From an uncultured Gammaproteobacteria bacterium (GTDB lineage Bacteria; Patescibacteriota; Patescibacteriia; Magasanikbacterales; UBA922), in contig CAYQNA010000005.1 of assembly GCA_964418775.1 (NCBI GenBank), forward strand, positions 3,066 to 67,065: a DNA stretch of 64,000 nucleotides, given 5' to 3'. The notes beneath the pieces are model-generated. The model saw only the letters and a program-made list of their open reading frames with translations, was not told the origin of the DNA and ran no database searches. The translations under genes were made by a program, and so were the position numbers. Positions 1-64,000 of this stretch are shown here, one piece after another. Every line of letters starts with the position of its first letter. Positions within the stretch are counted from its first letter, which is position 1.

Positions 1-2
1 CT

Positions 3-995
3 ATGACATTTTCTGAATTACACGCAGTGGCAAAATATTTGGTGTCCCCAGGCAAGGGAATTTTGGCGTCTGACGAGAGTGTGCATACGCTTGAAAAACA
101 TTTTGATGAGCATGGGATTGAGAAAAGTGATGAGAATCGTCGCGCGTATCGCGAATTGCTATTTACTGCGCCAGGCGCGAATGAATATATTAGTGGTGCG
201 ATCTTATTTGATGAAACAATTCAACAAAAAACCGCGGCTGGCGAGTGGTTTGTGGAGGTTTTGCGCGCGCAGGGAATTGTGCCGGGAATTAAAGTTGATT
301 TGGGTACTGAGCCGTTGGGGACGACCCCCGGAGAAATGACGACCAAGGGAATTGAAGGGCTCGCGCCGCGTTTGGCTGAATATTTTGGTATGGGTGCCCA
401 ATTTGCCAAGTGGCGCGCCGTGTTTACAATTTCCGACGCAACACCAAGTGAAGTGGCGATTGAAAATAATGTGACCTTGCTCGCTGAGTATGCGCGTTTG
501 TGCCAGGCTGCGGGTTTGGTGCCAATTGTGGAGCCCGAGGTGCTTATGGACGGCTCGCACTCAATTGAGCAGTGTTACGAGGCCTCGGTGCGCGTACAGA
601 CCGCTTTGTTTGCGGCGCTGGGGAAGGTGGGTGTGGATTTGAGGGCTATGTTGTTAAAGCCAAACATGATTGTGGCTGGGAGCGGTGTGGCCGAAGCTGC
701 GCCACGGGCGGTTGGCGCGTATACACTTAGTTGTTTGCAAACCACAGTCCCGAGCGCTGTGGCTGGGATTGTGTTTTTGTCTGGTGGGCAAAGTGACGAA
801 ACCGCGGTGGCGAATTTGCGGGCGATTGCGACCGAGGGTGCCAATGCTTCGTGGCCACTGACCTATTCATTTGGTCGCGCACTCCAAACCGCAGCCCTGG
901 CTACGTGGCAAGGCAAGCCCGAAAATATGGCGGCCGCTCAAAAAGCCTACCAGGAACAGGCAAAAAGGTGTGGTCTGGCTAGTCAAGGACTTTAA
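3..995 (+). CDS. fba: Fructose-bisphosphate aldolase, class I
   Basis: 330 aa; N-terminal GKGILASDES motif and overall class I (Schiff-base) aldolase layout; TAA stop at 993-995. Confidence 0.85.
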   Translation: MTFSELHAVAKYLVSPGKGILASDESVHTLEKHFDEHGIEKSDENRRAYRELLFTAPGANEYISGAILFDETIQQKTAAGEWFVEVLRAQGIVPGIKVDLGTEPLGTTPGEMTTKGIEGLAPRLAEYFGMGAQFAKWRAVFTISDATPSEVAIENNVTLLAEYARLCQAAGLVPIVEPEVLMDGSHSIEQCYEASVRVQTALFAALGKVGVDLRAMLLKPNMIVAGSGVAEAAPRAVGAYTLSCLQTTVPSAVAGIVFLSGGQSDETAVANLRAIATEGANASWPLTYSFGRALQTAALATWQGKPENMAAAQKAYQEQAKRCGLASQGL

Positions 996-1009
996 GACTT
1001 TGCACAGGA

Positions 1010-1039
1010 GCTGTCAGACAAAATTTGACAGCTTTTTTT
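1010..1039 (+). terminator. Rho-independent terminator after fba
   Basis: hairpin gctgtca(1010-1016)/tgacagc(1026-1032) followed by T7 run. Confidence 0.5.
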
Positions 1040-1070
1040 ATTGTGGTATTCTTTATATTAAGCCTAAAAT

Positions 1071-1805
1071 ATGAAGATTGAATTGCTCAAGAAATTAGGA
1101 TTTTCTGACAAAACAGCCCTGGTGTATACCGGGCTGCTTCAGCTTGGGCCAAGTTCAGTGCGGGGATTGGCTGAGCACTGCGAATTGAACCGCGGCTCGG
1201 CCTACGAAGCCCTCAAATGGCTCGAAGAGCGGGGTTTGGTGAGTTTTTACGAGAAAGAGGCCAAGCAGCACTTTGTGGCTGCCCCACCTGCCCGTTTGTT
1301 GGCCCTGGCCAAAGAAGAGGTCGATGCAGTTCACGAGGCGCAGGCCGACCTTAAACGCGTCTTGCCCGAGCTGGAGGCGCTCTACAATCGCGGGGGCGAG
1401 CAGCCCGTGGCCCGCTATTTTAGCGAGACCGAACTGCCCGAGATTCTGAACGATATTTTGGTAAGTTGCGCCGCTGCTGGCGAAACCATGTACCGCGTCT
1501 ATTCCACCGAAGGTATTCGCGACCGTCTCTATGCCAATTTTCCAACCTTTAGTGACGTGCGCGTCGGCAAAGGTATTAATGTGCGTGTCATTGCATTGGG
1601 TGCTGGCGGCTCACTGCGCGGCCTCGACGAACGCAAGTGGCTCGCCGTGCCCCAAACCAAACCAACCTACATTATTTTGTATCCCGGCAAGGCCGCTTAC
1701 ATTTCACTTAACACTGCCGGACAGGCTGTGGGCGTCGTAATTGCGAACGACGGCATTGCAGCGACGCAAATCGCGTTGTTTGACGCGCTGTGGCAAACCT
1801 TATGA
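1071..1805 (+). CDS. TrmB-family sugar-responsive transcriptional regulator
   Basis: 244 aa; N-terminal winged-HTH (LGFSDKTALVYTGLLQLGPSSVRGLAEHCELNRGSAYEALKWLEERGLV) typical of TrmB family, C-terminal sensor-like domain. Confidence 0.7.
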   Translation: MKIELLKKLGFSDKTALVYTGLLQLGPSSVRGLAEHCELNRGSAYEALKWLEERGLVSFYEKEAKQHFVAAPPARLLALAKEEVDAVHEAQADLKRVLPELEALYNRGGEQPVARYFSETELPEILNDILVSCAAAGETMYRVYSTEGIRDRLYANFPTFSDVRVGKGINVRVIALGAGGSLRGLDERKWLAVPQTKPTYIILYPGKAAYISLNTAGQAVGVVIANDGIAATQIALFDALWQTL

Positions 1806-2449
1806 AACATTTCTCCCACTGCTTAATTGATTTTGACAGCACGTTATACGATACGCACCTATTTGTAAATGGTTTAAAAGAGGTTTTATTATCGGCCGGC
1901 GTGACCGAAAAAGATTATCACGAGACCATGGACGCAACAAAACATGGACACGATGGACGTACATTTCAATATTCTTTTGCGGCGCACTTAGATAATTTAC
2001 GTCAGCGGGGCTACGATTTGCCCGAAGGTGTGGAGACTCAAATGCAAGCAGAATTATTGATTAACCGGGTAGCCGCTGGGGCCGTCGAACTAATTAGTAC
2101 GCTCAGAGAAACCTGTGACCACGTGTTTATTCTCTCGGCTGGTGATCAAGAATTTCAAATGGCTAAGCTGAATGTTTCTGGATTATTACCATTGGTTGAA
2201 GAAGTTATCATTGTGGCTACCAGTACGGAAAAATTAGAAATAGTTGAAAAATTAAAGCCAAGTGAAAATAAAATTTTATTTATTAACGATGAAATTCACC
2301 AAAATAACGAGGTTGCGGCTCATTACCCACAAGTAGCGGTGGTTGGCAGAAAGCACCCAGTGCGTCATAATGAAAGTCTGGTCGGCGATGTTCCTTATTT
2401 TGCCACAATCCCTGAAATACAAGATTTTATAACCAAACAATATGTCTAA
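1790..2449 (+). CDS. HAD-superfamily hydrolase
   Basis: 219 aa; HAD motif I IDFDSTL near N-terminus; otherwise uncharacterised. Confidence 0.55.
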   Translation: MANLMKHFSHCLIDFDSTLYDTHLFVNGLKEVLLSAGVTEKDYHETMDATKHGHDGRTFQYSFAAHLDNLRQRGYDLPEGVETQMQAELLINRVAAGAVELISTLRETCDHVFILSAGDQEFQMAKLNVSGLLPLVEEVIIVATSTEKLEIVEKLKPSENKILFINDEIHQNNEVAAHYPQVAVVGRKHPVRHNESLVGDVPYFATIPEIQDFITKQYV

Positions 2450-3197
2450 TCTCACTCCTAATGTTCGCGCGGTAATTTTAGCCGCTGGCATGGGTAAGCG
2501 CATGAATAGCACCATGCTTAAAGTCATGCACGAGGTGCATGGTCGCCCGATGATTGATTATGTCGTTAGTACAGTTGAAAAAGCGGGCTTGGCTAAACCA
2601 GTGGTGGTGGTGTGTGATACTGATCCCGCTGTACAAGATTTTCTTGGCGACCGTGCGCAGTATGTGGTACAAAAAAAGCGCTTGGGGACTGGGCATGCGG
2701 TTTCAATGGCTGAGCCAGAACTACGCAACAACGCCGAAAACATTGTGGTTTTGTATGGAGATATGCCATTTGTGACAGCCGATTCAGTGAAGCGTTTGGT
2801 GACGCGTCACCAGGAACGCAATAATACGTTAACCATGATGACGTTCACAGTGCCTGATTTCGATGAGTGGCGTTCGCCGTTTAATAGTTTTAGTCGCATT
2901 ATCCGCGGCACTGATGGTCATATTGCGCGCGATGTCCAATTCAAAGATGCTACACCGGCGGAATTAGAAATTAAAGAATTGAATCCGTGCGTGTATTGCT
3001 TTAAAAGCGAATGGCTGTGGGAAAATTTGAAAAATTTGAAAAATAATAATGTCCAGCAGGAGTATTATCTGACTGATTTAATTAGCGAAGCTATACACCA
3101 GGGGCAAAAGATTTCCTCAATTGAAATCGATCCAAAAGAAGCGATTGGAATTAATTCGCAGGCTGATTTGCAGTCAGTGCAAAATTTGGGCGTATGA
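2442..3197 (+). CDS. Sugar-1-phosphate nucleotidyltransferase, GlmU N-terminal-domain-like (no acetyltransferase domain)
   Basis: 251 aa; AVILAAGMGKRM resembles GlmU LAAGKGTRM pyrophosphorylase signature; length covers only the nucleotidyltransferase domain. Confidence 0.7.
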   Translation: MSNLTPNVRAVILAAGMGKRMNSTMLKVMHEVHGRPMIDYVVSTVEKAGLAKPVVVVCDTDPAVQDFLGDRAQYVVQKKRLGTGHAVSMAEPELRNNAENIVVLYGDMPFVTADSVKRLVTRHQERNNTLTMMTFTVPDFDEWRSPFNSFSRIIRGTDGHIARDVQFKDATPAELEIKELNPCVYCFKSEWLWENLKNLKNNNVQQEYYLTDLISEAIHQGQKISSIEIDPKEAIGINSQADLQSVQNLGV

Positions 3198-3832
3198 AAG
3201 CCGTGATTTTTGACATGGATGGTCTTTTGATTGACAGTGAAAAACACTGGATTGGACGTGATAAAGAAATGTGGGGTGCGCTGGGAATTGAGGCGACCGA
3301 GGAGTTTATGCAGAAACTAACGGGTTTAAATTTAAGAGATGGGTACGTGGTGGCGCAACAGTATAAGCCTGATTTAACATGGGATGCAATGATAGAGCAA
3401 AACAGTAAAGTCGCTACGGTTATTTATACCGAAATGACCGAACTGATGCCGGGTGTGATTGAATTACTGCAAAGAGTTAAGGATTCTAATTTGCGGATTG
3501 GATTGGCATCTTCGACATCATTAGATTGGATTAATATTGTTTTGCAGCGGTTTAATTTGGATCATTTTTTTGAAGTAAAGTTGTCGACTCATTCGATGAA
3601 CTTGCCAGGCAAACCTAAACCAGATGTGTATGTAGAGGCGATGAAGCAATTAGGAGTAAGTCCGCAAGACACAGTGGTGTTTGAAGATTCGATTCATGGT
3701 GTAACTGCGGCTAAGCACGCCGGCGCTTTTACGGTGGCAGTTCCTAATCCAGAATGGAATAAGGGTGATTATTCGATCGCGGATGTGATCCTAACGTCGC
3801 TGGCGGATTTTGATTTTTCTTTATTAGACTAG
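3194..3832 (+). CDS. HAD-IA phosphatase (beta-phosphoglucomutase-like)
   Basis: 212 aa; MKAVIFDMDGLLIDSE motif I, later DS and GxxAAKxAG motifs. Confidence 0.7.
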   Translation: MKAVIFDMDGLLIDSEKHWIGRDKEMWGALGIEATEEFMQKLTGLNLRDGYVVAQQYKPDLTWDAMIEQNSKVATVIYTEMTELMPGVIELLQRVKDSNLRIGLASSTSLDWINIVLQRFNLDHFFEVKLSTHSMNLPGKPKPDVYVEAMKQLGVSPQDTVVFEDSIHGVTAAKHAGAFTVAVPNPEWNKGDYSIADVILTSLADFDFSLLD

Positions 3833-3833
3833 T

Positions 3834-5666
3834 ATGTGCGGCATTATTGCATATGTGGGGAATGAGCAGGCGCTGCCGATTTTGGTACGGGGACTCCGCC
3901 GTTTGGAGTATCGCGGCTATGACAGTGCGGGTGTGGCTGTGGCCGAGCGCGGTGAATTGCAGCGCGTGCGGGCCGTTGGGAAAATTGATAATTTGTCCGC
4001 AGCTGTAAAAGAGGTGAATGTGACTGGTACGATTGGGATTGCGCATACGCGTTGGGCCACGCATGGCGGTGTGACTCAAGAAAATGCACACCCACACGCA
4101 GCTCTGGGCGGCAAGTTGATGATTGTTCACAACGGAATTATCGAGAATTACCGCGAATTGCGTCAGGCTTTGGAAAAAGAAAATCCAGCGCTTGAATTTA
4201 CGTCGCAGACCGATACCGAAGTGCTCGCGCATTTGATTGGCAAGCATTATCAGGGTGATTTGCGCATGGCGGTGGAAACCGCGCTTACGCATGTGCGGGG
4301 CACCTATGGTGTGGTCGCGATGCACGCGGACCATCCTGATCAATTGGTGGCGGCGCGGTTGGGAAGTCCGCTGGTGATTGGAATTAAAGATGGTGAATAC
4401 TTTTTGGCCAGTGACGCGACGCCGATTTTGGCTTACACCAACAAGGTGATTTTTTTGAACGATGGTGAGGTGGCCGATGTGCGCCGCAGTGGTTTGAATA
4501 TCTATACGATTCGCGACGAAAAAGTTGCCAAGCATGTGGAGGAAATTTCGTGGGACGAGACGCAGGCCGAAAAACAGGGCTTTCCACACTTCATGCTCAA
4601 GGAAATTTTTGACCAGCCCAATGTTTTGCAGGATGCAATTCGCGGCCGTTATAATTTGGAAGACGGAACCGCGCGTTTGGGTGGGCTCAACATGACCGAG
4701 GAGCAAATGCGCCGCGTGAATCGCGTGATATTTTTGGCGTGCGGCACAGCGTCATATGCGGGCCTGGTTGGAAAATATGCGTTTGAGCGTTTGGCTGGAA
4801 TTCCAGCCGAGGTTGAGGTAAGTAGTGAGTTCCGTTATCGCGATCCGGTAATTGACGAAAATACACTCGTGTTTGCAGTGTCACAATCAGGCGAAACTGC
4901 GGATACACTGGCAGCGGTACGCGAAGCCAAGCGTCGCGGGGCCTTTGTGCGCGGGATTGTAAATGCGATCGGCTCCACGATTGCGCGCGAAACCGATGGT
5001 GGTACATACATTCATGCTGGCCCAGAGCTGGCTGTGGCCTCGACCAAAGCCTACACTAACATGTCCGTGGTTATGATGTTGTACGCCCTGCAATTTGGGC
5101 GTTCGCGCCGCGTGTCAGTGGCCACAGGCCAGCGTTTGTTGCAAGCACTCGAGCAGGTGCCGCAAAAAATGAGTGAGATTTTGGCGCAGAGCGATACGAT
5201 CAAAACCATGGCCGAAGAATTAGTGAAATACAAAAATTGTTTTTTCTTGGGTCGGGGCATCAATTTCCCAATTGCACTCGAAGGTGCGTTAAAATTAAAA
5301 GAAATTTCGTACATTCACGCCGAGGCCTATCCAGGTGGCGAAATGAAGCATGGTCCAATCGCCTTGTTAGCGCCTGAATTTCCCGTTGTCGCCATCATGA
5401 CCAAGGATCAACTGTACGATAAAATGCGTAGCAACGTGGAGGAGGTTCGGGCGCGCAAAGCCCCGGTTTTTATGGTCGCCACGCATGGTGATGAATCAGC
5501 GCGCGAACTAGCCGAACACGTCATGTTTGTGCCCGAAACCATGGAGCTCTTGCAACCGCTCGTTACAACCTCGGCCCTGCAGCTCTTTGCGTATCACTGC
5601 GCCGTCGCTCTTGGCCGCGATGTTGATCGGCCGCGCAATTTAGCCAAGAGTGTAACCGTTGAATAA
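3834..5666 (+). CDS. glmS: Glutamine--fructose-6-phosphate aminotransferase
   Basis: 610 aa; N-terminal MCGIIAYVG (Ntn Cys), two SIS domains, C-terminal VE ending. Confidence 0.95.
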   Translation: MCGIIAYVGNEQALPILVRGLRRLEYRGYDSAGVAVAERGELQRVRAVGKIDNLSAAVKEVNVTGTIGIAHTRWATHGGVTQENAHPHAALGGKLMIVHNGIIENYRELRQALEKENPALEFTSQTDTEVLAHLIGKHYQGDLRMAVETALTHVRGTYGVVAMHADHPDQLVAARLGSPLVIGIKDGEYFLASDATPILAYTNKVIFLNDGEVADVRRSGLNIYTIRDEKVAKHVEEISWDETQAEKQGFPHFMLKEIFDQPNVLQDAIRGRYNLEDGTARLGGLNMTEEQMRRVNRVIFLACGTASYAGLVGKYAFERLAGIPAEVEVSSEFRYRDPVIDENTLVFAVSQSGETADTLAAVREAKRRGAFVRGIVNAIGSTIARETDGGTYIHAGPELAVASTKAYTNMSVVMMLYALQFGRSRRVSVATGQRLLQALEQVPQKMSEILAQSDTIKTMAEELVKYKNCFFLGRGINFPIALEGALKLKEISYIHAEAYPGGEMKHGPIALLAPEFPVVAIMTKDQLYDKMRSNVEEVRARKAPVFMVATHGDESARELAEHVMFVPETMELLQPLVTTSALQLFAYHCAVALGRDVDRPRNLAKSVTVE

Positions 5667-6639
5667 TATGAAAAAAATAGTTGTTATCGGCGGCGGGACC
5701 GGCACAGTGGCGGTGCTATCGGGCCTAAAACAATTCAATGATTATCAACTAAGCGTGATTGTAAGCATGACTGACGATGGTGGTAGCAATGCGGTCGTGC
5801 GTGATGAATTTGGCTTGTTGCCATTGTCTGACGTGCGCAAATCAATTATTGCGTTGGCCGAAAATGACAGCCAGTTGCTGCGCGAATTGTTTACGTATCG
5901 ATTTTCCAAGGGTGACGGACTGTCAGGCCACACGCTCGGTAACTTAATGATGATGGCAGCCGCAGATATTAGCGGCTCCGAGGAAACCGCGATTAAACGT
6001 TTATCAGTGCTGTTTAATGTTAAGGGACAAGTAATTCCCGTCACGCTTGAACAAACGCGTTTGGTGGCCGAGTACGCTTCGGGTGCACGGGTTGAGGGTG
6101 AGCATTTAATTGATGAACCAGAGGTAGATCCAGGACGCATTAAAAATTTATCACTTTCGGTTGCAGTCAACGCAAACCCCGCTGCACTCAAGGCGATTGC
6201 CGAAGCAGATGTGGTAATTATTGGCCCGGGTGACTTGTATACTAGTACGCTTGCTAACATTATTGTGCCTGGCGTTGCTGCCGCAATTCAGAATAGTCGT
6301 GCCCAGGTTATTTTTGTGAATAACTTAATGACCAAACGTGGTCAAACGCAGGGCATGAGTGCGCGGGATTTTGTGCAAGAGATCACTGCCTATGTTGGCC
6401 GCACGCCCGATGTGACTGTGCTCCACAATGGTGATTTTCCGGACGCAATTTTGCAAAAATATATGGTGCGGGGCGAGTATCCGATCGTCGATGATTTGGC
6501 CGCTAATCCTCACGTTGTGCGCACAGATGTCGCTAGCGATACTGAAACCAGGCCAGATTCGGGCGATACACTCGTGCGCAGTTTGATTCGCCATGATGCA
6601 AATAAATTGGCCGCCGCCCTTCGAAAAATTATCAATTAA
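5659..6639 (+). CDS. YvcK/CofD-like gluconeogenesis factor (UPF0052)
   Basis: 326 aa; KIVVIGGGTGTxxxLSGLK N-terminus characteristic of YvcK/CofD family. Confidence 0.8.
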   Translation: MNNMKKIVVIGGGTGTVAVLSGLKQFNDYQLSVIVSMTDDGGSNAVVRDEFGLLPLSDVRKSIIALAENDSQLLRELFTYRFSKGDGLSGHTLGNLMMMAAADISGSEETAIKRLSVLFNVKGQVIPVTLEQTRLVAEYASGARVEGEHLIDEPEVDPGRIKNLSLSVAVNANPAALKAIAEADVVIIGPGDLYTSTLANIIVPGVAAAIQNSRAQVIFVNNLMTKRGQTQGMSARDFVQEITAYVGRTPDVTVLHNGDFPDAILQKYMVRGEYPIVDDLAANPHVVRTDVASDTETRPDSGDTLVRSLIRHDANKLAAALRKIIN

Positions 6640-6642
6640 AAC

Positions 6643-6667
6643 AAAAAGCCCTCGGGAGGGCCTTTTG
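6643..6667. terminator. Bidirectional rho-independent terminator
   Basis: gccctc/gagggc hairpin flanked by A-run and T-run on both strands. Confidence 0.55.
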
Positions 6668-6746
6668 TGGACCGAGGGGGAATCGAACCCCAAAACCTAG
6701 AGTGGTAATTCTGGTTATGTCACCAGACACACTCGGCCCTCGATCC
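6668..6746 (-). tRNA. Atypical tRNA-like gene (isotype unresolved)
   Basis: minus-strand RNA GGATCGA...GGGGTTCGATTCCCCC TCGGTCC A: 7-bp acceptor stem, canonical T-arm/T-loop (TTCGATT); central part does not fold into standard D/anticodon arms by eye; own promoter upstream and terminator downstream. Confidence 0.45.
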
Positions 6747-6796
6747 AAAAGGATTGTAGCAAAAAGGGGTTAAAGAAAATCTAAAGATTTCTCTGA

Positions 6797-6832
6797 TTTA
6801 TAAACACCGTGTGGAAAAACTGTGCAAAACAA
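6797..6832 (-). promoter_or_regulatory. Putative sigma70-like promoter for the tRNA-like gene
   Basis: on minus strand TTGCAC - 17 nt - TTATAAAT about 45 nt upstream of tRNA-like 5' end. Confidence 0.35.
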
Positions 6833-6856
6833 AAAAGCCCCTTGCGGGGTTTTTGC
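6831..6856. terminator. Bidirectional terminator (serves minus-strand TerC gene)
   Basis: gcccc ttgc ggggt hairpin with A6 upstream and T5 downstream. Confidence 0.55.
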
Positions 6857-6932
6857 TTCGAGTAGTCAGTGACCACCAGAATTACCACTCTAACTAGAGT
6901 TAGAATAACTTAAGATTTTATATTTGTCAAGC

Positions 6933-7952
6933 CTAAATCTTTTTGGGAAAAATCACTGACAGGATCAGCGAGGCGGCCAACGCTGTCATAATTACCCCAA
7001 ACGAAATGAGTGGAGCCACGTGAATCCCAAAAATACCGGCGAGCATTTTGGCCCCAATAAACAAGAGGATAAACGCAAGCCCTTTTTGCAAGTGGTGGAA
7101 TTTATGGAGCACATTTTCAAGCAAAAAGAACAAGGCCCGGAGCCCCATCACGGCGTAAATATTAGCGGTAAAGATAATAAACGGATTTTGTGTAATTGCG
7201 AACGCAGCTGGAATTGAATCAACGGCAAAGATAATATCAGTACCTTCGATAAGCAGCATCACTAAGAACAAGGTGGTAAAGTAGCGTTTATCATTTTCTT
7301 TGACCCAAAATTTACCATTGTGGTGATTCGAGGTAAAAGACAAATATTTATGAGCAAACTTTACGATGGCGTTATTTTTAAAGTCAATGTGCTCTTCTTT
7401 TTTGTCGCGGAGTAATTTGATACCAGTGTACAATAGAATTGCGCCAAAAATGTACAACACCCAACTAAACTGACTGACAATTAAACTGCCGGCGGTGATA
7501 AAAATACCCCGGAACACAATCGCCCCCAAAATACCCCAGAACAAAACTTTGTGGTGGTACTGTTCTTCTAGTTTAAAGTAACTAAAAATCAGCATGATCA
7601 CGAACAGGTTGTCGACTGACAACATTTTTTCGGTTACGTACGCACTTAGGAATTCAACCGCGTGCGTGCGGCCTTCAGCCCAGTAAACTAGGGCAGCAAA
7701 GATGAGTGAGGCGCCGACCCAAAACAGGGATTGCCACAGGGCGGATTTCGCTGATATTTTGTGCGCTTTTCGATTGAGAAAACCCAAATCCGCGATTAAA
7801 AAACCAACAATCGACAGGCCGAAGACGGCCCAGAGCCAGTCATGTGGAGTCATAAAAATATAAATAAAAAACAACCGGAGGCCGGTTGTAATTAGTAGTG
7901 GTTCATAGGCCAAGACGGTCCCAAGGGACACCGATCGTCTTTTTCTCCCCAC
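6933..7952 (-). CDS. TerC-family integral membrane protein
   Basis: 339 aa; paired SVDNLFVIMLIF and AVDSIPAAFAIT motifs typical of TerC/Alx family; start may be internal Met (codon 7851-7853). Confidence 0.8.
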   Translation of the reverse strand: MGRKRRSVSLGTVLAYEPLLITTGLRLFFIYIFMTPHDWLWAVFGLSIVGFLIADLGFLNRKAHKISAKSALWQSLFWVGASLIFAALVYWAEGRTHAVEFLSAYVTEKMLSVDNLFVIMLIFSYFKLEEQYHHKVLFWGILGAIVFRGIFITAGSLIVSQFSWVLYIFGAILLYTGIKLLRDKKEEHIDFKNNAIVKFAHKYLSFTSNHHNGKFWVKENDKRYFTTLFLVMLLIEGTDIIFAVDSIPAAFAITQNPFIIFTANIYAVMGLRALFFLLENVLHKFHHLQKGLAFILLFIGAKMLAGIFGIHVAPLISFGVIMTALAASLILSVIFPKKI

Positions 7953-7994
7953 TACTCAAGGCTATGGTAAGTGTAGGGGATTGGGGCGATTTTG

Positions 7995-8327
7995 TCAATC
8001 CGCGTGCTTGTATACGCGCTGGTCGATTTCGCGGTATTTCTTAATAAATTCAGCCTCAATGTCAATACCGAGTTGAATACCAACCGCGAAAACCATGTTC
8101 AACACGTCAACAACTTCAGCGGCAGGGTCATAGTTTTTGGCTCGGGCTGCATCAGTTTTAATGCCTGTTTGCTTGCGACAGGCTTTGGCTAGTTCACCCA
8201 CTTCTTCGGTCAAAAGCAAGAGGCGCTGCTCTAGGCTTTCATCGTCAAAGCCCCAATCTTTGATCTTGGCCTCAATATAGGTTTGGAGAGTGCGAATTGT
8301 GTCCTTGGGGAGCGGTTGAATAGACAT
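7995..8327 (-). CDS. MazG-like nucleoside triphosphate pyrophosphohydrolase (small single-domain)
   Basis: 110 aa; EEVGELAKACRK and later acidic helix characteristic of MazG/all-alpha NTP-PPase. Confidence 0.65.
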   Translation of the reverse strand: MSIQPLPKDTIRTLQTYIEAKIKDWGFDDESLEQRLLLLTEEVGELAKACRKQTGIKTDAARAKNYDPAAEVVDVLNMVFAVGIQLGIDIEAEFIKKYREIDQRVYKHAD

Positions 8328-8431
8328 AGTAAACCTAGTCTAACACAGCCATGGGGCCATGCCAAATTGATTGACTTTTGGGGGTTTAGGAGTACAATTA
8401 ATCCATAAAAAGCCAACAAAAACGCCATAAT

Positions 8432-8764
8432 ATGGAAATAACCACACACACTAAAACTAGCCAGGCCGTCCGTTTGGCAGCCCAGGTCAACGGGCAAGAG
8501 GTTGGTCATGTGTATTTATACCTCATTTACAATGACTTGCATCAGGCACCGTATGGTTTATTCGAGGATATTCAAGTGAACGAAGATGTGCGTGGCCAAG
8601 GAACAGGCGGGCAGTTGGTGCAGGCCCTAATTGCCGAGGCTAAAAAACAGGGCTGTTATAAAATCGTAGCCAATTCGCGCTCCACTCGTCCCGAAATTCA
8701 CGCCTGGTACGAGCGGCTTGGGTTTGCCGAATATGGCAAGGAATTTAGAATGAATTTGGCTTAA
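8432..8764 (+). CDS. GNAT-family N-acetyltransferase
   Basis: 110 aa; acetyl-CoA motif A VRGQGTGGQLV. Confidence 0.75.
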   Translation: MEITTHTKTSQAVRLAAQVNGQEVGHVYLYLIYNDLHQAPYGLFEDIQVNEDVRGQGTGGQLVQALIAEAKKQGCYKIVANSRSTRPEIHAWYERLGFAEYGKEFRMNLA

Positions 8765-8766
8765 TT

Positions 8767-9627
8767 ATGAATATTGCCATTACCAAACCAAACGGCGGGT
8801 ATGCACTCCTGGACTCGGGCGCAGACGAAAAACTCGAGCAATATGGTGAGTTTGTGTTTTGTCGACCAGACCCGCAAGCGTTGTGGACTAAACATTTGAG
8901 TGAACAGGAATGGAAAAAAGCACAGGCCAGTTTTTCGCGCGATGGCAAAAAAGGTGATTGGGATTTAAAGTCGGGTGTGCCACAGCGATGGCCGATGGAA
9001 TTTGCAGATTTGAAATTTTGGATTCGTCCAACGTCATTCAAACACACGGGTTTATTTCCCGAGCAATCAGCAAATTGGGATTGGATGCGTGGAATCATCA
9101 ATAAATCCGGGCGTCCGGTGTCAGTGTTGAATTTGTTTGGTTACACGGGCGGGGCCACGCTGGCGTGCGCGCAAGCTGGGGCCGAAGTGGTGCATGTGGA
9201 TGGTTCCAAGGTGGCAATTCAGTGGGGCAAAGATAACGCCGCGCTGTCTGGTTTGGACAAAAAACCAATTCGCTGGATTTTGGATGATGCGCGCGCATTT
9301 GTGAAGCGCGAAATTAAACGTGGAAATAAATACGATGGGATTATTTTGGACCCGCCGGCTTTTGGTCATGGGGCCAACAAAGAGGTGTGGAAAATTGAAG
9401 AGGATCTCGTGCCATTGTTGCAGATGTGCCGTTCGATTATGAGTGAACAGCCCTTGTTTTTCCTGATCAATGGTTATGCTTCTGGCTATTCAGCGATTGC
9501 GTATGAAAATAATCTAACTGAATTGTTTGGTGCCACGGGGAAATACGAAAAAGGCGAACTCGCGATTGCGGAAAAAGATTCAGGCCGCTTGTTGCCATGC
9601 GGGATTTTTGCGCGCTGGCAGGCTTAA
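8767..9627 (+). CDS. Class I SAM-dependent RNA methyltransferase, RlmI/YccW-like catalytic domain
   Basis: 286 aa; LNLFGYTGGATLACAQAGA (motif I) and IILDPPAF (motif IV). Confidence 0.7.
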   Translation: MNIAITKPNGGYALLDSGADEKLEQYGEFVFCRPDPQALWTKHLSEQEWKKAQASFSRDGKKGDWDLKSGVPQRWPMEFADLKFWIRPTSFKHTGLFPEQSANWDWMRGIINKSGRPVSVLNLFGYTGGATLACAQAGAEVVHVDGSKVAIQWGKDNAALSGLDKKPIRWILDDARAFVKREIKRGNKYDGIILDPPAFGHGANKEVWKIEEDLVPLLQMCRSIMSEQPLFFLINGYASGYSAIAYENNLTELFGATGKYEKGELAIAEKDSGRLLPCGIFARWQA

Positions 9628-9628
9628 T

Positions 9629-10768
9629 ATGCACCGCGGGTTTTGGCACAATCCACTCGTAACTTTTTTTACGGCTTGGAAAATTAGTCTACTCGTAATT
9701 GGTGTTTTGGCGAGCCTGTTAATTGCGGGCACGCAGGGTGGTTTGGCTCAGGCTGGTAGGTTTGGTTTTTTGGAAGCCTGGGATGGCAAAATTTATCGTT
9801 TGATTGCCGAACGGGGTTATGCGCAAACCGGAATGGTGATCAACCAGTCCCCAAATACGGCCATCGTGTTTTTTCCTTTGTTTCCAGGCTTAATTGCGAG
9901 TTTCGGGTCGTTCACTGGTCACCTGGTACCTGGTGTGGTGGTGGCGCAAATCATCAATACAATTGCGGCCGCCGCGGCTGTGTGGTTTGCCTGGCGTATT
10001 GTGTCCGCGGAATTTGATTCTGTTTTGGCGCGTAGAACAGTATATTTATGGCTGCTAACTCCAGCGGCCATATTTCTTGCTGTTAATTATTCCGAACCAA
10101 TTTTTTTGTGTGTAGCGGCCGCAGCCCTGTATTATGCGGCGCAGCGATGTTTTGGTTTGGCGGCGCTGGCAGTTGCGTTAGCTTTGGTGGCCCGTCCAAC
10201 CGGCCTCGTGGTGCTATTGGCCGTGTTAATTGAGTATTGGCAAGCTTATGGTTGGAAGTGGCGACGCGAATTGGTGTGGATTGGTCTGGCACCATTGCCA
10301 CTCGTCGCATTTAGTGCGTATGCCTATTTTTTGACGGGTAATGCGCTGGCGTTTGTAACTCAACAATCTGGATATTGGGCGCGGCACACGTCTTTTTTCA
10401 GTGCGTACGATTCACTTGTCGCCACTGTTCTCGAGTTCGCGCACAGCGTACAAACAGCCGCTTGGGCTGCTGCGTTTAGTAATGGACTAGCACTCGCGAG
10501 TTTGTTTTTGTGGGTAATTTTGGTCATTGCCGGCCTTAAACTTCGTCGCTCATCCCACACCGCATTTGCAATTGGCATTGTGCTCTTGCCACTTGCCAGT
10601 GGTCTGACCTCACTACCGCGTTTTGTCGCTACAGCCTTTCCGCTGTACATGACTTTGACCGAATGGACTAAAGAGCGAGTTTGGGTTTATTATGTACTAG
10701 TTGGTTTGTCCGCGATTGGATTGTTGGTCAGCGCGATTTTATTTTCCAAAGGCTATTGGGTGGCTTGA
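9629..10768 (+). CDS. Polytopic membrane protein, possible GT-C type glycosyltransferase
   Basis: ORF track 9527-10768; likely ATG at 9629 just after upstream stop; >=10 predicted TM helices; no firm motif. Confidence 0.45.
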   Translation: MHRGFWHNPLVTFFTAWKISLLVIGVLASLLIAGTQGGLAQAGRFGFLEAWDGKIYRLIAERGYAQTGMVINQSPNTAIVFFPLFPGLIASFGSFTGHLVPGVVVAQIINTIAAAAAVWFAWRIVSAEFDSVLARRTVYLWLLTPAAIFLAVNYSEPIFLCVAAAALYYAAQRCFGLAALAVALALVARPTGLVVLLAVLIEYWQAYGWKWRRELVWIGLAPLPLVAFSAYAYFLTGNALAFVTQQSGYWARHTSFFSAYDSLVATVLEFAHSVQTAAWAAAFSNGLALASLFLWVILVIAGLKLRRSSHTAFAIGIVLLPLASGLTSLPRFVATAFPLYMTLTEWTKERVWVYYVLVGLSAIGLLVSAILFSKGYWVA

Positions 10769-10769
10769 T

Positions 10770-11429
10770 ATGCAAAACATTACGGTTTTATACGAGGATA
10801 ATCATATCATTGCCGTGCACAAGCCCGCGGGCATGTTGGTGCAGGGTGATGAGACTGGCGACGCCACACTGGCCGATGCCGTGAAATTGTACTTAAAACA
10901 AACACATAACAAGCTTGGCAATGTGTTTTTGGGAATTGTGCACCGCTTGGACCGTCCAGTGTCCGGCATTGTCGTGTTTGGCAAAACCAGCAAAGGCGCG
11001 TCGCGTTTGTCCGAGCAAATTCGCAACCATACATTTAAAAAAACCTATCATGCTTTGGTGTGTGGTGCGCCTCCGAAAGATACCGACACACTCATAAATT
11101 GGCTTAAAAAAGACGAACATACCAATACCGTCAAAGTCTATGACCGCGAAGTCGAGGAAAGCTTGCGAGCCGAGCTGGATTATGAAATAGTAGAAGAGCG
11201 GGGCGATAAGACTTTGCTTAAAATCAATCTAAAAACCGGTCGTCCGCACCAGATCCGCGCACAATTGGCACACTTGGGCTGCCCAATTGTCGGTGATGTT
11301 AAATATGGTGCGCCAGACACCACCAGTCATTTACCACATCACGAACTGGCCTTGTGCGCTACGCGCGTGGAATTCAAAAAGGCCGTAGGTGACGAGGCCG
11401 TAGTCGTGGAAATCCCATACAATTTGTAA
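10770..11429 (+). CDS. RluA-family pseudouridine synthase (no S4 domain)
   Basis: ATG at 10770; HRLDRPVSGIVVFGKT catalytic-Asp motif. Confidence 0.8.
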   Translation: MQNITVLYEDNHIIAVHKPAGMLVQGDETGDATLADAVKLYLKQTHNKLGNVFLGIVHRLDRPVSGIVVFGKTSKGASRLSEQIRNHTFKKTYHALVCGAPPKDTDTLINWLKKDEHTNTVKVYDREVEESLRAELDYEIVEERGDKTLLKINLKTGRPHQIRAQLAHLGCPIVGDVKYGAPDTTSHLPHHELALCATRVEFKKAVGDEAVVVEIPYNL

Positions 11430-11438
11430 CTCCCTTAT

Positions 11439-12047
11439 ATGGAATTCAATTTTCGTAAAGAGAAATTCGTTAGAATTATTGGCATTGCTTCGTTGATTTA
11501 TTGCGCATTAATGCTCCTGGCTATTGCCTGGACTTGGTATGGTCCAATTCCTGGTACGAGGTTTGAGGCAGTGGTGGAAACAAATAGCAGGGGGACATTT
11601 AGTTTACGACATAATCGCTATTTTTTATCACCAGATTTTGTTAAGGCTGGCCTGGCAATTCCAGTAAGAAATTTGCCACCTAGTTTGGGTCAGTCAGGAA
11701 TACGAGTAGAATGTCCGTACCGTGTACTTGAACGCGATAAGTATCAAGCGACTGTTTTGGATGGGGCAGACTGTACGGCAATTGAGCCTAGAGACACGGC
11801 GACTACAAAAATTGAAGCAGTGCGCACTTTGCCAATGGTACAAGAGTTTATAAAAGATGTGGAAGAGGCTAAAAATGGCCGTCGTGTCAGCTTTAGAATC
11901 GAAGATGCGGAATTGGTAAAGGATGAGGTGGCGGTTGTTTCGGAAACGGATGACACCAAAGAAACAGTCTGGCGCCGGTTTTTGGTTCAAGGGCAAACAA
12001 TCACCGTGGAAAATCCTTTGACTGGCGAATTTGAGCCGTTACCATAA
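11439..12047 (+). CDS. Hypothetical membrane-anchored protein
   Basis: 202 aa; single N-terminal TM helix, no recognisable motif. Confidence 0.4.
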   Translation: MEFNFRKEKFVRIIGIASLIYCALMLLAIAWTWYGPIPGTRFEAVVETNSRGTFSLRHNRYFLSPDFVKAGLAIPVRNLPPSLGQSGIRVECPYRVLERDKYQATVLDGADCTAIEPRDTATTKIEAVRTLPMVQEFIKDVEEAKNGRRVSFRIEDAELVKDEVAVVSETDDTKETVWRRFLVQGQTITVENPLTGEFEPLP

Positions 12048-12405
12048 CTATATGTCCGAATTTTTTTTACCACACGCAGAGATGGAAAAAAATTTAGAAC
12101 CCCCTTTGGTTGATCGGGTGGTGGGAAGCCTAAGTAGTACTCTGAAAAGTATTTTTTTAGAAAATATTAATGGACACCAGCTTAAAAAAATTTTAGCCGA
12201 ACGACTGGATTTGAATGCCCTAAAAAAGTATGTCGAACGTGCCGATGTTGAGTCTAGTGTACTCCGTGCTGAGACGGAACAGATAAGGGCAGAGGTACTA
12301 CAACACCTGCAGTCTTTTTTGGAAATCGAAGTGGAACATGCGCCAAATACGGCTAAACGTGGGTATTGGCTCTCGCGCCTGAATACAGTAAAAAATTTAT
12401 TATGA
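12031..12405 (+). CDS. Hypothetical protein (helical, charged)
   Basis: 124 aa ORF, 17-nt overlap with upstream gene; no motif. Confidence 0.35.
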   Translation: MSRYHNYMSEFFLPHAEMEKNLEPPLVDRVVGSLSSTLKSIFLENINGHQLKKILAERLDLNALKKYVERADVESSVLRAETEQIRAEVLQHLQSFLEIEVEHAPNTAKRGYWLSRLNTVKNLL

Positions 12406-13559
12406 ACCTATACGAATTTGAAGGTAAACAATTGTTTGCTAAACATGGTTTGAAAATACCCCGCGGTGTAGTGGTGCGTCGTGGCGATGATGTGGCGGCG
12501 AAGTATACTGAATTGGGAGTCGCGGAGGTGGTTGTTAAGGCGCAGGTTTTGTCGGGCAAGCGCGGGAAAAATAATGGCATTAAATTTTGCAACTCAGTTG
12601 CATCGGTAGTGGAGGCCTGTGAGGAATTGTTTGGTAATGCAATTCGGGGTCAACAAGTGGCCGCGATTTTGATTGAAGAAAAGTTGCAAATTGCCGAGGA
12701 ACATTATGTTTCGGTGACGTATGATACCAATCGACGCCAGCCAATGTTGATTTATTCCAGTGCTGGTGGGGTGGATATTGAGGACGTGCCGGCCGAAAAA
12801 ATCATGCGCGTGGATTTGAATATTCGCAGTGACAAGTTACCCGAAGCCCAGGCGGGTTGGGATTTTGCACAAAAATTGTACGCTGTCTTTAAAGCCGAGG
12901 ATGCGCGTGTGGCCGAAATTAATCCACTCGTAAAAACTACGAGTGGGGAGTGGGTCGCGGCTGATGCCAAGATTGCGTTGGATGATGATGCGTTTTACCG
13001 CCACAAAGAATGGGAAACGCTCGAACCGCGCACTATGCTGGGTCGTGCGCCAACGGAGCGCGAAGTAGCGGTGAAAAAAATTGACGAAGGCGAGAATTAT
13101 TATCGTGGTACTGCTGGTAAATATATTGAAATGGATGGCGATATTGGTTTGATTTTAAATGGTGGTGGGGCCAGCATTGCGAACATGGACGCGTTGTTAG
13201 CTGCGGGTTTGCAGCCAGCGAATTATACAGAATATTCGGGCAATCCACCACGCGAAAAGGTGTACCAGTTGGCGAAAATTGTGTTGTCAAAACCAGGTTT
13301 GCGCGGGCTCTGGATGTGTGGTGTGGTGGCAAATTTTACCAACATCAAAGACACATTCATGGGCATTGTCGATGCGCTCGACGAAATCAAACCGCAGTAT
13401 CCAATTGTGGTGCGCCGCGATGGGCCGGAAAGTGCGGAGGCCAAACAATTAATTTTGGAGTGTGCGGAACGCAACCACTTGAATCTCAAGTGGTTTGGCA
13501 AAGAAACATCCATGGCTGACACGGCGCAAGTTTTGGCCGAAATGGTTAATGCCCAATAA
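12402..13559 (+). CDS. sucC: ADP-forming acyl-CoA synthetase beta subunit (SucC family; candidate citryl-CoA synthetase large subunit)
   Basis: ATG at 12402; MNLYEFEGKQLFAKHGLKIP ATP-grasp N-terminus identical in style to SucC. Confidence 0.8.
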   Translation: MNLYEFEGKQLFAKHGLKIPRGVVVRRGDDVAAKYTELGVAEVVVKAQVLSGKRGKNNGIKFCNSVASVVEACEELFGNAIRGQQVAAILIEEKLQIAEEHYVSVTYDTNRRQPMLIYSSAGGVDIEDVPAEKIMRVDLNIRSDKLPEAQAGWDFAQKLYAVFKAEDARVAEINPLVKTTSGEWVAADAKIALDDDAFYRHKEWETLEPRTMLGRAPTEREVAVKKIDEGENYYRGTAGKYIEMDGDIGLILNGGGASIANMDALLAAGLQPANYTEYSGNPPREKVYQLAKIVLSKPGLRGLWMCGVVANFTNIKDTFMGIVDALDEIKPQYPIVVRRDGPESAEAKQLILECAERNHLNLKWFGKETSMADTAQVLAEMVNAQ

Positions 13560-13561
13560 AT

Positions 13562-14443
13562 ATGAGTATTTTGATTACTAAAGAAACCAAAGTGTTGGTG
13601 CAGGGAATTACGGGTAAGGAGGGTTTGAAGGCTGCGAAAGCCATGAGTGATTATCACACCCAGGTTTTGTGCGGCGTAACTCCAGGCAAGGGCGGACAAA
13701 TGGCCGAGCAGTGGCCAGTGTTTAATTCGATTGGCGAAGCTCGCGCACAATTTCCCGAATTGAACGCAACGGCAATTTATGTACCCCCATTTGCGGCTAA
13801 AGCCGCGATTATGGAGGCGATTGACAATAATATTTCGCTCATTAGCGTGATTGTCGAGCGCATGCCAATTCAAGACACCGCGTATTGTGTGGCGGCTGCG
13901 CAAGAAAAAGGCTTGCGCATAATTGGCCCGAGTTCATTGGGTTTTATTGTGCCTGAGGTTGGACGCATGGGCGTGGTCGGTGGTCCGGCCGTGCGCGAAA
14001 TTTTCACCCCCGGGCACATTGGCATTGTGTCGCGCAGTGGTGGTATGACAAACGAGCTTTCGTGGCAAGTCCGCCAGGCCGGCCTGGGCCAAAGCGCGGC
14101 CGTGCATGTGGGCGGCGACCTGCTCATGGGCACCACGTATGCCGATGTGTTGCGCTTATACGAAGCTGACCCGGACACGCACGCGGTGATTATTTTTGGT
14201 GAGCATGGTGGCAGTTATGAATTTGAAATTGTTGACCTCATTGAACGCAAAGAATTCACCAAACCACTCGCCATTTACATTGGCGGCAAATTCGCCAATT
14301 CATTACCCGAAGGCACCAACATTGGACATGCTGGCGCCATTGTGGAGCGTGGCAAAGGCGCGGCCGAGAAAAAAGCTGCTCTCGCGGCCGTTGGCGTGCG
14401 TGTCGCCGAGCGGGTGGAGGATTTAGTTTCGCTCGTAAAATAA
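13562..14443 (+). CDS. sucD: Acyl-CoA synthetase alpha subunit (SucD family; candidate citryl-CoA synthetase small subunit)
   Basis: 293 aa; KVLVQGITGKEG...GVTPGKGGQ CoA-binding signature, phosphohistidine region GHAGA. Confidence 0.85.
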   Translation: MSILITKETKVLVQGITGKEGLKAAKAMSDYHTQVLCGVTPGKGGQMAEQWPVFNSIGEARAQFPELNATAIYVPPFAAKAAIMEAIDNNISLISVIVERMPIQDTAYCVAAAQEKGLRIIGPSSLGFIVPEVGRMGVVGGPAVREIFTPGHIGIVSRSGGMTNELSWQVRQAGLGQSAAVHVGGDLLMGTTYADVLRLYEADPDTHAVIIFGEHGGSYEFEIVDLIERKEFTKPLAIYIGGKFANSLPEGTNIGHAGAIVERGKGAAEKKAALAAVGVRVAERVEDLVSLVK

Positions 14444-14462
14444 TTGTGATAAGGTAGAACAT

Positions 14463-15206
14463 ATGAAATTCCAAACTGCTATTACCCACATTACGCCCGC
14501 GGGCGAACGAATTCGCGGCTATGAATTGGCCGAATTAGCCCAGCAAAACAGCTTTGCCAAGTCAATTTGGTTACTTTTGCGTGGTGAGTTACCAAACCAG
14601 GCCGAGTCCAAATTGTTCAGTGCCCTTTTAACCATGGCCATTGACCATGGTCCAGGCACTGCCTCTGGGCAGGTTACGCGCATCGCTGCCTCGGCCAAAA
14701 CTTCGATTCAGGCCGCCGTGGCAGCGGGTTTGTTGGCCATGGGTGAGCGCCATATAGCAGCTTTGGAAAACGCAGCTAAGTTTTTTCTCGAGAATAAAGA
14801 CTCAGATAATGTGGCTCAATTGGTTAAAGATTTAAAAGATAAAAAAGTCCGTGTGCCTGGCTTTGGTCACGCAGTGTTAACCGAAGATAAGCGCAGTATT
14901 TTTTTGTTAAGTCTGGCGCGCGAATTGGAATTGTACGGACCGCACGCCGCATTTGCCGAAAAAGTTGGCGTAGAATTAAATGCCATTTCCAGCAAACCGT
15001 TGCCGCTTAACATTGATGGTTCAATGGCTGCGATTTTACTTGACCTTGGGTTTGCGCCGCAGGCCCTAACTGGCGTATTTATTATTGCGCGTGTGCCAGG
15101 CTTGGTGGCGCAAGCGACCGAAGAAATGACGAATGATGTCGGCTTACGTCGTTTATCCGAAGACGAAATTGAATACACTGGCCCTGCTCCACGCAAGTTG
15201 GCTTAA
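14463..15206 (+). CDS. Citrate synthase-family small protein (citryl-CoA lyase-like)
   Basis: 247 aa; VPGFGHAVL matches citrate synthase PG(Y/F)GHAVL catalytic-His motif, DHGPGTASG resembles DHEGGNVS region; lacks the N-terminal half of full-length citrate synthase. Confidence 0.7.
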   Translation: MKFQTAITHITPAGERIRGYELAELAQQNSFAKSIWLLLRGELPNQAESKLFSALLTMAIDHGPGTASGQVTRIAASAKTSIQAAVAAGLLAMGERHIAALENAAKFFLENKDSDNVAQLVKDLKDKKVRVPGFGHAVLTEDKRSIFLLSLARELELYGPHAAFAEKVGVELNAISSKPLPLNIDGSMAAILLDLGFAPQALTGVFIIARVPGLVAQATEEMTNDVGLRRLSEDEIEYTGPAPRKLA

Positions 15207-15211
15207 TTGGT

Positions 15212-15691
15212 ATGCATATGACGGCCTTATTTGGTGGTTTAGCCGTGATTAGCGCAGTTTTAGCCGGCTTAATAACGCATGTTTCCCCACAACCAACTAC
15301 TCGGATCAAAGTCCCGACCGATTTTTGGATTCAGCGCGAAGAGAGTGGTGGTATGATGCCGAGCGGTAGTTTGGTGGTTATAACTCCGACCGAGATTCAG
15401 TACGAACGGTATGGGGCAGAAGATACCAAAGAGCGCTGGCAAGCCACCCCAACTCCAGCTGAAATCGAAAAACTCTACCAGGCTTTGGAAACCAAACAAT
15501 TTGCCACCATACAAACTTACACGGAAAAAGTGTATGACCGCGGTGGCATAACTATTTCGTACATGGCGAATGAACAAACAATTACCAAATCCGACAGCGG
15601 TCAATCTTTTGTGAAAAAGGGCGAAAGCACAACGCGCTTTTACGCTATCAACGATATTATCATGGATATTGTGGCCAGCCATGCGAAGTAA
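15212..15691 (+). CDS. Hypothetical secreted/membrane-anchored protein
   Basis: 159 aa; N-terminal hydrophobic segment. Confidence 0.4.
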   Translation: MHMTALFGGLAVISAVLAGLITHVSPQPTTRIKVPTDFWIQREESGGMMPSGSLVVITPTEIQYERYGAEDTKERWQATPTPAEIEKLYQALETKQFATIQTYTEKVYDRGGITISYMANEQTITKSDSGQSFVKKGESTTRFYAINDIIMDIVASHAK

Positions 15692-15692
15692 T

Positions 15693-16958
15693 ATGGAAGT
15701 GATTGTTGATTTGCACATTCACTCCAAGTATTCGCGCGCCTGTTCGTCTAACTTGGTGTTGCCAGTGATTGCTAAGACTTGTGAGCAGCGCGGAATTGGT
15801 CTGGTGGCGACTGGTGATTTTACCCATCCAGCCTGGTTTAAACATCTCACAGAAAATTTGCGTGAGACCGGCGAAGGTGTGTATCAATTGGCTGATGGTT
15901 CATCACCAACTCGGTTTATTATTGGCACCGAAGTGGCGTCAATCAAAAAACACAAAGACAAGTTGCGGCGCGTGCACCATTTGCTGTTTGCACCGAATTT
16001 GGCAGTGGCGGCGCAGTTCAACCAGAAATTAGTTGATCGTGGTTTAAACATTCGCGCTGATGGCCGGCCAATTCTTGGGCTCACCTCCAAAGAAATTTTG
16101 GAGCTTATGCTCGAAACTGACGAACAAATGTTGATGGTGCCGGCACATGCCTGGACACCGTGGTTTGGAATTTTTGGCTCAAAGGGTGGTTACAATACGC
16201 TCGAGGAAGCGTATGACGAACTCGCGCACCATGTTCGGGCCATCGAAACTGGCCTGTCCAGCGACCCACTTATGAATTGGCGCGTGCCCGCGGTTGACGG
16301 TCTTACGCTTATTTCCAATTCAGACGCACATAGCCCGCAGAAACTTGGACGCGAGGCTAATGTGTTTGCATTTGACCATGAATCCGACATTTCGTATTCG
16401 GAAATACGTCGTATTATTCAAACTGGCGATCGGGCTAAATTTTTGCGCACCATCGAATTTTATCCCGAAGAGGGTAAATATCATTACGACGGTCATGCGG
16501 CGTGCCAATTTTCGTGTCCACCAACTGAAACTAAAAAATATGGTGGTCTGTGTCCAAAGTGCGGTAAACCCTTGATTATCGGGGTGATGAATCGCACCGA
16601 AGAATTGTCGGCTCGCAGTGAAACCGAGGCGCGTGCGTTGGGTCGCATTCCGTTTCAAAGCGTGGTACCACTGCCCGAAATTATTGCCGATGTCCTTGGT
16701 GTTGGCGTGAGTAGCAAAAAAGTGGTAGCGCAATACAACGCGCTACTAGAATCCCTTGGATCTGAATTTGAAATTTTGTTAAAAATCCCGGTTGAAAAAA
16801 TTGCCAAAGCGAGCACGCTGGAAATTGCACGCGCAGTGGAGCGGATGCGTGATGGCAATATCACCATTACGCCTGGATATGATGGGGTTTTTGGCAAAGT
16901 GCACGTGTTTACCGACAACGAACAGCGTCGTAATCACCAAGAAACACTGGAGTTGTAA
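15693..16958 (+). CDS. PHP-domain nuclease, endonuclease Q-like
   Basis: N-terminal DLHIHSKYS PHP motif, further His/Asp ligands, internal C-x3-C...C-x2-C zinc finger (CQFSCPP...CPKCG), ~420 aa like archaeal/Bacillus EndoQ. Confidence 0.55.
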   Translation: MEVIVDLHIHSKYSRACSSNLVLPVIAKTCEQRGIGLVATGDFTHPAWFKHLTENLRETGEGVYQLADGSSPTRFIIGTEVASIKKHKDKLRRVHHLLFAPNLAVAAQFNQKLVDRGLNIRADGRPILGLTSKEILELMLETDEQMLMVPAHAWTPWFGIFGSKGGYNTLEEAYDELAHHVRAIETGLSSDPLMNWRVPAVDGLTLISNSDAHSPQKLGREANVFAFDHESDISYSEIRRIIQTGDRAKFLRTIEFYPEEGKYHYDGHAACQFSCPPTETKKYGGLCPKCGKPLIIGVMNRTEELSARSETEARALGRIPFQSVVPLPEIIADVLGVGVSSKKVVAQYNALLESLGSEFEILLKIPVEKIAKASTLEIARAVERMRDGNITITPGYDGVFGKVHVFTDNEQRRNHQETLEL

Positions 16959-16969
16959 TCTGCAGTAAT

Positions 16970-16997
16970 AAAAAATCCGACCGAAGTCGGATTTTTT
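16970..16997. terminator. Bidirectional terminator
   Basis: aaaaaatccgac cgaa gtcggatttttt perfect hairpin. Confidence 0.6.
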
Positions 16998-17011
16998 ATG
17001 TCTAAGAAAAA

Positions 17012-17233
17012 TTATTTCTTAGCGGCGCGGCGAGCTGGGCGCTTTGCGCGCTTAGCTGCTGGACGCTTAGCTTTGCGAGCTGCTGGACGCTTTGGGGCGG
17101 TCTTGCGAGCTGGGCGCTTTGCGCGCTTAGCTGCTGGACGCTTTGCAGCGGTCTTGCGAGCTGGCTTTCTTTTGGCAACTGCCATAAGATTCAGATTAAT
17201 GATTGGCGCAAATTTGATGGGACCATGGTACAC
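17012..17233 (-). CDS. Histone H1-like Lys/Ala/Pro-rich DNA-binding protein
   Basis: 73 aa; tandem KRPAAKRAKRPARKTA-type repeats; terminator directly after stop; plus-strand overlapping ORF is Arg/Ala nonsense. Confidence 0.6.
   Translation of the reverse strand: MYHGPIKFAPIINLNLMAVAKRKPARKTAAKRPAAKRAKRPARKTAPKRPAARKAKRPAAKRAKRPARRAAKK
17031..17170. repeat. Tandem DNA repeats (~40-63 bp units) encoding the Lys/Ala repeats
   Basis: gctgggcgctttgcgcgcttagctgctggacgctt repeated with variants. Confidence 0.6.
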
Positions 17234-17424
17234 ACCAAATGGTATTGCGCGAGTTGGAGAGTTTACACGACAAGCATTGGCGTAAACATCTCAGGGCTGC
17301 GTGTAACACGCAGTGTTCGACCTTTGACGTGTAGTATATGTTATTTTGCACAAACTGAAAATAGTTTTTGTACAATCACCTGTGTATAACTTTTGTTTGC
17401 AAAAAATTTTTGCAATGTAATGTG

Positions 17425-17496
17425 TGCTCCCGCCAGGAGTTGAACCTGGATTTCCGGCTTCGGAGGCCAGTGTCATATCCATTAGACGACAGGAGC
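17425..17496 (-). tRNA. tRNA-Arg (anticodon CCG)
   Basis: GCTCCTG acceptor, D-arm with GG, anticodon loop CTCCGAA, T-arm CCAGGTTCAACTCCTGG; 72 nt. Confidence 0.85.
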
Positions 17497-17505
17497 GTGT
17501 AAATT

Positions 17506-18219
17506 TTATTTTTCTAACAACTCTTTGGCAATTGTATTCATGCGTGCATATAATTTTTTTGTCCATTGCACATTAAACATGCGTTCGTGCCATTGCACAA
17601 TTTGATTTGTGCGCATCCAGTCTACAACCTCACGCAAAGCCTTTAAAAATAAGGGTAAAGCGACTTCGCTCTTTACCATTGCGTGTCGTGTAATCAAAAT
17701 GTAACTGGCCAAAAAACGATAACTCGCGCGATGCAAGCGACTCTTACTAATCACTTCGTGAATTTTTCCAAGTCGCGCGGTTGATAAAATATCAATTTTG
17801 TCTGCATCAGTCAAAAGTGTAAGCAAGAAACGCGTGCGACGACGAAGCAACCAACTAAATAATTTTCCCGTGCCAAAGCTGTGACAAAAAATTAAACGCG
17901 TTGACATACCAGCCACACTACCAAACAAACGCAAACGAATTGTTTCATGCCACAACATCAGCGCCGAAATTAAATCGTCCAAAAAAATCATAAACACAAA
18001 TGATGAACGACTGAGCACTGTGCGGCCAACATCGTGCCACCATGCCGCCAAAACTAAGGCCTCGGTCTCGGCCTGGGTTAAGCGCGCGGCTGTGGCACAG
18101 GCCTCGGCTGTTGCCGCCACACCGGCAGCGTGGTGATACCCATGAATCGGGTCTTCGGAACCCCGCATGCGTTTGGCAGCAATATCAATGAGAATTTGGA
18201 CTTTTGGCGAATATTCCAT
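17506..18219 (-). CDS. HD-domain phosphohydrolase
   Basis: 237 aa; H..HH...WWHDVGR HD metal-binding motif in N-terminal half. Confidence 0.7.
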   Translation of the reverse strand: MEYSPKVQILIDIAAKRMRGSEDPIHGYHHAAGVAATAEACATAARLTQAETEALVLAAWWHDVGRTVLSRSSFVFMIFLDDLISALMLWHETIRLRLFGSVAGMSTRLIFCHSFGTGKLFSWLLRRRTRFLLTLLTDADKIDILSTARLGKIHEVISKSRLHRASYRFLASYILITRHAMVKSEVALPLFLKALREVVDWMRTNQIVQWHERMFNVQWTKKLYARMNTIAKELLEK

Positions 18220-18221
18220 AG

Positions 18222-18294
18222 TGGGCCAGGGTGGAATTGAACCACCGACCGCGTCGTTATAAGCGACGTGCTCTAACCGCTGAGCTACTGGCCC
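18222..18294 (-). tRNA. tRNA-Ile (anticodon UAU)
   Basis: GGGCCAGTAGCTCAGCGGTTAGAGC...anticodon loop CTTATAA...GGTCGGTGGTTCAATTCCACC CTGGCCC A; body strongly Ile-like. Confidence 0.8.
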
Positions 18295-18357
18295 TTGCGG
18301 CCCAGCTTACCACGCATAGCTTGCTTTTTCAAGGTATTCAGGTATAATCGCCTCATT

Positions 18358-19356
18358 ATGTCTGTCCCTCTCCAAACGTACCAAGTAGTAGACGATGAGT
18401 CCGGCGAACGCCTGGATGTGATTTTGGCGTCTGCAGCCGAGACAACTCGCGCCCAAATCCAGGGTCTTATCAAACGCGGTCTCGTGACTGTGAATGGTAA
18501 GGCACCTAAAAAAGCCGGTGACATGCTTAAAACAGGGGATACTATTGAATGGCGCAATGAACCAAAAGTTGCTTCGGTAACCGAAGTCGTCGATGATACA
18601 CCAACACCAGACCCAATTGTCGTGAGTGAAACTAATGAATATCTGGTGCTCGAAAAACCGACTGGCTTGGTAGTGCATCCACCAGTTGAAAGTACTGACA
18701 AAATTGAAATCACAAACTCAAAAACATTGTCGGGTTGGTTGCTCCGCACGTATCCAAAGTTGTGGCAGGTTGGCGAGCATCCAAATCGTCCGGGTATGGT
18801 GCACCGTCTTGATAAGGACACATCTGGTTTAATGGTTGTCGCCAAAACACAGGCTGCGTTTGAAAATCTCAAGCAACAATTCAAAGACCGTAGTGTGGAA
18901 AAGCACTATTGGGCGCTTGTTCATGGCGTGCCGGCCAATGAGCATGAAATGCTTGATTTTCCGATTGACCGTGGTCATGATGGTCGTATGGTGGCACGTC
19001 CAATTGTCAAAGAAGTCACGTTGCGCAATGTAAATGCACTCCAGCCGGGCCGCACGGCTCTCACGGAATTTTTGATTTCCAAACAGTGGGTCAACCACAC
19101 ACTCCTTGATGTGCGTTTGCACACGGGCCGCACGCACCAAATTCGTGTGCACATGTTTGCGTATGGCCATCCAGTGGTTGGCGATATTTTGTATCATCAG
19201 AAACAATATCAAAATGCAATGAAAAAATTTCCTTGTCCGCGCTTATTCCTCCATTCATACGAATTGTCATTTACTGAGCCAAAAAGTGGTGCGCGTGTAA
19301 CGTTCCGCAGTGAATTACCCGCTGAACTCAAACAGTATTTAACCACGTTACCATAA
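18358..19356 (+). CDS. rluD: RluD-like 23S rRNA pseudouridine synthase (S4 + RluA domains)
   Basis: ATG at 18358; N-terminal S4 RNA-binding region, VHRLDKDTSGLMVVAKT catalytic motif. Confidence 0.85.
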   Translation: MSVPLQTYQVVDDESGERLDVILASAAETTRAQIQGLIKRGLVTVNGKAPKKAGDMLKTGDTIEWRNEPKVASVTEVVDDTPTPDPIVVSETNEYLVLEKPTGLVVHPPVESTDKIEITNSKTLSGWLLRTYPKLWQVGEHPNRPGMVHRLDKDTSGLMVVAKTQAAFENLKQQFKDRSVEKHYWALVHGVPANEHEMLDFPIDRGHDGRMVARPIVKEVTLRNVNALQPGRTALTEFLISKQWVNHTLLDVRLHTGRTHQIRVHMFAYGHPVVGDILYHQKQYQNAMKKFPCPRLFLHSYELSFTEPKSGARVTFRSELPAELKQYLTTLP

Positions 19357-19357
19357 T

Positions 19358-19927
19358 ATGCCCGGCTTACTCGTCATTGTTTCCGCACCATCCGGTGGTG
19401 GCAAGACCACGATTGTGAGCCGTTTGCTCGAAGAGATGTCCAATGCTGCCCGTCTGGTCACCACCACGACACGTTCGCCACGACCGGGTGAGTCCGATGG
19501 GGTTGATTACCACTTTATCACGCGCGGTACATTTCAAAGCAAAATTCAAAAGGGTGACTTTTTAGAGTGGGTGGAATTTGCCGGGGCCTTTTATGGAACA
19601 GACCGTCACGAAGTAGAAAAAATACTCGGAGATAATGATTTTGTATTTGCAAATGTGGATGTGCGTGGAAAAGATAGTTTGGTGCAGGCTGGCTTCCCTT
19701 GCCTCTCCATTTTCCTTATGCCCGAAAGCGAGGAAGTCCTCCGCGCTCGTCTGGCCCGCCGCCCCCGCGCCACCGAGGACTACATTACCAGCCGCCTAGC
19801 CCGCGCTGCGGCCGAAATCGCCATGGCTCCAACCTTTGACTATCAGGTTATAAACCGCGAAGGCCATCTGGCCGAGGCCCTGGCCGAAATCCAGACAATC
19901 CTTGACAAACACGCCCAAACACGCTAA
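19358..19927 (+). CDS. gmk: Guanylate kinase
   Basis: 189 aa; SAPSGGGKTT P-loop and GMP-binding region TTRSPRPGE. Confidence 0.9.
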   Translation: MPGLLVIVSAPSGGGKTTIVSRLLEEMSNAARLVTTTTRSPRPGESDGVDYHFITRGTFQSKIQKGDFLEWVEFAGAFYGTDRHEVEKILGDNDFVFANVDVRGKDSLVQAGFPCLSIFLMPESEEVLRARLARRPRATEDYITSRLARAAAEIAMAPTFDYQVINREGHLAEALAEIQTILDKHAQTR

Positions 19928-19992
19928 ACTGGGCCCATTATCCCTTGCGACGTTGGCCCGCAATGCGACCAACCTCTCCCTAATTATTCCAT

Positions 19993-20334
19993 ATGGAAGA
20001 CATTCGTAACGCCCTTAAACCAGGCATGATCGTGCGCGTGCACCAGAAAATTAAGGAAATTAACACCAAAGGCGAAGAAAAAGAACGTATCCAGATTTTC
20101 GAAGGTATCGTTCTCTCGCTCAAGCATGGTGGCCAGCCAGGCGCAACCGTAACTGTGCGCAAGGTTAGCGAAGGCGTAGGTGTGGAAAAAATCTTCCCAA
20201 TCCACGCTCCAGTGGTCGACAAGATCGAGCTCGTGCGCCAAATGCATGTTCGCCAGGCTCGCCCTCTTTACCTCCGCACTTACAAAAAGAAGTTGCGCGA
20301 AGTAAAGCCAGCCAAGGCCGAAGCCAAAGCGTAA
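19993..20334 (+). CDS. rplS: 50S ribosomal protein L19
   Basis: 113 aa; canonical bL19 sequence (FEGIVL, RKVS). Confidence 0.95.
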   Translation: MEDIRNALKPGMIVRVHQKIKEINTKGEEKERIQIFEGIVLSLKHGGQPGATVTVRKVSEGVGVEKIFPIHAPVVDKIELVRQMHVRQARPLYLRTYKKKLREVKPAKAEAKA

Positions 20335-20346
20335 TTACGACAAAAT

Positions 20347-20376
20347 TAAAAACCCGGCACAAACCGGGTTTTTTGT
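20347..20376. terminator. Bidirectional terminator between rplS and uvrA
   Basis: aaaaacccggcacaaaccgggtttttt. Confidence 0.6.
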
Positions 20377-20386
20377 TTTTCGTTTT

Positions 20387-23203
20387 TTACAGCGCCTCTC
20401 TTAAATACTTACCGGTCCAACTCGTTTTCACTTTTGCCACATCGGTTGGGCGGCCCTGGGCGACAATTTCACCACCTTTTTTACCACCCTCTGGACCAAG
20501 ATCAATAATCCAGTCAGCTGACTTAATAATGTCGAGGTTGTGTTCGATGATGAGTACGGTGTTACCTTTTTCCACAAGTTGATTGAGAACGTTGAGGAGT
20601 TTTTTAATGTCTTCGAAATGCAAACCAGTACTTGGTTCATCAAGAATGTACAAAGTTTTGCCAGTGCTGCGGCGCGAAAGTTCGGTGGCGAGTTTAATGC
20701 GTTGCGCTTCACCGCCCGAGAGTGTGGTGGCTGGTTGGCGGAGACGGAGATAGCCCAAACCAACGTTGCGCAAGATCTGTAATTTCTCGCGAATGTTGCT
20801 GGAGTTGTGAAAGAATTTAAACGCTTCTTCGACCGTCATGTCTAGGACTTCGGCAATGTGTTTGCCTTGGTAGTGAATTTCGAGCACTTCGCGCGTGTAG
20901 CGAGTGCCGCGACATTCACTGCATTCGATAAACACGTCGTTGAGGAAGTGCATTGGGATTGTGGTGTAGCCCTCGCCGCCACACGCTTCGCAGCGTCCGC
21001 CATCTTTCACATTGAAACTAAAGGCACCAGCGTTTAAGCCACGCAATTTTGCTTCGGGTAAGTCAGCGTACAAATCGCGAATCAGTGTAAAAATGCCGGT
21101 GTAAGTAGCTGGGTTACTGCGTGGTGTGCGTCCAATTGGTGCCTGATCAATTGCAATTACCTTATCAATGTTTTCCAGACCCTGGATACTTTTGTGTTCA
21201 CCTGGCAAAGCTTGGGCGCGGTAAAAATAGGCATCAAGCGCTTTGCTTAAAATATCAATGACCAGCGTAGATTTACCCGAACCTGAGACGCCAGTAAAGC
21301 ACACGAGCTGGCCAAGTGGAATATCAATATCCAGATTTTTCAGGTTGTGCGCTTTTGCGCCCTGAATTGTGAGCTTGAGGCCATTGCCTTTGCGTGGTGG
21401 ACCAAGTGGTTCAATACTGTCTTTGCCTGATAAATAACGACCAGTAATTGAATTTTTGTCTTTCGTAATTTCGGTTGGTGTTCCGGCTGCCATAATTTGA
21501 CCACCGTATTCACCAGCACCCGGACCAACGTCGATTAAGTAGTCGGCTGCTTCCATGATGGCTTTGTCGTGTTCGACCACAATCACGGTGTTGCCAGCGT
21601 CGCGGAGCCGCACTAGCGTGGCAATAAGCGTATCATTGTCCTTTGAATGCAAACCAATTGATGGTTCGTCGAGAATGTAAATTAAGCCCGACAAACCGGC
21701 GGACAATTGCGTGGACAAACGAATGCGCTGCGCTTCACCACCCGAAACAGTATTGAGTGAACGGTCCAAGTTCAAATAAGGAAGACCAACTTGGCACAAA
21801 TTTTCCAAGCGACGCAAAACTTCCTTGGTAATTGGCGACGAAATGGCGAGCTCACTAGCCGTATATTCGTTATTTTTGTTCGCATTCAAAGTGGCAAAAA
21901 AATCGCGGCATTCCTCGATGCTTTGGGCAACGACCTCGGCCAAATTTCGGCCATGAATACGAATGTATTGGTTGTCTTCCTTCAAACGGCGGCCGTGGCA
22001 GAGTGAGCAGGTTTTTTCGCGCATGTACTGCTCGATTTCTTTTTTCAAATATTCGGACTTGGTGTCGTAATATCGCTTGGACAAGTGCGGAACAATACCG
22101 TCAAACGTGGTTTTGAGTTTGCCAATGGTGTATTCGGTCCCGTCTGTGCCATAGAGTAAAATTTCCATGGCTGCGGCAGTTAGATCTTGTACAGGTGTGT
22201 GGACGGAAAAATTATTAGCCTCAGCCACAGCATTCAGTAATTCAGCGTAGTGCGCCTGATTGCCCACCAAGCGTGTCCAAGGTTGAATTGCGCCCTCGCC
22301 CAACGTGAGGCGTGGATTTGGAATCACGAGTTCTGGGGCGACTTCGAGTGTTTTGCCAAGACCGGTACAGCGCGGACAAGCGCCGTATGGGCTGTTGAAG
22401 CTGAATGAACGCGGTTCAATTGGCGAGAACGTGCGACCGCATTGTTCGCATACCGGCACTGTGGCCAAGGTTTCCTCGGTTCCGGCCCCATCGTCGCGCA
22501 ATTTAATAAACCCATTGCCCAGGTCAAGTGCACGATCAACTTCGCTGGCCAGCGCGGTTTTATTTTTGCTTGTTAAAACCGCCACGACCACATCAATATC
22601 GTACGTTTTTTTAGGATCAAACGAAAATGTGCTCAAATTTTTGAGGGCAACAGCCACGCCATTTACATATAAGCGCTCAAAACCGGTTTTTTCCAAGCGG
22701 CTCTTGAGCGTCTTTGGGTTCACAGCCTGGCGACGCAAAAATGAGGCAGACAAAATTAATTCAGCCTCGCCGCGCAATTGCTTGCGGATGCGTTCCACAA
22801 TTGTACCGGCCGTGTATGTGCGTACGGCGATTTTGCACGTTGGGCAATATTGCACACCCAACCGCGCAAATAACAAGCGCAAATAATCGTAAATTTCGGT
22901 TGTCGTACCAACAGTCGAGCGTGGATTTTGGGTAAAGTTTTGTTGGTGAATTGCAATCGTTGGTGACAAACCTTGGATCTCGTCCACATCTGGCTTGTCT
23001 GACAGGTCCATGAATTGGCGCGCATACGCGTTCAAACTCTCGGCATAGCGACGCTGACCCTCGGCATACACTGTATCAAAGGCCAAGCTCGATTTACCTG
23101 AACCCGACAATCCGGTGATAACGACTAATTTATTTTTGGGAATCGACAGCGAAACATTTTTTAAATTATGAACGCGCGCACCACTAATTTTAATTTCAGA
23201 CAT
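20387..23203 (-). CDS. uvrA: Excinuclease ABC subunit A
   Basis: 938 aa; two ABC ATPase modules, zinc-finger Cys clusters, classic UvrA N-terminus. Confidence 0.97.
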
Positions 23204-23206
23204 AGA

Positions 23207-24637
23207 TTATTGTTGCGTGGCAATGGTGCCGTAACATTTTACACGATCTTTTTGGTCTTCAAAAACCGGACAAAAACGAGCCGCGTCAATGTTTAAAATC
23301 AGGCCTTTTAGAATTTGTTCTTTGGTCATGTACGACTCTGGGCTGGCAGCTTTGTTGATTGGTACTGGAATATCATAATCATAGTGACCAAGTGCGCTAA
23401 ATTTACCCATGTCACCCAGGTCAATTGCGCCACCACTCGCTGTTCTGCCCACCACGTGGGCTTCATCCTCGACAACATCGTTTGGATTATTTAGGTCAAT
23501 ACGCAGTGCGAAACCTTTGAACCCGCCATGCTCAGAACATTGGTTCATGCCACTGTTCAGAGCTGCTTCGTCGACTGAAACGGTGTAGATTTGGTCTGCA
23601 TTTTTAATACTGGATTGGAGTGTGTAAGAACTGCTGACATCATCTAGTGTGCCATCCTGGCACACATAAAGCATACGGATACTACCTAAAACACTAGTGT
23701 CTGGAACCCAGGGGAATTCCCAGAAATCAGACACACCATCGGCCAACAAGTCCGCCACCCAACTGTCGGCGTTATTGACAGCCATGTCAACCAGGGATGA
23801 GTTTGTAATACGACCACCAATTTTACCTGGGAGACAGCTTTCTTCAGTTGATTCAAGTTTACGCAGACACACATTACCGGTTTGGCACGCGGTACCACGA
23901 CAACTTTGTCCGCCACCACTGCTAAACACGTACTGCTTGCCACATTCAGCATCAGCCGGATTAGTGGAAAAGGTGCCAGCTTTGAATTTAGCTGCTTTTG
24001 CTTCTGAAGAAATTTTTTCATTACCGCCGCCAATGTATTCAACTTTGTCTGATTCCTCTAAAACCGAACAATACTCAGCCATGCCTTGGCCGTTAATTAA
24101 CCAAATTTGGGGTAGACGGAAGTTAACCAAGTATGGATTTACCGTGTTAAGTACAACATAGGATACGAGCAGTAGCACTAGACCGGCTAAGGCACCGGCA
24201 ATACGATTTTTGGCCGAGCTAATACTGTCGCTATTGCCACCGCTGGCGGCCCACTGAAAGCCGGCCACTACAAGCATTGCGGCCGCCAAGATACCTGCCA
24301 CCCAAATTACATAACGGTACATTGATTTAATGAACACACCAATATCGGAGAATTTGGTTTCACCACCAAAAGAAATTTTGGTTTCAGTTTGACCAGCCGG
24401 CAAACAAAAACCAACATCTTTTTTTTCCCATTTTAACCCACCGCACGCAACTTCAGTCTGATTGTCTTGTATAAACCCACCGTTAAGGTCTTTATCGGTC
24501 AAAGTATCGCCAGCCAGAATTTTCCGTTGCGTAATACAATCTTCCTTGACCCAACATTTTTGGTCAATTTGCGCGTGTGCAATAAATGGAAGAGCCAAAC
24601 CAGCCACGAGCAAGGTTGTCAGCAGAAAACGCTTCAT
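23207..24637 (-). CDS. Cys-rich secreted/membrane protein with central VirB2/TrbC-pilin-like two-helix hairpin
   Basis: 476 aa; signal peptide; segment YVIWVAGILAAAMLVVAGFQWAASGG...RIAGALAGLVLLLVSYVVLN resembles T4SS pilin hairpin; >20 Cys. Confidence 0.45.
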   Translation of the reverse strand: MKRFLLTTLLVAGLALPFIAHAQIDQKCWVKEDCITQRKILAGDTLTDKDLNGGFIQDNQTEVACGGLKWEKKDVGFCLPAGQTETKISFGGETKFSDIGVFIKSMYRYVIWVAGILAAAMLVVAGFQWAASGGNSDSISSAKNRIAGALAGLVLLLVSYVVLNTVNPYLVNFRLPQIWLINGQGMAEYCSVLEESDKVEYIGGGNEKISSEAKAAKFKAGTFSTNPADAECGKQYVFSSGGGQSCRGTACQTGNVCLRKLESTEESCLPGKIGGRITNSSLVDMAVNNADSWVADLLADGVSDFWEFPWVPDTSVLGSIRMLYVCQDGTLDDVSSSYTLQSSIKNADQIYTVSVDEAALNSGMNQCSEHGGFKGFALRIDLNNPNDVVEDEAHVVGRTASGGAIDLGDMGKFSALGHYDYDIPVPINKAASPESYMTKEQILKGLILNIDAARFCPVFEDQKDRVKCYGTIATQQ

Positions 24638-24646
24638 ACAAAAAGG

Positions 24647-25459
24647 TTAACGCAATTGACTAATAATGACCTGGTCCCATTGGGCCGCACTAGCGACACC
24701 CTCAATGACCGTTTTATTAACAAAATAGGTTGGCGTGCCGCGCACACCTAGTGCAATAGCCTCGTTTACATCGGCTTCGATTTCGGCTTGGTGACGCTGT
24801 GATTTTATGCAGGCTACAAATTTAGCCTGGTCAAGTTTAAGAGTCTCGGCCGCACTTGTCAAGCCGGCATCGTCGAGCGCTTCTCTTTTGAAGAGTAAGT
24901 GGTAATATTCCCAAAATTTGCCCTGGTCTTGGGCGCAGGCTGCGGCATTGGCAGCGGCGAGCGCGTTGGGGTGAATGCTGGTAAGGGGGAGTGCTTTGTA
25001 CACAACGCGTACGGCGGGACCGTATTTTTCTAAAACCGTGTCAAAAATCGGCTGGCTTTGGCGACAAAATGGACACTCAAAGTCAATAAAAGCAATAATT
25101 GTGACTTTGGCGCTGGCTGGACCAAGGGTTGGGTTGGTGGTTTTAATGTGGGATTTAGGGTCGCTCAATGGGGGAGGAGCATCGCCCGTTTTGGTTCCAC
25201 TCCATTCGCCAGACTGAAATTGGGCCTGTAATTTGGCTATTTCACCCGGGTTACCGTAGCGAAATTGCCACATATAATAACCTACCTGGGACAAAAAACC
25301 TAAAATCAGCAAGCTAATCACCCCAACTACAATCCAGCGCCCCCAGCGACGTGTGGGGCGGACCTGGCTAGCACCAGCCAAATTAGGAGACTGTGGCATA
25401 TAAGTGGCCCCATTATACCATAAAATTGAATTGTCAACAGTCCTTGGCTCAATTGACAT
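24647..25459 (-). CDS. DsbA-family thiol:disulfide oxidoreductase, membrane-anchored
   Basis: 270 aa; N-terminal TM, CPFC active site, thioredoxin fold features. Confidence 0.75.
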   Translation of the reverse strand: MSIEPRTVDNSILWYNGATYMPQSPNLAGASQVRPTRRWGRWIVVGVISLLILGFLSQVGYYMWQFRYGNPGEIAKLQAQFQSGEWSGTKTGDAPPPLSDPKSHIKTTNPTLGPASAKVTIIAFIDFECPFCRQSQPIFDTVLEKYGPAVRVVYKALPLTSIHPNALAAANAAACAQDQGKFWEYYHLLFKREALDDAGLTSAAETLKLDQAKFVACIKSQRHQAEIEADVNEAIALGVRGTPTYFVNKTVIEGVASAAQWDQVIISQLR

Positions 25460-25508
25460 GTGGGTTCGCTTCTGCTAGACTGGGCCCAATGTTTATGGTA
25501 TAGTTTTA

Positions 25509-25736
25509 ATGTTCTGTATGGTTCATACTATTTTGACAATTATTAATTTGGTCTCCGCCGTGCTCCTTATTGTCGCAATTTTATTGCAGCAAAAAGGCGC
25601 TGGTATGGGTGCGGCTTTTGGTGGCTCGGGTTCTGTATACACCACTCGTCGTGGTTTGGACCGCACGTTGTTCCAGGCAACTATTGTACTTTCCGTAGTC
25701 TTTTTTGCTACGGCAATTGCCTTCCTTCTGGTTTAA
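25509..25736 (+). CDS. secG: Preprotein translocase subunit SecG
   Basis: 75 aa; LLQQKGAGMGAAFGGSGS ... RGLDRTL motif. Confidence 0.85.
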   Translation: MFCMVHTILTIINLVSAVLLIVAILLQQKGAGMGAAFGGSGSVYTTRRGLDRTLFQATIVLSVVFFATAIAFLLV

Positions 25737-25786
25737 TTTACCCGTTACACCCTGACCGCAGGGTGTGTTAGGGAAATGCCTGTTCT

Positions 25787-27775
25787 GTGGCTTCCCGCCT
25801 GATGTCTAAAGTTCGCCAAACTTGGCAGCGCTTGTTTAAACCAAGCTCTTCTTTGGTCACGCCACACCATGATATGGCGGTTTTGCGACGTTTGCGCGGG
25901 CGTCGTTGGCCACAGTGGCGTCAGTGGCGTCACTTTAGCAAGTTGCTCGATAAGTCTGAACGACGTTGGTACCGTGTGGGCCAAACCTCACTGGTGGTTG
26001 GTTTGGCGCTATTGGTCACAGCCATTGTGTGGCATTATCGCATCCCACAGCCAGCGGTTGGCGGTGAATATACCGAAGGAATTGTCGGTGCGCCGCATTT
26101 GGTAAATCCAATTTTCGCACCACTCAATGAAACAGACATGGATTTGTCGCGCCTCGTGTATTCGGGTTTGTTGCGCTATGATGCAGTCGGGAATCTAGTA
26201 CCAGATTTGACAACTGAGTATCAAACCAGTGCTGATCGCAAGACTTATACATTCACGCTCCGCAAAGGCGTTATGTGGCACGATGGTGAGCCGTTTACCT
26301 CGCGCGATGTGGCGTTTACAATTGAAGTTATCCAAGACCCAACAGTTGGTAGTCCTCTTTTGTCTACATTTCAGGGTGTAAAAGTATCTGCAATCGACGA
26401 TTACACCGTGCAATTGAGTGTAAATGAGGTGGCACCCGGATTGCTTTCGAGTTTGACCGTTGGTATGCTGCCGGAGCACATGTGGGGTGGTTTACCACGT
26501 GACCAAATTCGTTTGGCACCAGTTAATATTTCCCACCCAATTGGTACTGGTCCGTACATGATGAAGCGTTTGTACAAAGACGACACTGGGTATGTGTACC
26601 GTTACACACTTACGCGTTTTGCAAGTTATTATGCTCAGCCAGCTTATGTAACCGACTTGTCGTTCCAGTTTTTTAGTGACTACGATGGCGACCAGGGTGC
26701 GATTCAGGCTCTGCTCGAGCGCAAAGTCGATGGTTTGCACTTTGTACCGGCCGCATTCCGCGACCGTGTGCAGCGCAAACATACGGTTTTGCACACTTTG
26801 CAGTTACCACAATATTCAGCCGTCTTTTTTAACCAGGACCGCAATGCTGATTTGGCCGATAAGGACGTGCGTGTGGCTTTAAACACCGCCCTTGACAAAG
26901 AGCGCATTTTACAGCAATCTGTAGGAGGTGAGGGAACGGTTTTGACTGGCCCGGTTTTGCCTGGCTTCCCTGGCTACCAGTTTACGACCACGACCCCAGT
27001 TGGCTCGATTGACGAAGCCAACGCCCTGCTTGATAAAAAATGGAAACGGATTACGGTTGATGAGTACAAAGAAGCGCTCCGCAAGAAGTTCCGCGCTGAA
27101 CGCCAAGCCTCCGAAACTCCAGTAGCTACGACCACACCAAGCACAGCCTCTAGTACTACCCCAACCACAAATAGTTTGAATGACTCGGAAATTGAACAGT
27201 TGGTCGAAGCTGAGTTAAACGAAAGCCAGTTGTTCTATCGTCAAAATAAAGATGGCCGTATTTTGCAAGTTGATGTGGTCACGGCTGATACGTTTGAATA
27301 TCGTGCGGCCGCCCAATTGATTGCTGGGTATTGGGGGGATTTAGGTGTTAGGGCAGTGGTCTCGTATGTAGCCCCAAAGGACATTACGCGTACAGCGTTG
27401 AAAGACCGGGTGTATGACGCGCTTTTGTATGGTATTATTGTGGGCGCTGACCCAGATCAAACTCCATTCTGGCATTCAAGCGAAGTGGATTACCCGGGTT
27501 TGAACTTGGCTCGTTATAATAATAAAAAAGTCGATGATTTGCTGACCAAAATTCGCCAGTCAACTACGGTAAGTAGCACAGCGGATTTATCAGTCCAGTT
27601 TAATCAAATAGTTCACGACGATTTGCCGGCAATTTTCTTGTACACACCAACCTATACCTATTTACAGGGCACAAACGTTCAAGGATTTGGCGTAACACGC
27701 ATCGCTCACCCTGCTGATCGTTTTGCCAATGTAACTGATTGGTACACCAATACACGTGGTGTCTGGTCTCGTTAA
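25787..27775 (+). CDS. Extracellular solute-binding protein, family 5 (oligopeptide/nickel type), membrane-anchored
   Basis: 662 aa; SBP_bac_5-like core, Arg/Trp-rich cytoplasmic N-extension, TM helix, internal Ser/Thr linker; true start uncertain. Confidence 0.7.
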   Translation: MASRLMSKVRQTWQRLFKPSSSLVTPHHDMAVLRRLRGRRWPQWRQWRHFSKLLDKSERRWYRVGQTSLVVGLALLVTAIVWHYRIPQPAVGGEYTEGIVGAPHLVNPIFAPLNETDMDLSRLVYSGLLRYDAVGNLVPDLTTEYQTSADRKTYTFTLRKGVMWHDGEPFTSRDVAFTIEVIQDPTVGSPLLSTFQGVKVSAIDDYTVQLSVNEVAPGLLSSLTVGMLPEHMWGGLPRDQIRLAPVNISHPIGTGPYMMKRLYKDDTGYVYRYTLTRFASYYAQPAYVTDLSFQFFSDYDGDQGAIQALLERKVDGLHFVPAAFRDRVQRKHTVLHTLQLPQYSAVFFNQDRNADLADKDVRVALNTALDKERILQQSVGGEGTVLTGPVLPGFPGYQFTTTTPVGSIDEANALLDKKWKRITVDEYKEALRKKFRAERQASETPVATTTPSTASSTTPTTNSLNDSEIEQLVEAELNESQLFYRQNKDGRILQVDVVTADTFEYRAAAQLIAGYWGDLGVRAVVSYVAPKDITRTALKDRVYDALLYGIIVGADPDQTPFWHSSEVDYPGLNLARYNNKKVDDLLTKIRQSTTVSSTADLSVQFNQIVHDDLPAIFLYTPTYTYLQGTNVQGFGVTRIAHPADRFANVTDWYTNTRGVWSR

Positions 27776-27784
27776 AATTTAAAA

Positions 27785-27868
<84 letters not shown>

Positions 27869-27943
27869 CGCATGTGATTCCTTTGGAATCATTGAATTTA
27901 AGTCGCGCTCGCGACAATTAATCTAGTTAGTTTTATTTTTGGT

Positions 27944-29971
27944 ATGTCTGAACAATTCAGCAGCAATCGTCCGTCACGCCCACCACAACGTCGTTTTGTG
28001 CGTCGTCGCGTTGGCAGCACCACACTCGAGGCTGGCCCAGTGGCCGCTCGTCCCATTACGGCTCCTCGTCCAGCCCGTCAGTACCCAACGGCCCCACGTC
28101 CAGCTGTGGCCGGGGCTACACCCGTTACGCGTACATTTCAGCGTAATTCGGCAGCCAAGGGACGTTTTAACAATAATCGTCCAGCTGTGCCGCAACGCCC
28201 AGGTGGTTATGCGCCAGCGCCCCGTGCACCGCGTGCCAATGGTCCACGCTCGGCCGCTGGCTATCCAGTTCACACCGAGGCCGAAATTACCGTGCCGGGG
28301 GGCAATCCAAAAGCGCTCCGCATTATTCCGGTTGGTGGTTGTGAAGAGGTTGGTCGCAACATGACCATTTTTGAGTATGGTCAGGACATTGTCATTCTCG
28401 ACATGGGTTTGCAATTCCCCGAGGATGACATGCCGGGTATTGATTACATTATCCCAAACATCAAGTATTTGCAGGGCAAGGAGCACCGTGTGCGTGGTGT
28501 CGTGTTTAGTCACGGCCACCTTGACCACATTGGCGCGGCCCCAATTTTGTTGGAAAAATTAAATTACCCACCAGTTATTGCCATGCCTTTGACCTTGGCC
28601 ATGATTAAACGTCGCCAAGAAGATTTTAACAAAGGCTCAGTAGGTAAAATCAAAACCATCGAAGTTACTGATGTAAATAAGCGCATTCAACTTGGTGAAA
28701 TCACTGTGCGTTTTTTTCAGGTAGAGCACTCGATCATGGATTCGGTGGGAACAATTATCGAAACTCCAGCTGGTTCGGCAATTCACCCAGGTGACTGGAC
28801 CATGGAGCGTGATACCAGCGGTAACACGCATGTGCGTTACGACCACTTGGCCAATGTAGCGCGCCCATCGGTTTTAATGCTCGAAAGTTTGGGTGCCCTT
28901 AACGACCGCCGTCATGGCACGTACGAAGAAATGTACGCTAATTTGCACCGCATTATCACCGAGGCGCCAGGCCGTGTGATTGTAACCACGTTCGGTTCCC
29001 AGGTGGAGCGTGTTAAGTGGATTTTGTACGCTGCGGGTGAATTGGGTAAAAAAGTTGCGCTTGATGGCTACAGCATGAAGACCAACATCGAAATCGCCCA
29101 GCAACTCGGTTACATCAAGGTCAATCGCGGTGTCATGATTACGGTCGATGAAATCGATAATTATCCCGATGACAAAGTAGTTATCGTGTGTACAGGTGCG
29201 CAGGGTGAAGATCGTGCCGCTTTGTCCCGTATTTCCAGCGGTGAACATCGTGTGATCAAGTTACGCAAAAAAGACACGATCATTTTCTCGTCCTCGGTTA
29301 TTCCGGGCAACGAACGTTCGGTGCAACGCTTAAAAGATAATATCTACCGTCAGTCTGATCATGTTATTCACGGTGATTTGATGGATGTGCACGTTAGTGG
29401 CCACGCCACCCGTCGTGATATTGTGGATATTTTGCAGCAGATTCAACCAAACTACTTTATGCCGGTATACGGCAACCATTTCTTCCTCAAGGAAGCACGT
29501 AGTTTGGCCGTTTCGCAAGGTTTCCCCGAGGAGCACGCAGTGGTGCCAGATAACGGTTCGGTCATCGAGCTTGACGCAAGTGGGATTCGCACATTGCCAG
29601 GTAAAATCCCAACCGACTATGTGTTTGTAGATGGTTTGGGAATTAGCGACACCCAGCACGTTGTGCTCCGCGACCGTCAGGTTTTGGCCGAAGATGGTAT
29701 GTTGGTCGTAATCGCCACGGTTGATTCCAAGCGTGGGGTTCTCCTTCAGAATCCGGATATTATTTCGCGCGGGTTTGTATTCCTCAAGGATAACAAAGAT
29801 TTGATCGAAGACATTCGCCATAAAGTTAAGAAAATGGTGATTGAATCAAACCCAGCGACTTGGGCTGATAGTAACCAGATCCGCAACGACATCCGTGACA
29901 AAATTGGTCAATTCGTGTTTACTAAGACCGAGAAGCGACCAATGATTTTGCCAGTGGTAATCGAAGTCTAA
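27944..29971 (+). CDS. rnj: Ribonuclease J with ~115-aa basic Pro/Arg-rich N-terminal extension
   Basis: 675 aa; metallo-beta-lactamase HGHLDHIGAAP motif, beta-CASP and C-terminal domains. Confidence 0.9.
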   Translation: MSEQFSSNRPSRPPQRRFVRRRVGSTTLEAGPVAARPITAPRPARQYPTAPRPAVAGATPVTRTFQRNSAAKGRFNNNRPAVPQRPGGYAPAPRAPRANGPRSAAGYPVHTEAEITVPGGNPKALRIIPVGGCEEVGRNMTIFEYGQDIVILDMGLQFPEDDMPGIDYIIPNIKYLQGKEHRVRGVVFSHGHLDHIGAAPILLEKLNYPPVIAMPLTLAMIKRRQEDFNKGSVGKIKTIEVTDVNKRIQLGEITVRFFQVEHSIMDSVGTIIETPAGSAIHPGDWTMERDTSGNTHVRYDHLANVARPSVLMLESLGALNDRRHGTYEEMYANLHRIITEAPGRVIVTTFGSQVERVKWILYAAGELGKKVALDGYSMKTNIEIAQQLGYIKVNRGVMITVDEIDNYPDDKVVIVCTGAQGEDRAALSRISSGEHRVIKLRKKDTIIFSSSVIPGNERSVQRLKDNIYRQSDHVIHGDLMDVHVSGHATRRDIVDILQQIQPNYFMPVYGNHFFLKEARSLAVSQGFPEEHAVVPDNGSVIELDASGIRTLPGKIPTDYVFVDGLGISDTQHVVLRDRQVLAEDGMLVVIATVDSKRGVLLQNPDIISRGFVFLKDNKDLIEDIRHKVKKMVIESNPATWADSNQIRNDIRDKIGQFVFTKTEKRPMILPVVIEV

Positions 29972-29972
29972 T

Positions 29973-30167
29973 ATGAAAAAATTATTTCGTTCCCGCACTG
30001 ATCGCATGATTGCCGGGATTTGCGGGGGTTTGGCCGAATATTGGAACATTGACCCATCGCTCGTGCGCCTTGGTGTTTTGGCCTTGCTGTTTGTTAGTAG
30101 TGGTGGAATGGCGATTGCTTATATTGCTGGCGCCATCATAATTCCCGAAAAACCATTAAATCAATAA
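29973..30167 (+). CDS. PspC-domain membrane protein
   Basis: 64 aa; RSRTDRMIAGICGGLAEYWNIDPSLVR. Confidence 0.7.
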   Translation: MKKLFRSRTDRMIAGICGGLAEYWNIDPSLVRLGVLALLFVSSGGMAIAYIAGAIIIPEKPLNQ

Positions 30168-30176
30168 TTTACGCGT

Positions 30177-31160
30177 ATGTCTCGTCCAGTTATCTTGTCT
30201 GGGATCCAACCAACGGGGAATTTCCACGTGGGTAATTATTTGGGTGCAGTCAAAAACTGGGTGGATTTGCAGGCCAAAGGCGAGCATGAGATGTTTATTT
30301 TTATTCCTGACTTACATTCCTTGACTGGAGATTTGTCAGCTAATGAACGTCGCGCGCTCATGACAAATGCGGCGGTTGAATTATTAGCGTGTGGAATTGA
30401 CCCACAAAAAACAACCTTGTTTGTGCAGTCACACGTACCAGAACACGCGGAGTTGGCTTGGATTTTTAACTGTGTTACGCCTGTGGCCGAGCTCGAACGC
30501 ATGACGCAATACAAAGATAAGTCCGAAAAACAGGCCAAAAACATTAATGCTGGTTTGCTCACGTACCCCGCCTTAATGGCCGCCGATATTCTGCTGTACC
30601 GTGCGACGGTGATTCCGGTTGGTATGGATCAGATTCAGCATGTGGAATTAACTCGTGATACCGCGCGTTGGTTTAATAATCGGTTTGGTGAATTTTTTGC
30701 AGAACCAAAGCACTTGTTGTCGCCAGTCCCAAAAGTAATGAGTTTGACTGAACCGACCAAGAAGATGAGCAAGAGTCATGGTGCAGATACAGTGCTTTAT
30801 TTGTCCGACGAGCCTGCCGAATTATTGCGTAAATTAAAAAAGGCCGTGACTGCGACCGAAGGCGGGGTTGGCGCGCCCGGAGTGCAGAATTTGCTTGATT
30901 TATTGATGCGCTTTGGCAGCGCAGAAGCGCACGCCCAATTTGTGGCAGCGGAAAAAGACGGGGGTATTCGCTACGGCGATCTAAAAGCTGCTGTGGCCGA
31001 AGCCGTGGGAAATTATTTTGCGGATTTCCGTGCGCGTCGTCAAGAATTGCTGGCTAACCCAGCGGAAATCGATCGTATTCTGGCTGATGGGGCCGAACGT
31101 GCCCGCGCTGTGGCGCAGAAGACAATGAGTGAGGTGAGAAAATTAGTGGGCATTCGATAA
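30177..31160 (+). CDS. trpS: Tryptophan--tRNA ligase
   Basis: 327 aa; HVGNYLGA (HIGH) and KMSKS motifs. Confidence 0.95.
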   Translation: MSRPVILSGIQPTGNFHVGNYLGAVKNWVDLQAKGEHEMFIFIPDLHSLTGDLSANERRALMTNAAVELLACGIDPQKTTLFVQSHVPEHAELAWIFNCVTPVAELERMTQYKDKSEKQAKNINAGLLTYPALMAADILLYRATVIPVGMDQIQHVELTRDTARWFNNRFGEFFAEPKHLLSPVPKVMSLTEPTKKMSKSHGADTVLYLSDEPAELLRKLKKAVTATEGGVGAPGVQNLLDLLMRFGSAEAHAQFVAAEKDGGIRYGDLKAAVAEAVGNYFADFRARRQELLANPAEIDRILADGAERARAVAQKTMSEVRKLVGIR

Positions 31161-31216
31161 TTAAAATCAAATTCTAAAAACCGCCCTTACAGACGGTTTT
31201 TTAGTGCAGAAATATT

Positions 31217-31235
31217 AATGCAACTAAGTTGCACT
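31217..31235. promoter_or_regulatory. Putative Zur box 1 (AATGCAACTAAGTTGCACT)
   Basis: 9-1-9 palindrome, one mismatch to consensus; 17 bp upstream of TTGACA (31252-31257). Confidence 0.55.
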
Positions 31236-31290
31236 TATCCACAGGCTTATATTGACAACGTAGTCCTGATAGGGTACAGTGCATATGTCT

Positions 31291-31309
31291 AATGCAACTA
31301 AGTTGCTTT
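31291..31309. promoter_or_regulatory. Putative Zur box 2 (AATGCAACTAAGTTGCTTT)
   Basis: lies just downstream of predicted -10 TACAGT (31275-31280), upstream of the His/Cys-repeat protein gene. Confidence 0.55.
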
Positions 31310-31378
31310 TGGCCCAACCGGACAGCTTCCTGAGACGCCGTCTGTCCGGTTGGTTCATATCCTTCCTGAGTATACTCT

Positions 31379-32926
31379 ATGGCCTGGCACGGCCGTTTTT
31401 TAATCATGGCAATTATTGGGCTGACCAGTTTCTGGGCGCAGTCTGTTTTGGCTTTAAATGTATTTGTCGATGCCTGTCAGCCAGTTTTTAAGGGAATTCA
31501 AATCAAACGCAATTTTTCTAATACGTGGCAAACATTAACAAACGGCTGTCGTGATGCCGGGTATGGTTTACGAGATTATACATTACAGTGCCTTTCTAGC
31601 ACGCAATACCGGGTAGAGTGGAGTGAGTGTGTGGTGCCGACAGAAACTCAAACTACGCCACAAAATACGCCTGTAGTAAGTGTGCCGGCGCCAGTGAATG
31701 TTCAGCCAATTATTCAACCAGTGGCAATGCCATCTCCAGTTGAAACGTTTGACTCGCACGCTTTAGAGGCAGTAGCGGGCACGTCAGTGAGCAATGCCTG
31801 TAGCGGACATGGCTGGGTGCATGGCGATCATTGTCATTGTGATGCGGGATATTATGCCGCTGGTTTGGAATGCCGGGCATTACCTACAACTTCTGTTCCG
31901 ACCCCTGTATCTGTTGTGGCTTCAGCCTCATCACATAATCAGCCTGTTACGCAAGTAGCTGTTCAGACTAATACGCAATCAGTGGTTGTGGCGTGTAGCG
32001 GACATGGTTGGGTTCACGGAGACCACTGCCACTGTGACGCGGGGTATTATGCCTCCGGATTACAGTGTTTAACTCTGCCTTCATCTACACCGGTTCAGTT
32101 AGTAAATGCTCAGGCGGCTGTAAAAAATACAACCCCGACTGTTAAGAATTCCGGGTCAACGACTGGAGCCGCTAAATCGACTGTCGGAAACACAAAAACA
32201 GCCCTAGAATGCAATGGCCATGGCTGGATTCATGGCGATCATTGTCATTGTGATGCGGGATATTATGCCTCTGGCACACAATGCCTGGCTTTGCCGGGCA
32301 CAGTTTTAAATAGTACTAATAACAAAACCGAATCAATTAAAAGCTCCACAAAAAGCACTATTGCCACTGCTGTAAAAAAACCATCAAATGAGATGGTTCC
32401 TGTTCAAACTACCACTCCAATTATTGAATGTAATGGCCACGGCCATTTACATGGTGACCAGTGTCACTGTGATAACGGATTTGTAGCCGAAGGTCAGAGC
32501 TGCGTAATAATGCCACAACGAGAAGCGGTCGTGTTTAAGGCCATAAATGGCCATTCTTATAAAGACGGAGATTTTTGGGTGCGACCACTAACATTGTTTG
32601 TCTATGATTTTGAGGGTAAATCAATTGTGCATTGGGAGGGTGCGCAAGGGGACTATGATGGGTTTTTAGTGTATGTCAAACCTGGGAGTTTTGCTGGTCC
32701 ACTTGACGCGTATCAGCCAATTTGGCTTAGCCGACGTCAATATTCATTTGCTTATGATTCGGCCCGTTCTGGTCAGCACACAATGTATGTTTTTCCGTAT
32801 ATTACCTTAACTAATGGGGAAGTCCGTCGTTTGGAACCAGGCGGGGTTATTTCTTGGATTCAACCTGGCCAGACTCCGAAACTTTCGGGTTGGCAGATTT
32901 TTTTGAATATTTTGAAAGGAAATTAG
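31379..32926 (+). CDS. Secreted His/Cys-rich tandem-repeat protein (putative metal/zinc-binding)
   Basis: 515 aa; signal-like N-terminus; four ~65-aa repeats each containing C(S/N)GHGWxHGDHCHCDAGYYAxGxxC; C-terminal ~130-aa domain. Confidence 0.6.
   Translation: MAWHGRFLIMAIIGLTSFWAQSVLALNVFVDACQPVFKGIQIKRNFSNTWQTLTNGCRDAGYGLRDYTLQCLSSTQYRVEWSECVVPTETQTTPQNTPVVSVPAPVNVQPIIQPVAMPSPVETFDSHALEAVAGTSVSNACSGHGWVHGDHCHCDAGYYAAGLECRALPTTSVPTPVSVVASASSHNQPVTQVAVQTNTQSVVVACSGHGWVHGDHCHCDAGYYASGLQCLTLPSSTPVQLVNAQAAVKNTTPTVKNSGSTTGAAKSTVGNTKTALECNGHGWIHGDHCHCDAGYYASGTQCLALPGTVLNSTNNKTESIKSSTKSTIATAVKKPSNEMVPVQTTTPIIECNGHGHLHGDQCHCDNGFVAEGQSCVIMPQREAVVFKAINGHSYKDGDFWVRPLTLFVYDFEGKSIVHWEGAQGDYDGFLVYVKPGSFAGPLDAYQPIWLSRRQYSFAYDSARSGQHTMYVFPYITLTNGEVRRLEPGGVISWIQPGQTPKLSGWQIFLNILKGN
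31795..32500 (+). repeat. Four coding tandem repeats (~200 bp period) of the His/Cys motif
   Basis: tagcggacatggctgggtgcatggcgatcattgtcattgtgatgcgggatattatgcc recurs with variants at ~31801, ~31999, ~32213, ~32425. Confidence 0.7.
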
Positions 32927-32951
32927 AGCTGTCCACAGGGTCCTCTTGACA

Positions 32952-32970
32952 AATGCAACCCAGTTGCATT
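32952..32970. promoter_or_regulatory. Putative Zur box 3a (AATGCAACCCAGTTGCATT)
   Basis: immediately follows TTGACA at 32945-32950. Confidence 0.55.
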
Positions 32971-32986
32971 AGAATGGCAACAGACA

Positions 32987-33005
32987 AACGCAACTAAGTT
33001 GCATT
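32987..33005. promoter_or_regulatory. Putative Zur box 3b (AACGCAACTAAGTTGCATT)
   Basis: abuts RBS GGAGGGG (33006-33012) of the downstream lipoprotein gene. Confidence 0.55.
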
Positions 33006-33016
33006 GGAGGGGTCTC

Positions 33017-34219
33017 ATGAGGGGTATTCAGATCATCGTCCTCGCCATCGTTGCCATGGTCCTCGGCGCCTGCAAGGGTGCTGTCGTGACCAAGTCAGTT
33101 GTCTGTGAGCGTGGTAACTCCGCGCTGGATGCGGACTGCGATGGACAAGACGACGACTGCGACGGCGAGACGGACGAGGGCTTCGAGCCCACGTCCACGC
33201 AGTGCGGCCAGGGTGGCTGCGAGGCCAGCGGGGAGACCCGCTGCGTCAATGGCAAGAAGGTCAACTCCTGCCGTCCGGGACAGAAGCACGACGAATCGTG
33301 CAACAATCAGGATGATGACTGTGACGGCCAGACTGACGAAAACGTCGACCGTCTATGCATGGTCTCGTGCACATCGGGTCGCGAACAATGTTCGGCCGGG
33401 CGGTGGGGCGCGTGTGACGCGCCTGGTCCTCAGGCAGAGGTCTGCGGGGACGGCATCGACAACGACTGCAACAATATCACGGACGACGGCTGTCCGCCGC
33501 CCGCACCCAAGTGCGGGGACGGCACGTGCAGCGAGCCGACTGAGTCTTGCGATTCGTGTCCGTCGGATTGTGACGTCTGTCCCACCGAGTGCGGTGATGG
33601 CACGTGTGACACGGTTCAAGGTGAAAGCAGCCAACAGTGCGTGGTCGACTGCCCCGAGCAGTGCGGCAACGGCTACTGTGGTCAAGCCGAGGACGCGGGC
33701 AACTGCAGCATCGATTGTCCCGCGACGTGCGGAGACAAAATCTGTAGTGCGACCGAGTCCGCCAAGTCCTGTCTGGACGACTGTCCCGTGACCTGCGGCG
33801 ACGGTGTCTGCACCACGTCTCAAGACGAGGACGCAGGCAGCTGCGCCAAGGACTGCGCGGACGAGTGCGGCGATAACATCTGCGGGGTGACCGAAAATAC
33901 CTGTACGTGCGACGACTGCACTGGCGCGTGCTGCGGCGACGAGGTCTGCGATGCGGACGAGGGCTACGAAACGTGCCCGTCCGACTGCAAGAAACCGACC
34001 TGTGAGGCCGACAGCGACTGCGGACCGACCCCGGTCGTGGGGCAGTTCACCCTGAACTGGTGCCACCACTGGGCCGAGCCGCGGCATTGCCACGGCGTCG
34101 TGGACTGCTCGCAGGACGCGAGCAAGTGCGACGACCCCGAGCTCGTCGGTCCGTACGCCGGCAAGACCGCGTGCCAGGAGCCCTTCCCGGGCTTCAAGGC
34201 CTGCGTCTTGATCGAATAA
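33017..34219 (+). CDS. Cys/Asp-rich repeat lipoprotein encoded by GC-rich (foreign) DNA
   Basis: ORF track 32999-34219 (TTG); likely ATG 33017; MRGIQIIVLAIVAMVLGAC lipobox; >12 repeats of C-x2-DCP-x2-CGDGxC type and DDDCDG motifs; GC and third-position G/C far above surrounding genes. Confidence 0.6.
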   Translation: MRGIQIIVLAIVAMVLGACKGAVVTKSVVCERGNSALDADCDGQDDDCDGETDEGFEPTSTQCGQGGCEASGETRCVNGKKVNSCRPGQKHDESCNNQDDDCDGQTDENVDRLCMVSCTSGREQCSAGRWGACDAPGPQAEVCGDGIDNDCNNITDDGCPPPAPKCGDGTCSEPTESCDSCPSDCDVCPTECGDGTCDTVQGESSQQCVVDCPEQCGNGYCGQAEDAGNCSIDCPATCGDKICSATESAKSCLDDCPVTCGDGVCTTSQDEDAGSCAKDCADECGDNICGVTENTCTCDDCTGACCGDEVCDADEGYETCPSDCKKPTCEADSDCGPTPVVGQFTLNWCHHWAEPRHCHGVVDCSQDASKCDDPELVGPYAGKTACQEPFPGFKACVLIE

Positions 34220-34367
34220 ACCCCAAGCGATCGCGGCGCGTTAAGCGACCGTTTGGGAAAATCAATCACGTCAGGGGTGCAACGCGCTGCATCCCTACCT
34301 ACAAATTGATAAACTTTTGGAATTGCTTGTTTCTAGAATTTTATTAATTTATTTATATTTTAGGATT

Positions 34368-34925
34368 ATGAAATTGAAATTATATTTAGGTATTATTGGT
34401 GGTTTGGTGGCCGCTACTTTTATTGGTGGTGTAACATACGCAGCCTTTAATCCTTCCAGTAACGTGGTCCCGGTTGATGTGTGTTATTCAGCAGGCAAAA
34501 ACGCAGTTACGGTGCGTCGTTTTGGGGCGGTTTATCGTTTGAACCCAGGCTGTTATGACGCAGGCCACGGTAAGCGCAATTATACATTTCAATGCGTGAG
34601 TTCCAATCGCTATCAGGTTAAATGGACTGGTTGTGGTAATTCTATGCCTGCACCAACCCCAACCCCAACCCCAACCCCAACCCCAACCCCAACCCCAACC
34701 CCAACCCCACCAGCGAAATTTGTCTGCTCATCTCACAATGATTGCAATGATAATGTTGCCCATACTGTCGACTGGTGTCATAGTCCTGGTACAGCGGATT
34801 CACATTGCCATAATGACGTCATTCAGTGTAATAGCGACAGTCAATGTCAGCCCGCCACAGGCCTAACAGGCTACAGTTGCGGCACACCATTTGGTGCCAG
34901 CGCCCCTAAATTCTGCACAAAGTAG
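34368..34925 (+). CDS. Secreted protein with conserved N-domain, (PT)n linker and Cys/His-rich C-terminus
   Basis: ORF track 34317 (TTG); ATG 34368 MKLKLYLGIIGGLVAATFIGG; N-domain ends GCYDAGHGKRNYTFQC...YQVKWTGC; PTPTPT x9; C-terminal CSSHNDCNDN...CHSPG...HCHND. Confidence 0.55.
   Translation: MKLKLYLGIIGGLVAATFIGGVTYAAFNPSSNVVPVDVCYSAGKNAVTVRRFGAVYRLNPGCYDAGHGKRNYTFQCVSSNRYQVKWTGCGNSMPAPTPTPTPTPTPTPTPTPTPPAKFVCSSHNDCNDNVAHTVDWCHSPGTADSHCHNDVIQCNSDSQCQPATGLTGYSCGTPFGASAPKFCTK
34652..34708 (+). repeat. (CCAACC)n hexanucleotide repeat encoding Pro-Thr linker
   Basis: ~9 tandem copies of ccaacc. Confidence 0.8.
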
Positions 34926-34932
34926 ATTGACA

Positions 34933-34951
34933 AACGCAACTTAATTGCGTA
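34933..34951. promoter_or_regulatory. Putative Zur box 4 (AACGCAACTTAATTGCGTA), autoregulatory
   Basis: near-palindrome sharing GCAACT-n-AnTTGC core, 13 bp upstream of the Fur-family gene start. Confidence 0.5.
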
Positions 34952-34963
34952 TAGTGGGGGAAT

Positions 34964-35404
34964 ATGAAAACTGACCATATCCTAACCACCCTTAAGGCGC
35001 GAGGCGAGCGCTTAACTCCAGCCCGTCGCTTGATTATTGAATTATTTGTGAAGCAGGACGCGCCAGTATCAGCCGATGATATTCGCGCTGCTCTGACTAA
35101 GAAAAAAGTAACGGTCAATAAAACAACCGTGTATCGTGAACTAGAGTTTTTGTTGGCGGCTGGTTTTATCCGTCCAGTATACCTCAATGACCAGCGTAAA
35201 TATTATGAGTTGGCGTTAGTGGACAGTGAACACCATCATCATGTAGTCTGTCGCGATTGCGGGCGTGTCGAAGATGTGGAGGTTGGGGGCGTGGAAAAAT
35301 TACTAGCTCCACTGGAAAAAAAGCTGGCTAAAAAAATTAAATTTGCCGATATTCGGCACAGCTTGGAGTTTTTTGGATGGTGTGGTAGGTGTCGTCGTTC
35401 TTAA
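34964..35404 (+). CDS. zur: Fur-family metalloregulator, probably Zur
   Basis: 146 aa; wHTH N-domain, HHHH and CxxC...CxxC metal sites; sits directly upstream of znuACB. Confidence 0.75.
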   Translation: MKTDHILTTLKARGERLTPARRLIIELFVKQDAPVSADDIRAALTKKKVTVNKTTVYRELEFLLAAGFIRPVYLNDQRKYYELALVDSEHHHHVVCRDCGRVEDVEVGGVEKLLAPLEKKLAKKIKFADIRHSLEFFGWCGRCRRS

Positions 35405-35424
35405 CTATTTCTGTTTTCTTTGGT

Positions 35425-36393
35425 ATGGCTAATAAATTTTTGGCCACGGTTGGAATTTTTGCAATTATTGCGGCAATTGGTTGGACTGCCACGCACCGTA
35501 CTCAAACCGTTGATAAATCGGTTGGAGTTGTTGACGACACCAAGATTACTGTTGCCGCCACTTTCTATCCCTTGGCATATTTGGCCGAGCAAGTTGGTGG
35601 GGGGCAGATTACCGTTATTAACGCGACACCAACCGGCGTTGAGCCGCACGATTATGAACCAAGCCCGCGTGAGTTAGTCAAAGTGGGCGAGGCTGATGTT
35701 TTGCTGATTAACGGTGCTGGTCTGGATCCATGGGCCGAAAAGGCCAGTGTGGATTGGCAGAAAAACGGGCAGCGTGTACTGGTAATGAGTGAAGTGTTGG
35801 AAACACTGCCAACTGCCGAGGAGCATGAGGAAGAACACGAAGACGAACATGCTCATGAACATGGTGCGTATGACCCACATTTTTGGCTTGACCCAGTGCG
35901 CGCACGCCAAATGATTGGGGTGATTCGCGACGCCTTAATTCAAGCTGATCCTACACACGCTGACCAATACCGCCAAAACGCTGTGGAGGCAGTGGGGCGC
36001 ATGTCTAAGCTCGATGATGATTACAAAACTGGTCTAGCCAGCTGCCAACAACGCGAAATTGTGGCGGCCCATGATGCGTATAATTATTTGGCCAATCGTT
36101 ATGATTTGGAATTGCACGCCATCGCGGGTCTGAGTCCCGATGCGGAGCCATCGGCGCGCCGTTTGGCTGATTTGGCAAATTTGATAAAGGCGCGTGAAAT
36201 CAGTACGATTTTTTTTGAAACGTTAGCTTCGCCAAAATTAGCAGACACATTGGCTCGTGAAACTGGGGCCAAAACTGCGGTCCTAAATCCGATTGAGGGT
36301 TTAACTGCCGAGCAAATAGTTGGTGGTAAAAATTATGATATACTAATGCGAGAGAACTTAGCGCAATTGCGTCTCGCCCTGGTATGCCAATAA
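35425..36393 (+). CDS. znuA: Zinc ABC transporter substrate-binding protein
   Basis: ORF track 35389 (GTG); ATG 35425; cluster-9 SBP with His/Glu-rich loop EEHEEEHEDEHAHEHG. Confidence 0.8.
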   Translation: MANKFLATVGIFAIIAAIGWTATHRTQTVDKSVGVVDDTKITVAATFYPLAYLAEQVGGGQITVINATPTGVEPHDYEPSPRELVKVGEADVLLINGAGLDPWAEKASVDWQKNGQRVLVMSEVLETLPTAEEHEEEHEDEHAHEHGAYDPHFWLDPVRARQMIGVIRDALIQADPTHADQYRQNAVEAVGRMSKLDDDYKTGLASCQQREIVAAHDAYNYLANRYDLELHAIAGLSPDAEPSARRLADLANLIKAREISTIFFETLASPKLADTLARETGAKTAVLNPIEGLTAEQIVGGKNYDILMRENLAQLRLALVCQ

Positions 36394-37148
36394 AAAAACA
36401 CGACAACGAAAACTGTATTCAATTTAACCACGTTGATTTTGCGTACGGCACGGCACCGGTTTTGAGTGACGTGTCGTTTTCAATTCCTGTCGGTGATTAT
36501 GTGGGTGTAATTGGTCCAAATGGCGGGGGAAAAACAACTTTGTTGAAGTTATTGCTGGGTATTTTAAAGCCTGATGCGGGCACAATTCAATTGTTTGGGC
36601 ACAGTGTGCGCGAAGCCAAAGCGCATTATGAAATCGGGTATGTACCGCAAAATGTGGTCCAAACTGATTTGGCGTTTCCGGCAACTGTGGCCGAAGTGGT
36701 GGCAAGTGGACGCACACGGCGTCGTGGTTTACTCGGTGGCATGAGCAAAAGTGATCGCACGGCCGTTGAGCAGGCGATTGAATTGACCGGTGTGCGTGAA
36801 TTTCAGGGCGCGCGTTTGGGTGAACTCTCGGGCGGGCAGCGTCAGCGTGCATTTATTGCACGCGCCCTGGCTGGTGAACCAAAAATTTTAATTCTCGACG
36901 AGCCAACTGTGGGCGTTGATATTGCTTCGGTCACGCAGTTCAACCGTGTGCTTGATGAATTAAATGCGAGCGGACTCACGATTTTACTGGTGTCGCACGA
37001 TGTTGATGCAGTGGCCACGCAAGTAAAACACGTTTTGTGCATTAACAAGGAGGTCGTGTGTCATGTGGCTTCGCGTCAATTTGATAAAGCGGGCACACTG
37101 CGTGATTTGTATGGCGGCGCGCGCCAGCCGGTTGCACATGACCACTAG
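36384..37148 (+). CDS. znuC: Zinc ABC transporter ATP-binding protein
   Basis: 254 aa; Walker A GPNGGGKTT, LSGGQRQR signature, Walker B ILILDEP. Confidence 0.85.
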   Translation: MPIKKHDNENCIQFNHVDFAYGTAPVLSDVSFSIPVGDYVGVIGPNGGGKTTLLKLLLGILKPDAGTIQLFGHSVREAKAHYEIGYVPQNVVQTDLAFPATVAEVVASGRTRRRGLLGGMSKSDRTAVEQAIELTGVREFQGARLGELSGGQRQRAFIARALAGEPKILILDEPTVGVDIASVTQFNRVLDELNASGLTILLVSHDVDAVATQVKHVLCINKEVVCHVASRQFDKAGTLRDLYGGARQPVAHDH

Positions 37149-37149
37149 T

Positions 37150-38208
37150 ATGACTGAAATTTCGACCACAACCGAGGCTCCGACTCTTGACCAAACGTAT
37201 GTTCGGGGCAAGGTTTTAAAAGTCGAGAGCGCAAACACGGACACTGAATTTGGCGAGCCGATTGTAACCCAGCAAATTCGTATCAAAATCACGACTGGTA
37301 ATGAAATCGGTAAAGAAATGGTGGTGGAATATCAAGTCCGTGGCAGTGGCGCGAGCGAGCGCACATTGCACGAAGGGCAGCCCGTGGTCGTTAGTCGGAC
37401 CGCAATTCCAGGTGGTGAAATTACGTATGCGATTACCGAGCCATTGCGGTTGCCTGTGATTGGGTGGACGTTGGCTGGGTTTTTTGTTTTAACGATTTTG
37501 TTTGCGGGCCGCCGCGGACTTATGGCCTTTGTGGGGCTCGCGGTTACTGCCGCGATTATCGCATGGTATGTGGTACCGCAAATTACCACTGGCGCGAATC
37601 CATTTGTGGTGAGTCTGGTGGCCACGGCCGCAATTGCGTGCACATCATTATTTTTAGCGCATGGATTTAATCGCCGCACAGCCGTGGCATTTGTGAGTAT
37701 TTTAATTACAATTGTGCTCGCGATTGGTTTGACTGAGTGGGTGGTGGCCGCTGCGCATTTAACAGGCCTCGGAAGTGAGGAGTCGTATTATTTGCAATTT
37801 GCGCCAACCGCCACAATTAATTTACGCGGACTGTTACTTGGCGGTATAATAATTGGAGTGCTGGGCGTGCTCGATGATGTGGCCACGGCGCAAACCGCCG
37901 CGGTCGCAGAGTTAAAGGCCGCGAATAAATCATTTGCGTGGCGCGAATTGTATCGTCGCGGCAGTGTGGTGGGGCGCGAGCACATCACCTCGCTCGTGAA
38001 TACGCTTGTGTTGGCCTATGTGGGTGCGTCGTTTCCATTACTACTATTGTTTTCAGCCTACAGCACACCATGGTGGGTGACGCTCAACACCGAATTACTG
38101 ACCGAAGAAGTCGTGCGCACATTAGTCGGTAGTATGGCGCTGGTGGCGGCCGTGCCAATTACAACCGCGCTCGCGGCTTGGGTGTTTACCCGCTATCCTG
38201 AAACATAA
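37150..38208 (+). CDS. YibE/F-like polytopic membrane protein inserted between znuC and znuB
   Basis: ORF track 37063; ATG 37150 MTEISTTTE; N-terminal soluble ~100 aa then ~8 TM helices. Confidence 0.45.
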   Translation: MTEISTTTEAPTLDQTYVRGKVLKVESANTDTEFGEPIVTQQIRIKITTGNEIGKEMVVEYQVRGSGASERTLHEGQPVVVSRTAIPGGEITYAITEPLRLPVIGWTLAGFFVLTILFAGRRGLMAFVGLAVTAAIIAWYVVPQITTGANPFVVSLVATAAIACTSLFLAHGFNRRTAVAFVSILITIVLAIGLTEWVVAAAHLTGLGSEESYYLQFAPTATINLRGLLLGGIIIGVLGVLDDVATAQTAAVAELKAANKSFAWRELYRRGSVVGREHITSLVNTLVLAYVGASFPLLLLFSAYSTPWWVTLNTELLTEEVVRTLVGSMALVAAVPITTALAAWVFTRYPET

Positions 38209-38209
38209 T

Positions 38210-39013
38210 ATGCTCGAGATTTTCCAATATGACTTCATGAACCGCGCACTTGTCGCGGGTTTGGCTGTCGCGATTGTGGCGCCGTTGGTTGGTTTGTTTT
38301 TGGTTGTGCGCCGCTATTCATATTTGGCCGACACGTTGGCTCATGTCTCGCTCGTGGGTGTGGCTGTAGCAGTCCTCGGCGGTTTTAGTCCTGTTCTGGC
38401 TGCCACTGTGGCGGCAATTGCTGCTGGTGGTGGGATCGAAGCGCTGCGCCGCAATCAGCGTGTATTTAGTGAGTCAGTCCTCGCAGTTTTTCTCTCGGGC
38501 AGTTTGGCCCTCGCTGTGGTGCTCATGAGCGTGGGTAAGCGTTTACACCAAGATTTGTTTTCGTATTTGTTTGGCAGTATTACAACCGTAACGCCAACCG
38601 AGGTTTGGACGATCGCGATTGTCGCAGGCGTGGTCGCACTCACGGTTTTAATTGTGTTCAAAGAATTGTTTCTCCTAACACTCCACGAGGAATTGGCTCA
38701 GGCCGAGGGCTTGCGCGTACGTGTGTATTCGGTCTTGCTCATGGTTTTGTCTGCCGTCACAATTGCAGTGGCCATGCGTGTGGTGGGGAGTTTGCTCGTG
38801 GGCGCGCTCATGGTTATTCCTGTACTCACAGCCGCGCAAATCGCGCGCAGTTTTTGGGCTACCGCAATTTGGTCTGTGTTCCTCTCAGTCCTAGCAACAT
38901 TTCTAGGCCTTATTGGTTCATTTTATTTTGATATTCCGAGCGGCGCGTCAATTGTTGTCGCCGCACTTTTAATTCTGGTAGCCACATTTGTGTGCATGCC
39001 CCAACGTCGTTAA
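38210..39013 (+). CDS. znuB: Zinc ABC transporter permease (ABC-3 family)
   Basis: 267 aa; ABC-3 permease topology and conserved mid-protein motifs. Confidence 0.85.
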   Translation: MLEIFQYDFMNRALVAGLAVAIVAPLVGLFLVVRRYSYLADTLAHVSLVGVAVAVLGGFSPVLAATVAAIAAGGGIEALRRNQRVFSESVLAVFLSGSLALAVVLMSVGKRLHQDLFSYLFGSITTVTPTEVWTIAIVAGVVALTVLIVFKELFLLTLHEELAQAEGLRVRVYSVLLMVLSAVTIAVAMRVVGSLLVGALMVIPVLTAAQIARSFWATAIWSVFLSVLATFLGLIGSFYFDIPSGASIVVAALLILVATFVCMPQRR

Positions 39014-39014
39014 C

Positions 39015-39293
39015 ATGCCCAAAGAAAAACTCCAAAAAATTCGCCAAACATCGGCCGAACTCTCACGCGAAGTTCGCGAAAAAGTCGTTGGTTACATTGT
39101 GGCTGCGCTTGGTTTGGTCGCTGGTCTAGCTTGGAATGATGCGGTCAAAGCCACAATCGAAAGTATTTTCCCCGCTCAAGAAAATTCACTGTGGGCACGC
39201 TTTGGCTACGCCATTTTTATCTCCATTGTCATTGTGATTATTTCCATCAACTTGGTAAAAATTACCAAGCGTGATGACGAGGATAAAAAATAG
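39015..39293 (+). CDS. Small membrane protein (hypothetical)
   Basis: ATG 39015 MPKEKLQK; two hydrophobic helices. Confidence 0.4.
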   Translation: MPKEKLQKIRQTSAELSREVREKVVGYIVAALGLVAGLAWNDAVKATIESIFPAQENSLWARFGYAIFISIVIVIISINLVKITKRDDEDKK

Positions 39294-39337
39294 CGGTATT
39301 GCCCAGGCATGGGCCCCTGGTGTACACTAAGGGGACT

Positions 39338-40306
39338 ATGATGTCCGAAGCAATTGCTAATTTTTCGAAACAATTTTCGTTTGAGCCCGTGGTTGAGAAT
39401 GCTGGTGCACTGCGACCGTTTACGCGGGCGTTGATTTGTGGCATGGGTGGTTCGCATTTGGCCGCTGATTTGTTGCCAATTTTGACTCCTGGCCGTCGCG
39501 AGGTTGTGTATTCTGATTATGGTTTGCCTGTGCTGGGTGAGGATGACAGGGCCGAGACACTCGTGATTTTGTCATCATATTCTGGTAATACCGAAGAGGT
39601 GATTGAAGCGGCCGAACAAGCCAGAGCGCTTGGTTTGAATGTGGCCGTGATTGCGGTTGGTGGCACGTTGCTCCAAATGGCGAAAGATAATAACTGGCCA
39701 TATGTGGCGCTTCCAAACACAGGTGTGCAGCCGCGCTCGGCTTTGGGTTTGGCAGTGATTGCTTTGCTCGCGCTTTTGAATGAGACCGCGGCTTTGGCCG
39801 AAGTGCAATCATTTGTGAATTTTGATGGCACAGGTTTGCACGCCAAGGGTCAGGCTTTGGCCAAACGTTTGGCGGGTTTTGTACCCGTAATTTATGCTTC
39901 GCACCGTAATCAGGCTTTGGCCTATAATTGGAAAATTAAATTCAATGAAACTGGTAAAATTCCGGCCTTTTACAATGTCATTCCTGAACTGAATCACAAT
40001 GAAATGAATGGCTTTGACTATAATTCCCAGACGCGTGCGTTGTCCGAGAAATTTTGTTTTATTTTTTTACGCGATGCATCTGACCTCCCGATGAACCAAA
40101 AGCGGTTCGAGGTGCTGGCACGGTTATATGCGGATCGCGGTTTGCCAGTGGAAGTGATTGAAGTAAGTGGCGCAACACCAACGGAAAAAGTGTTTAGTAA
40201 CTTGCTCTTGGCTGACTGGACTGCGCTTAGTATTGCGGATAATAATGGCGCCGAGCCCGAGGCCGTGCCAATGGTCGAAGAGTTTAAAAAATTAATTCGC
40301 ATATGA
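39338..40306 (+). CDS. Bifunctional phosphoglucose/phosphomannose isomerase (SIS-domain, archaeal type)
   Basis: ORF track 39299 (TTG); ATG 39338; ICGMGGSHLAADL and ILSSYSGNTEE SIS motifs; ~320 aa. Confidence 0.75.
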   Translation: MMSEAIANFSKQFSFEPVVENAGALRPFTRALICGMGGSHLAADLLPILTPGRREVVYSDYGLPVLGEDDRAETLVILSSYSGNTEEVIEAAEQARALGLNVAVIAVGGTLLQMAKDNNWPYVALPNTGVQPRSALGLAVIALLALLNETAALAEVQSFVNFDGTGLHAKGQALAKRLAGFVPVIYASHRNQALAYNWKIKFNETGKIPAFYNVIPELNHNEMNGFDYNSQTRALSEKFCFIFLRDASDLPMNQKRFEVLARLYADRGLPVEVIEVSGATPTEKVFSNLLLADWTALSIADNNGAEPEAVPMVEEFKKLIRI

Positions 40307-40545
40307 AATATATTTTAGGCTTGCTTGTGATTGCGCTGGGCGCGGTCATGGTTATTAAAACCGAGTGGTTTATTGAAAATTTTGGCCAAAGCAGCTGGGC
40401 CGAAGATAAATTGGGCAATGGCGGCTCGCGTTTGATGTACAAACTCATTGGGATTGCGGCCATTATTTTGTCACTCATGGCTATGACTGGCATGCTTGGT
40501 GAAGTGATTTTGAGTATTTTTGGTGGTTTATTTGGTTTAAAATAA
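40303..40545 (+). CDS. Small membrane protein (hypothetical)
   Basis: 80 aa, two TM helices. Confidence 0.35.
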   Translation: MKYILGLLVIALGAVMVIKTEWFIENFGQSSWAEDKLGNGGSRLMYKLIGIAAIILSLMAMTGMLGEVILSIFGGLFGLK

Positions 40546-40546
40546 T

Positions 40547-41101
40547 ATGACCTACCATGCTGGCAATGCCGTAATTGACCCGGAAATGTTGCTTGCCAAA
40601 AGCGGATTGCGGGCTGGCATGCATGTGGCTGATTTTGGCACTGGTCGCACGGGACACATGATTTTTCCCGCGGCTCGCGTGGTGGGTGCGAGCGGTGTTT
40701 TATATGCGGTTGATTTGCAAAAAGACGTGCTTGAGACGATTGGGCGTCGCGCTAAGCAAGAGGCTGTGAATAATTTGTATCCAGTGTGGGGTGATATTCA
40801 AGTGAAAAATGGCGTGTTAATTCCACCGCAAACGCTCGACATGGTGTTTATGGTGAATATTTTGTGGCGTTGTGCACATCCATTAGCACCACTCACCGAG
40901 GCTTTGCGTTTATTGCGACCAAAAGGCCGTATTATTGTGGTGGATTGGACTGATACAATTGCGTCTGTGGGTCCAACTGAAAAACAGAAATTGGATTTTG
41001 CTGGCCTGATTGCCGAGGCGCGCCGCGTGGGCCTGGCCGTGCAAGAAGATTTTACGGTTAGCGAATATCACCGCGCTTTAATTCTCTATCGTCACGATTA
41101 A
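40547..41101 (+). CDS. Class I SAM-dependent methyltransferase
   Basis: 184 aa; VADFGTGRTG motif I, acidic motif II VDLQ. Confidence 0.65.
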   Translation: MTYHAGNAVIDPEMLLAKSGLRAGMHVADFGTGRTGHMIFPAARVVGASGVLYAVDLQKDVLETIGRRAKQEAVNNLYPVWGDIQVKNGVLIPPQTLDMVFMVNILWRCAHPLAPLTEALRLLRPKGRIIVVDWTDTIASVGPTEKQKLDFAGLIAEARRVGLAVQEDFTVSEYHRALILYRHD

Positions 41102-41103
41102 CT

Positions 41104-41460
41104 ATGCCACACAGGAGGGAAGTGGGGGCTTGGGGCGAACAGCTCGCTGTCACTTGGCTGGAAAAACAGGGGTACACAATTGTGGCCCGCAATTATTACA
41201 CGCGTTGGGGCGAAATTGATATTGTGGCGCGAGGTGCGAATTGGCTCAGTTTTATTGAGGTAAAGTTGCGTACGCGCGGCGAGGGTTCGGCTGAACGCGC
41301 AATTACGGTCACCAAACGCGCGCATTGGCAACGGGCGGCGCAGTGGTTTTGCGTCAAAGAAACTGTGGCCGCGGATTGCGCGATTATTTTTGAGCAAATT
41401 AGTTTGTATGTGGACCAAGCTGCGCGCATGGTGCGCTGCCGCAAATACATCGTTTCCTGA
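41104..41460 (+). CDS. YraN-family (UPF0102) endonuclease-like protein
   Basis: 118 aa; GxxGExxA...GEIDIVA...EVKxR pattern of YraN. Confidence 0.75.
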   Translation: MPHRREVGAWGEQLAVTWLEKQGYTIVARNYYTRWGEIDIVARGANWLSFIEVKLRTRGEGSAERAITVTKRAHWQRAAQWFCVKETVAADCAIIFEQISLYVDQAARMVRCRKYIVS

Positions 41461-42856
41461 ACAATCGTCGGGCGAAGCGTGGTGCCTGAGCACAATCAGC
41501 GGTGCACTTTTTGTGACGCTTCTGTATGCCGTGTCGCGCGTATTTTGGTATGTGCGTGATGGTGCGCTCGGGTTTGGTTATGACACAGGCATTTATCGTC
41601 ATATTATTCAGGGCTATTGGGACGATCGCGGGCAGCATTTACAGGCATTTGGTTTTGCACGGATTACTAATGTCCTGCGTTGGACAGGAATTTCAACTGA
41701 CGCAATTTTGATTGGAGGCTACATGGTGAGTGCGGTGTTGTTGGTGTGGGCAGTATATTTGGTTTTGCAAAAACAAATCAATCGTCGTGCGGGTTTGGTC
41801 GGCGTTTTTATGGTAACGGTTTCACTCACGCAAATTGAATTTTATCATTGGTTTTATTACCGTAATTTGCTCGCTGCTAGTTTGGTTTTACTCGCAATAG
41901 CGCATCGTGACCGCCCCTGGGTCAGTGGGCTGTGGCTGGGGCTGGTTGGTATTATTCACCCCCTATCCCTGGTGCCGATTGCACTGGCGTTTGGAATTTG
42001 GGCTTTGTGCAAAAAAGACCGGTTCACTTTGATACTGAAAATGCTAGGGTTTGCCGCTCTAATCACTTTGATCGGTAATTGGTCCGAGTGGCTACTGTAT
42101 GTGCAACCATTGTGGCAATATCGTGGTTTAGCAAGCACAGCCGTAATGTCAGCGCCCGAGTTTAACGGACAATTTATAACAGTGAGACAATGGTTGGGGT
42201 GGTCATGGCCGTATTTAATTTTAGCGGCGCCTGGAGTCTGGCTTACGCGTCGTGTTTTGGCACCGCTTTGGTGGCTCGCAATTTTGGCTGGTTTGGGAAT
42301 CGCGGCGCAGGTTTTATTTTATCGTCGTTTGATTGTCTGGCTTGATTTGGCGGCAATTATCAGTGCCTCAGCGGCAATTGAATATGCCTGGCAGCGTTGG
42401 CGCCTGAATTGGGCGGTATGTATGTTTGGAATTATCGGCCTCTTCTATGGCTCTCGAGCACTGGTACACTATAAGCCAGCTATGTCTTTGGTCGATTGGT
42501 TGAGTCTGCAACAATTAAATACATTGCCGGCAAAATCGCTGATCATGACAATTACACCACAATATGCACCGTGGCTTTATGGTTACACCACGCAGCGGAT
42601 TATTGCGCCGGGTATGCTCGATGAAAATATCTGGAATCGAGCGCGGTGGGAGTTGTTTTGGGGTACACGCGAACCAGCTGAACGCGCCACCCTTTTGTCT
42701 CAATACCCTGCGCCACACGTATATATTTTTTTGACCCAAAGCCAAAGTCAGTTTGGTTTGCTATTGGGTGCTGACTCGAATTTTGTACCGCTTTCATCGC
42801 AAGTTTGGCAGTTCAATAATCCAAATTATCCACAGAAAAAAAACATAAACGAATAG
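41390..42856 (+). CDS. Polytopic membrane protein (possible glycosyltransferase/ polymerase; start uncertain)
   Basis: 488-aa ORF overlapping YraN by 70 nt; true start probably downstream (after 41460); >=10 TM helices. Confidence 0.45.
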   Translation: MSKLVCMWTKLRAWCAAANTSFPEQSSGEAWCLSTISGALFVTLLYAVSRVFWYVRDGALGFGYDTGIYRHIIQGYWDDRGQHLQAFGFARITNVLRWTGISTDAILIGGYMVSAVLLVWAVYLVLQKQINRRAGLVGVFMVTVSLTQIEFYHWFYYRNLLAASLVLLAIAHRDRPWVSGLWLGLVGIIHPLSLVPIALAFGIWALCKKDRFTLILKMLGFAALITLIGNWSEWLLYVQPLWQYRGLASTAVMSAPEFNGQFITVRQWLGWSWPYLILAAPGVWLTRRVLAPLWWLAILAGLGIAAQVLFYRRLIVWLDLAAIISASAAIEYAWQRWRLNWAVCMFGIIGLFYGSRALVHYKPAMSLVDWLSLQQLNTLPAKSLIMTITPQYAPWLYGYTTQRIIAPGMLDENIWNRARWELFWGTREPAERATLLSQYPAPHVYIFLTQSQSQFGLLLGADSNFVPLSSQVWQFNNPNYPQKKNINE

Positions 42857-42916
42857 TTTATTAGTCTCTGTCTCAGAAAGGTGTTATAATACGCGCATTA
42901 TTGTTTACTAATTTTT

Positions 42917-43684
42917 ATGGCCCGTCCAACAAAACGTTCTTTGTCTTCCGGCACTAGAACCAAGGTGAATTCAGTTACCTCAATTAAATTGGCCTTAAGC
43001 GTGCTTGCGCTTGGCTTTGCATCATTCGCGGCTGCAGCTGCGGCCACAACAGGTCCACAACGTCCTGATTTGACTATTAGTAAGATTCAGCTTAACTACA
43101 CAGGCTATTATTACAATGACCTGCCAGTTGTAAATACCTCAATCGTGGTTTCGAATATTGGTAATGCGGCCACACCAAGCACTCGTCCATTCCGCATTCT
43201 TTTGCGCGCCAACACAACCAATCGTTTGGTTTGTGGTTTTGGTGTGTATGGGTGCCAAACTGGTAAACCATTACCAGAAACTAGTAAGGGTAGTAAGACT
43301 TTCTATATTGAAATCCCAGCAGGTTACAGTATCCCAGCCGGTGGTAGTCGCTTGGTTGAATTCATGATTGGCGGGATTACCAATGAATCGTCTTTAAAGA
43401 ATTTTGCAGCCGTCACTCAAGTTCAGGCTGCAGTTGACACTTCCGGGTATTTCCCAGAACTCAGCACCACAAACAACGCCTTCTCGTATAAATTCATGAC
43501 CAAAATGTTGGTTGTAAAGAAGTTTAATGCCATTGAGTTTATCCCTGGTCTTTGTGGCAGCTCAGGTTCTGAATACGGGTATGGGTACAACAATAACACT
43601 GGTTGCTATCCAATCATCCCTCCATATTCTGAATGTGGCTACGGATACGGTTATAACAATGCCAAAGGTTGCGTGAAATTGTAA
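42917..43684 (+). CDS. Secreted protein with CARDB-like domain and C-terminal GYGYN repeats
   Basis: 255 aa; signal/TM; VVNTSIVVSNIGNAATP-type beta-sandwich signature; SECGYGYGYNNAKGC x2. Confidence 0.45.
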   Translation: MARPTKRSLSSGTRTKVNSVTSIKLALSVLALGFASFAAAAAATTGPQRPDLTISKIQLNYTGYYYNDLPVVNTSIVVSNIGNAATPSTRPFRILLRANTTNRLVCGFGVYGCQTGKPLPETSKGSKTFYIEIPAGYSIPAGGSRLVEFMIGGITNESSLKNFAAVTQVQAAVDTSGYFPELSTTNNAFSYKFMTKMLVVKKFNAIEFIPGLCGSSGSEYGYGYNNNTGCYPIIPPYSECGYGYGYNNAKGCVKL

Positions 43685-43700
43685 AAAAACTTTAGAGGCT

Positions 43701-44900
43701 ATGGAATTATTGCCCCAGGACTTGGCCGGTTCGCTGCGCTGGGTTGGCTCGGCATTGCTTATTGCCGGAACAACCTGGTATTTGTTTGCGCGTCGCAACG
43801 AGGGTGGGGGCAGTAAGTTTTCGGTAGGGCGCAGTAATTCAGTCACGCCAACACTTGATTTGTTCGCGTTGGATTTAACGCAGGCAGCCAAGGAGGGGCG
43901 GATTGATCCAGTCGTGGGGCGCGACGAGGAAATTGCGCGTGTGACCCAGGTTCTTACCCGTCGTACCAAAAATAACGTGATTTTAATGGGGCCGCCAGGG
44001 GTTGGTAAGACGGCAATTGTCGAGGGGCTGGCGCTTAAGATTGTTACGGGTGATGTGCCGCCAATTTTGGCTGGCAAGCGTTTGCTCTCTTTGCAAATTG
44101 CCGAATTGTTGGCCGGTACGAAATACCGTGGTGAGTTTGAAGAGCGCATAAAACATTTGGTTGAAGAGCTTCGTCAGTCTGACCGCACCGTAATTTTGTT
44201 TATTGATGAAATTCACACGGTCATGCAGACGCGTGGCGCCGAGGGGTCAGTGCATTGGTCTGATATTTTAAAACCAGCCCTGGCGCGCGGTGATTTACAA
44301 TTGATTGGCGCTACCACTGAGAAAGAGTACCAACAATATATTCAACCTGAAGAAAGCTGGGACCGTCGTTTCCAGCCGGTTTTGGTTGACGAACCGACTG
44401 TCAATGAATCAATTAAAATCTTGCACGGCGTAAAAAAGAATTACGAAACATTCCACCGGGTTACGTTTACTGACGATGCGCTCAGTGCAGCCGTACGTTT
44501 GTCGGCCGAATATATCAAGGGTCGTCGTTTGCCTGATAAAGCGATTGACGTGATTGACGAAGCTGCGGCGATGATTAATGTGCAAAACGGCAATCATGAC
44601 CATGCGGCGGCGCTTTTACATGGCGCTGGTGCGCGCGCGGCGGCTAAAAATGGCCCCGATGAGTCAGTTGAAGTGGAAAAATTAAAAGCCAAATTGGCCA
44701 AACTTCAAGATGACGAGGACAAAACCACTGATGAAAAAAGTTTGCGCCAATTGCGCCGCGAGATTGTGAGTGTGGTAAAATTAATTGAGACCCAAGAGAA
44801 AAAAGAGCGCGCGTCCGCGGGTTGGCCAACCGTAACCGTGGACCATGTGAAAGAAGTCGTGGCTGATTGGGTGGGCGTAAAGATTAAGGATATTCACTAG
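43701..44900 (+). CDS. Membrane-anchored Clp/Hsp100-type AAA+ ATPase containing only the D1 module
   Basis: 399 aa; N-terminal TM; LDPVVGRDEEIARVTQVLTRRTKNNVILMGPPGVGKTAIVEGLALKI nearly identical in pattern to ClpB/ClpC D1; ends where D2 would begin. Confidence 0.7.
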   Translation: MELLPQDLAGSLRWVGSALLIAGTTWYLFARRNEGGGSKFSVGRSNSVTPTLDLFALDLTQAAKEGRIDPVVGRDEEIARVTQVLTRRTKNNVILMGPPGVGKTAIVEGLALKIVTGDVPPILAGKRLLSLQIAELLAGTKYRGEFEERIKHLVEELRQSDRTVILFIDEIHTVMQTRGAEGSVHWSDILKPALARGDLQLIGATTEKEYQQYIQPEESWDRRFQPVLVDEPTVNESIKILHGVKKNYETFHRVTFTDDALSAAVRLSAEYIKGRRLPDKAIDVIDEAAAMINVQNGNHDHAAALLHGAGARAAAKNGPDESVEVEKLKAKLAKLQDDEDKTTDEKSLRQLRREIVSVVKLIETQEKKERASAGWPTVTVDHVKEVVADWVGVKIKDIH

Positions 44901-44901
44901 T

Positions 44902-46065
44902 ATGGCCAAGGGACCTAAAAAAACTGTGCGTGCGGCTGTGGCCGTGCCAGTGCGCGTACAGACCGTGGCCACGACCAAGTTGGCTCTAGCTCTCACTTTT
45001 TTAGGAGCTTCGTTTTTAGCTGCTTCGGCAGCGGTTGGCAGCAAACCTACGGTTCAAACTTCAGCTGCGCGGACGATTACACCAGTTGGTGTGACCATGT
45101 TGAGTCCAACGGCCGCAGACCGCACGTTGTTTGTGCCAGTTGGCAAAACTGCGACAGATGGCGCGCCAATTATGAGCGTAACACTGACCGCACCAACGGC
45201 GAGCAGCGCCCAATTACGCGCCCTAGCATTCAATGTTATTCGCGCAACTGAAACTGGCTGGGCTGGCGACCCAACTGGGTGTGGCATTGCCAAATATAGC
45301 CTAACGTCAAACGACGGCGCATTACTGGGCTTGGCTACTAAACAAATTGGTGACAGTTCAGCCGTTCGCTTCACACTCGAATCGCCATTGGTTATTGCTG
45401 GTTCGGCTTCTTTGCAACTCCGTCCACTCGAATTTTTCCCTCAGGCTACCGAAGCCAGTGCGGTGCGCGCGCTGCATGATTGCCGCTTGCTCCCGGTTTT
45501 GTCGCCAAGCAATATTGATTTAGTTGGGGCTAATAACCAACCATTGCCTGTGTTAAATGGTCCGGTTTACGGGGCTTTAACGCAGATTGCGGCTGTGCAA
45601 CCACAAGTAAGCTGGTCAACCAATGTACCAGCCACACTAGTATCTGATACTGATAAAAAAATTACGCTCGCGCGTTTTGAATTTAAAAATACGACTGGCG
45701 CTGAACAAACAATTGATATTGCATCACTGCCACTGCTCGTCCGTACTAATGCACAAGCCACTGGTTCGCTTACATTTTCATTAACTCCAGATAATGGTGC
45801 CACACCTTTTGTACAAACACTTTTGCCCGAAGAATTACGCGAGCAAAATACTTTGAGCATTTACACCCCTGCACCAAGTGCATGGACAATTAAAGCAAAT
45901 GAAATCGTAACCTTTACGTTGCAGGCTCAGGGTTCGCTTCAGGGTCAGCCAGGCTGGTACGCCTGCACTTCCATTCCCGCTGACTCACAAATGGCTTGGG
46001 ATTTAGGCGACCAAGCACACACTGCCACCATCCAATTGCCCGAGTTCTGTGTGGTAAAGCCCTAA
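44902..46065 (+). CDS. Secreted hypothetical protein
   Basis: 387 aa; N-terminal signal/TM; Ala/Thr/Ser-rich, no motif. Confidence 0.4.
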   Translation: MAKGPKKTVRAAVAVPVRVQTVATTKLALALTFLGASFLAASAAVGSKPTVQTSAARTITPVGVTMLSPTAADRTLFVPVGKTATDGAPIMSVTLTAPTASSAQLRALAFNVIRATETGWAGDPTGCGIAKYSLTSNDGALLGLATKQIGDSSAVRFTLESPLVIAGSASLQLRPLEFFPQATEASAVRALHDCRLLPVLSPSNIDLVGANNQPLPVLNGPVYGALTQIAAVQPQVSWSTNVPATLVSDTDKKITLARFEFKNTTGAEQTIDIASLPLLVRTNAQATGSLTFSLTPDNGATPFVQTLLPEELREQNTLSIYTPAPSAWTIKANEIVTFTLQAQGSLQGQPGWYACTSIPADSQMAWDLGDQAHTATIQLPEFCVVKP

Positions 46066-46082
46066 TTTTAGTTTAAAGAGAG

Positions 46083-46107
46083 CCGACGTTGACCCGTCGG
46101 TTTTTTT
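46083..46107 (+). terminator. Rho-independent terminator
   Basis: ccgacg ttgacc cgtcgg + T7. Confidence 0.6.
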
Positions 46108-46143
46108 GTGTTAAACCATGTGCAGCGCAATGGAGGCGCTGAC

Positions 46144-46623
46144 ATGGCAGGCAAACGAAGTTATGTCGCAGTTGTTCGCCGTGGCGACACGGTGGATAAC
46201 AAGTTCACGGTCCGCGGAAGTGCGGAGATAGAGACCTTGGCCCAGCGACTGAGGGAGAAGACTGCTCAAAAGGCCGTCAACTTCTTTGTGGTGCGTCCGG
46301 ATGCTGAGCGCTACGCGCCCAGCACGTACATGCTCACGCGACTGCTGGACGGAAAGTCTTACATCGAGTTGGGTCTGAATCATGACGAGACGGACCCGCT
46401 CAACGACAAGCTCCCGTTCCCAGGCGGCTGGGGCCCGCTCTTTGGGAAGGCGGGCTACTGCATGGTCGTCGTGGCGCCCGGCGGCACCCGCCTGGTGCGT
46501 TGCGTCCAGTCGCTCAGCAAGGAGTTTGGGATCAACCTTCCCGACCTCAACGCCTTCTCGTTCCAGCGCATGGGGCACGGCTACTTCCTGGACCTGCGCC
46601 AGCGGACACTCGTCGAGATCTGA
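46144..46623 (+). CDS. Hypothetical protein on GC-rich insert
   Basis: ORF track 46108 (GTG); ATG 46144 MAGKRSYVAVVRRG; ~60% GC with G/C third positions unlike flanks; followed by ggtcagcgcg...cgcgctgacc hairpin. Confidence 0.5.
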   Translation: MAGKRSYVAVVRRGDTVDNKFTVRGSAEIETLAQRLREKTAQKAVNFFVVRPDAERYAPSTYMLTRLLDGKSYIELGLNHDETDPLNDKLPFPGGWGPLFGKAGYCMVVVAPGGTRLVRCVQSLSKEFGINLPDLNAFSFQRMGHGYFLDLRQRTLVEI

Positions 46624-46710
46624 TGCCTGGACTCAGGCGGCGGCGCCGGCACACGGCAGGGGTCAGCGCGGTTAAGCCTACTGCGCTGACCTCACTGACT
46701 CTTTGGATAT

Positions 46711-46739
46711 TTGACAAAATTGGTTCGACATGGTAATAT
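46711..46739 (+). promoter_or_regulatory. Promoter of nusA (TTGACA-17-TGGTAATAT extended -10)
   Basis: sequence match to sigma70 consensus ~80 bp upstream of nusA. Confidence 0.5.
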
Positions 46740-46817
46740 TTGACTATTAATGGTAGCTATAACATAGCTGCTTTTTTTATAGCCAAATTTTAACTTGTTT
46801 ATTATTTTCTAGTAGGT

Positions 46818-48047
46818 ATGTCCGAGATTACAAAAGCGATTCAGATCTTGTGCGATGACAAGGGTCTGCAGTACGAAACCGTGATGGAAGCACTCGAAGC
46901 CGCGCTCGCTGCGGCCTATCGCAAGGATTTTGGTAACCGTCAGCAGAACATCAAAGTTAAATTTGATGCCGAAACCGGTGATATGAAAGTGTGGGATGAA
47001 AAAATCGTAGTTGCCGATATTCCAGCCGAAGAATTGGAAGCGGCTCAGGAAAAATTAGCCGAACGTCGCGAAGAAGCGCGCAAAGAAGGTCGTGAATTAA
47101 CTGATGAGGAAATTACCGACCTCGTGCAGTTCAACCCTAAGACCGAAATCATGTTGGCCGAAGCGCAAGCAATTAAAAAGAAAGCTGAAATTGGCGAGAC
47201 TTTGATTATTGATTTGCCGGTGCCTGGGGACTTTGGTCGCATGGCGGCGCAAACTGCCAAGCAGGTAATTATTCAGAAAATTCGCGAGGCCGAACGCACA
47301 AGTGTAATGGCTGACTTTAAACAGCAAGAAGGTACTATTGTGCATGGTTTTGTACAACGCTTTGACCGCAGTGGTGTTTTGATTATTGACCTCGGCAAAG
47401 TGACCGGTATTGTGCCACCAGAACACCAAATTCGTCGCGAACACTTTAAGCTCGGCACCCGTACCAAATTCTACGTGGTGTCCGTGGGCATGGGCGTGCG
47501 TGGTCCAGAAATTATTTTGTCTCGCGCAGACAAGCGCATGGTCGAAGTGATTTTTGCTCAGGAAATCCCCGAAATTTCGAGTGGTGACGTGCAAATCCGC
47601 GGTATTGCGCGCGATGCTGGTGGTCGTTCCAAAGTCGCGGTTTCGACCGAAGACGACGGCATTGACCCAATTGGCGCTTGTATTGGTCAGCGCGGCAGCC
47701 GCATCACCACAATTATCGAAGAATTGGGTGGTGAAAAAGTGGACATTATCCAATACAGCCCTGACGCCGTGGCTTACATTAAGCAAGCCTTGGCTCCAGC
47801 CAAAGTTAGTGACGTGGTTTTGAATGATGCCGACAAAACTGCGGTTGCACAAGTCGTACCAGATCAATTCTCACTCGCGATTGGTCGCGAAGGCCAGAAC
47901 GTTCGCCTTGCCTCGGACCTCACAGGTTGGAAAATCACAGTCCAGGAAATTGGCGGTACAGGCTTAAGTACTGACGGTGAAACTGAATTGCCAGTAGCTG
48001 AAGCACAAACTGAGGCTGAAACTGTTACCGAAACAGCCGCTGAATAA
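46818..48047 (+). CDS. nusA: Transcription termination/antitermination factor NusA
   Basis: 409 aa; N-terminal domain, S1, two KH domains (GxxG), acidic C-tail. Confidence 0.9.
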   Translation: MSEITKAIQILCDDKGLQYETVMEALEAALAAAYRKDFGNRQQNIKVKFDAETGDMKVWDEKIVVADIPAEELEAAQEKLAERREEARKEGRELTDEEITDLVQFNPKTEIMLAEAQAIKKKAEIGETLIIDLPVPGDFGRMAAQTAKQVIIQKIREAERTSVMADFKQQEGTIVHGFVQRFDRSGVLIIDLGKVTGIVPPEHQIRREHFKLGTRTKFYVVSVGMGVRGPEIILSRADKRMVEVIFAQEIPEISSGDVQIRGIARDAGGRSKVAVSTEDDGIDPIGACIGQRGSRITTIIEELGGEKVDIIQYSPDAVAYIKQALAPAKVSDVVLNDADKTAVAQVVPDQFSLAIGREGQNVRLASDLTGWKITVQEIGGTGLSTDGETELPVAEAQTEAETVTETAAE

Positions 48048-48052
48048 TCTTT

Positions 48053-48805
48053 ATGCAAGAAATCTTCCAAACCATTATCTACCAGCCAATTTTTAATTTG
48101 TTGGTTGGTTTGTACAATGTGATCCCAGACATGGGTGTGGTGATTGCGCTGGTAACACTGGTTATTAAATTGGCGTTGTGGCCACTGACCTCGTCGTCAA
48201 TCAAAGCGCAAAAAGCCATGACAGATTTGCAGCCAAAACTCGAAGAATTAAAAGTGAAGTATAAAGACAATCAGCAACAGCTTGCACAGGAAACCATGAA
48301 GATTTACAAGGAAAATAAAGTAAATCCATTTGGTTCGTGTTTGCCGCTCCTGATCCAATTGCCAATTTTCTTGGCTTTGTATTGGGCACTGGGTGCTGGT
48401 TTATCGTCACAGAATTTTAATTTGTTGTACTCGTTCGTTCACAACCCAGGCACAATTAATACAGTAACCCTGGGGCTGTTTGACCTGAATCATGCCAGCT
48501 ACGTGCTTGCGATTTTGGCCGGTGCGGCACAGTTCTGGCAAGCCAAAATGCTCATGAGTCGCAAACCACCAAAGGCTGCAGGCGAGGGTGGTAAGGACGA
48601 AAGTATGGCTGCCATGATGAACAAGCAAATGCTGTATATGATGCCGGCGTTGACGGTAATTATTGGTTTTAAATTGCCTAGCGGTTTGACATTGTACTGG
48701 TTGATTTCTACGATTTTGACCGTGATTCAGCAAATGATTTTGTTCAAGAAACACAGTAGTCCCGCACCAGACGTAATTGAAGGTAAAATAGTTGACCAAA
48801 AGTAA
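48053..48805 (+). CDS. yidC: Membrane protein insertase YidC (short, Gram-positive/CPR type)
   Basis: 250 aa; five-TM Oxa1/YidC core with conserved GCLPLLIQLPIF helix. Confidence 0.85.
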   Translation: MQEIFQTIIYQPIFNLLVGLYNVIPDMGVVIALVTLVIKLALWPLTSSSIKAQKAMTDLQPKLEELKVKYKDNQQQLAQETMKIYKENKVNPFGSCLPLLIQLPIFLALYWALGAGLSSQNFNLLYSFVHNPGTINTVTLGLFDLNHASYVLAILAGAAQFWQAKMLMSRKPPKAAGEGGKDESMAAMMNKQMLYMMPALTVIIGFKLPSGLTLYWLISTILTVIQQMILFKKHSSPAPDVIEGKIVDQK

Positions 48806-48810
48806 GCAAG

Positions 48811-48841
48811 AAACCGGCCTTGGGCCGGTTTTCTTTTTTTT
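48811..48841 (+). terminator. Rho-independent terminator after yidC
   Basis: aaaccggcc ttg ggccggtttt cttttttt. Confidence 0.6.
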
Positions 48842-48869
48842 AGGTGTGGGGTACACTTAGGGGAACATT

Positions 48870-49820
48870 TTGTCTATGCGTCTGCTCCAAGAATCCATTC
48901 TCAACACTCTCGCGTTTTTTGCGATTTTTGATTGGCCGCTGACTGCGACCGAGGTGCATGACCGGCTTTGGGACGCGCCAGTCGGTATTGGCCCGAGTGA
49001 GGTGATTGTTGAGCTCGAGAAGCTCGTGCAGGCGGGGATTGTGGTCAGTGGGGGTGGTTATTTTGCGTTGGAAAATATGGCAGCCGCACGTGAACGCCGG
49101 CGGGGAGCCCATTGGCTCGTAATGCACAAACTCAAGCGGGCGCGTCGAGCTTTGCGTTTTGCGGCCTGGGTACCATTTATGCGTGCGGTTTTTATTTGCA
49201 ATACAGTGGCATTTGGTTGGCCACGCGCGCAAAGCGACATTGACGTGTTTGTGGTAGTGCGCCGCGAACGATTGTGGCTCACCCGCCTTTTATTGACCGT
49301 CGCAATTAGCGTATCTGGTTACCGACGCCACGGTAAGCACGTGGCCGACCGTGTGTGTTTGAGTTTTTATATTACGGACAATGTACTTGACTTAAGCTCA
49401 GTGCGCCGGGGTGAAGATGATGTTCTTCTTACGTATTGGAGTTTGTCTTTGCATCCGCTGTATGATCCAGAAAATGTCGCGGCCGAAGTACGCGCGGCCA
49501 ATGTGTGGGCAACAGCGCGTGTGTCTAATGCGCCAACTGATGTCATGATGCACCCAAATTCACCACGGTTTTGGTTTAGTTTGAAAATTAAAAAATTACT
49601 TGAAAAAATATTGGCCGGCACACTTGGTTCGATTTTAAATACGTGGGCCGGTGTTTTGCAAAAACGCAAAATGCAAGGTAACGAGGAGAGTGTCCAAAAT
49701 TTTCCGGATAGCCGAGTGGTAATCTCAGACACCATGCTCAAATTTCACGAAAATGACCGTCGCGACCTGTACCGTGAACAGTGGAATATTCGACGCGAAG
49801 CAGCTAGGGCGCGCCTATGA
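48870..49820 (+). CDS. Hypothetical protein, possible winged-helix + Pol-beta-type nucleotidyltransferase fold
   Basis: 316 aa; AFGWPRAQSDIDVFVVV fits hG[GS]...DxD NTase motif loosely; no other motif. Confidence 0.35.
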   Translation: MSMRLLQESILNTLAFFAIFDWPLTATEVHDRLWDAPVGIGPSEVIVELEKLVQAGIVVSGGGYFALENMAAARERRRGAHWLVMHKLKRARRALRFAAWVPFMRAVFICNTVAFGWPRAQSDIDVFVVVRRERLWLTRLLLTVAISVSGYRRHGKHVADRVCLSFYITDNVLDLSSVRRGEDDVLLTYWSLSLHPLYDPENVAAEVRAANVWATARVSNAPTDVMMHPNSPRFWFSLKIKKLLEKILAGTLGSILNTWAGVLQKRKMQGNEESVQNFPDSRVVISDTMLKFHENDRRDLYREQWNIRREAARARL

Positions 49821-51007
49821 AAAAGTATTGGGAATACGTGGTCCTCGCGTGGTTGGCGCTTGTGCCTTGGGGCACAGTTTTGATCATGCGCGATGCGGCG
49901 GTTGAATATGAAAAATTGTTGCTGTACGGAACTGAGATTTTGTTTTGGTCTTTGTTTATTTGGGGTTTGAGTGCGCGATTTTTTGAGCGGCCAAAGTTAA
50001 ATTGGCGCATGTATTTGCTCGCATTTTTTTTAGTGATCAATATCTTCGCCTCAGCTGATTGGTTATTGAGTTTGCAAAGCGTGCGATTATTGTTAATGGC
50101 GGCGAGCATAATTTGGTTGCTAGGAAAAAATACAATTCCGAATCAAAAAATTACATTCGCGTTTGGAATTGGGATGATGCCGGTAATTGGTTTGGGACTC
50201 GCCCAGTTTTTCTGGCAAACTGCCTGGGGTTTTAAATGGCTAGGATTATCGTCACACCTGGCCTGGGAGCCTGGCGCCAGTGTAGTGGTGGGTGAATTTG
50301 GCCGTTGGCTTCGCGCCTATGGTTCGTTTCCGCATCCCAATATTTTTGGCGGGTACTTGGTACTCACAATTTTGTTGTCTGCGTTTGGAATTAAAAATAA
50401 TCACTACCAAAAATTTTGGTTGCTGCTCGTCGGATTCGCTAGTGTGTGTTTGGTATTTACATTTAGCCGCAGTGCTTGGCTTGGTTTATTGGCAGCATTT
50501 GTGGTTGGTTGGAAATGGTTTAAAGATGAACAGTTGCGTATGTGGTGGGTAGTAGTTTTGCTGAGTGCAATTGCGGCCGCGAGTTTGGTGTGGCCGCTCA
50601 TTGTTGGACGCGCGCAAATCACGGGCGTATATGAGCAGCAATCTGTAGACGAGCGGGTGGGCGGGTGGCACGAGGCAATCGCGATTTGGAAAACAAAACC
50701 ACTACTTGGGGTGGGTTTGGGGAATTATACAACCGCAGTTCAGCAGATCTACCCAACTAACCCAACATGGGCATATCAACCCGTTCATAACCTGGCCCTC
50801 CTTTTGCTGGCTGAACTGGGTGTGGCAGGTTTAATTTTAGTGTTCAGTGTATTTTTGGTACCTTTATGGCGCGCCCGAACCCACTGGTGGTGGGTGCCCC
50901 CAATCGCAATTATTGGCTTATTTGACCACTATTTTTTGACTTTGTACCCGGGCTTACTCCTCCTTGGTCTTTGGGTTGGTACCTGGGTAAAATTTGTACA
51001 CAGGTAA
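49817..51007 (+). CDS. O-antigen ligase/polymerase-like membrane protein (Wzy_C family)
   Basis: 396 aa; ~11 TM; FTFSRSAWLGLL and HN..LxxLAELG motifs. Confidence 0.7.
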   Translation: MKKYWEYVVLAWLALVPWGTVLIMRDAAVEYEKLLLYGTEILFWSLFIWGLSARFFERPKLNWRMYLLAFFLVINIFASADWLLSLQSVRLLLMAASIIWLLGKNTIPNQKITFAFGIGMMPVIGLGLAQFFWQTAWGFKWLGLSSHLAWEPGASVVVGEFGRWLRAYGSFPHPNIFGGYLVLTILLSAFGIKNNHYQKFWLLLVGFASVCLVFTFSRSAWLGLLAAFVVGWKWFKDEQLRMWWVVVLLSAIAAASLVWPLIVGRAQITGVYEQQSVDERVGGWHEAIAIWKTKPLLGVGLGNYTTAVQQIYPTNPTWAYQPVHNLALLLLAELGVAGLILVFSVFLVPLWRARTHWWWVPPIAIIGLFDHYFLTLYPGLLLLGLWVGTWVKFVHR

Positions 51008-51227
51008 TCCACTGTTTATCCCCGTTGACGTTTTTTCGCCTCAATCTAGCCAAGTTGACTAAACCCCAAAACTCCCGTATAGTTACTAAAGCGTTAAAGA
51101 ACCCACGCTTGGTAATAGGCACGAATTGTACGCCAAGGGAGCCCGTGTTACTGACAGGCATCACGGTCTCATACCGGTCGTCTATTTGAGCTTATTACCG
51201 AGCCTGGGTTTTTTGTTAGGCGAGGTC

Positions 51228-51287
51228 TTGACAAGAAAAAAAACTCATGTAAAAATGTCTTTATCACTCTCGCGTGGGGAGTGATAA
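51228..51287 (+). promoter_or_regulatory. groESL promoter with CIRCE-like HrcA operator
   Basis: TTGACA (51228-51233), TAAAAAT (51250-51256), inverted repeat TTATCACTC-N9-GAGTGATAA (51261-51287) resembling CIRCE TTAGCACTC-N9-GAGTGCTAA. Confidence 0.6.
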
Positions 51288-51311
51288 AAATCCTAATTTT
51301 TTACTTATTAT

Positions 51312-51605
51312 ATGCAGATTAAACCACTCGGCGACCACATTGTGGTTAAGTTGGTTAAGGAGGAAGAAGTAACCGCGTCAGGTATCGTCCTACCAGATAC
51401 GGTGGATAAGGAAAAAAAGGCCGAAGGCGAAGTGGTGGCGGTTGGCCCGGGCAAACTGCTCGACAGTGGTGCCCGCGCCGCTATGGAAGTAAAAGTTGGT
51501 GATCGCGTACTTATCAAAAAGTGGGGTGGCGACGAAGTGGAAGTTGACCGCCAAGAATACAAAATTGTCGCACAGAGCGATGTGTTGGCAGTGTTGGAAA
51601 AATAA
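51312..51605 (+). CDS. groES: Co-chaperonin GroES
   Basis: 97 aa canonical. Confidence 0.95.
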   Translation: MQIKPLGDHIVVKLVKEEEVTASGIVLPDTVDKEKKAEGEVVAVGPGKLLDSGARAAMEVKVGDRVLIKKWGGDEVEVDRQEYKIVAQSDVLAVLEK

Positions 51606-51616
51606 TTTCACTTTGA

Positions 51617-53263
<1,647 letters not shown>

Positions 53264-53281
53264 TTTGTTTAAAAATATAAA

Positions 53282-53312
53282 ACAACCCTAGAACGCTAGG
53301 GTTGTTTTTTTA
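53282..53312 (+). terminator. Rho-independent terminator after groEL
   Basis: acaaccctag aacg ctagggttgt + T7. Confidence 0.65.
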
Positions 53313-53338
53313 TTTGAATTTAGGTAGAGTGTGGTCAT

Positions 53339-54457
53339 ATGAGCGACGCATTATTTAGTTTAAAAGCTAAAATAACCGAAACAGTGCGGGTTTTGGATAT
53401 CGCCGCCAAACGTGCCGAAATGAAGGATTTAGAAACGCACATGCAAGCGCCGGATTTTTGGTCGCAGCCTGAAAAGGCGAGTGTGGTGGCACGCAATTTT
53501 GAAGCCCTCAAAGATGAGGTCGAAGGTTGGGAAAAATTACAGTCTAATGTGAATGAGTTAATTCATTTAGCTGAAGAGTTAGCGATTAGTCCTGACGCGG
53601 AAATGAGTGCTGAGGTTGAGAAGCAAACCCAGGAATTGCAGGCTGAATTTGCGCATCGTGAATTTTTCTTATTATTTTCGGGCAAGCACGATGCCAAAAA
53701 TGCAATCGTCTCGTTCCATGCTGGTTCGGGTGGTACCGAAGCGCAAGATTGGACCGAAATGCTCGTGCGCATGATTTCACGCTTTGCCGAACACAAGGGC
53801 TGGAAAGTCGAATTGCTCGAAGAAACACGTGGTGGCGAAGCCGGAATTAAATCCGCCCTGTTCCGTATTAGCGGCCGTTACGCGTATGGCCAATTGCAGT
53901 CCGAGCATGGCACACACCGGCTGGTGCGCATTTCACCATTTGATGCGGAGCAAATGCGCCACACCTCGTTTTCGTTGATCGAAGTTGTGCCAGAAATTGA
54001 ATCAGTTGATGCTGTGCTCGACATGAAAGATTTGCGTATTGATGTGTTTATGGCTGGTGGTAAGGGTGGGCAAAGCGTGAACACTACATATTCAGCAGTG
54101 CGCGTTGTGCATGTGCCAACTGGTGTGACTGTACAGTGCCAAAACGAGCGCTCGCAACAACAGAACAAAGAAATGGCACTCAAAGTTTTGGCTGGTAAAT
54201 TGCAGAAAATGCAGGAAGACAAAGAAGCCAACGAGCGCGCGGCTCTGCGCGGTGAATTCAAGAGCCCAGAGTGGGGGAGTCAAATCCGCTCATACGTCTT
54301 GCACCCGTATCACATGGTCAAGGACTTGCGCACGCGCTACGAAACCGCAGACACAGATGCGGTTTTGAATGGTGAACTTGATGCGTTAGTTGAAGCTTAC
54401 TTGCGTTGGGTAGCTGAGGGACGCCCAGATCGCAAAGGTGCGGCCAATGACGAATAA
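53339..54457 (+). CDS. prfB: Peptide chain release factor 2 (single ORF, no programmed frameshift)
   Basis: 372 aa; SPF tripeptide motif, GGQ motif (GGKGGQSVNTT). Confidence 0.9.
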   Translation: MSDALFSLKAKITETVRVLDIAAKRAEMKDLETHMQAPDFWSQPEKASVVARNFEALKDEVEGWEKLQSNVNELIHLAEELAISPDAEMSAEVEKQTQELQAEFAHREFFLLFSGKHDAKNAIVSFHAGSGGTEAQDWTEMLVRMISRFAEHKGWKVELLEETRGGEAGIKSALFRISGRYAYGQLQSEHGTHRLVRISPFDAEQMRHTSFSLIEVVPEIESVDAVLDMKDLRIDVFMAGGKGGQSVNTTYSAVRVVHVPTGVTVQCQNERSQQQNKEMALKVLAGKLQKMQEDKEANERAALRGEFKSPEWGSQIRSYVLHPYHMVKDLRTRYETADTDAVLNGELDALVEAYLRWVAEGRPDRKGAANDE

Positions 54458-54492
54458 TGCTATAATCACTTGGCTAATAATTAATAAACACT

Positions 54493-55620
54493 ATGAAAAA
54501 AATCTTCATCACTACGGTCGCAGCCTTGGTACTCGTCCCAACCCTTGTGTCGGCAGCGCAGCCAACTGCCAGCAGCATTATTCGTCAAAGTCTCCGCTCA
54601 TGGGGCTCGATCGAACAATCGCGCGGTCAGGCCATTACGCTTGACATGGCTGTGAATTATCAGAAAACCTACAATGACAAAAAGAAAGCCGCTGACCAAT
54701 ACGCCCTTAAGCTCAACGTGGGCGGCACGGATTTTCCAGTGACTGAATTACAAAGTAACAGTGAGTTAAACTATTCGATTCCACAGCTTTTGGTTAAATC
54801 CGAAGGCGAAACAATTGTCGATGCCACAAATGCTTTTTCCGCTGACGCGCGTTTGTTCCCAGTTGAAAAAGCGGCCTATGTGCGTCTTAATCACCTCGAT
54901 GGCGCGGCTGTCAACATGCTCAAAGAATTGGGTATGAACGTCGATCCAATCATGGGCAGCTGGATTAAATTCAGTTTAGATGATGCCAAAAGTTTGTTAG
55001 GTTCGGGTGAAGCCTCGGCGGTGTCTGTTGACACATTTACGAACGAAGCAGAATTAAAAGAATTGCGTACCTGGTATTTGGCCAATGAATTAAAACTCGG
55101 TTCGCCGGTTACAATTAGTAGTTCGGGTCGTATTACCAAAAATGCAGCTGGTGAAAAAGTACAAACCGTGCGTGTGGTGCCAAACTCCCGTTGGTACGCG
55201 CCAATCGAGGCTTTGGCTTTGAAGGAGTACAAGAAAAATAATCCAAGCGCCACTGCGGCCGAAGTGCGTGAATACCGAAAGGAATTCAAGGCCGATTTGG
55301 CTAAGTTCAAACAGGCTGTAGCCAAAATCAATGTACAAGTGAGTGTAAATTTAACAACTGCCAAAATCACAGGCGTAACGGTATCGTTTAAAGATAGCAA
55401 AGTTGCGTACCGCACTCATTACAGTTATGTGCGAGGCAGAGAGGTGACCAGAAAAATCGCCGAAGGTCGTGAAGCAATTAATATTTCCGCTGGTCTAAAT
55501 TGGGGCCCAGCCGTAAGTAGTGCGCTTGGTGAGCCGAAAACTGCGCTCACTCCAGAAGCAGCTTGGGCTTTGGTCTACCCAAAAACAACTTCGAGCACAC
55601 TTGACTTAAGCACACTGTAA
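54493..55620 (+). CDS. Secreted hypothetical protein
   Basis: 375 aa; signal peptide; no motif. Confidence 0.4.
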   Translation: MKKIFITTVAALVLVPTLVSAAQPTASSIIRQSLRSWGSIEQSRGQAITLDMAVNYQKTYNDKKKAADQYALKLNVGGTDFPVTELQSNSELNYSIPQLLVKSEGETIVDATNAFSADARLFPVEKAAYVRLNHLDGAAVNMLKELGMNVDPIMGSWIKFSLDDAKSLLGSGEASAVSVDTFTNEAELKELRTWYLANELKLGSPVTISSSGRITKNAAGEKVQTVRVVPNSRWYAPIEALALKEYKKNNPSATAAEVREYRKEFKADLAKFKQAVAKINVQVSVNLTTAKITGVTVSFKDSKVAYRTHYSYVRGREVTRKIAEGREAINISAGLNWGPAVSSALGEPKTALTPEAAWALVYPKTTSSTLDLSTL

Positions 55621-56147
55621 TGAAGTTATCGTGGAGCCACAAATTGTTTTTGTACGTAAATCGTTGGGCCGGTAAATCGCGGGCCTATGATGTGCTCGTG
55701 CGGTTTTGGGCTGAGTATGCGCTATTCTTGCTCGCCGCCGCTGTCGTTGTATTTTTACTGTGGCAAAACCTACACATCGCGACCGTAATTTTTGTGTTCG
55801 TGTGGTTGCCGCTCATGTGGGTCGCAGGCATGGGCATAAGTTGGCTTGTCGGGTGGGCTTATCCGCACCGTCGGCCAGCCATTGAGTTCCCTAAAACTCA
55901 CCAAATCATTACCCCGCTTAGTAATTGGAAATCATTACCCAGTGACCACGCTTTTTCTGCGTGGTTATTGGTTTTTGCGGCTATTTTTGGTTCTACAGCT
56001 AGCGTGAGTCTATTGCCACTCGTGGTGTTTGTGGGGTGCGCTGTATTTATTTCTGCTGCCCGGGTTTTGGCCGGGGTCCACTACCCACGCGATATTGTTG
56101 CGGGTACGGTCTTGGCCGGGGTTGTCGCCTGGGCATTTTTCGGGTAA
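55620..56147 (+). CDS. PAP2-family phosphatase (undecaprenyl-diphosphatase-like)
   Basis: 175 aa; RP, PSDH, SAARVLAGVHYPRD motifs. Confidence 0.7.
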   Translation: MKLSWSHKLFLYVNRWAGKSRAYDVLVRFWAEYALFLLAAAVVVFLLWQNLHIATVIFVFVWLPLMWVAGMGISWLVGWAYPHRRPAIEFPKTHQIITPLSNWKSLPSDHAFSAWLLVFAAIFGSTASVSLLPLVVFVGCAVFISAARVLAGVHYPRDIVAGTVLAGVVAWAFFG

Positions 56148-56159
56148 AGTTAATCCACT

Positions 56160-57209
56160 ATGCAAACAATTATTTTTGCTGGTGGCGCTGGGACCCGCCT
56201 GTGGCCCCTTAGTCGCCGCCGCACTCCCAAGCAGTTTGAAAAATTAAAAGACGACCAGTCCACGCTCGAAATGGCGGTGGAGCGGATTCAACCACTGGGT
56301 TTGGAAAATGTGTATATTGCGACCCAAGCCGAATACAGTGAGATTATTCGCGAGCAATTGCCTGAGATTCCCGTTGACCATGTGATGATCGAGCCAGCGC
56401 GCCGCGATTTGGCGGCTGCGGTTGGTTTGGCTTTGTTCCGCCTCAAAGCGCAGGGTGCGAGTGGTCCGACCGCAATTTTGTGGGCTGACCATTTTATGGA
56501 TCACCCTGATAATTTTTTAGCCGCGCTTAAACAAGGCGAACAGTTGGTCAAAAAAAATTCACAGCAGCTTGTTTTCCTTGGTGAAAAAGCGCGCTTTGCG
56601 AATCACAATTTGGGTTGGATCAAACTGGGTCAGTCGGTGCATGATAATGTCTATCAATTTGAGGCGTGGAAATATCGTCCTGAACTCGAGCAGTGCCGTC
56701 AAATGTTTGCGAGTCATGACTGGGTGTGGAATCCAGGCTACTTTATTTTTGACCTGGATTTCTTGCTCGAGTTGTATCGTATTCACCAACCAGAATTAAG
56801 TGCGGCACTTCAAGAAATGGTGACTGACCCGACGCAATTGTATGGTTATAATAAATTGCCCGCATTATCGTTTGACCAAGCCATTATTGAAAAAATTTCC
56901 CCAGACCAGGCCGTGGTCCTTAAAGTAAATTTGGGTTGGAATGATCCGGGCACACTATACGCACTCAAACAAGCGCTTGCGCCAGGTGAAACTGAAAATT
57001 ATATTGTGGGTAATACCAAGGTTTTGGATTCGCAAGATTGTTTGGTTTACAATGGTGAGCCGACCAAAATTGTGACTGCGATTGGGCTCGATGGCGTGGT
57101 GGTTGTGAATACTGGCGACGCACTCCTCGTTTGTCACAAGGACAAGGTACCAGAAATCAAAACCTTATTGGCCGAACTCGAGGCTGATGGGAAAACTAAT
57201 TATCTCTAG
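56160..57209 (+). CDS. manC: Mannose-1-phosphate guanylyltransferase
   Basis: 349 aa; IIFAGGAGTRLWPLSRRRTPKQF signature N-terminus. Confidence 0.75.
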   Translation: MQTIIFAGGAGTRLWPLSRRRTPKQFEKLKDDQSTLEMAVERIQPLGLENVYIATQAEYSEIIREQLPEIPVDHVMIEPARRDLAAAVGLALFRLKAQGASGPTAILWADHFMDHPDNFLAALKQGEQLVKKNSQQLVFLGEKARFANHNLGWIKLGQSVHDNVYQFEAWKYRPELEQCRQMFASHDWVWNPGYFIFDLDFLLELYRIHQPELSAALQEMVTDPTQLYGYNKLPALSFDQAIIEKISPDQAVVLKVNLGWNDPGTLYALKQALAPGETENYIVGNTKVLDSQDCLVYNGEPTKIVTAIGLDGVVVVNTGDALLVCHKDKVPEIKTLLAELEADGKTNYL

Positions 57210-57212
57210 CAT

Positions 57213-58253
57213 ATGCGGTTGCTGCGCTGGGTCGTTTTGTTAGGGCTCGCGTATGCAGGCTGGTGTGTGGCAGCCATGTTTTGGTTGAGTTTGTCGACTG
57301 GCGCTCAGGCTGGGGAGCCGCTTCATTTTACTGTGGCCCAAGGCGCCTCGTACGATGTGTTAGAAAAACATTTGGCTACGCAGTGGCCACGCAAAAAACT
57401 GACTGATTTGCCACTTAAATTGTACGTAAAGTGGGCTGGGATAGACCGTAAACTTGTACCTGGTGATTACACGGTGTTGCCACCGCACACAGCCAAACGA
57501 TTTGTAGAAGCGCTGGAACGTGGACCAAGTCAGGGTGAGACATTTACCATTATCCCGGGTTGGGATTTGCGCGACATTGCGAATGCGCTTGTAAAATCTG
57601 GCCGCGCCAGCACTACGGATGCAGTGTATACACTGCTTGGCAAGCCAGCGGCGTGGGGCAAACCTGGCTACCAACCAACGGCGCTTACTTTGTTTGCTGA
57701 CGGTAAACCAGCCAATGTGAGTTGGGAAGGCTATTTAGCGCCTGAAACCATTGCGTTTGCCAATGATGCTACTATTGAGGACATTGCTCGTAAATTTTCC
57801 GAGCACCAAATAGAATTGTTCACACCGAAAATGCTCGCGGATATTAAAGCAAAAAAACGCACTGTGCACGAAATTTTAACCATGGCGTCATTGCTCGAAC
57901 GCGAAGTGCGTTCGGTTAAGGACAAGACCATCGTGGCTGATATTTTTTGGAAGCGGCACGATGCGAATATGGGCTTGCAAGCTGACTCAACTGTGCATTA
58001 TGCGACGGGTAAAGAGGGGAGTGTGTTCACTTCCAACGCTGACCGTGACAGCAAAAACCCCTGGAATACGTATGAATACCCGCAGTTGCCGCCTGGTCCA
58101 ATTGCGTCACCAAGCGTAGCTTCAATCCAAGCGGCTATTTATCCCGAAGCCAACGATTACTGGTATTTCTTAACCACGCTTGATACGGGCGAAGTAAAAT
58201 ACGGCCGCACCCTCGCCGAGCACAATGCTAATGTGCAAAAATATTTACGCTAA
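57213..58253 (+). CDS. mltG: Endolytic murein transglycosylase MltG (YceG-like)
   Basis: 346 aa; N-terminal TM, YceG domain pattern incl. C-terminal YFLTT...G...Y region. Confidence 0.75.
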   Translation: MRLLRWVVLLGLAYAGWCVAAMFWLSLSTGAQAGEPLHFTVAQGASYDVLEKHLATQWPRKKLTDLPLKLYVKWAGIDRKLVPGDYTVLPPHTAKRFVEALERGPSQGETFTIIPGWDLRDIANALVKSGRASTTDAVYTLLGKPAAWGKPGYQPTALTLFADGKPANVSWEGYLAPETIAFANDATIEDIARKFSEHQIELFTPKMLADIKAKKRTVHEILTMASLLEREVRSVKDKTIVADIFWKRHDANMGLQADSTVHYATGKEGSVFTSNADRDSKNPWNTYEYPQLPPGPIASPSVASIQAAIYPEANDYWYFLTTLDTGEVKYGRTLAEHNANVQKYLR

Positions 58254-58255
58254 AT

Positions 58256-59335
58256 ATGTTAACGTCAGACTTTGATTTTGAATTGCCTGCCGAAAGGATT
58301 GCACAGGCGCCGGTGGAGCCGCGCGACCATTCGCGTCTAATGGTCGTTGACCCAAAAAATAAAACCATTGCGCATAAACAATTTTTTGACCTCGTAAATT
58401 TTTTGCGTCCGGGTGATTTAATTGTGTGGAATAATTCCAAAGTGTTTAAGGCGCGTTTGTTTGGTCAATTAGTTTCGGCCACAGGCGAAGTGTTACGCGA
58501 CCATGCTAAGCCAGTGGAAATTTTTTTGGTCAGGCCAATGGAAAATTCCGGAGTGTGGAAAGTGCTCGCCAAGCCCGGCCGTCATGTACGTCCGGGTATG
58601 CGCGTCGTATTTGCGTCAGATTTTAGTTGCGAAGTGTTGGTCAAAGAAGCCGAGGGGACGATTTTAGTGCAGTTTGCGGATAGTGACGAAGTTGTGCGCG
58701 CGAAATCAAATCAGTATGGACTGATCCCGTTGCCACCGTATGTAAAAGACGAAAAGCATGAAATCGATGTGCAGTCTTACCAAACAGTGTATGCCAAAAC
58801 CGAGGGTTCGGTCGCTGCACCAACGGCTGGATTCCACTTTACACCTGAGTTAATTGAGAAAATAAAAGCCTTGGGTGTAGAATTTGCCGAAGTTACACTC
58901 CATGTCGGTTTGGGGACTTTTTTGCCGGTTAAGGCAGAACGCGTGACTGACCACACCATGCACAGCGAGGTTGTCCAGATTACACCCGAAACCGCGGCTG
59001 CGATTAATCGCGCCAAAGCTGAGGGGCGTCGGGTCATTGCCGTGGGCACGACCACAGTCCGCACACTCGAGGGGGTGGCCCACTTTAATAATGGCGAACT
59101 CGTGGCTTACCATGGGGACCTGAACATTTTCATTACCCCAGGCTTTCAGTTCTGCGTTATTGACGCCCTCGTGACCAATTTTCACCTCCCCAAGTCCACC
59201 CTTCTTATGTTGGTCTCGGCTTTTGTAGGCGATACTGCCTTCACACTCGACTGCTATCGTCAGGCCGTGGTCCAGGAATACCGCTTTTACAGCTTTGGCG
59301 ACGCGATGTTTATATCCCCAGGCAGTCTGGACTAA
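58256..59335 (+). CDS. queA: S-adenosylmethionine:tRNA ribosyltransferase-isomerase
   Basis: 359 aa; MLTSDFDFELP N-terminus and conserved QueA core. Confidence 0.9.
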   Translation: MLTSDFDFELPAERIAQAPVEPRDHSRLMVVDPKNKTIAHKQFFDLVNFLRPGDLIVWNNSKVFKARLFGQLVSATGEVLRDHAKPVEIFLVRPMENSGVWKVLAKPGRHVRPGMRVVFASDFSCEVLVKEAEGTILVQFADSDEVVRAKSNQYGLIPLPPYVKDEKHEIDVQSYQTVYAKTEGSVAAPTAGFHFTPELIEKIKALGVEFAEVTLHVGLGTFLPVKAERVTDHTMHSEVVQITPETAAAINRAKAEGRRVIAVGTTTVRTLEGVAHFNNGELVAYHGDLNIFITPGFQFCVIDALVTNFHLPKSTLLMLVSAFVGDTAFTLDCYRQAVVQEYRFYSFGDAMFISPGSLD

Positions 59336-59384
59336 AAAGGCCCCTTGTGCTAGGGTTAGTGTAGAGGAGTTAACTCTTAAGTAT

Positions 59385-60335
59385 ATGCTTATGAAGAAAT
59401 ATTTGGCTTTTGGTGCAGCCGTTGTGGTGGCTCTAGGTGGACCACTTCTGGCTCGCGCTGTAACACTCAACGTAAACACGAGTAATGATGTCTCGGTAGC
59501 CAACTGTGAACAAGTTGGTTCAGACATTCGCATTCGCCGCTCAGCCGGCGACCAGTCTAGTATTTTGACAAGCGCCTGCCGCGATGCTGGGCATGGTCTA
59601 CGTCAGTACACTATGACCTGTGTTTCGCCAACAAAGTACCGTGTGTCCTGGACAGACTGTAGCACACCAACTCCGGCTCCAGCCGACACTCAGGCGCCAA
59701 CCGTAACTGTTTCGGCCAATGCTGTGGCTAGTTCGCTCAATGGTTCTTGGTATAAATATGATGTAACTGTTTCGGCCCAGGACTCGGTCAGCAATATCAA
59801 GGGTGTTGAGGTGACGGTAAAAGGTCCAGATAATCAGGTTGTGCAGAGTTGGTGGGTAGACGGTCGCAACGCTGCCTCGAATGGTTCGTTTGGTACCAAA
59901 TCTATCACACGTTCGGTAACTCGCGGGTGGCTCCAAACCAACAAACAGTACACAATTACTGCCAAGGCTTATGATGCGGCTAGCAATAGTGCCACAAGTG
60001 CTGCCACTACAGTGTACCTATCTGGTGACACAGTGGCCCCTACAATTGGGGTCGACGTGACTTATAATGCCCAGTGGTACCCTGGCAACAGTGCCAAACG
60101 TATGGTCCCAACCTTGGTTGTTCGTGCCAATGACAACCAGCGTGTTAGCAAAATTACCATCTACTACAACAACATTGGCCTTAGCGAGGGTTATGGTGAG
60201 CTTCGTACCTGTAATGTAAGTGGTACAAGCGCTGCTTGCAGCCACACCTTTAGCGACATGACTCGTGGCAATTTCTATGCCACGGCCTGGGACGAGGCTG
60301 GTAATGCTGTAAGTTCGTACAAAATCGCGTTCTAA
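59385..60335 (+). CDS. Secreted protein with the shared N-domain plus Ig-like repeats
   Basis: ORF track 59295; ATG 59385 MLMKKYLAFGAAVVVALGG; N-domain ends ACRDAGHGLRQYTMTC...YRVSWTDC, then TPTPAPADT linker. Confidence 0.5.
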   Translation: MLMKKYLAFGAAVVVALGGPLLARAVTLNVNTSNDVSVANCEQVGSDIRIRRSAGDQSSILTSACRDAGHGLRQYTMTCVSPTKYRVSWTDCSTPTPAPADTQAPTVTVSANAVASSLNGSWYKYDVTVSAQDSVSNIKGVEVTVKGPDNQVVQSWWVDGRNAASNGSFGTKSITRSVTRGWLQTNKQYTITAKAYDAASNSATSAATTVYLSGDTVAPTIGVDVTYNAQWYPGNSAKRMVPTLVVRANDNQRVSKITIYYNNIGLSEGYGELRTCNVSGTSAACSHTFSDMTRGNFYATAWDEAGNAVSSYKIAF

Positions 60336-60345
60336 GACAAAAACA

Positions 60346-60378
60346 AAAGGCCGGCCCTATGGGGCTGGTCTTTTTTTT
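60346..60378 (+). terminator. Rho-independent terminator
   Basis: GC hairpin ggccggccc tat ggggctggtc + T8. Confidence 0.5.
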
Positions 60379-60394
60379 GTTACAATGGGTGCAT

Positions 60395-61495
60395 ATGAAA
60401 ATTGGGATTGATTGTCGCATGCTGGGACCAGAACAGGGCGGTCTAGGCCGGTATGTTGAACAGCTCGTAAAACACCTTGGCCAGATTGACCAGCGCAATG
60501 AGTATGTGTTGTTTTTGCGACGCGATAATTTTGAGCAGGTGTTAGTAAGTGGTTTTAGGGCAATTAAAGTTCTGGCTGATATACCCTGGTACAGTTTGCG
60601 TGAACAGACTGAGTGGCCGGCGGTCATTGCAGCGCAAAAAGTAGACCTAATGCATTTTCCGCACTGGAATATTCCATTGCGCTACCACGGGCGGTTTGTG
60701 GTCACGATTCATGACCTAATTATGTATCATTATCCACGGCCAGAGGCTACAACATTGGGGCCAGTGGGGTATTGGTTCAAGGATAAAGTTGCGCGCTATG
60801 TGACCAAGCAGGCTGCGCTTCGGGCGGTCCATATTTTAACCACGAGCGAATTTACTAAACGCGACCTAATTCAAACTTTGGGCGTGCCGCACGACAAAAT
60901 AACCATCACTTACCAAGCTCCGACTGCTTTACCTGTGCCATCACCGAGCGCGGTAACGAGCCAGTCCCCGTACGCGCTCTACGTGGGGAGTGCCTATCCA
61001 CACAAAAATCTGGAAACTTTGGCGCGCGCCTGGTCTGAAGTAAATAGTCAAACTAACGGGCGATTTCGCCTGGTTTTAATTGGTGCGCCCAGTGTGTTTT
61101 ACGACCGATTAGAACAGATAATTGCAACCGAACAAATCCCCCATATTATTCGTGTGAATCACCAGTCTGATGCCGCACTTGCTGCCTGGTACAAACAGGC
61201 CAGCGCCTATGTTTTCCCCAGTTTGTACGAAGGGTTTGGTTTGCCACCGCTCGAAGCCATGCAATCGGGAGTGCCAATTGTGGCGTCCGATGCCTCGTGT
61301 TTACCCGAAGTGCTTGGTTCCGCCGCGGCGTACTTCGACCCAACTGCACCTGATGATATTGCCCGCGCCTTATTACGTGTTTTGACTGAAAAAACTGTAG
61401 CTACCGCCTTAACTGACTTGGGTCAAAAGCAGCTGGCGCGCTACTCGTGGGAAAAACTCGCCCACCAAACGCTCGCTGTGTACGAACAAAACTAA
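60395..61495 (+). CDS. Glycosyltransferase family 4
   Basis: ATG 60395; EGFGLPPLEAMQSGVPIVASD Glycos_transf_1 motif. Confidence 0.8.
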   Translation: MKIGIDCRMLGPEQGGLGRYVEQLVKHLGQIDQRNEYVLFLRRDNFEQVLVSGFRAIKVLADIPWYSLREQTEWPAVIAAQKVDLMHFPHWNIPLRYHGRFVVTIHDLIMYHYPRPEATTLGPVGYWFKDKVARYVTKQAALRAVHILTTSEFTKRDLIQTLGVPHDKITITYQAPTALPVPSPSAVTSQSPYALYVGSAYPHKNLETLARAWSEVNSQTNGRFRLVLIGAPSVFYDRLEQIIATEQIPHIIRVNHQSDAALAAWYKQASAYVFPSLYEGFGLPPLEAMQSGVPIVASDASCLPEVLGSAAAYFDPTAPDDIARALLRVLTEKTVATALTDLGQKQLARYSWEKLAHQTLAVYEQN

Positions 61496-61529
61496 ATTGT
61501 GATATACTAAGCGCATTATTTCTGCGTGC

Positions 61530-63863
61530 ATGCCTGCAAATTCGTCGGACAATCGTTGTGCGTGGTGCCACGCGCCTGGACACATGGAGCCAATGTGCCC
61601 GTATCGCCGTCGCCGTTCTTCGCCATACGTACCTGTAAAAGCAGGCACGAGTCGTTTGTCGCCCCATGTGGTGGAATTAGCCAAGCCGCAGACGGACTGG
61701 TCTAACGAGGTGCCTGTGTACCAAAACCAGCATCGTCCAGTACAGAGACAGGTTGCTGACCTGGCCGCAATTGTACACGAAGCCAATCAGAAACAGGCTC
61801 AAACTCCTGATGAACCGATTTCTATTCCAATTGCTGCCAAACCACGCCGAGCTAAGCGTGAATGGAAGCAATCACTCAGTTTAAAAAAATTCGCACTCAC
61901 CACGGCTGCGCTTGCGCTGTTAATTGGCTTGCCATACCCAACCGTTGGCTATGTGCAAAAGCTCAAAGCTGACGCGAACCGTGTGGTCGAGGAAAGCACG
62001 AACGCGTTTTTGTCGCTTCAATCATCGACCATGGCTGCACTCCACACGGATTTGCCCCAGGCCCAACATGATTTAAACGCCGCGCTCCAGTCATTTGGTC
62101 AAGCTGAACAAATTTTGGAAAAAGAACACCGCGCCCTAGTGTATGTGGGAAGTTTGTTACCTGTTGTTGGTCCGCAAGTTCGCAGCCGTCAGCATCTATT
62201 GGCGGCTGGTCATGAAGTTGCGCTAGGTAATGCGTATTTGGTCAAGGGTATCGAAGCTGCGACCGCCACTAACACGCCATTTGCCGTGGATCGCATTGCA
62301 ATTATGCGTAACCATATTCGCGGGGCTGTGCCGCAATATCAGCGTGCGCTCGACGAATTAGACCAGGTTGACCCAGCTGCATTGCCGGCCGAATATCAGC
62401 AATCGTTCACGGATTTCAAGCGATTGTACAGCTCGTTCACGAGCGACATGCAGTCCTTAGCATCGGTACTTGGTGGCCTCGAAACCATGCTCGGCAGTAA
62501 TGACTTGCGTCGTTATTTGGTCCTATTTCAAAACAACCACGAGGCTCGTCCGACTGGTGGTTTTGTGGGTAGTTTTGCTGTACTCGACTTGCAAAAAGGC
62601 GCGATTAAAAATATTGATCTTCCACCAGGTGGCACATACGATGTGCAGGGTCAGCTCGACACGTATGTAAAACCACCATTGCCACTCCAGTTAATTAATT
62701 ATCGTTGGGAATTCCAAGACGGTAACTGGTTCCCGGATTTTCCGGCCAGTGCGCAAAAAATGGCCTGGTTTTACCAGCACAGCCGCGGCGCCACAGTTGA
62801 TGGTGTAATTGCCGTAAATGCAACTGTTCTCGAACGAGTACTAAAAGTACTCGGGCCGGTTGATAGTCAGAAATTCGGTATTTCTGTGGATGCAGACAAA
62901 GGTTTGGCCGTGCTCCAGGACTATGTTGAGAGTGGTTATGATAAAACTACCAACCAACCAAAAGCCGTACTTGCCGATATTTTGGCAAACTTAATTGCGA
63001 GTGTGCAGCAAATTGGCCCGCAACAGATTTTGTCACTCGTAACTGAACTCAATACCGCCTTGCAACAAAAAGAAGTCCAGGTGTATATGCGTGATGTCAC
63101 GGTGCAGACTCAGTGGAAACAATTTGGTTGGACTGGCGAAGTCGCCAAATCTGCGCCAGGCCAGGATTACCTTATGATTGTGAATGCCAATGTTGGTGGC
63201 GGAAAAACTGATATGCGCGTCGTCCAAACCATGGAGCACGAGGCAGCGGTTCAGGCTGATGGCAGTGTTATTGGGACCGCGATTATCCGTCGCCAGCATA
63301 CAGGCCAGCCAGGTGAACAATATTATGGTGGTGACAACATTAATTATGTACGCGCCTATGTGCCCGAAGGTGCGGAATTGCTCGACGCCGGCGGCTTTGT
63401 GTATCCAGCCGAGGAATCATTTTTGGTTCCAGAAAAATGGTACAAAGACGACCCGGATTTGCAGACCAATGAAAAAGAATTAGGTGTGCATGTAGGGAGC
63501 GGCACGCGCATTACGAATGAATTTGGCAAAACCGTGTTTGGCAATTGGATTGTAACCAAAGCTGGCGAAACTTCAGAAATTTGGTTCAAATATAAATTGC
63601 CATTTAAAGTTTTGGGCCCACAAAAAATTGCGGCCAATGCGACAGATACACTTGGTAATGGTGATGATGTTTCGCGTTATAGTCTGCTATGGCAAAAACA
63701 ATCAGGCAGCGAGCCAACCGTGCATACGCAGGTTTTGTACCCAAGTGGCTGGCGCCCAGTCTGGCGTGTGAACGAGGCGATTGAGCTCCGCGCCAATGGC
63801 GCCACATACAAAGGAAAACTCGATACTGACCATGTGGTTGGCGTAGTTATGAAACGATTCTAA
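61530..63863 (+). CDS. Large membrane-anchored extracellular protein (hypothetical; start uncertain)
   Basis: 777 aa; Cys/His/Arg-rich cytoplasmic N-term, TM helix (FALTTAALALLIGL), large extracellular domain. Confidence 0.45.
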   Translation: MPANSSDNRCAWCHAPGHMEPMCPYRRRRSSPYVPVKAGTSRLSPHVVELAKPQTDWSNEVPVYQNQHRPVQRQVADLAAIVHEANQKQAQTPDEPISIPIAAKPRRAKREWKQSLSLKKFALTTAALALLIGLPYPTVGYVQKLKADANRVVEESTNAFLSLQSSTMAALHTDLPQAQHDLNAALQSFGQAEQILEKEHRALVYVGSLLPVVGPQVRSRQHLLAAGHEVALGNAYLVKGIEAATATNTPFAVDRIAIMRNHIRGAVPQYQRALDELDQVDPAALPAEYQQSFTDFKRLYSSFTSDMQSLASVLGGLETMLGSNDLRRYLVLFQNNHEARPTGGFVGSFAVLDLQKGAIKNIDLPPGGTYDVQGQLDTYVKPPLPLQLINYRWEFQDGNWFPDFPASAQKMAWFYQHSRGATVDGVIAVNATVLERVLKVLGPVDSQKFGISVDADKGLAVLQDYVESGYDKTTNQPKAVLADILANLIASVQQIGPQQILSLVTELNTALQQKEVQVYMRDVTVQTQWKQFGWTGEVAKSAPGQDYLMIVNANVGGGKTDMRVVQTMEHEAAVQADGSVIGTAIIRRQHTGQPGEQYYGGDNINYVRAYVPEGAELLDAGGFVYPAEESFLVPEKWYKDDPDLQTNEKELGVHVGSGTRITNEFGKTVFGNWIVTKAGETSEIWFKYKLPFKVLGPQKIAANATDTLGNGDDVSRYSLLWQKQSGSEPTVHTQVLYPSGWRPVWRVNEAIELRANGATYKGKLDTDHVVGVVMKRF

Positions 63864-63865
63864 TA

Positions 63866-64000
63866 TGCCAAAGCCTGTCGCCCCGCGTTTCCAGCATAAA
63901 CGGCTGGGTAAGAAAAAAGCAGAGGCCGTGGTCCCAGATGACTCTGCACTATCCGAAAATTTGCAAAAAATTTATGCAAACAGCGACGGTACTATGCCAG
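63866..64000 (+). CDS. 5' fragment of a further ORF running off the window
   Basis: ATG 63866 MPKPVAPRFQHKRLGKKK... open to the window end. Confidence 0.3.

Follow-up and report, generated by a model that had tools for sequence, protein, structure and literature searches.

Histidine-decorated EGF-like modules in a predicted Zur regulon suggest an extracellular zinc-capture protein in a Patescibacteria-type genome

Extracellular accessories of zinc uptake, such as ZinT, the Pht proteins and the fungal zincophores, constitute a few structurally unrelated families that are found mostly in pathogens. ZinT and the ZinT-like domain of AdcA are Zur-regulated, extracytoplasmic zinc-binding accessories assisting ZnuA or AdcA. 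In eukaryotes, Pra1 with Zrt1 in Candida albicans and the His-rich domains of LIV-1-type ZIP transporters are examples of extracellular zinc capture that is genetically coupled to an importer. Zur regulons also include proteins that do not bind zinc. EGF domains do not appear in this list: the known metal-binding variant, cbEGF, binds Ca2+, and to our knowledge no EGF domain is known as a zinc binder. The Pht proteins of streptococci (PhtA/B/D/E) are surface-exposed and carry several short histidine motifs, with one Zn2+ proposed for each; they are under the control of a zinc repressor, and the gene adjoins that of the extracellular binding protein of a zinc ABC importer. PhtD has been reported to transfer zinc to AdcAII (PMC3842936). 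On the regulatory side, a ZUR consensus, ATGCAACNNNGTTGCAT, was predicted in 2004 for the znuABC-zur operons of two Desulfovibrio genomes (PMC545781).

The window analysed here, the whole 64-kb stretch of DNA, contains a predicted zinc-uptake operon, zur-znuA-znuC-yibEF-znuB, preceded by three ORFs termed A, B and C (Table 1). The organism was placed by relatives of UvrA, for which the best named matches are from Candidatus Magasanikbacteria, with 75% identity. A protein identical to that encoded by ORF A is present in NCBI without a name (P0001). A preliminary description had proposed that ORF A encodes an extracellular zinc-binding protein, an interpretation that is partly supported by the present analysis.

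Table 1. Features of the ORF A–znuB region, numbered from the first nucleotide of the window.
Feature	Position	Strand	Remarks
Predicted Zur box A1, ATGCAACTAAGTTGCAC	31218..31234	.	Upstream of the -35 element, ORF A promoter
ORF A promoter, sigma-70-like	31252..31280	+	TTGACA-17-TACAGT, 10/12 matches
Predicted Zur box A2, ATGCAACTAAGTTGCTT	31292..31308	.	Directly after the -10 element, close to where transcription should start
ORF A, predicted exported mosaic protein	31379..32926	+	515 aa; coordinates identical to those of the preliminary description
ORF A signal-peptide-like N-terminus	31379..31456	+	aa 1-26 (...SVLA, then LN); from sequence, AlphaFold2 and orthologues
ORF A N-terminal 4-Cys beta domain	31457..31633	+	aa 27-85; pLDDT 73-94
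Module 1, His-decorated EGF-like	31799..31879	+	aa 141-167
Module 2, His-decorated EGF-like	31994..32074	+	aa 206-232
Module 3, His-decorated EGF-like	32210..32290	+	aa 278-304
Module 4, His-decorated EGF-like	32429..32509	+	aa 351-377; His at position 6, Gln at position 11
ORF A C-terminal beta-sandwich, fibronectin-type-III-like	32516..32848	+	aa 380-490; pLDDT 74-89
ORF B promoter	32946..32975	+	TTGACA-18-TAGAAT, 11/12 matches; predicted Zur box B1 (32953-32969) in spacer
Predicted Zur box B2, ACGCAACTAAGTTGCAT	32988..33004	.	Between ORF B promoter and start
ORF B, Asp/Cys-rich lipoprotein-like protein	33017..34219	+	400 aa; C-terminal WCH...HCH domain
ORF C, exported protein	34368..34925	+	185 aa; homologue in locus L007
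zur promoter	34927..34955	+	TTGACA-17-TATAGT, 11/12 matches; predicted Zur box ACGCAACTTAATTGCGT (34934-34950) in spacer
zur, Fur-family regulator	34964..35404	+	CxxC...CxxC, HHHH; Pfam FUR 85.7 bits; overlaps znuA
ZnuA	35389..36393	+	His/Glu-rich loop EEHEEEHEDEHAHEHG; Pfam ZnuA 275 bits
ZnuC-like ABC ATPase	36384..37148	+
YibE/F-family membrane protein	37063..38208	+	Within the znu operon; translation probably starts downstream of 37063
ZnuB-like ABC-3 permease	38210..39013	+

The promoters of ORF A, ORF B and zur are the three best promoter matches between positions 31100 and 35000, and the palindrome ATGCAAC-N3-GTTGCAT lies within or next to each of them. The 15-nt core of this box, with at most one mismatch, was found five times in the window, where 0.48 would be expected, and none of 100 shuffled sequences reached five; a sixth copy is that of the zur promoter. 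The core at position 12588 falls within a coding gene and was left out of the regulon, even though chance would not be expected to produce a perfect core. The consensus of the palindrome is identical over 17 bp to the predicted Desulfovibrio ZUR site, which likewise lies ahead of zur/znu operons (PMC545781). The two boxes upstream of ORF A had been regarded as Zur-type in the preliminary description, and both this match and the presence of the box in the zur-znuA promoter bear this out. The Desulfovibrio operator was described for znuABC-zur only, whereas here it occurs in a Patescibacteria-type genome, and in Myxococcota as presented below, with new predicted targets. ORF A thus shares its putative operator with the zur/znu promoter, the pattern looked for in a member of a Zur regulon, and its repression by Zur is predicted on this basis. 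The regulator itself is designated as Zur from the operon context and from a consensus that is predicted, not experimentally proven.

The arrangement is conserved in related genomes. Orthologues of ORF A with 36, 39 and 28% identity were found in loci L007, L003 and L001, respectively, where the genes follow the same order, A/B/(C)-zur-znuA-znuC-znuB. In all three loci, boxes precede the homologues of ORF A and/or ORF B as well as zur (the latter at 13816 in L007 and at 12160 in L001), so that operator placement is conserved along with the genes. The positional homologues of ORF B are accompanied by two boxes in each of the three loci. The yibE/F gene adjoins znuB in L001 too.

Export of the ORF A product appears likely from its sequence and from the structural model. 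The N-terminus, MAWHGRFLIMAIIGLTSFWAQSVLA followed by LN, resembles a Sec signal, AlphaFold2 predicts a helix over residues 3–24, and A-x-A-type sites are found just ahead of the first domain, in the orthologues too; the secreted character and signal-like N-terminus attributed earlier to the protein are therefore retained. The N-terminal domain is common to ORF C (36% identity, E 7e-13) and to other surface proteins of Magasanikbacteria type (P0012 and the product of 9014..9973 in L001). When the full-length model was submitted to Foldseek, the FN3-like C-terminal domain alone was matched, the PDB hits being FN3 domains (E ~1e-3, TM normalized on the target 0.5–0.67), and the modules were then modelled separately.

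The four modules start at residues 141, 206, 278 and 351 (CSGHGWVHGDHCHCDAGYYAAGLEC, CSGHGWVHGDHCHCDAGYYASGLQC, CNGHGWIHGDHCHCDAGYYASGTQC and CNGHGHLHGDQCHCDNGFVAEGQSC) and share the pattern C-x-G-H-G-x-x-H-G-D-H-C-H-C-D-x-G-Y. They had been presented as four tandem repeats of about 65 residues. The number holds and the modules match a known Pfam family (PF23106), but the spacing of 65, 72 and 73 residues includes variable linkers, and the repeating part is a core of about 27 residues. The cores are 54–86% identical in protein and 55–82% in DNA; the linkers are rich in P/T/S/Q/V and are not conserved, and no DNA tandem array was seen in ORF A with Tandem Repeats Finder. Among the orthologues, modules 1–3 are the best-conserved part of the protein, with 63–78% identity, against 41–48% for module 4 and 14–33% for the linkers.

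All four stretches match PF23106 (EGF_Teneurin) above the gathering score, with 30.1 bits for a cut-off of 24.3 and an E value of 5e-7, which argues against a chance resemblance. The score with PF25024 is just under the threshold (60.7 bits for a cut-off of 65). The module model displays the two hairpins of the EGF fold, forming a major and a minor sheet, and its structural neighbours are EGF modules of teneurin-3, integrin beta, reelin, selectin and ADAM22. Canonical EGF domains contain six cysteines engaged in three disulfides (C1-C3, C2-C4 and C5-C6). There are four cysteines per module, equivalent to C2, C4, C5 and C6; C1 is missing, and Val, Leu or Ile, all hydrophobic, occupies the place of C3. 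With four cysteines instead of six, the module is a reduced EGF-like variant rather than a canonical member, in which C1 and C3 are lost and the C2-C4 and C5-C6 disulfides are presumably kept. A DsbA-like gene is present within the 64-kb window, which fits extracytoplasmic disulfide formation.

The succession C-x10-C-x-C-x10-C with adjoining histidines is superficially like small zinc-binding motifs, and the cysteines could be imagined to form a Cys4 (or Cys/His) structural zinc knuckle, the metal being required for folding and not scavenged. It is hardly conceivable that this is the case. The spacing and flanks of the cysteines match those of EGF C2, C4, C5 and C6, every structural neighbour is a disulfide-bonded EGF domain with no zinc ribbon or knuckle among them, the module proteins are exported or are lipoproteins, and it would be paradoxical for zinc starvation to induce a protein that requires zinc. 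Membership of other families was also rejected. There was no match to a Pfam family of the Pht proteins at E<=1, and no Pfam or NCBIfam match to ZinT or AdcA-C, the folds being EGF-like and FN3-like. The modules begin at the C2 equivalent and lack the D/N-x-D/N-E/Q-C segment of cbEGF domains, and the Pfam cEGF score was 11.1 bits for a cut-off of 26.6. Sequence searches of the PDB returned insignificant or weak EGF matches only, NCBIfam has no family for ORF A, ORF B or the myxobacterial lipoproteins described below, and no paper or curated family describing the module was found. Searches of the literature on the motif, on EGF-like domains in Zur regulons, on ZIP-EGF fusions and on zinc regulation in Patescibacteria returned nothing relevant.

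The module differs from ordinary EGF repeats by its histidines and aspartates. In 90 modules from 33 proteins, His occupies position 4 in 80, position 8 in 84, position 11 in 69 and position 13 in 77, and Asp occupies position 10 in 79 and position 15 in 85. The conservation of histidines 8, 11 and 13 is roughly at the level of the cysteines, and substitutions are often to other ligand residues, such as Asp at position 13 or Glu at position 6. By comparison, His is found at positions 8, 11 and 13 in 0, 2 and 2% of 393 ordinary EGF repeats. The predicted fold places positions 6, 8, 11 and 13 (H/E/W, H, H, H) together on an exposed side of the first hairpin, with the two cysteines and the hydrophobic position 7 turned towards the core; this geometry was deduced from the DSSP strand register only. 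In ORF A, position 6 is Trp in modules 1–3, instead of His or Glu, and position 11 is Gln in module 4. A site may therefore have three ligands, or gain a further one from His4, Asp10 or water. The preliminary description had considered that a non-metal-binding fold would speak against it. EGF is no classical zinc fold, but as the histidine decoration is specific to this module subfamily, the fold was not counted as refuting zinc binding.

The teneurin/tenascin-type EGF domains (PF23106, PF25024) share with the module both the fold and the C-x-G-H-G ... C-x-C-D-x-G-Y ... C skeleton. In contrast to the module, they have six cysteines, nearly lack His 8/11/13 and Asp 10/15, and function in animal extracellular matrix and signalling, rather than in a context of bacterial zinc starvation. 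The cbEGF domains provide a precedent for an EGF module as a dedicated metal site, but Ca2+ is bound there by an N-terminal D-x-D/N-E-C segment before C1, unlike the histidines of the first hairpin considered here.

The module, for which a profile search gave 642 hits, is mainly a feature of Myxococcota rather than of Patescibacteria. In 20 of 40 loci from Myxococcota GTDB species, COG0523, Fur-family or ZnuA genes lie within 10 kb of the module, frequently as direct neighbours; one module gene is located between znuA and znuC. The ATGCAAC-N3-GTTGCAT box occurs 29 times in 658 kb of these loci against 1.3 expected, an enrichment of about 22-fold. It lies at a fixed distance of about 92 nt upstream of seven Myxococcaceae-type module genes of the HAF/DUF3466 type, most of them from Myxococcus isolates. 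Nearly all Myxococcota module proteins have lipoprotein signals, and some are tiny lipoproteins consisting of modules and His-rich tracts only, encoded within znu or COG0523 operons. About a third of the loci have neither zinc neighbours nor a box (at most one mismatch); several of these are on short contigs. Modules were also found in the N-terminal extension of three clusters of ZIP zinc transporters (P0088, P0102 and P0118), beside His/Asp/Glu-rich tracts in P0088 and P0102; one of the three clusters includes the green alga Tetraselmis striata. These fusions parallel Pra1/Zrt1 and the LIV-1-type ZIP transporters, which are eukaryotic only and have unrelated sequences and folds.

Three independent kinds of comparison thus strengthen the proposed connection of the His/Cys modules with zinc: the synteny and operators in related genomes, the zinc-related neighbours and operator in Myxococcota, and the ZIP fusions. 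Together with the conserved His and Asp residues, this genomic association argues for Zn2+ binding by the modules of ORF A. Adhesins nevertheless typically combine EGF-like, FN3-like and Ig-like domains with flexible linkers, and ORF A could be a zinc-regulated surface or adhesion protein without metal binding, by which Zur would couple attachment or envelope remodelling to starvation, the EGF-like and FN3-like domains serving for attachment, which for a CPR episymbiont would be to host cells or a matrix. Zur regulons do accommodate such non-metal-binding proteins, and in Myxococcus the module occurs in fusion with HAF/DUF3466 repeats of unknown function. It is considered unlikely, since it leaves unexplained why six His/Asp positions are conserved across phyla about as well as the cysteines while being nearly absent from ordinary EGF domains, why tiny lipoproteins made of modules are found inside znu and COG0523 operons, and why the module is present on ZIP transporters.

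The nature of the metal has also to be considered. His-rich sites bind metals promiscuously, non-zinc members exist among both the COG0523 proteins and the Fur-family regulators, and ZnuA-family (cluster A-I) proteins carry Mn or Fe in some systems; the modules could bind Ni, Co, Cu or Mn under a Fur-family regulator that is not zinc-specific. This is very improbable given that the ZnuA of the window carries an acidic His-rich loop of the kind typically seen in zinc-specific ZnuA proteins, that the operator is of the ZUR-type consensus defined on znuABC-zur operons, and that the fused transporters belong to the ZIP family.

ORF B, which is GC-rich (GC3 0.79), belongs to the same predicted regulon as ORF A. 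In ORF C, a (PT)n linker connects the N-terminal domain shared with ORF A to the C-terminal Cys/His domain shared with ORF B. In the window, the resemblance between the C-terminal domains of ORF B and ORF C is weak (E 0.09); their kinship was accepted as it is obvious in the L007 homologues. There appears to be an even chance that the module is a hitherto unrecognised, cross-kingdom, EGF-derived extracellular Zn2+ domain, used in Zur regulons of Myxococcota and Magasanikbacteria and in ZIP ectodomains of green algae and other protists, and that ORFs A, B and C, as a Zur-controlled set of exported Cys/His-rich proteins with domains shared in different combinations, form an extracellular zinc-harvesting apparatus of a bacterium with a reduced genome.

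The explanation that is favoured, and held to be reasonably likely, is that ORF A encodes a Zur-repressed, Sec-exported extracellular zinc-capture protein of a Magasanikbacteria-type bacterium, in which four EGF-like modules have been converted to metal sites. When zinc is scarce, Zur would leave the ATGCAAC-N3-GTTGCAT operators of the three promoters and derepress three units, namely ORF A, ORF B, to which ORF C is probably joined, and the operon zur-znuA-znuC-yibEF-znuB. The ORF A protein would then be produced and exported. Through the conserved His and Asp at positions 4, 8, 10, 11, 13 and 15, and in particular the face formed by His 8, 11 and 13 with position 6, its four modules on long flexible linkers would capture Zn2+ outside the cell. 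The captured Zn2+ would either raise the local concentration available to ZnuA or be handed to ZnuA directly.

The same metal-binding evidence is compatible with extracellular sequestration or buffering in place of delivery to ZnuA. The modules might constitute a surface zinc store, protect against zinc excess, or starve a host or competitor; myxobacteria are predators and CPR bacteria epibionts, for which metal competition is plausible. We judge these possibilities decidedly unlikely, as the predicted Zur repression implies expression at zinc scarcity, a misfit with detoxification, and as the module is found within uptake operons and on importers of the ZIP family, which speaks for acquisition.

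As an acquisition protein, ORF A would resemble the Pht proteins in organization. These have an HxxHxH motif in an unrelated fold without cysteines, whereas the module has H-x3-H-x2-H-x-H embedded in C-x-C, and they occur in different phyla and are controlled by AdcR, of the MarR family, instead of Zur. ZinT is a single lipocalin-like domain with one site and has no sequence or fold relation to ORF A.

The His-rich module is probably an undescribed extracellular zinc-capturing domain. If the modules bind zinc, a compact, disulfide-stabilised domain family present in myxobacteria, CPR bacteria and eukaryotic algae would be added to the known zinc-capture accessories. A function would be provided for hundreds of proteins annotated as 'hypothetical lipoproteins', 'EGF-like domain-containing' or 'DUF3466 family', and the Zur operator prediction made on Desulfovibrio would be extended to two further phyla. 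It would also show that an uncultured bacterium with a reduced genome invests in metal acquisition.

ORF A encodes a protein with four histidine- and cysteine-rich modules, as first described, which start at residues 141, 206, 278 and 351 and follow the pattern C-[SN]-G-H-G-[WH]-[VIL]-H-G-D-[HQ]-C-H-C-D-[AN]-G-[YF]-x7-C. They had been taken for tandem repeats of about 65 residues. The spacing is indeed 65, 72 and 73 residues, but only a core of about 27 residues is repeated (54–86% mutual identity); the linkers, rich in Pro, Thr, Ser, Gln and Val, are unrelated to one another, and no tandem repeat was detected in the DNA at ORF A. All 20 cysteines can be placed: C33, C57, C71 and C84 in the N-terminal domain, and four in each module. 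The modules contain 16 of the 22 histidines. The N-terminus is hydrophobic and signal-like, its sequence ending in SVLA|LN, which agrees with the preliminary description.

Positions of ORF A, the Zur-type boxes and other features in the window and in homologous loci
Feature	Sequence	Position	Strand	Remark
ORF A	window	31379..32926	+	515 aa
ORF B	window	33017..34219		
ORF B C-terminal Cys/His domain	window	~33990..34219		WCH...HCH motif
ORF C	window	34368..34925		
Box	window	31218		upstream of ORF A
Box	window	31292		upstream of ORF A
Box	window	32953		upstream of ORF B
Box	window	32988		upstream of ORF B
Box	window	34934		upstream of Fur-family gene
Box	window	12588..12602		within coding sequence of an ATP-grasp (succinyl-CoA-synthetase-beta-like) gene
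YibE/F-family gene	window	37063..38208	+	between znuC and znuB
YibE/F-family gene	L001	15407..16543		after znuB
DsbA-like gene	window	24647..25459	-	thioredoxin fold
ORF B positional homologue	L001	7502..8809		
ORF B positional homologue	L007	11612..12874		
ORF B positional homologue	L003	2140..3312		

The full-length AlphaFold2 model (11-sequence alignment, mean pLDDT 64.8) consists of a predicted N-terminal helix (residues 3–24), a small β domain (25–83, pLDDT 73–94), four modules each made of two β-hairpins (pLDDT 81–89), disordered linkers (pLDDT <50), and a β-sandwich (385–484) that matches fibronectin type III domains (Foldseek, E ~1e-3, TM per target 0.5–0.67). The architecture had been thought to lie outside any recognised family; Pfam assigns four stretches of ORF A to PF23106 (EGF_Teneurin, 30.1 bits against a cut-off of 24.3), and PF25024 (EGF_TEN) scores 60.7 bits, slightly below its cut-off of 65. 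A single repeat, module 1, was modelled separately on 50 aligned modules (pLDDT 91.8) and forms a short helix and strands 8–11, 14–17, 21–24 and 27–30, arranged in two hairpins. Its nine Foldseek matches are all EGF modules (among them teneurin-3, integrin β-2, reelin and AMA4), each weak by itself because the domain has only 34 residues, but unanimous; no zinc-ribbon-like fold is among them. Compared with a canonical EGF domain such as that of E-selectin, the four cysteines match C2, C4, C5 and C6; C1 is missing, and Val, Leu or Ile, all hydrophobic, takes the place of C3, so that by its sequence the module is a reduced EGF-like domain, with exactly one predicted disulfide pair lost. A structural zinc ligated by the module cysteines is extremely unlikely given this cysteine register, the structural neighbours and the predicted export of the protein.

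The histidines were counted in 90 modules, which come from 33 proteins retrieved with the window protein. His occupies positions 4, 8, 11 and 13 of the core in 80, 84, 69 and 77 modules, Asp occupies positions 10 and 15 in 79 and 85, and 67 modules have His or Glu at position 6. Where one of these residues is replaced, the substitute is often another of ligand type; P0002, an orthologue of ORF A, for example has Asp at position 13. In 393 ordinary EGF repeats, taken from 33 Cys-rich multi-EGF proteins also touched by the module profile, His is found at positions 8, 11 and 13 in 0, 2 and 2%. The DSSP register of the module 1 model pairs strand G-W-V-H with strand H-C-H-C over a two-residue G-D turn; positions 6, 8, 11 and 13 would therefore share one face of the hairpin, with the hydrophobic position 7 and two cysteines opposite. 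Direct metal binding by the modules is considered probable.

With up to one mismatch allowed, the core TGCAAC-N3-GTTGCA is found at five places in the window, where 0.48 are expected, and no shuffle out of 100 reached that number; a sixth, more degenerate copy was found with the 17-mer. The ZUR-type consensus is the one predicted for Desulfovibrio in a 2004 paper (section 'Zinc' and Table 5; PMC545781). The two boxes announced before ORF A are present, and similar ones lie in the promoters of ORF B and of the Fur-family gene. These three promoters are the top sigma-70-like predictions between 31100 and 35000. In the promoters of the Fur-family gene and ORF B the box occupies the -35/-10 spacer; ORF A has one upstream of the -35 and another directly after the -10. 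The boxes are presumably Zur operators. Overlapping the Fur-family gene (Pfam FUR, 85.7 bits) is znuA (Pfam ZnuA, 275 bits), whose product has a His/Glu-rich loop; genes for an ABC ATPase, a YibE/F protein and an ABC-3 permease come next. ORF A is very probably an exported member of the Zur regulon with EGF-like modules. The box in the ATP-grasp gene is a perfect core, TGCAACTCAGTTGCA, of which about 0.004 are expected in 64 kb (our estimate, from a chance of one in 4^12 at each position); the match could be coincidental or mark a genuine site inside the gene.

Three contigs besides the window carry orthologues of ORF A. On L007, whose orthologue aligns over the full length (36% identity), the order RNase J, TrpRS, A, B, C, zur is that of the window, with two boxes upstream of A, two upstream of B and one upstream of zur. 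L003 (P0002, 39% identity) has A and then the next gene, with one box upstream of A and two upstream of its neighbour. On L001/L002 the orthologue (P0003, 28% identity) has six modules, and the order is B-homologue, a 319-residue protein, A-homologue, zur-znuA-znuC-znuB-yibEF, with two boxes upstream of B and one in the zur promoter; the 319-residue protein combines an N-domain like that of ORF A with Ig-like domains and one module. Identity across orthologues is 63–78% in modules 1–3, 41–48% in module 4, 47% in the N-domain, 34% in the C-domain and 14–33% in linkers. UvrA from the window shares 75% identity with a protein of Candidatus Magasanikbacteria, and its best named matches are Magasanikbacteria or Patescibacteria; the Patescibacteria origin guessed earlier is therefore right. 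L007 (CAYYQC010000013.1) is labelled 'uncultured Gammaproteobacteria bacterium', probably wrongly, because it is syntenic gene for gene with the window, whose UvrA resembles that of Magasanikbacteria.

A search for the repeat across Patescibacteria had been proposed. When one genome was scanned for each GTDB species, 40 module loci emerged. Leaving aside L007 and a few MAGs whose labels differ or are non-specific, the hosts proved to be Myxococcota and allies (including Myxococcus, Corallococcus, Archangium, Nannocystis, Enhygromyxa, Labilithrix, Sandaracinaceae, Polyangiaceae and Bradymonadales). Nearly all module proteins encoded there have an N-terminal lipoprotein signal. In half of these loci (20 of 40), tblastn located relatives of Zur, ZnuA/B or COG0523 no more than 10 kb away, often directly adjoining (0–400 nt); nine loci of the HAF type, in which modules are fused to HAF/DUF3466 repeats, hold no COG0523, Fur-family or ZnuA gene in about 170 kb and serve as a rough internal baseline. 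At L029, a 142-residue module lipoprotein is encoded between znuA and znuC-znuB; at L006 and L034, the module gene stands between a COG0523 gene and a divergent Fur-family gene. In 658 kb from 41 Myxococcota-type loci, 29 boxes (at most one mismatch) were counted against 1.3 ± 1.1 expected, some of them upstream of COG0523 genes. Seven HAF/DUF3466-type genes, mostly from Myxococcus isolates (L004, L008, L009, L011, L012, L014, L017; 2–6 modules each by strict motif count), have a fixed box about 92 nt upstream of the start codon and no zinc genes in their neighbourhoods. From this ZUR-type box, a large 'DUF3466 family' subgroup is predicted to belong to the myxobacterial Zur regulon. Myxobacterial lipoproteins of about 290 residues (e.g. 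P0014, P0016, P0031, P0162), whose genes often adjoin COG0523 genes, carry a module at either end of a central domain of about 200 residues without Pfam match; this domain, which has a conserved motif of its own (C-G-x-C ... G-C-x-x-H-x-D-H-F-H-C), may be a further metal site.

A profile built from 50 modules was run against 1.84 billion representative proteins and matched 642 at E ≤ 1e-3, of which 99 reached E ≤ 1e-10; many matches are 80–300 residues long and consist of one to three modules with His/Asp/Glu-rich tracts. P0088, P0102 and P0118 are ZIP zinc transporters (Pfam Zip, 68–108 bits) with modules in an N-terminal extension, together with long His/Asp/Glu tracts in the first two. The P0102 cluster, the only ZIP cluster with a named member, holds a eukaryotic protein, from Tetraselmis striata; P0057 is from the protist Sphaeroforma arctica. 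An adhesin under Zur control that binds no metal would suit the domain architecture of ORF A, but is unlikely, as it leaves the histidine conservation unexplained and fits neither the module-only lipoproteins in znu/COG0523 operons nor the ZIP fusions. These fusions, the ZUR-type operator and the His-rich loop of ZnuA also make binding of a metal other than zinc highly improbable. Public names of module proteins are 'hypothetical protein', 'lipoprotein', 'EGF-like domain-containing protein' and 'DUF3466 family protein'; NCBIfam has no model for them, structure searches found no solved relative, and literature searches on the module found no paper. Zur-controlled extracellular zinc-binding accessory proteins are a known class, and the EGF fold is likewise known; what appears undescribed is the His-decorated EGF variant with four cysteines and its connection with zinc acquisition in three lineages that differ widely.

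The three exported proteins ORF A, B and C share domains in varying combinations. ORF B is Asp/Cys-rich and lipoprotein-like, without match in Pfam or NCBIfam; its repeats (CDGxDDDCDGxTDE and CGDGxC...DC) recall myxobacterial Cys-rich repeats. Its GC content is 0.64 and its GC3 0.79, against 0.37–0.48 in neighbours, and the homologues on L001, L007 and L003 keep the anomaly (GC3 0.82, 0.59 and 0.63 against 0.25–0.41). Recent transfer alone does not account for this one-gene synonymous-site bias, kept across diverged genomes. In ORF C, the N-domain known from ORF A (36% identity, E 7e-13) is joined through a (PT)n linker, encoded by 9.5 copies of CCAACC, to the Cys/His domain that ORF B has at its C-terminus; the latter domain may be a second metal-binding module of the same regulon. 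In two genomes a YibE/F gene is inserted in the znu operon or appended to it, which suggests an unrecognised role in zinc uptake. The DsbA-like gene is consistent with extracytoplasmic disulfide formation, which the many Cys-rich exported proteins of the locus would require.

Most parsimoniously, Zur would repress ORF A with sufficient zinc; when zinc is scarce, the protein would be exported and its histidine faces would bind Zn2+ outside the cell. That the modules bind zinc for sequestration or buffering, not delivery, is quite unlikely. For delivery, the closest functional analogy is streptococcal PhtD, which is reported to hand zinc to AdcAII (PMC3842936); the ZIP fusions would represent the same pairing of capture and importer in cis. 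Four sites strung on long, flexible linkers would widen the radius of capture and increase the local zinc available to ZnuA. Sequence, predicted fold, operator statistics, synteny and association are what the analysis shows; export, disulfide pairing, binding by Zur, binding of metal and its transfer are inferred, and the whole chain is rather likely.

Follow-up and report, generated by a model that had tools for sequence, protein, structure and literature searches.

The window analysed in this study, the whole stretch of 64,000 nucleotides (64 kb), derives from a Candidatus Magasanikbacteria (CPR/Patescibacteria) genome. Directly upstream of the nusA promoter it contains a GC-rich block, the neighbours of which are AAA ATPase, p387, nusA and yidC (Table 1). 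The block holds one open reading frame, designated orf159, and its two end sequences are GTGTTAAACCANNTGCAGCGCAATGGAGGCGC and GGTCAGCGCGG...GCGCTGACC. An Rfam search of positions 45900‒46900 gave nothing convincing. The nusA promoter, which forms the right-hand boundary, was conserved in four related genomes or contigs (L003, L083, L084 and L085). A terminator-like hairpin with T7 just 5′ of nusA, such as that in the nusA leader of the window, was also observed in approximately 10 distinct Magasanikbacteria loci.

Table 1. Features of the orf159 block and its boundaries (positions in the window)
Feature	Position	Strand	Basis and remarks
p387, 387-aa gene, 5′ neighbour of the block	44902‒46065		Stop codon 46063‒46065
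Whole block, approximately 640 bp	46066‒46708	+	Insert relative to L003; from the p387 stop codon to the nusA promoter
5′ boundary hairpin with T7, intrinsic terminator	46078‒46107	+	Folding; core CCGACG/CGTCGG and T7 at 46083‒46107
Putative weak orf159 promoter	46089‒46117	+	‒35 TTGACC at 46089‒46094, 17-nt spacer, extended ‒10 TG-t-TAAACC at 46109‒46117
Conserved 5′ leader, GTGTTAAACCAnnTGCAGCGCAATGGAGGCGC	46108‒46143	+	Shine–Dalgarno GGAGG at 46132‒46136, ATG 7 nt on
orf159, 159 aa	46144‒46623	+	Frame open in 5/5 homologues; dN/dS; AF2 and Foldseek
Conserved 3′ element	46640‒46708	+	Small hairpin 46645‒46657, 14-bp GC-rich hairpin 46659‒46693, tail CACTGACTCTTTGG
nusA promoter, host sequence (right-hand boundary)	46711‒46739	+	TTGACA, 17 nt, TG-g-TAATAT; promoter scan
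Terminator-like hairpin with T7 in the nusA leader, outside the insert	46752‒46779	+	Scan

Non-coding ends of the block

The sequence-only reading had placed a strong terminator at the 5′ edge of the insert, and had described the insert as carrying its own terminators. The upstream element was found as proposed. It has an upstream A-rich tract and a stem of 11‒13 bp, its minus-strand reading was flagged by the scan, and it is an intrinsic terminator, probably one that acts in both directions. A hairpin before the T-run was kept in all five homologous sequences with differing stems (CCGACG/CGTCGG, CTTGCCC/GGGCAGG and GCCC.CTG/CAG.GGGC), and the hairpin loop carries a nearly invariant TTGACC. 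Based on these motifs, the 5′ terminator may also serve as a weak promoter of the extended ‒10 type (TTGACC, 17 nt, TGtTAAACC), of which the TTG of the ‒35 element and TG.TAAACC were, together with the T-run, invariant in the alignment of homologues. This putative orf159 promoter, the ‒10 element of which lacks the final T, was not called by the promoter scan. The 5′ leader of the window was identical to that of L083 at 37 of 39 positions and to that of L084 at 35 of 40, at distances where neutral sites differ by approximately 40‒60%. In addition, a small hairpin (CAGCGC/GCGCTG) encloses the Shine–Dalgarno sequence of orf159.

At the opposite end, the hairpin that had been noted just before the nusA promoter was also confirmed. 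It forms a stem of 14 bp (GGGGTCAGCGCGGT/ACTGCGCTGACCTC; ‒34.4 kcal/mol, z = ‒3.9), which was invariant in the consensus fold. The hairpin is followed by CACTGACTCTTTGG and has no U-tract, and therefore does not qualify as a canonical intrinsic terminator; the description of the insert as having its own terminators thus applies to the upstream element and not to the downstream one. The identity of the 3′ element was 61/72 between the window and L083, and 58/72 between the window and L084.

Between the window and L083, nucleotide identity was 82‒100% in the flanking genes, 50‒73% in the interior of the ORF and 85‒95% at the ends of the block. The promoter and leader of nusA were as well conserved as the block ends, and therefore the ends are most simply read as regulatory elements under purifying selection rather than as recombination sites; a regulatory role of both is probable. 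No second copy of either end motif was detected in the window, in the loci of 80 relatives or in IMG/VR.

Coding capacity and predicted fold of orf159

The orf159 product (MAGKRSYVAVVRRG...) is a cytoplasmic protein of 159 aa, in place of the 160 aa originally given. Among approximately 15 billion proteins, we identified four homologues of 156‒157 aa, 52‒60% identical to the window protein: one by an exhaustive phmmer search with the window protein, and three more by an indexed profile search. The exhaustive search also returned four long repeat proteins (P0003‒P0006), in which a short motif (LTRLxDGxSY, FPGGWG) is repeated, and these matches were rejected as spurious. A scan of JGI metagenomes gave no homologue beyond a contig already known, and a scan of IMG/VR proteins gave none. 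Since no homologue was found outside the small clade or in a donor lineage in any of these three collections, the argument for a foreign origin of orf159 draws entirely on composition and patchy distribution.

The plus-strand frame was open in all five sequences, the dN/dS ratio within the family was 0.15‒0.38, and divergence followed the order third > first > second codon position. The dN/dS range, together with the open frame in all five members, indicates that orf159 is coding and constrained, and such purifying selection indicates that the protein is functional. The gene proposed from the sequence is thus real. An antisense ORF of 155 aa (46111‒46578, minus strand) was considered and rejected; it is open in the window alone, with stops in the antisense frame of four of the five sequences.

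The protein had been described as an orphan with no recognizable motif, and at the sequence level this description stands. The window protein had no match in Pfam, PHROGs, NCBIfam or PDB sequences; PADLOC gave a single insignificant match (E 0.05), and none of the five members matched Pfam His_Phos_1, NCBIfam SixA or other models at E ≤ 10. At the level of the predicted fold, the description no longer holds. The AlphaFold2 (AF2) model obtained with the five-sequence alignment (pLDDT 74, pTM 0.76) showed an alternation of strands and helices, while the single-sequence model was poor (pLDDT 41). [quoted passage not shown] The PDB matches include the MutT1 C-terminal domain, PGAM5, the PGAM of Plasmodium and Trichomonas, SixA (2rfl) and alr0221 (3f2i). 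Likewise, each of the top 14 matches in BFVD was a histidine phosphatase (TM ≤ 0.67). On the model from five sequences, orf159 looks to have a histidine-phosphatase (PGAM/SixA-like) fold.

The predicted α/β fold and its order of strands and helices match branch 1 of the histidine phosphatase superfamily (cofactor-dependent PGAM, PGAM5, SixA and the mycobacterial MutT1 C-terminal domain), and the length of approximately 160 aa is that of SixA. The end of β1 carries xxVRxGD...LT..G, and hhalign paired AVVRRGD...LT..G with FIMRHGD...LTTNG of E. coli SixA (the sequence of which was verified as 1ujb) with a probability of only 5.7%. An Arg is present after β2, where orf159 reads RPDxxR(F/Y)AxST (compare SPxxRAxxT), and S-H-G-G follows β4 in three of the five members. 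Both R12 and R56 are invariant and, judged from the alignment and predicted secondary structure, may correspond to the phosphate-binding arginines of the family, near the expected positions of which they fall.

In contrast, the catalytic residues differ from those of branch 1. The RHG position at the end of β1 is RRG (R12-R13-G14) in all five members, with Arg in place of the nucleophilic His. The second catalytic His (SHG after β4), mapped from predicted secondary structure rather than from structural superposition, is replaced by Pro in the window (APGG, Pro112) and by Gln in L083 (SQGG), and is present in L084, L085 and L086 (SHGG). A further difference, besides the lack of detection by any Pfam, NCBIfam or PDB sequence profile, is an inserted loop of 27 residues (75‒101), which is invariant and family-specific (GL.HD..DP.ND.LP.P.GWG) and contains H80, D81, D84, N87, D88 and W96.

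The RHG histidine is the residue phosphorylated during catalysis (PMC3866925). As this residue is Arg in all five members and the second His is lost in the window, the window protein is predicted, by family chemistry, not to be a working histidine phosphatase; purifying selection and the invariant loop indicate, nevertheless, that a function has been retained. Superfamily members without both histidines act as ligand binders (PMC10728186). The flea salivary proteins XcAP-1/2/3 described there resemble orf159 in having kept the fold, under continued selection, after losing the two catalytic histidines, but they belong to branch 2 (acid phosphatases) and are eukaryotic and secreted, and the ligand role of orf159 is putative. 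With rather less than even confidence, we suggest from the predicted model that the orf159 product may bind a phosphorylated ligand or protein via an arginine pocket (R12, R13 and R56), with no canonical phospho-histidine turnover. The conserved loop 75‒101 could then add specificity, or could possibly supply a substitute catalytic residue. As an alternative to ligand binding, the nucleophile might have been relocated to H80 or H145.

Occurrence in relatives and base composition

For comparison of the locus, we used the best 80 NusA relatives in GTDB, nearly all of which are labelled Magasanikbacteria or Patescibacteria, the exceptions being entries with the generic title ‘uncultured Gammaproteobacteria’. 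orf159 was absent from all 80 of these other Magasanikbacteria nusA loci. The closest species representative, L003 (NusA 92% identical in total, or 94.5% when only the N-terminal 217 aa are compared), has kept the synteny of p255, AAA-ATPase, p387, nusA and yidC, and lacks the block. The p387 stop codon of L003 is followed by 6 nt (accact) and then by ATTTGACAAAATT...TGGTAATAT, the sequence starting at position 46709 of the window. The uninterrupted junction upstream of nusA, which the sequence-only reading had suggested looking for in relatives, is thus present in L003, and it indicates that window positions 46066‒46708 are an indel of approximately 640 bp. The empty site is represented by this one genome, and the relationships given here are based on partial NusA sequences.

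The four homologues come from L083, L084, L085 and L086. The gene order of L083 is AAA-ATPase, p387, the ORF and nusA, with flanks approximately 86% identical to the window at the nucleotide level (82‒100%). In L084, the ORF is followed by nusA (NusA 88.5% identical to that of the window), and its upstream neighbour differs from that of the window. The L085 contig takes in the ORF with its two ends, as well as the first part of nusA. The L086 contig is short and breaks off shortly beyond the stop codon of the ORF, before nusA is reached; it shares the 5′ end. Thus, in all three contigs with flanking sequence (L083, L084 and L085), the homologue lies at the same site upstream of nusA. The L083 and L084 homologues are 52‒59% identical to the window protein and have the same non-coding ends. 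All homologous ORFs are GC-rich relative to their flanks (57‒65% against 35‒50% GC), with GC3 of 0.68‒0.71.

The identity of the N-terminal part of NusA was 94.5% between the window and L003, 88.5% between the window and L084, and 86.2% between L003 and L084, with outgroups at 68‒78%. These distances suggest that L084, which bears the block, branches outside the pair formed by the window and L003. Together with the right-hand junction, which is the same in the window, L083 and L084, this makes one old insertion followed by a deletion in the L003 lineage the most parsimonious history.

The window allele is more diverged than simple vertical descent would give, and forms a long branch. Its difference from L083 at four-fold sites of orf159 was 0.61 ± 0.07, compared with 0.38‒0.46 in the flanking genes, and the L083 protein is 64‒69% identical to those of L084‒L086 but 59% identical to that of the window. 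Synonymous sites between the homologues are saturated or nearly so. The window and L083 have derived states in common, including the loss of His112, suggesting that the long branch reflects acceleration after the loss of catalytic residues rather than replacement of the allele. An explanation by DGR or hypermutation was considered and rejected, as neither a reverse transcriptase nor a template repeat lies close by.

The description of the insert as GC-rich with G/C-ending codons was borne out by a large difference in composition. The GC content of the 400-bp segment 46200‒46599 was 62.5%, with 45‒50% on either side, and that of orf159 itself was 61.3%. Its GC3 was 0.787, which corresponds to z = 5.6 relative to the 59 other genes of the window (mean 0.484, sd 0.054, maximum 0.620), and its codon choices, scored by their likelihood given the usage of the host, gave z = ‒4.2. 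groEL and nusA, which are highly expressed native genes, showed no GC3 shift. The only other GC3 outlier in the 64 kb lies at 33017‒34219 (GC3 0.791, z = 5.7). As had been stated from the sequence, this 33-kb island carries the same signature: the synonymous-codon preferences of orf159 and the island correlate with each other at r = 0.85, and each with the rest of the window at r = 0.12.

A homologue of the 33-kb island is present in a much more distant relative, L088. It is 46% identical, syntenic (with matching p515-like, X, p185-like, Fur and ZnuA neighbours) and GC-rich, with GC3 of 0.555 compared with approximately 0.30 in its flanks. The other homologues of the island, cysteine-rich proteins that are MopE-related or of the ‘metal-binding-motif’ type, were for the most part annotated in the high-GC Myxococcota. 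The syntenic, diverged copy in L088 and the orf159 orthologues at the same site indicate that both islands are old residents.

We also counted third-position changes by parsimony polarization, which overcounts changes from common to rare. GC-to-AT and AT-to-GC changes numbered 15:3 in the L084‒L086 lineages and 13:4 in the L083 lineage, and 13:11 in the window lineage, which shows no net loss of GC. The excess of GC-to-AT changes in L083 and L084‒L086 suggests that the GC excess is decaying, as would be expected of a foreign high-GC gene undergoing amelioration. If GC3 was approximately 0.9‒0.95 at the start, the observed synonymous divergences would give about the values seen today (0.68‒0.79).

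Origin of the block

Taken together, these results make it fairly probable, in our view, that the block is an anciently acquired and partly ameliorated single-gene island, which was lost in one sister lineage and encodes a degenerate phosphatase-fold protein. A high-GC foreign gene would have entered the intergenic space 5′ of the nusA promoter in the ancestor of a small Magasanikbacteria subclade. Since then, the island would have been inherited vertically, with its GC excess slowly falling, and would have been lost by deletion from one or more sister lineages, L003 among them. orf159 may be expressed as a unit of its own: the 5′ hairpin and T-run would stop transcription from p387, a weak sigma-70-like promoter predicted inside the terminator and the GGAGG ribosome-binding site would drive orf159, and the stable GC-rich hairpin would close the unit 18 nt before the ‒35 box of nusA.

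The sequence-only reading had likewise proposed horizontal acquisition. The foreign appearance of the block and its absence from a near relative agree with that proposal, but the recency that it implied does not agree with the homologues at the same site in L083 and L084. The reading had also named conservation of the protein at this position across the lineage as an observation that would speak against it, and such conservation was found in part: homologues are present in L083 and L084, and the site is empty in L003. Horizontal transfer into Patescibacteria is common and mostly not recent (PMC12455944). The block resembles the atypical acquired genes and small islands of Patescibacteria described in that report: it consists of one gene, its GC content departs from that of the streamlined CPR genome around it, its distribution is patchy and it shows no sign of recent arrival. 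It differs from them in its length of only 640 bp, in its well-conserved regulatory ends, in adjoining the promoter of an essential gene and in that no donor or partner genome was found.

The block could instead be a site-specific mobile or exchangeable cassette, the hairpin-bearing ends of which serve as recombination sites or homology arms upstream of nusA. Its presence/absence polymorphism, the higher nucleotide identity of the ends (81‒95%) than of the cargo (50‒73%), the partial incongruence of the ORF tree with the flanks, the raised divergence of the window allele at synonymous sites and the fact that L084 has another upstream neighbour are all compatible with such a cassette. In addition, unrelated GC-rich orphan ORFs lie directly 5′ of nusA in L004, L016 and L025, and 7 of the 21 GC islands in relatives are located within 1.7 kb upstream of nusA, compared with approximately 2.9 expected (a weakly supported hotspot of loci that are not independent). 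We nevertheless consider a mobile cassette unlikely. The surrounding region, from about ‒3 to +10 kb, encodes neither a recombinase nor an integrase, and of the hallmarks of mobility sought at the block (integrase, tRNA target and direct repeats) none was found. The end motifs occur once, with no second copy in the window, in the 80 related loci or in IMG/VR, and neither attC-like architecture nor a target-site duplication was detected. The other GC-rich ORFs 5′ of nusA have different ends, and the right-hand junction that the window has in common with L083 and L084 is consistent with one event in an ancestor. As the regulatory DNA of nusA is equally conserved, recombination is not needed to account for the conserved ends.

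The likeness to an integron cassette lies in a promoter-poor ORF that has a conserved but imperfect hairpin behind it, and in the GTTRRRY-like sequences GTTAAAC and GTTAAGC near both ends. However, GTTAAGC is located in the hairpin loop and not in an R′ core, the R″/L″/L′/R′ architecture is absent, there is no integrase or array but a single genomic site, and conserved sequence that is absent from the empty site extends beyond the putative cores. The reading of the hairpin as attC was therefore rejected: it is a plain 14-bp stem with no paired R″/R′ cores, and no integrase or array is nearby. A 14-nt imperfect direct repeat (GTTAAACCATGTGC at 46110 and GTTAAGCCTACTGC at 46671) was also rejected as attL/attR, since a match of 11/14 is expected by chance within 640 bp, and the empty site lacks the conserved sequence located outside the repeats.

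It seems quite unlikely that orf159 is a native, vertically inherited, fast-evolving gene, the GC content of which results locally from GC-biased gene conversion at a recombination-prone site or from selection on mRNA structure. A native origin agrees with the position kept across species, with the failure to find a donor, with a GC excess in every lineage and balanced changes (13:11) in the window lineage, and with island GC3 that tracks that of the host at a roughly constant offset in both islands. Against it, the GC-to-AT excess is significant in four of the five lineages, pointing to decay from a higher start; groEL and nusA show no comparable shift; and the gene is limited to a tiny subclade, being absent from approximately 80 other Magasanikbacteria nusA loci.

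Recent acquisition by this genome, with one high-GC donor for both the block and the 33-kb island, is highly improbable. The shared GC3 of 0.79 and the codon correlation of r = 0.85, the absence of the block from L003, and the Myxococcota affiliation of most homologues of the 33-kb island protein would suit a recent common source. However, diverged homologues (52‒59% identity) with the same site and ends are present in other species, synonymous sites are saturated or nearly so, and the 33-kb island is itself old, as judged from the L088 copy. A codon pattern of this kind would be shared by any two sources of high GC.

The chance is similarly slight that CPR genomes contain exchangeable single-gene cassettes that target a ‘safe harbour’ bounded by a terminator and the promoter of nusA and swap GC-rich orphan cargoes. 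If true, these would be an undescribed kind of cassette, with hairpin ends as recombination sites and with cargoes such as those 5′ of nusA in L004, L016 and L025.

An assembly chimera or contaminating high-GC read-through, which the metagenomic source and the abrupt switch of composition at the block edges might suggest, has a negligible probability, because the junction is identical in three independent assemblies (NCBI, Logan and ENA), homologous junctions occur in contigs of other samples, and the block edges carry host-like AT-rich regulatory sequence.

The old acquisition that we favour implies that, in the streamlined genomes of CPR bacteria, even a marked deviation in composition is not necessarily a sign of recent transfer. 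The foreign signature of orf159 has persisted through the divergence of species and continues to decay, and GC-based island callers should accordingly be used with caution. Neither an old GC anomaly nor a putatively dead phosphatase fold changes the current understanding, and the locus is an ordinary case of known kinds. On the predicted model, the former ‘orphan’ can now be placed in the histidine-phosphatase fold, as a very small branch limited to one clade, and orf159 is a candidate bacterial pseudo-phosphatase or phospho-ligand binder.

Sequences flanking the cassette

The GC-rich cassette with orf159 (46066-46708) lies between the nusA promoter and a gene for a 387-aa protein, p387, which returned no match in the Pfam search and has a hydrophobic N-terminus resembling a signal or anchor sequence. 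The identity of p387 is 87% to its counterpart on L083, a relative's contig with a cassette homologue at the same site, but only 50% to that of L003, the closest species representative, which lacks the cassette, compared with 88-98% for neighbouring genes. By this comparison p387 evolves much faster than its neighbours, and the cassette thus adjoins a variable gene.

Three loci of other Magasanikbacteria carry unrelated GC-rich ORFs directly 5' of the nusA promoter, none of them with a Pfam match. In 858 kb of sequence from relatives, GC-rich islands at most 1.7 kb upstream of nusA numbered 7/21, against approximately 2.9 expected, which hints weakly at a hotspot for insertions upstream of nusA.

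Downstream of the nusA promoter and ahead of the nusA start codon, a terminator-like hairpin is followed by T7. A pattern search detected TAGCT-N6-9-AGCTG-N-T6 just 5' of nusA in approximately 10 distinct Magasanikbacteria loci. This element resembles an attenuator conserved in the nusA leader and may serve NusA autoregulation.

Features in the window and in related loci
Feature	Sequence	Position (strand)	Context
p387	window	44902-46065	upstream neighbour of cassette
Hairpin + T7	window	46752-46779	between nusA promoter and start codon
Hairpin pattern	L003	5938-5961	nusA leader; also in other loci
Hairpin pattern	L004	5787-5810	nusA leader
Hairpin pattern	L016	2733-2756	nusA leader
GC-rich ORF	L004	4882-5673 (+)	5' of nusA promoter
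GC-rich ORF	L016	1654-2538 (-)	5' of nusA promoter
GC-rich ORF	L025	4050-5837 (-)	5' of nusA promoter
TGCAAC-N3-GTTGCA	window	12588-12602	
TGCAAC-N3-GTTGCA	window	31219-31233, 31293-31307	
515-aa protein gene	window	31379-32926	adjoins island 1
TGCAAC-N3-GTTGCA	window	32954-32968, 32989-33003	
Island 1 (Cys-rich gene)	window	33017-34219	
Island 1 homologue	L088	799-2004	syntenic
Fur-family regulator gene	window	34964-35404	
ZnuA gene	window	35425-36393	

Island 1 and the adjoining EGF-like protein

The first GC-rich island, too, is long resident, because L088, from a distant relative, has a syntenic homologue that is 46% identical and still GC-rich (GC3 0.555, versus approximately 0.30 in the flanks). 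The remaining homologues are MopE-related cysteine-rich proteins, most from Myxococcota. The adjacent 515-aa protein contains repeated teneurin-type EGF-like modules (CxGHGxxHGDHCHCDxGY), which are out of the ordinary in a CPR bacterium; it matched Pfam EGF_Teneurin above the model's cut-off (E 5e-7) and EGF_TEN below that model's own curated cut-off (E 2e-16). Its histidine-rich repeats suggest that it binds metal.

A candidate metal-responsive operator

The palindrome TGCAAC-N3-GTTGCA occurs five times in the window, against 0.48 expected, and is kept in L088. Two of the five copies precede the EGF-like gene and two lie in the promoter of island 1's Cys-rich gene; genes for a Fur-family regulator and ZnuA adjoin these palindrome-bearing genes. 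The palindrome is a candidate Zur/Fur operator; if this reading is true, the 'foreign' island 1 would be tied into the metal regulon of its host.
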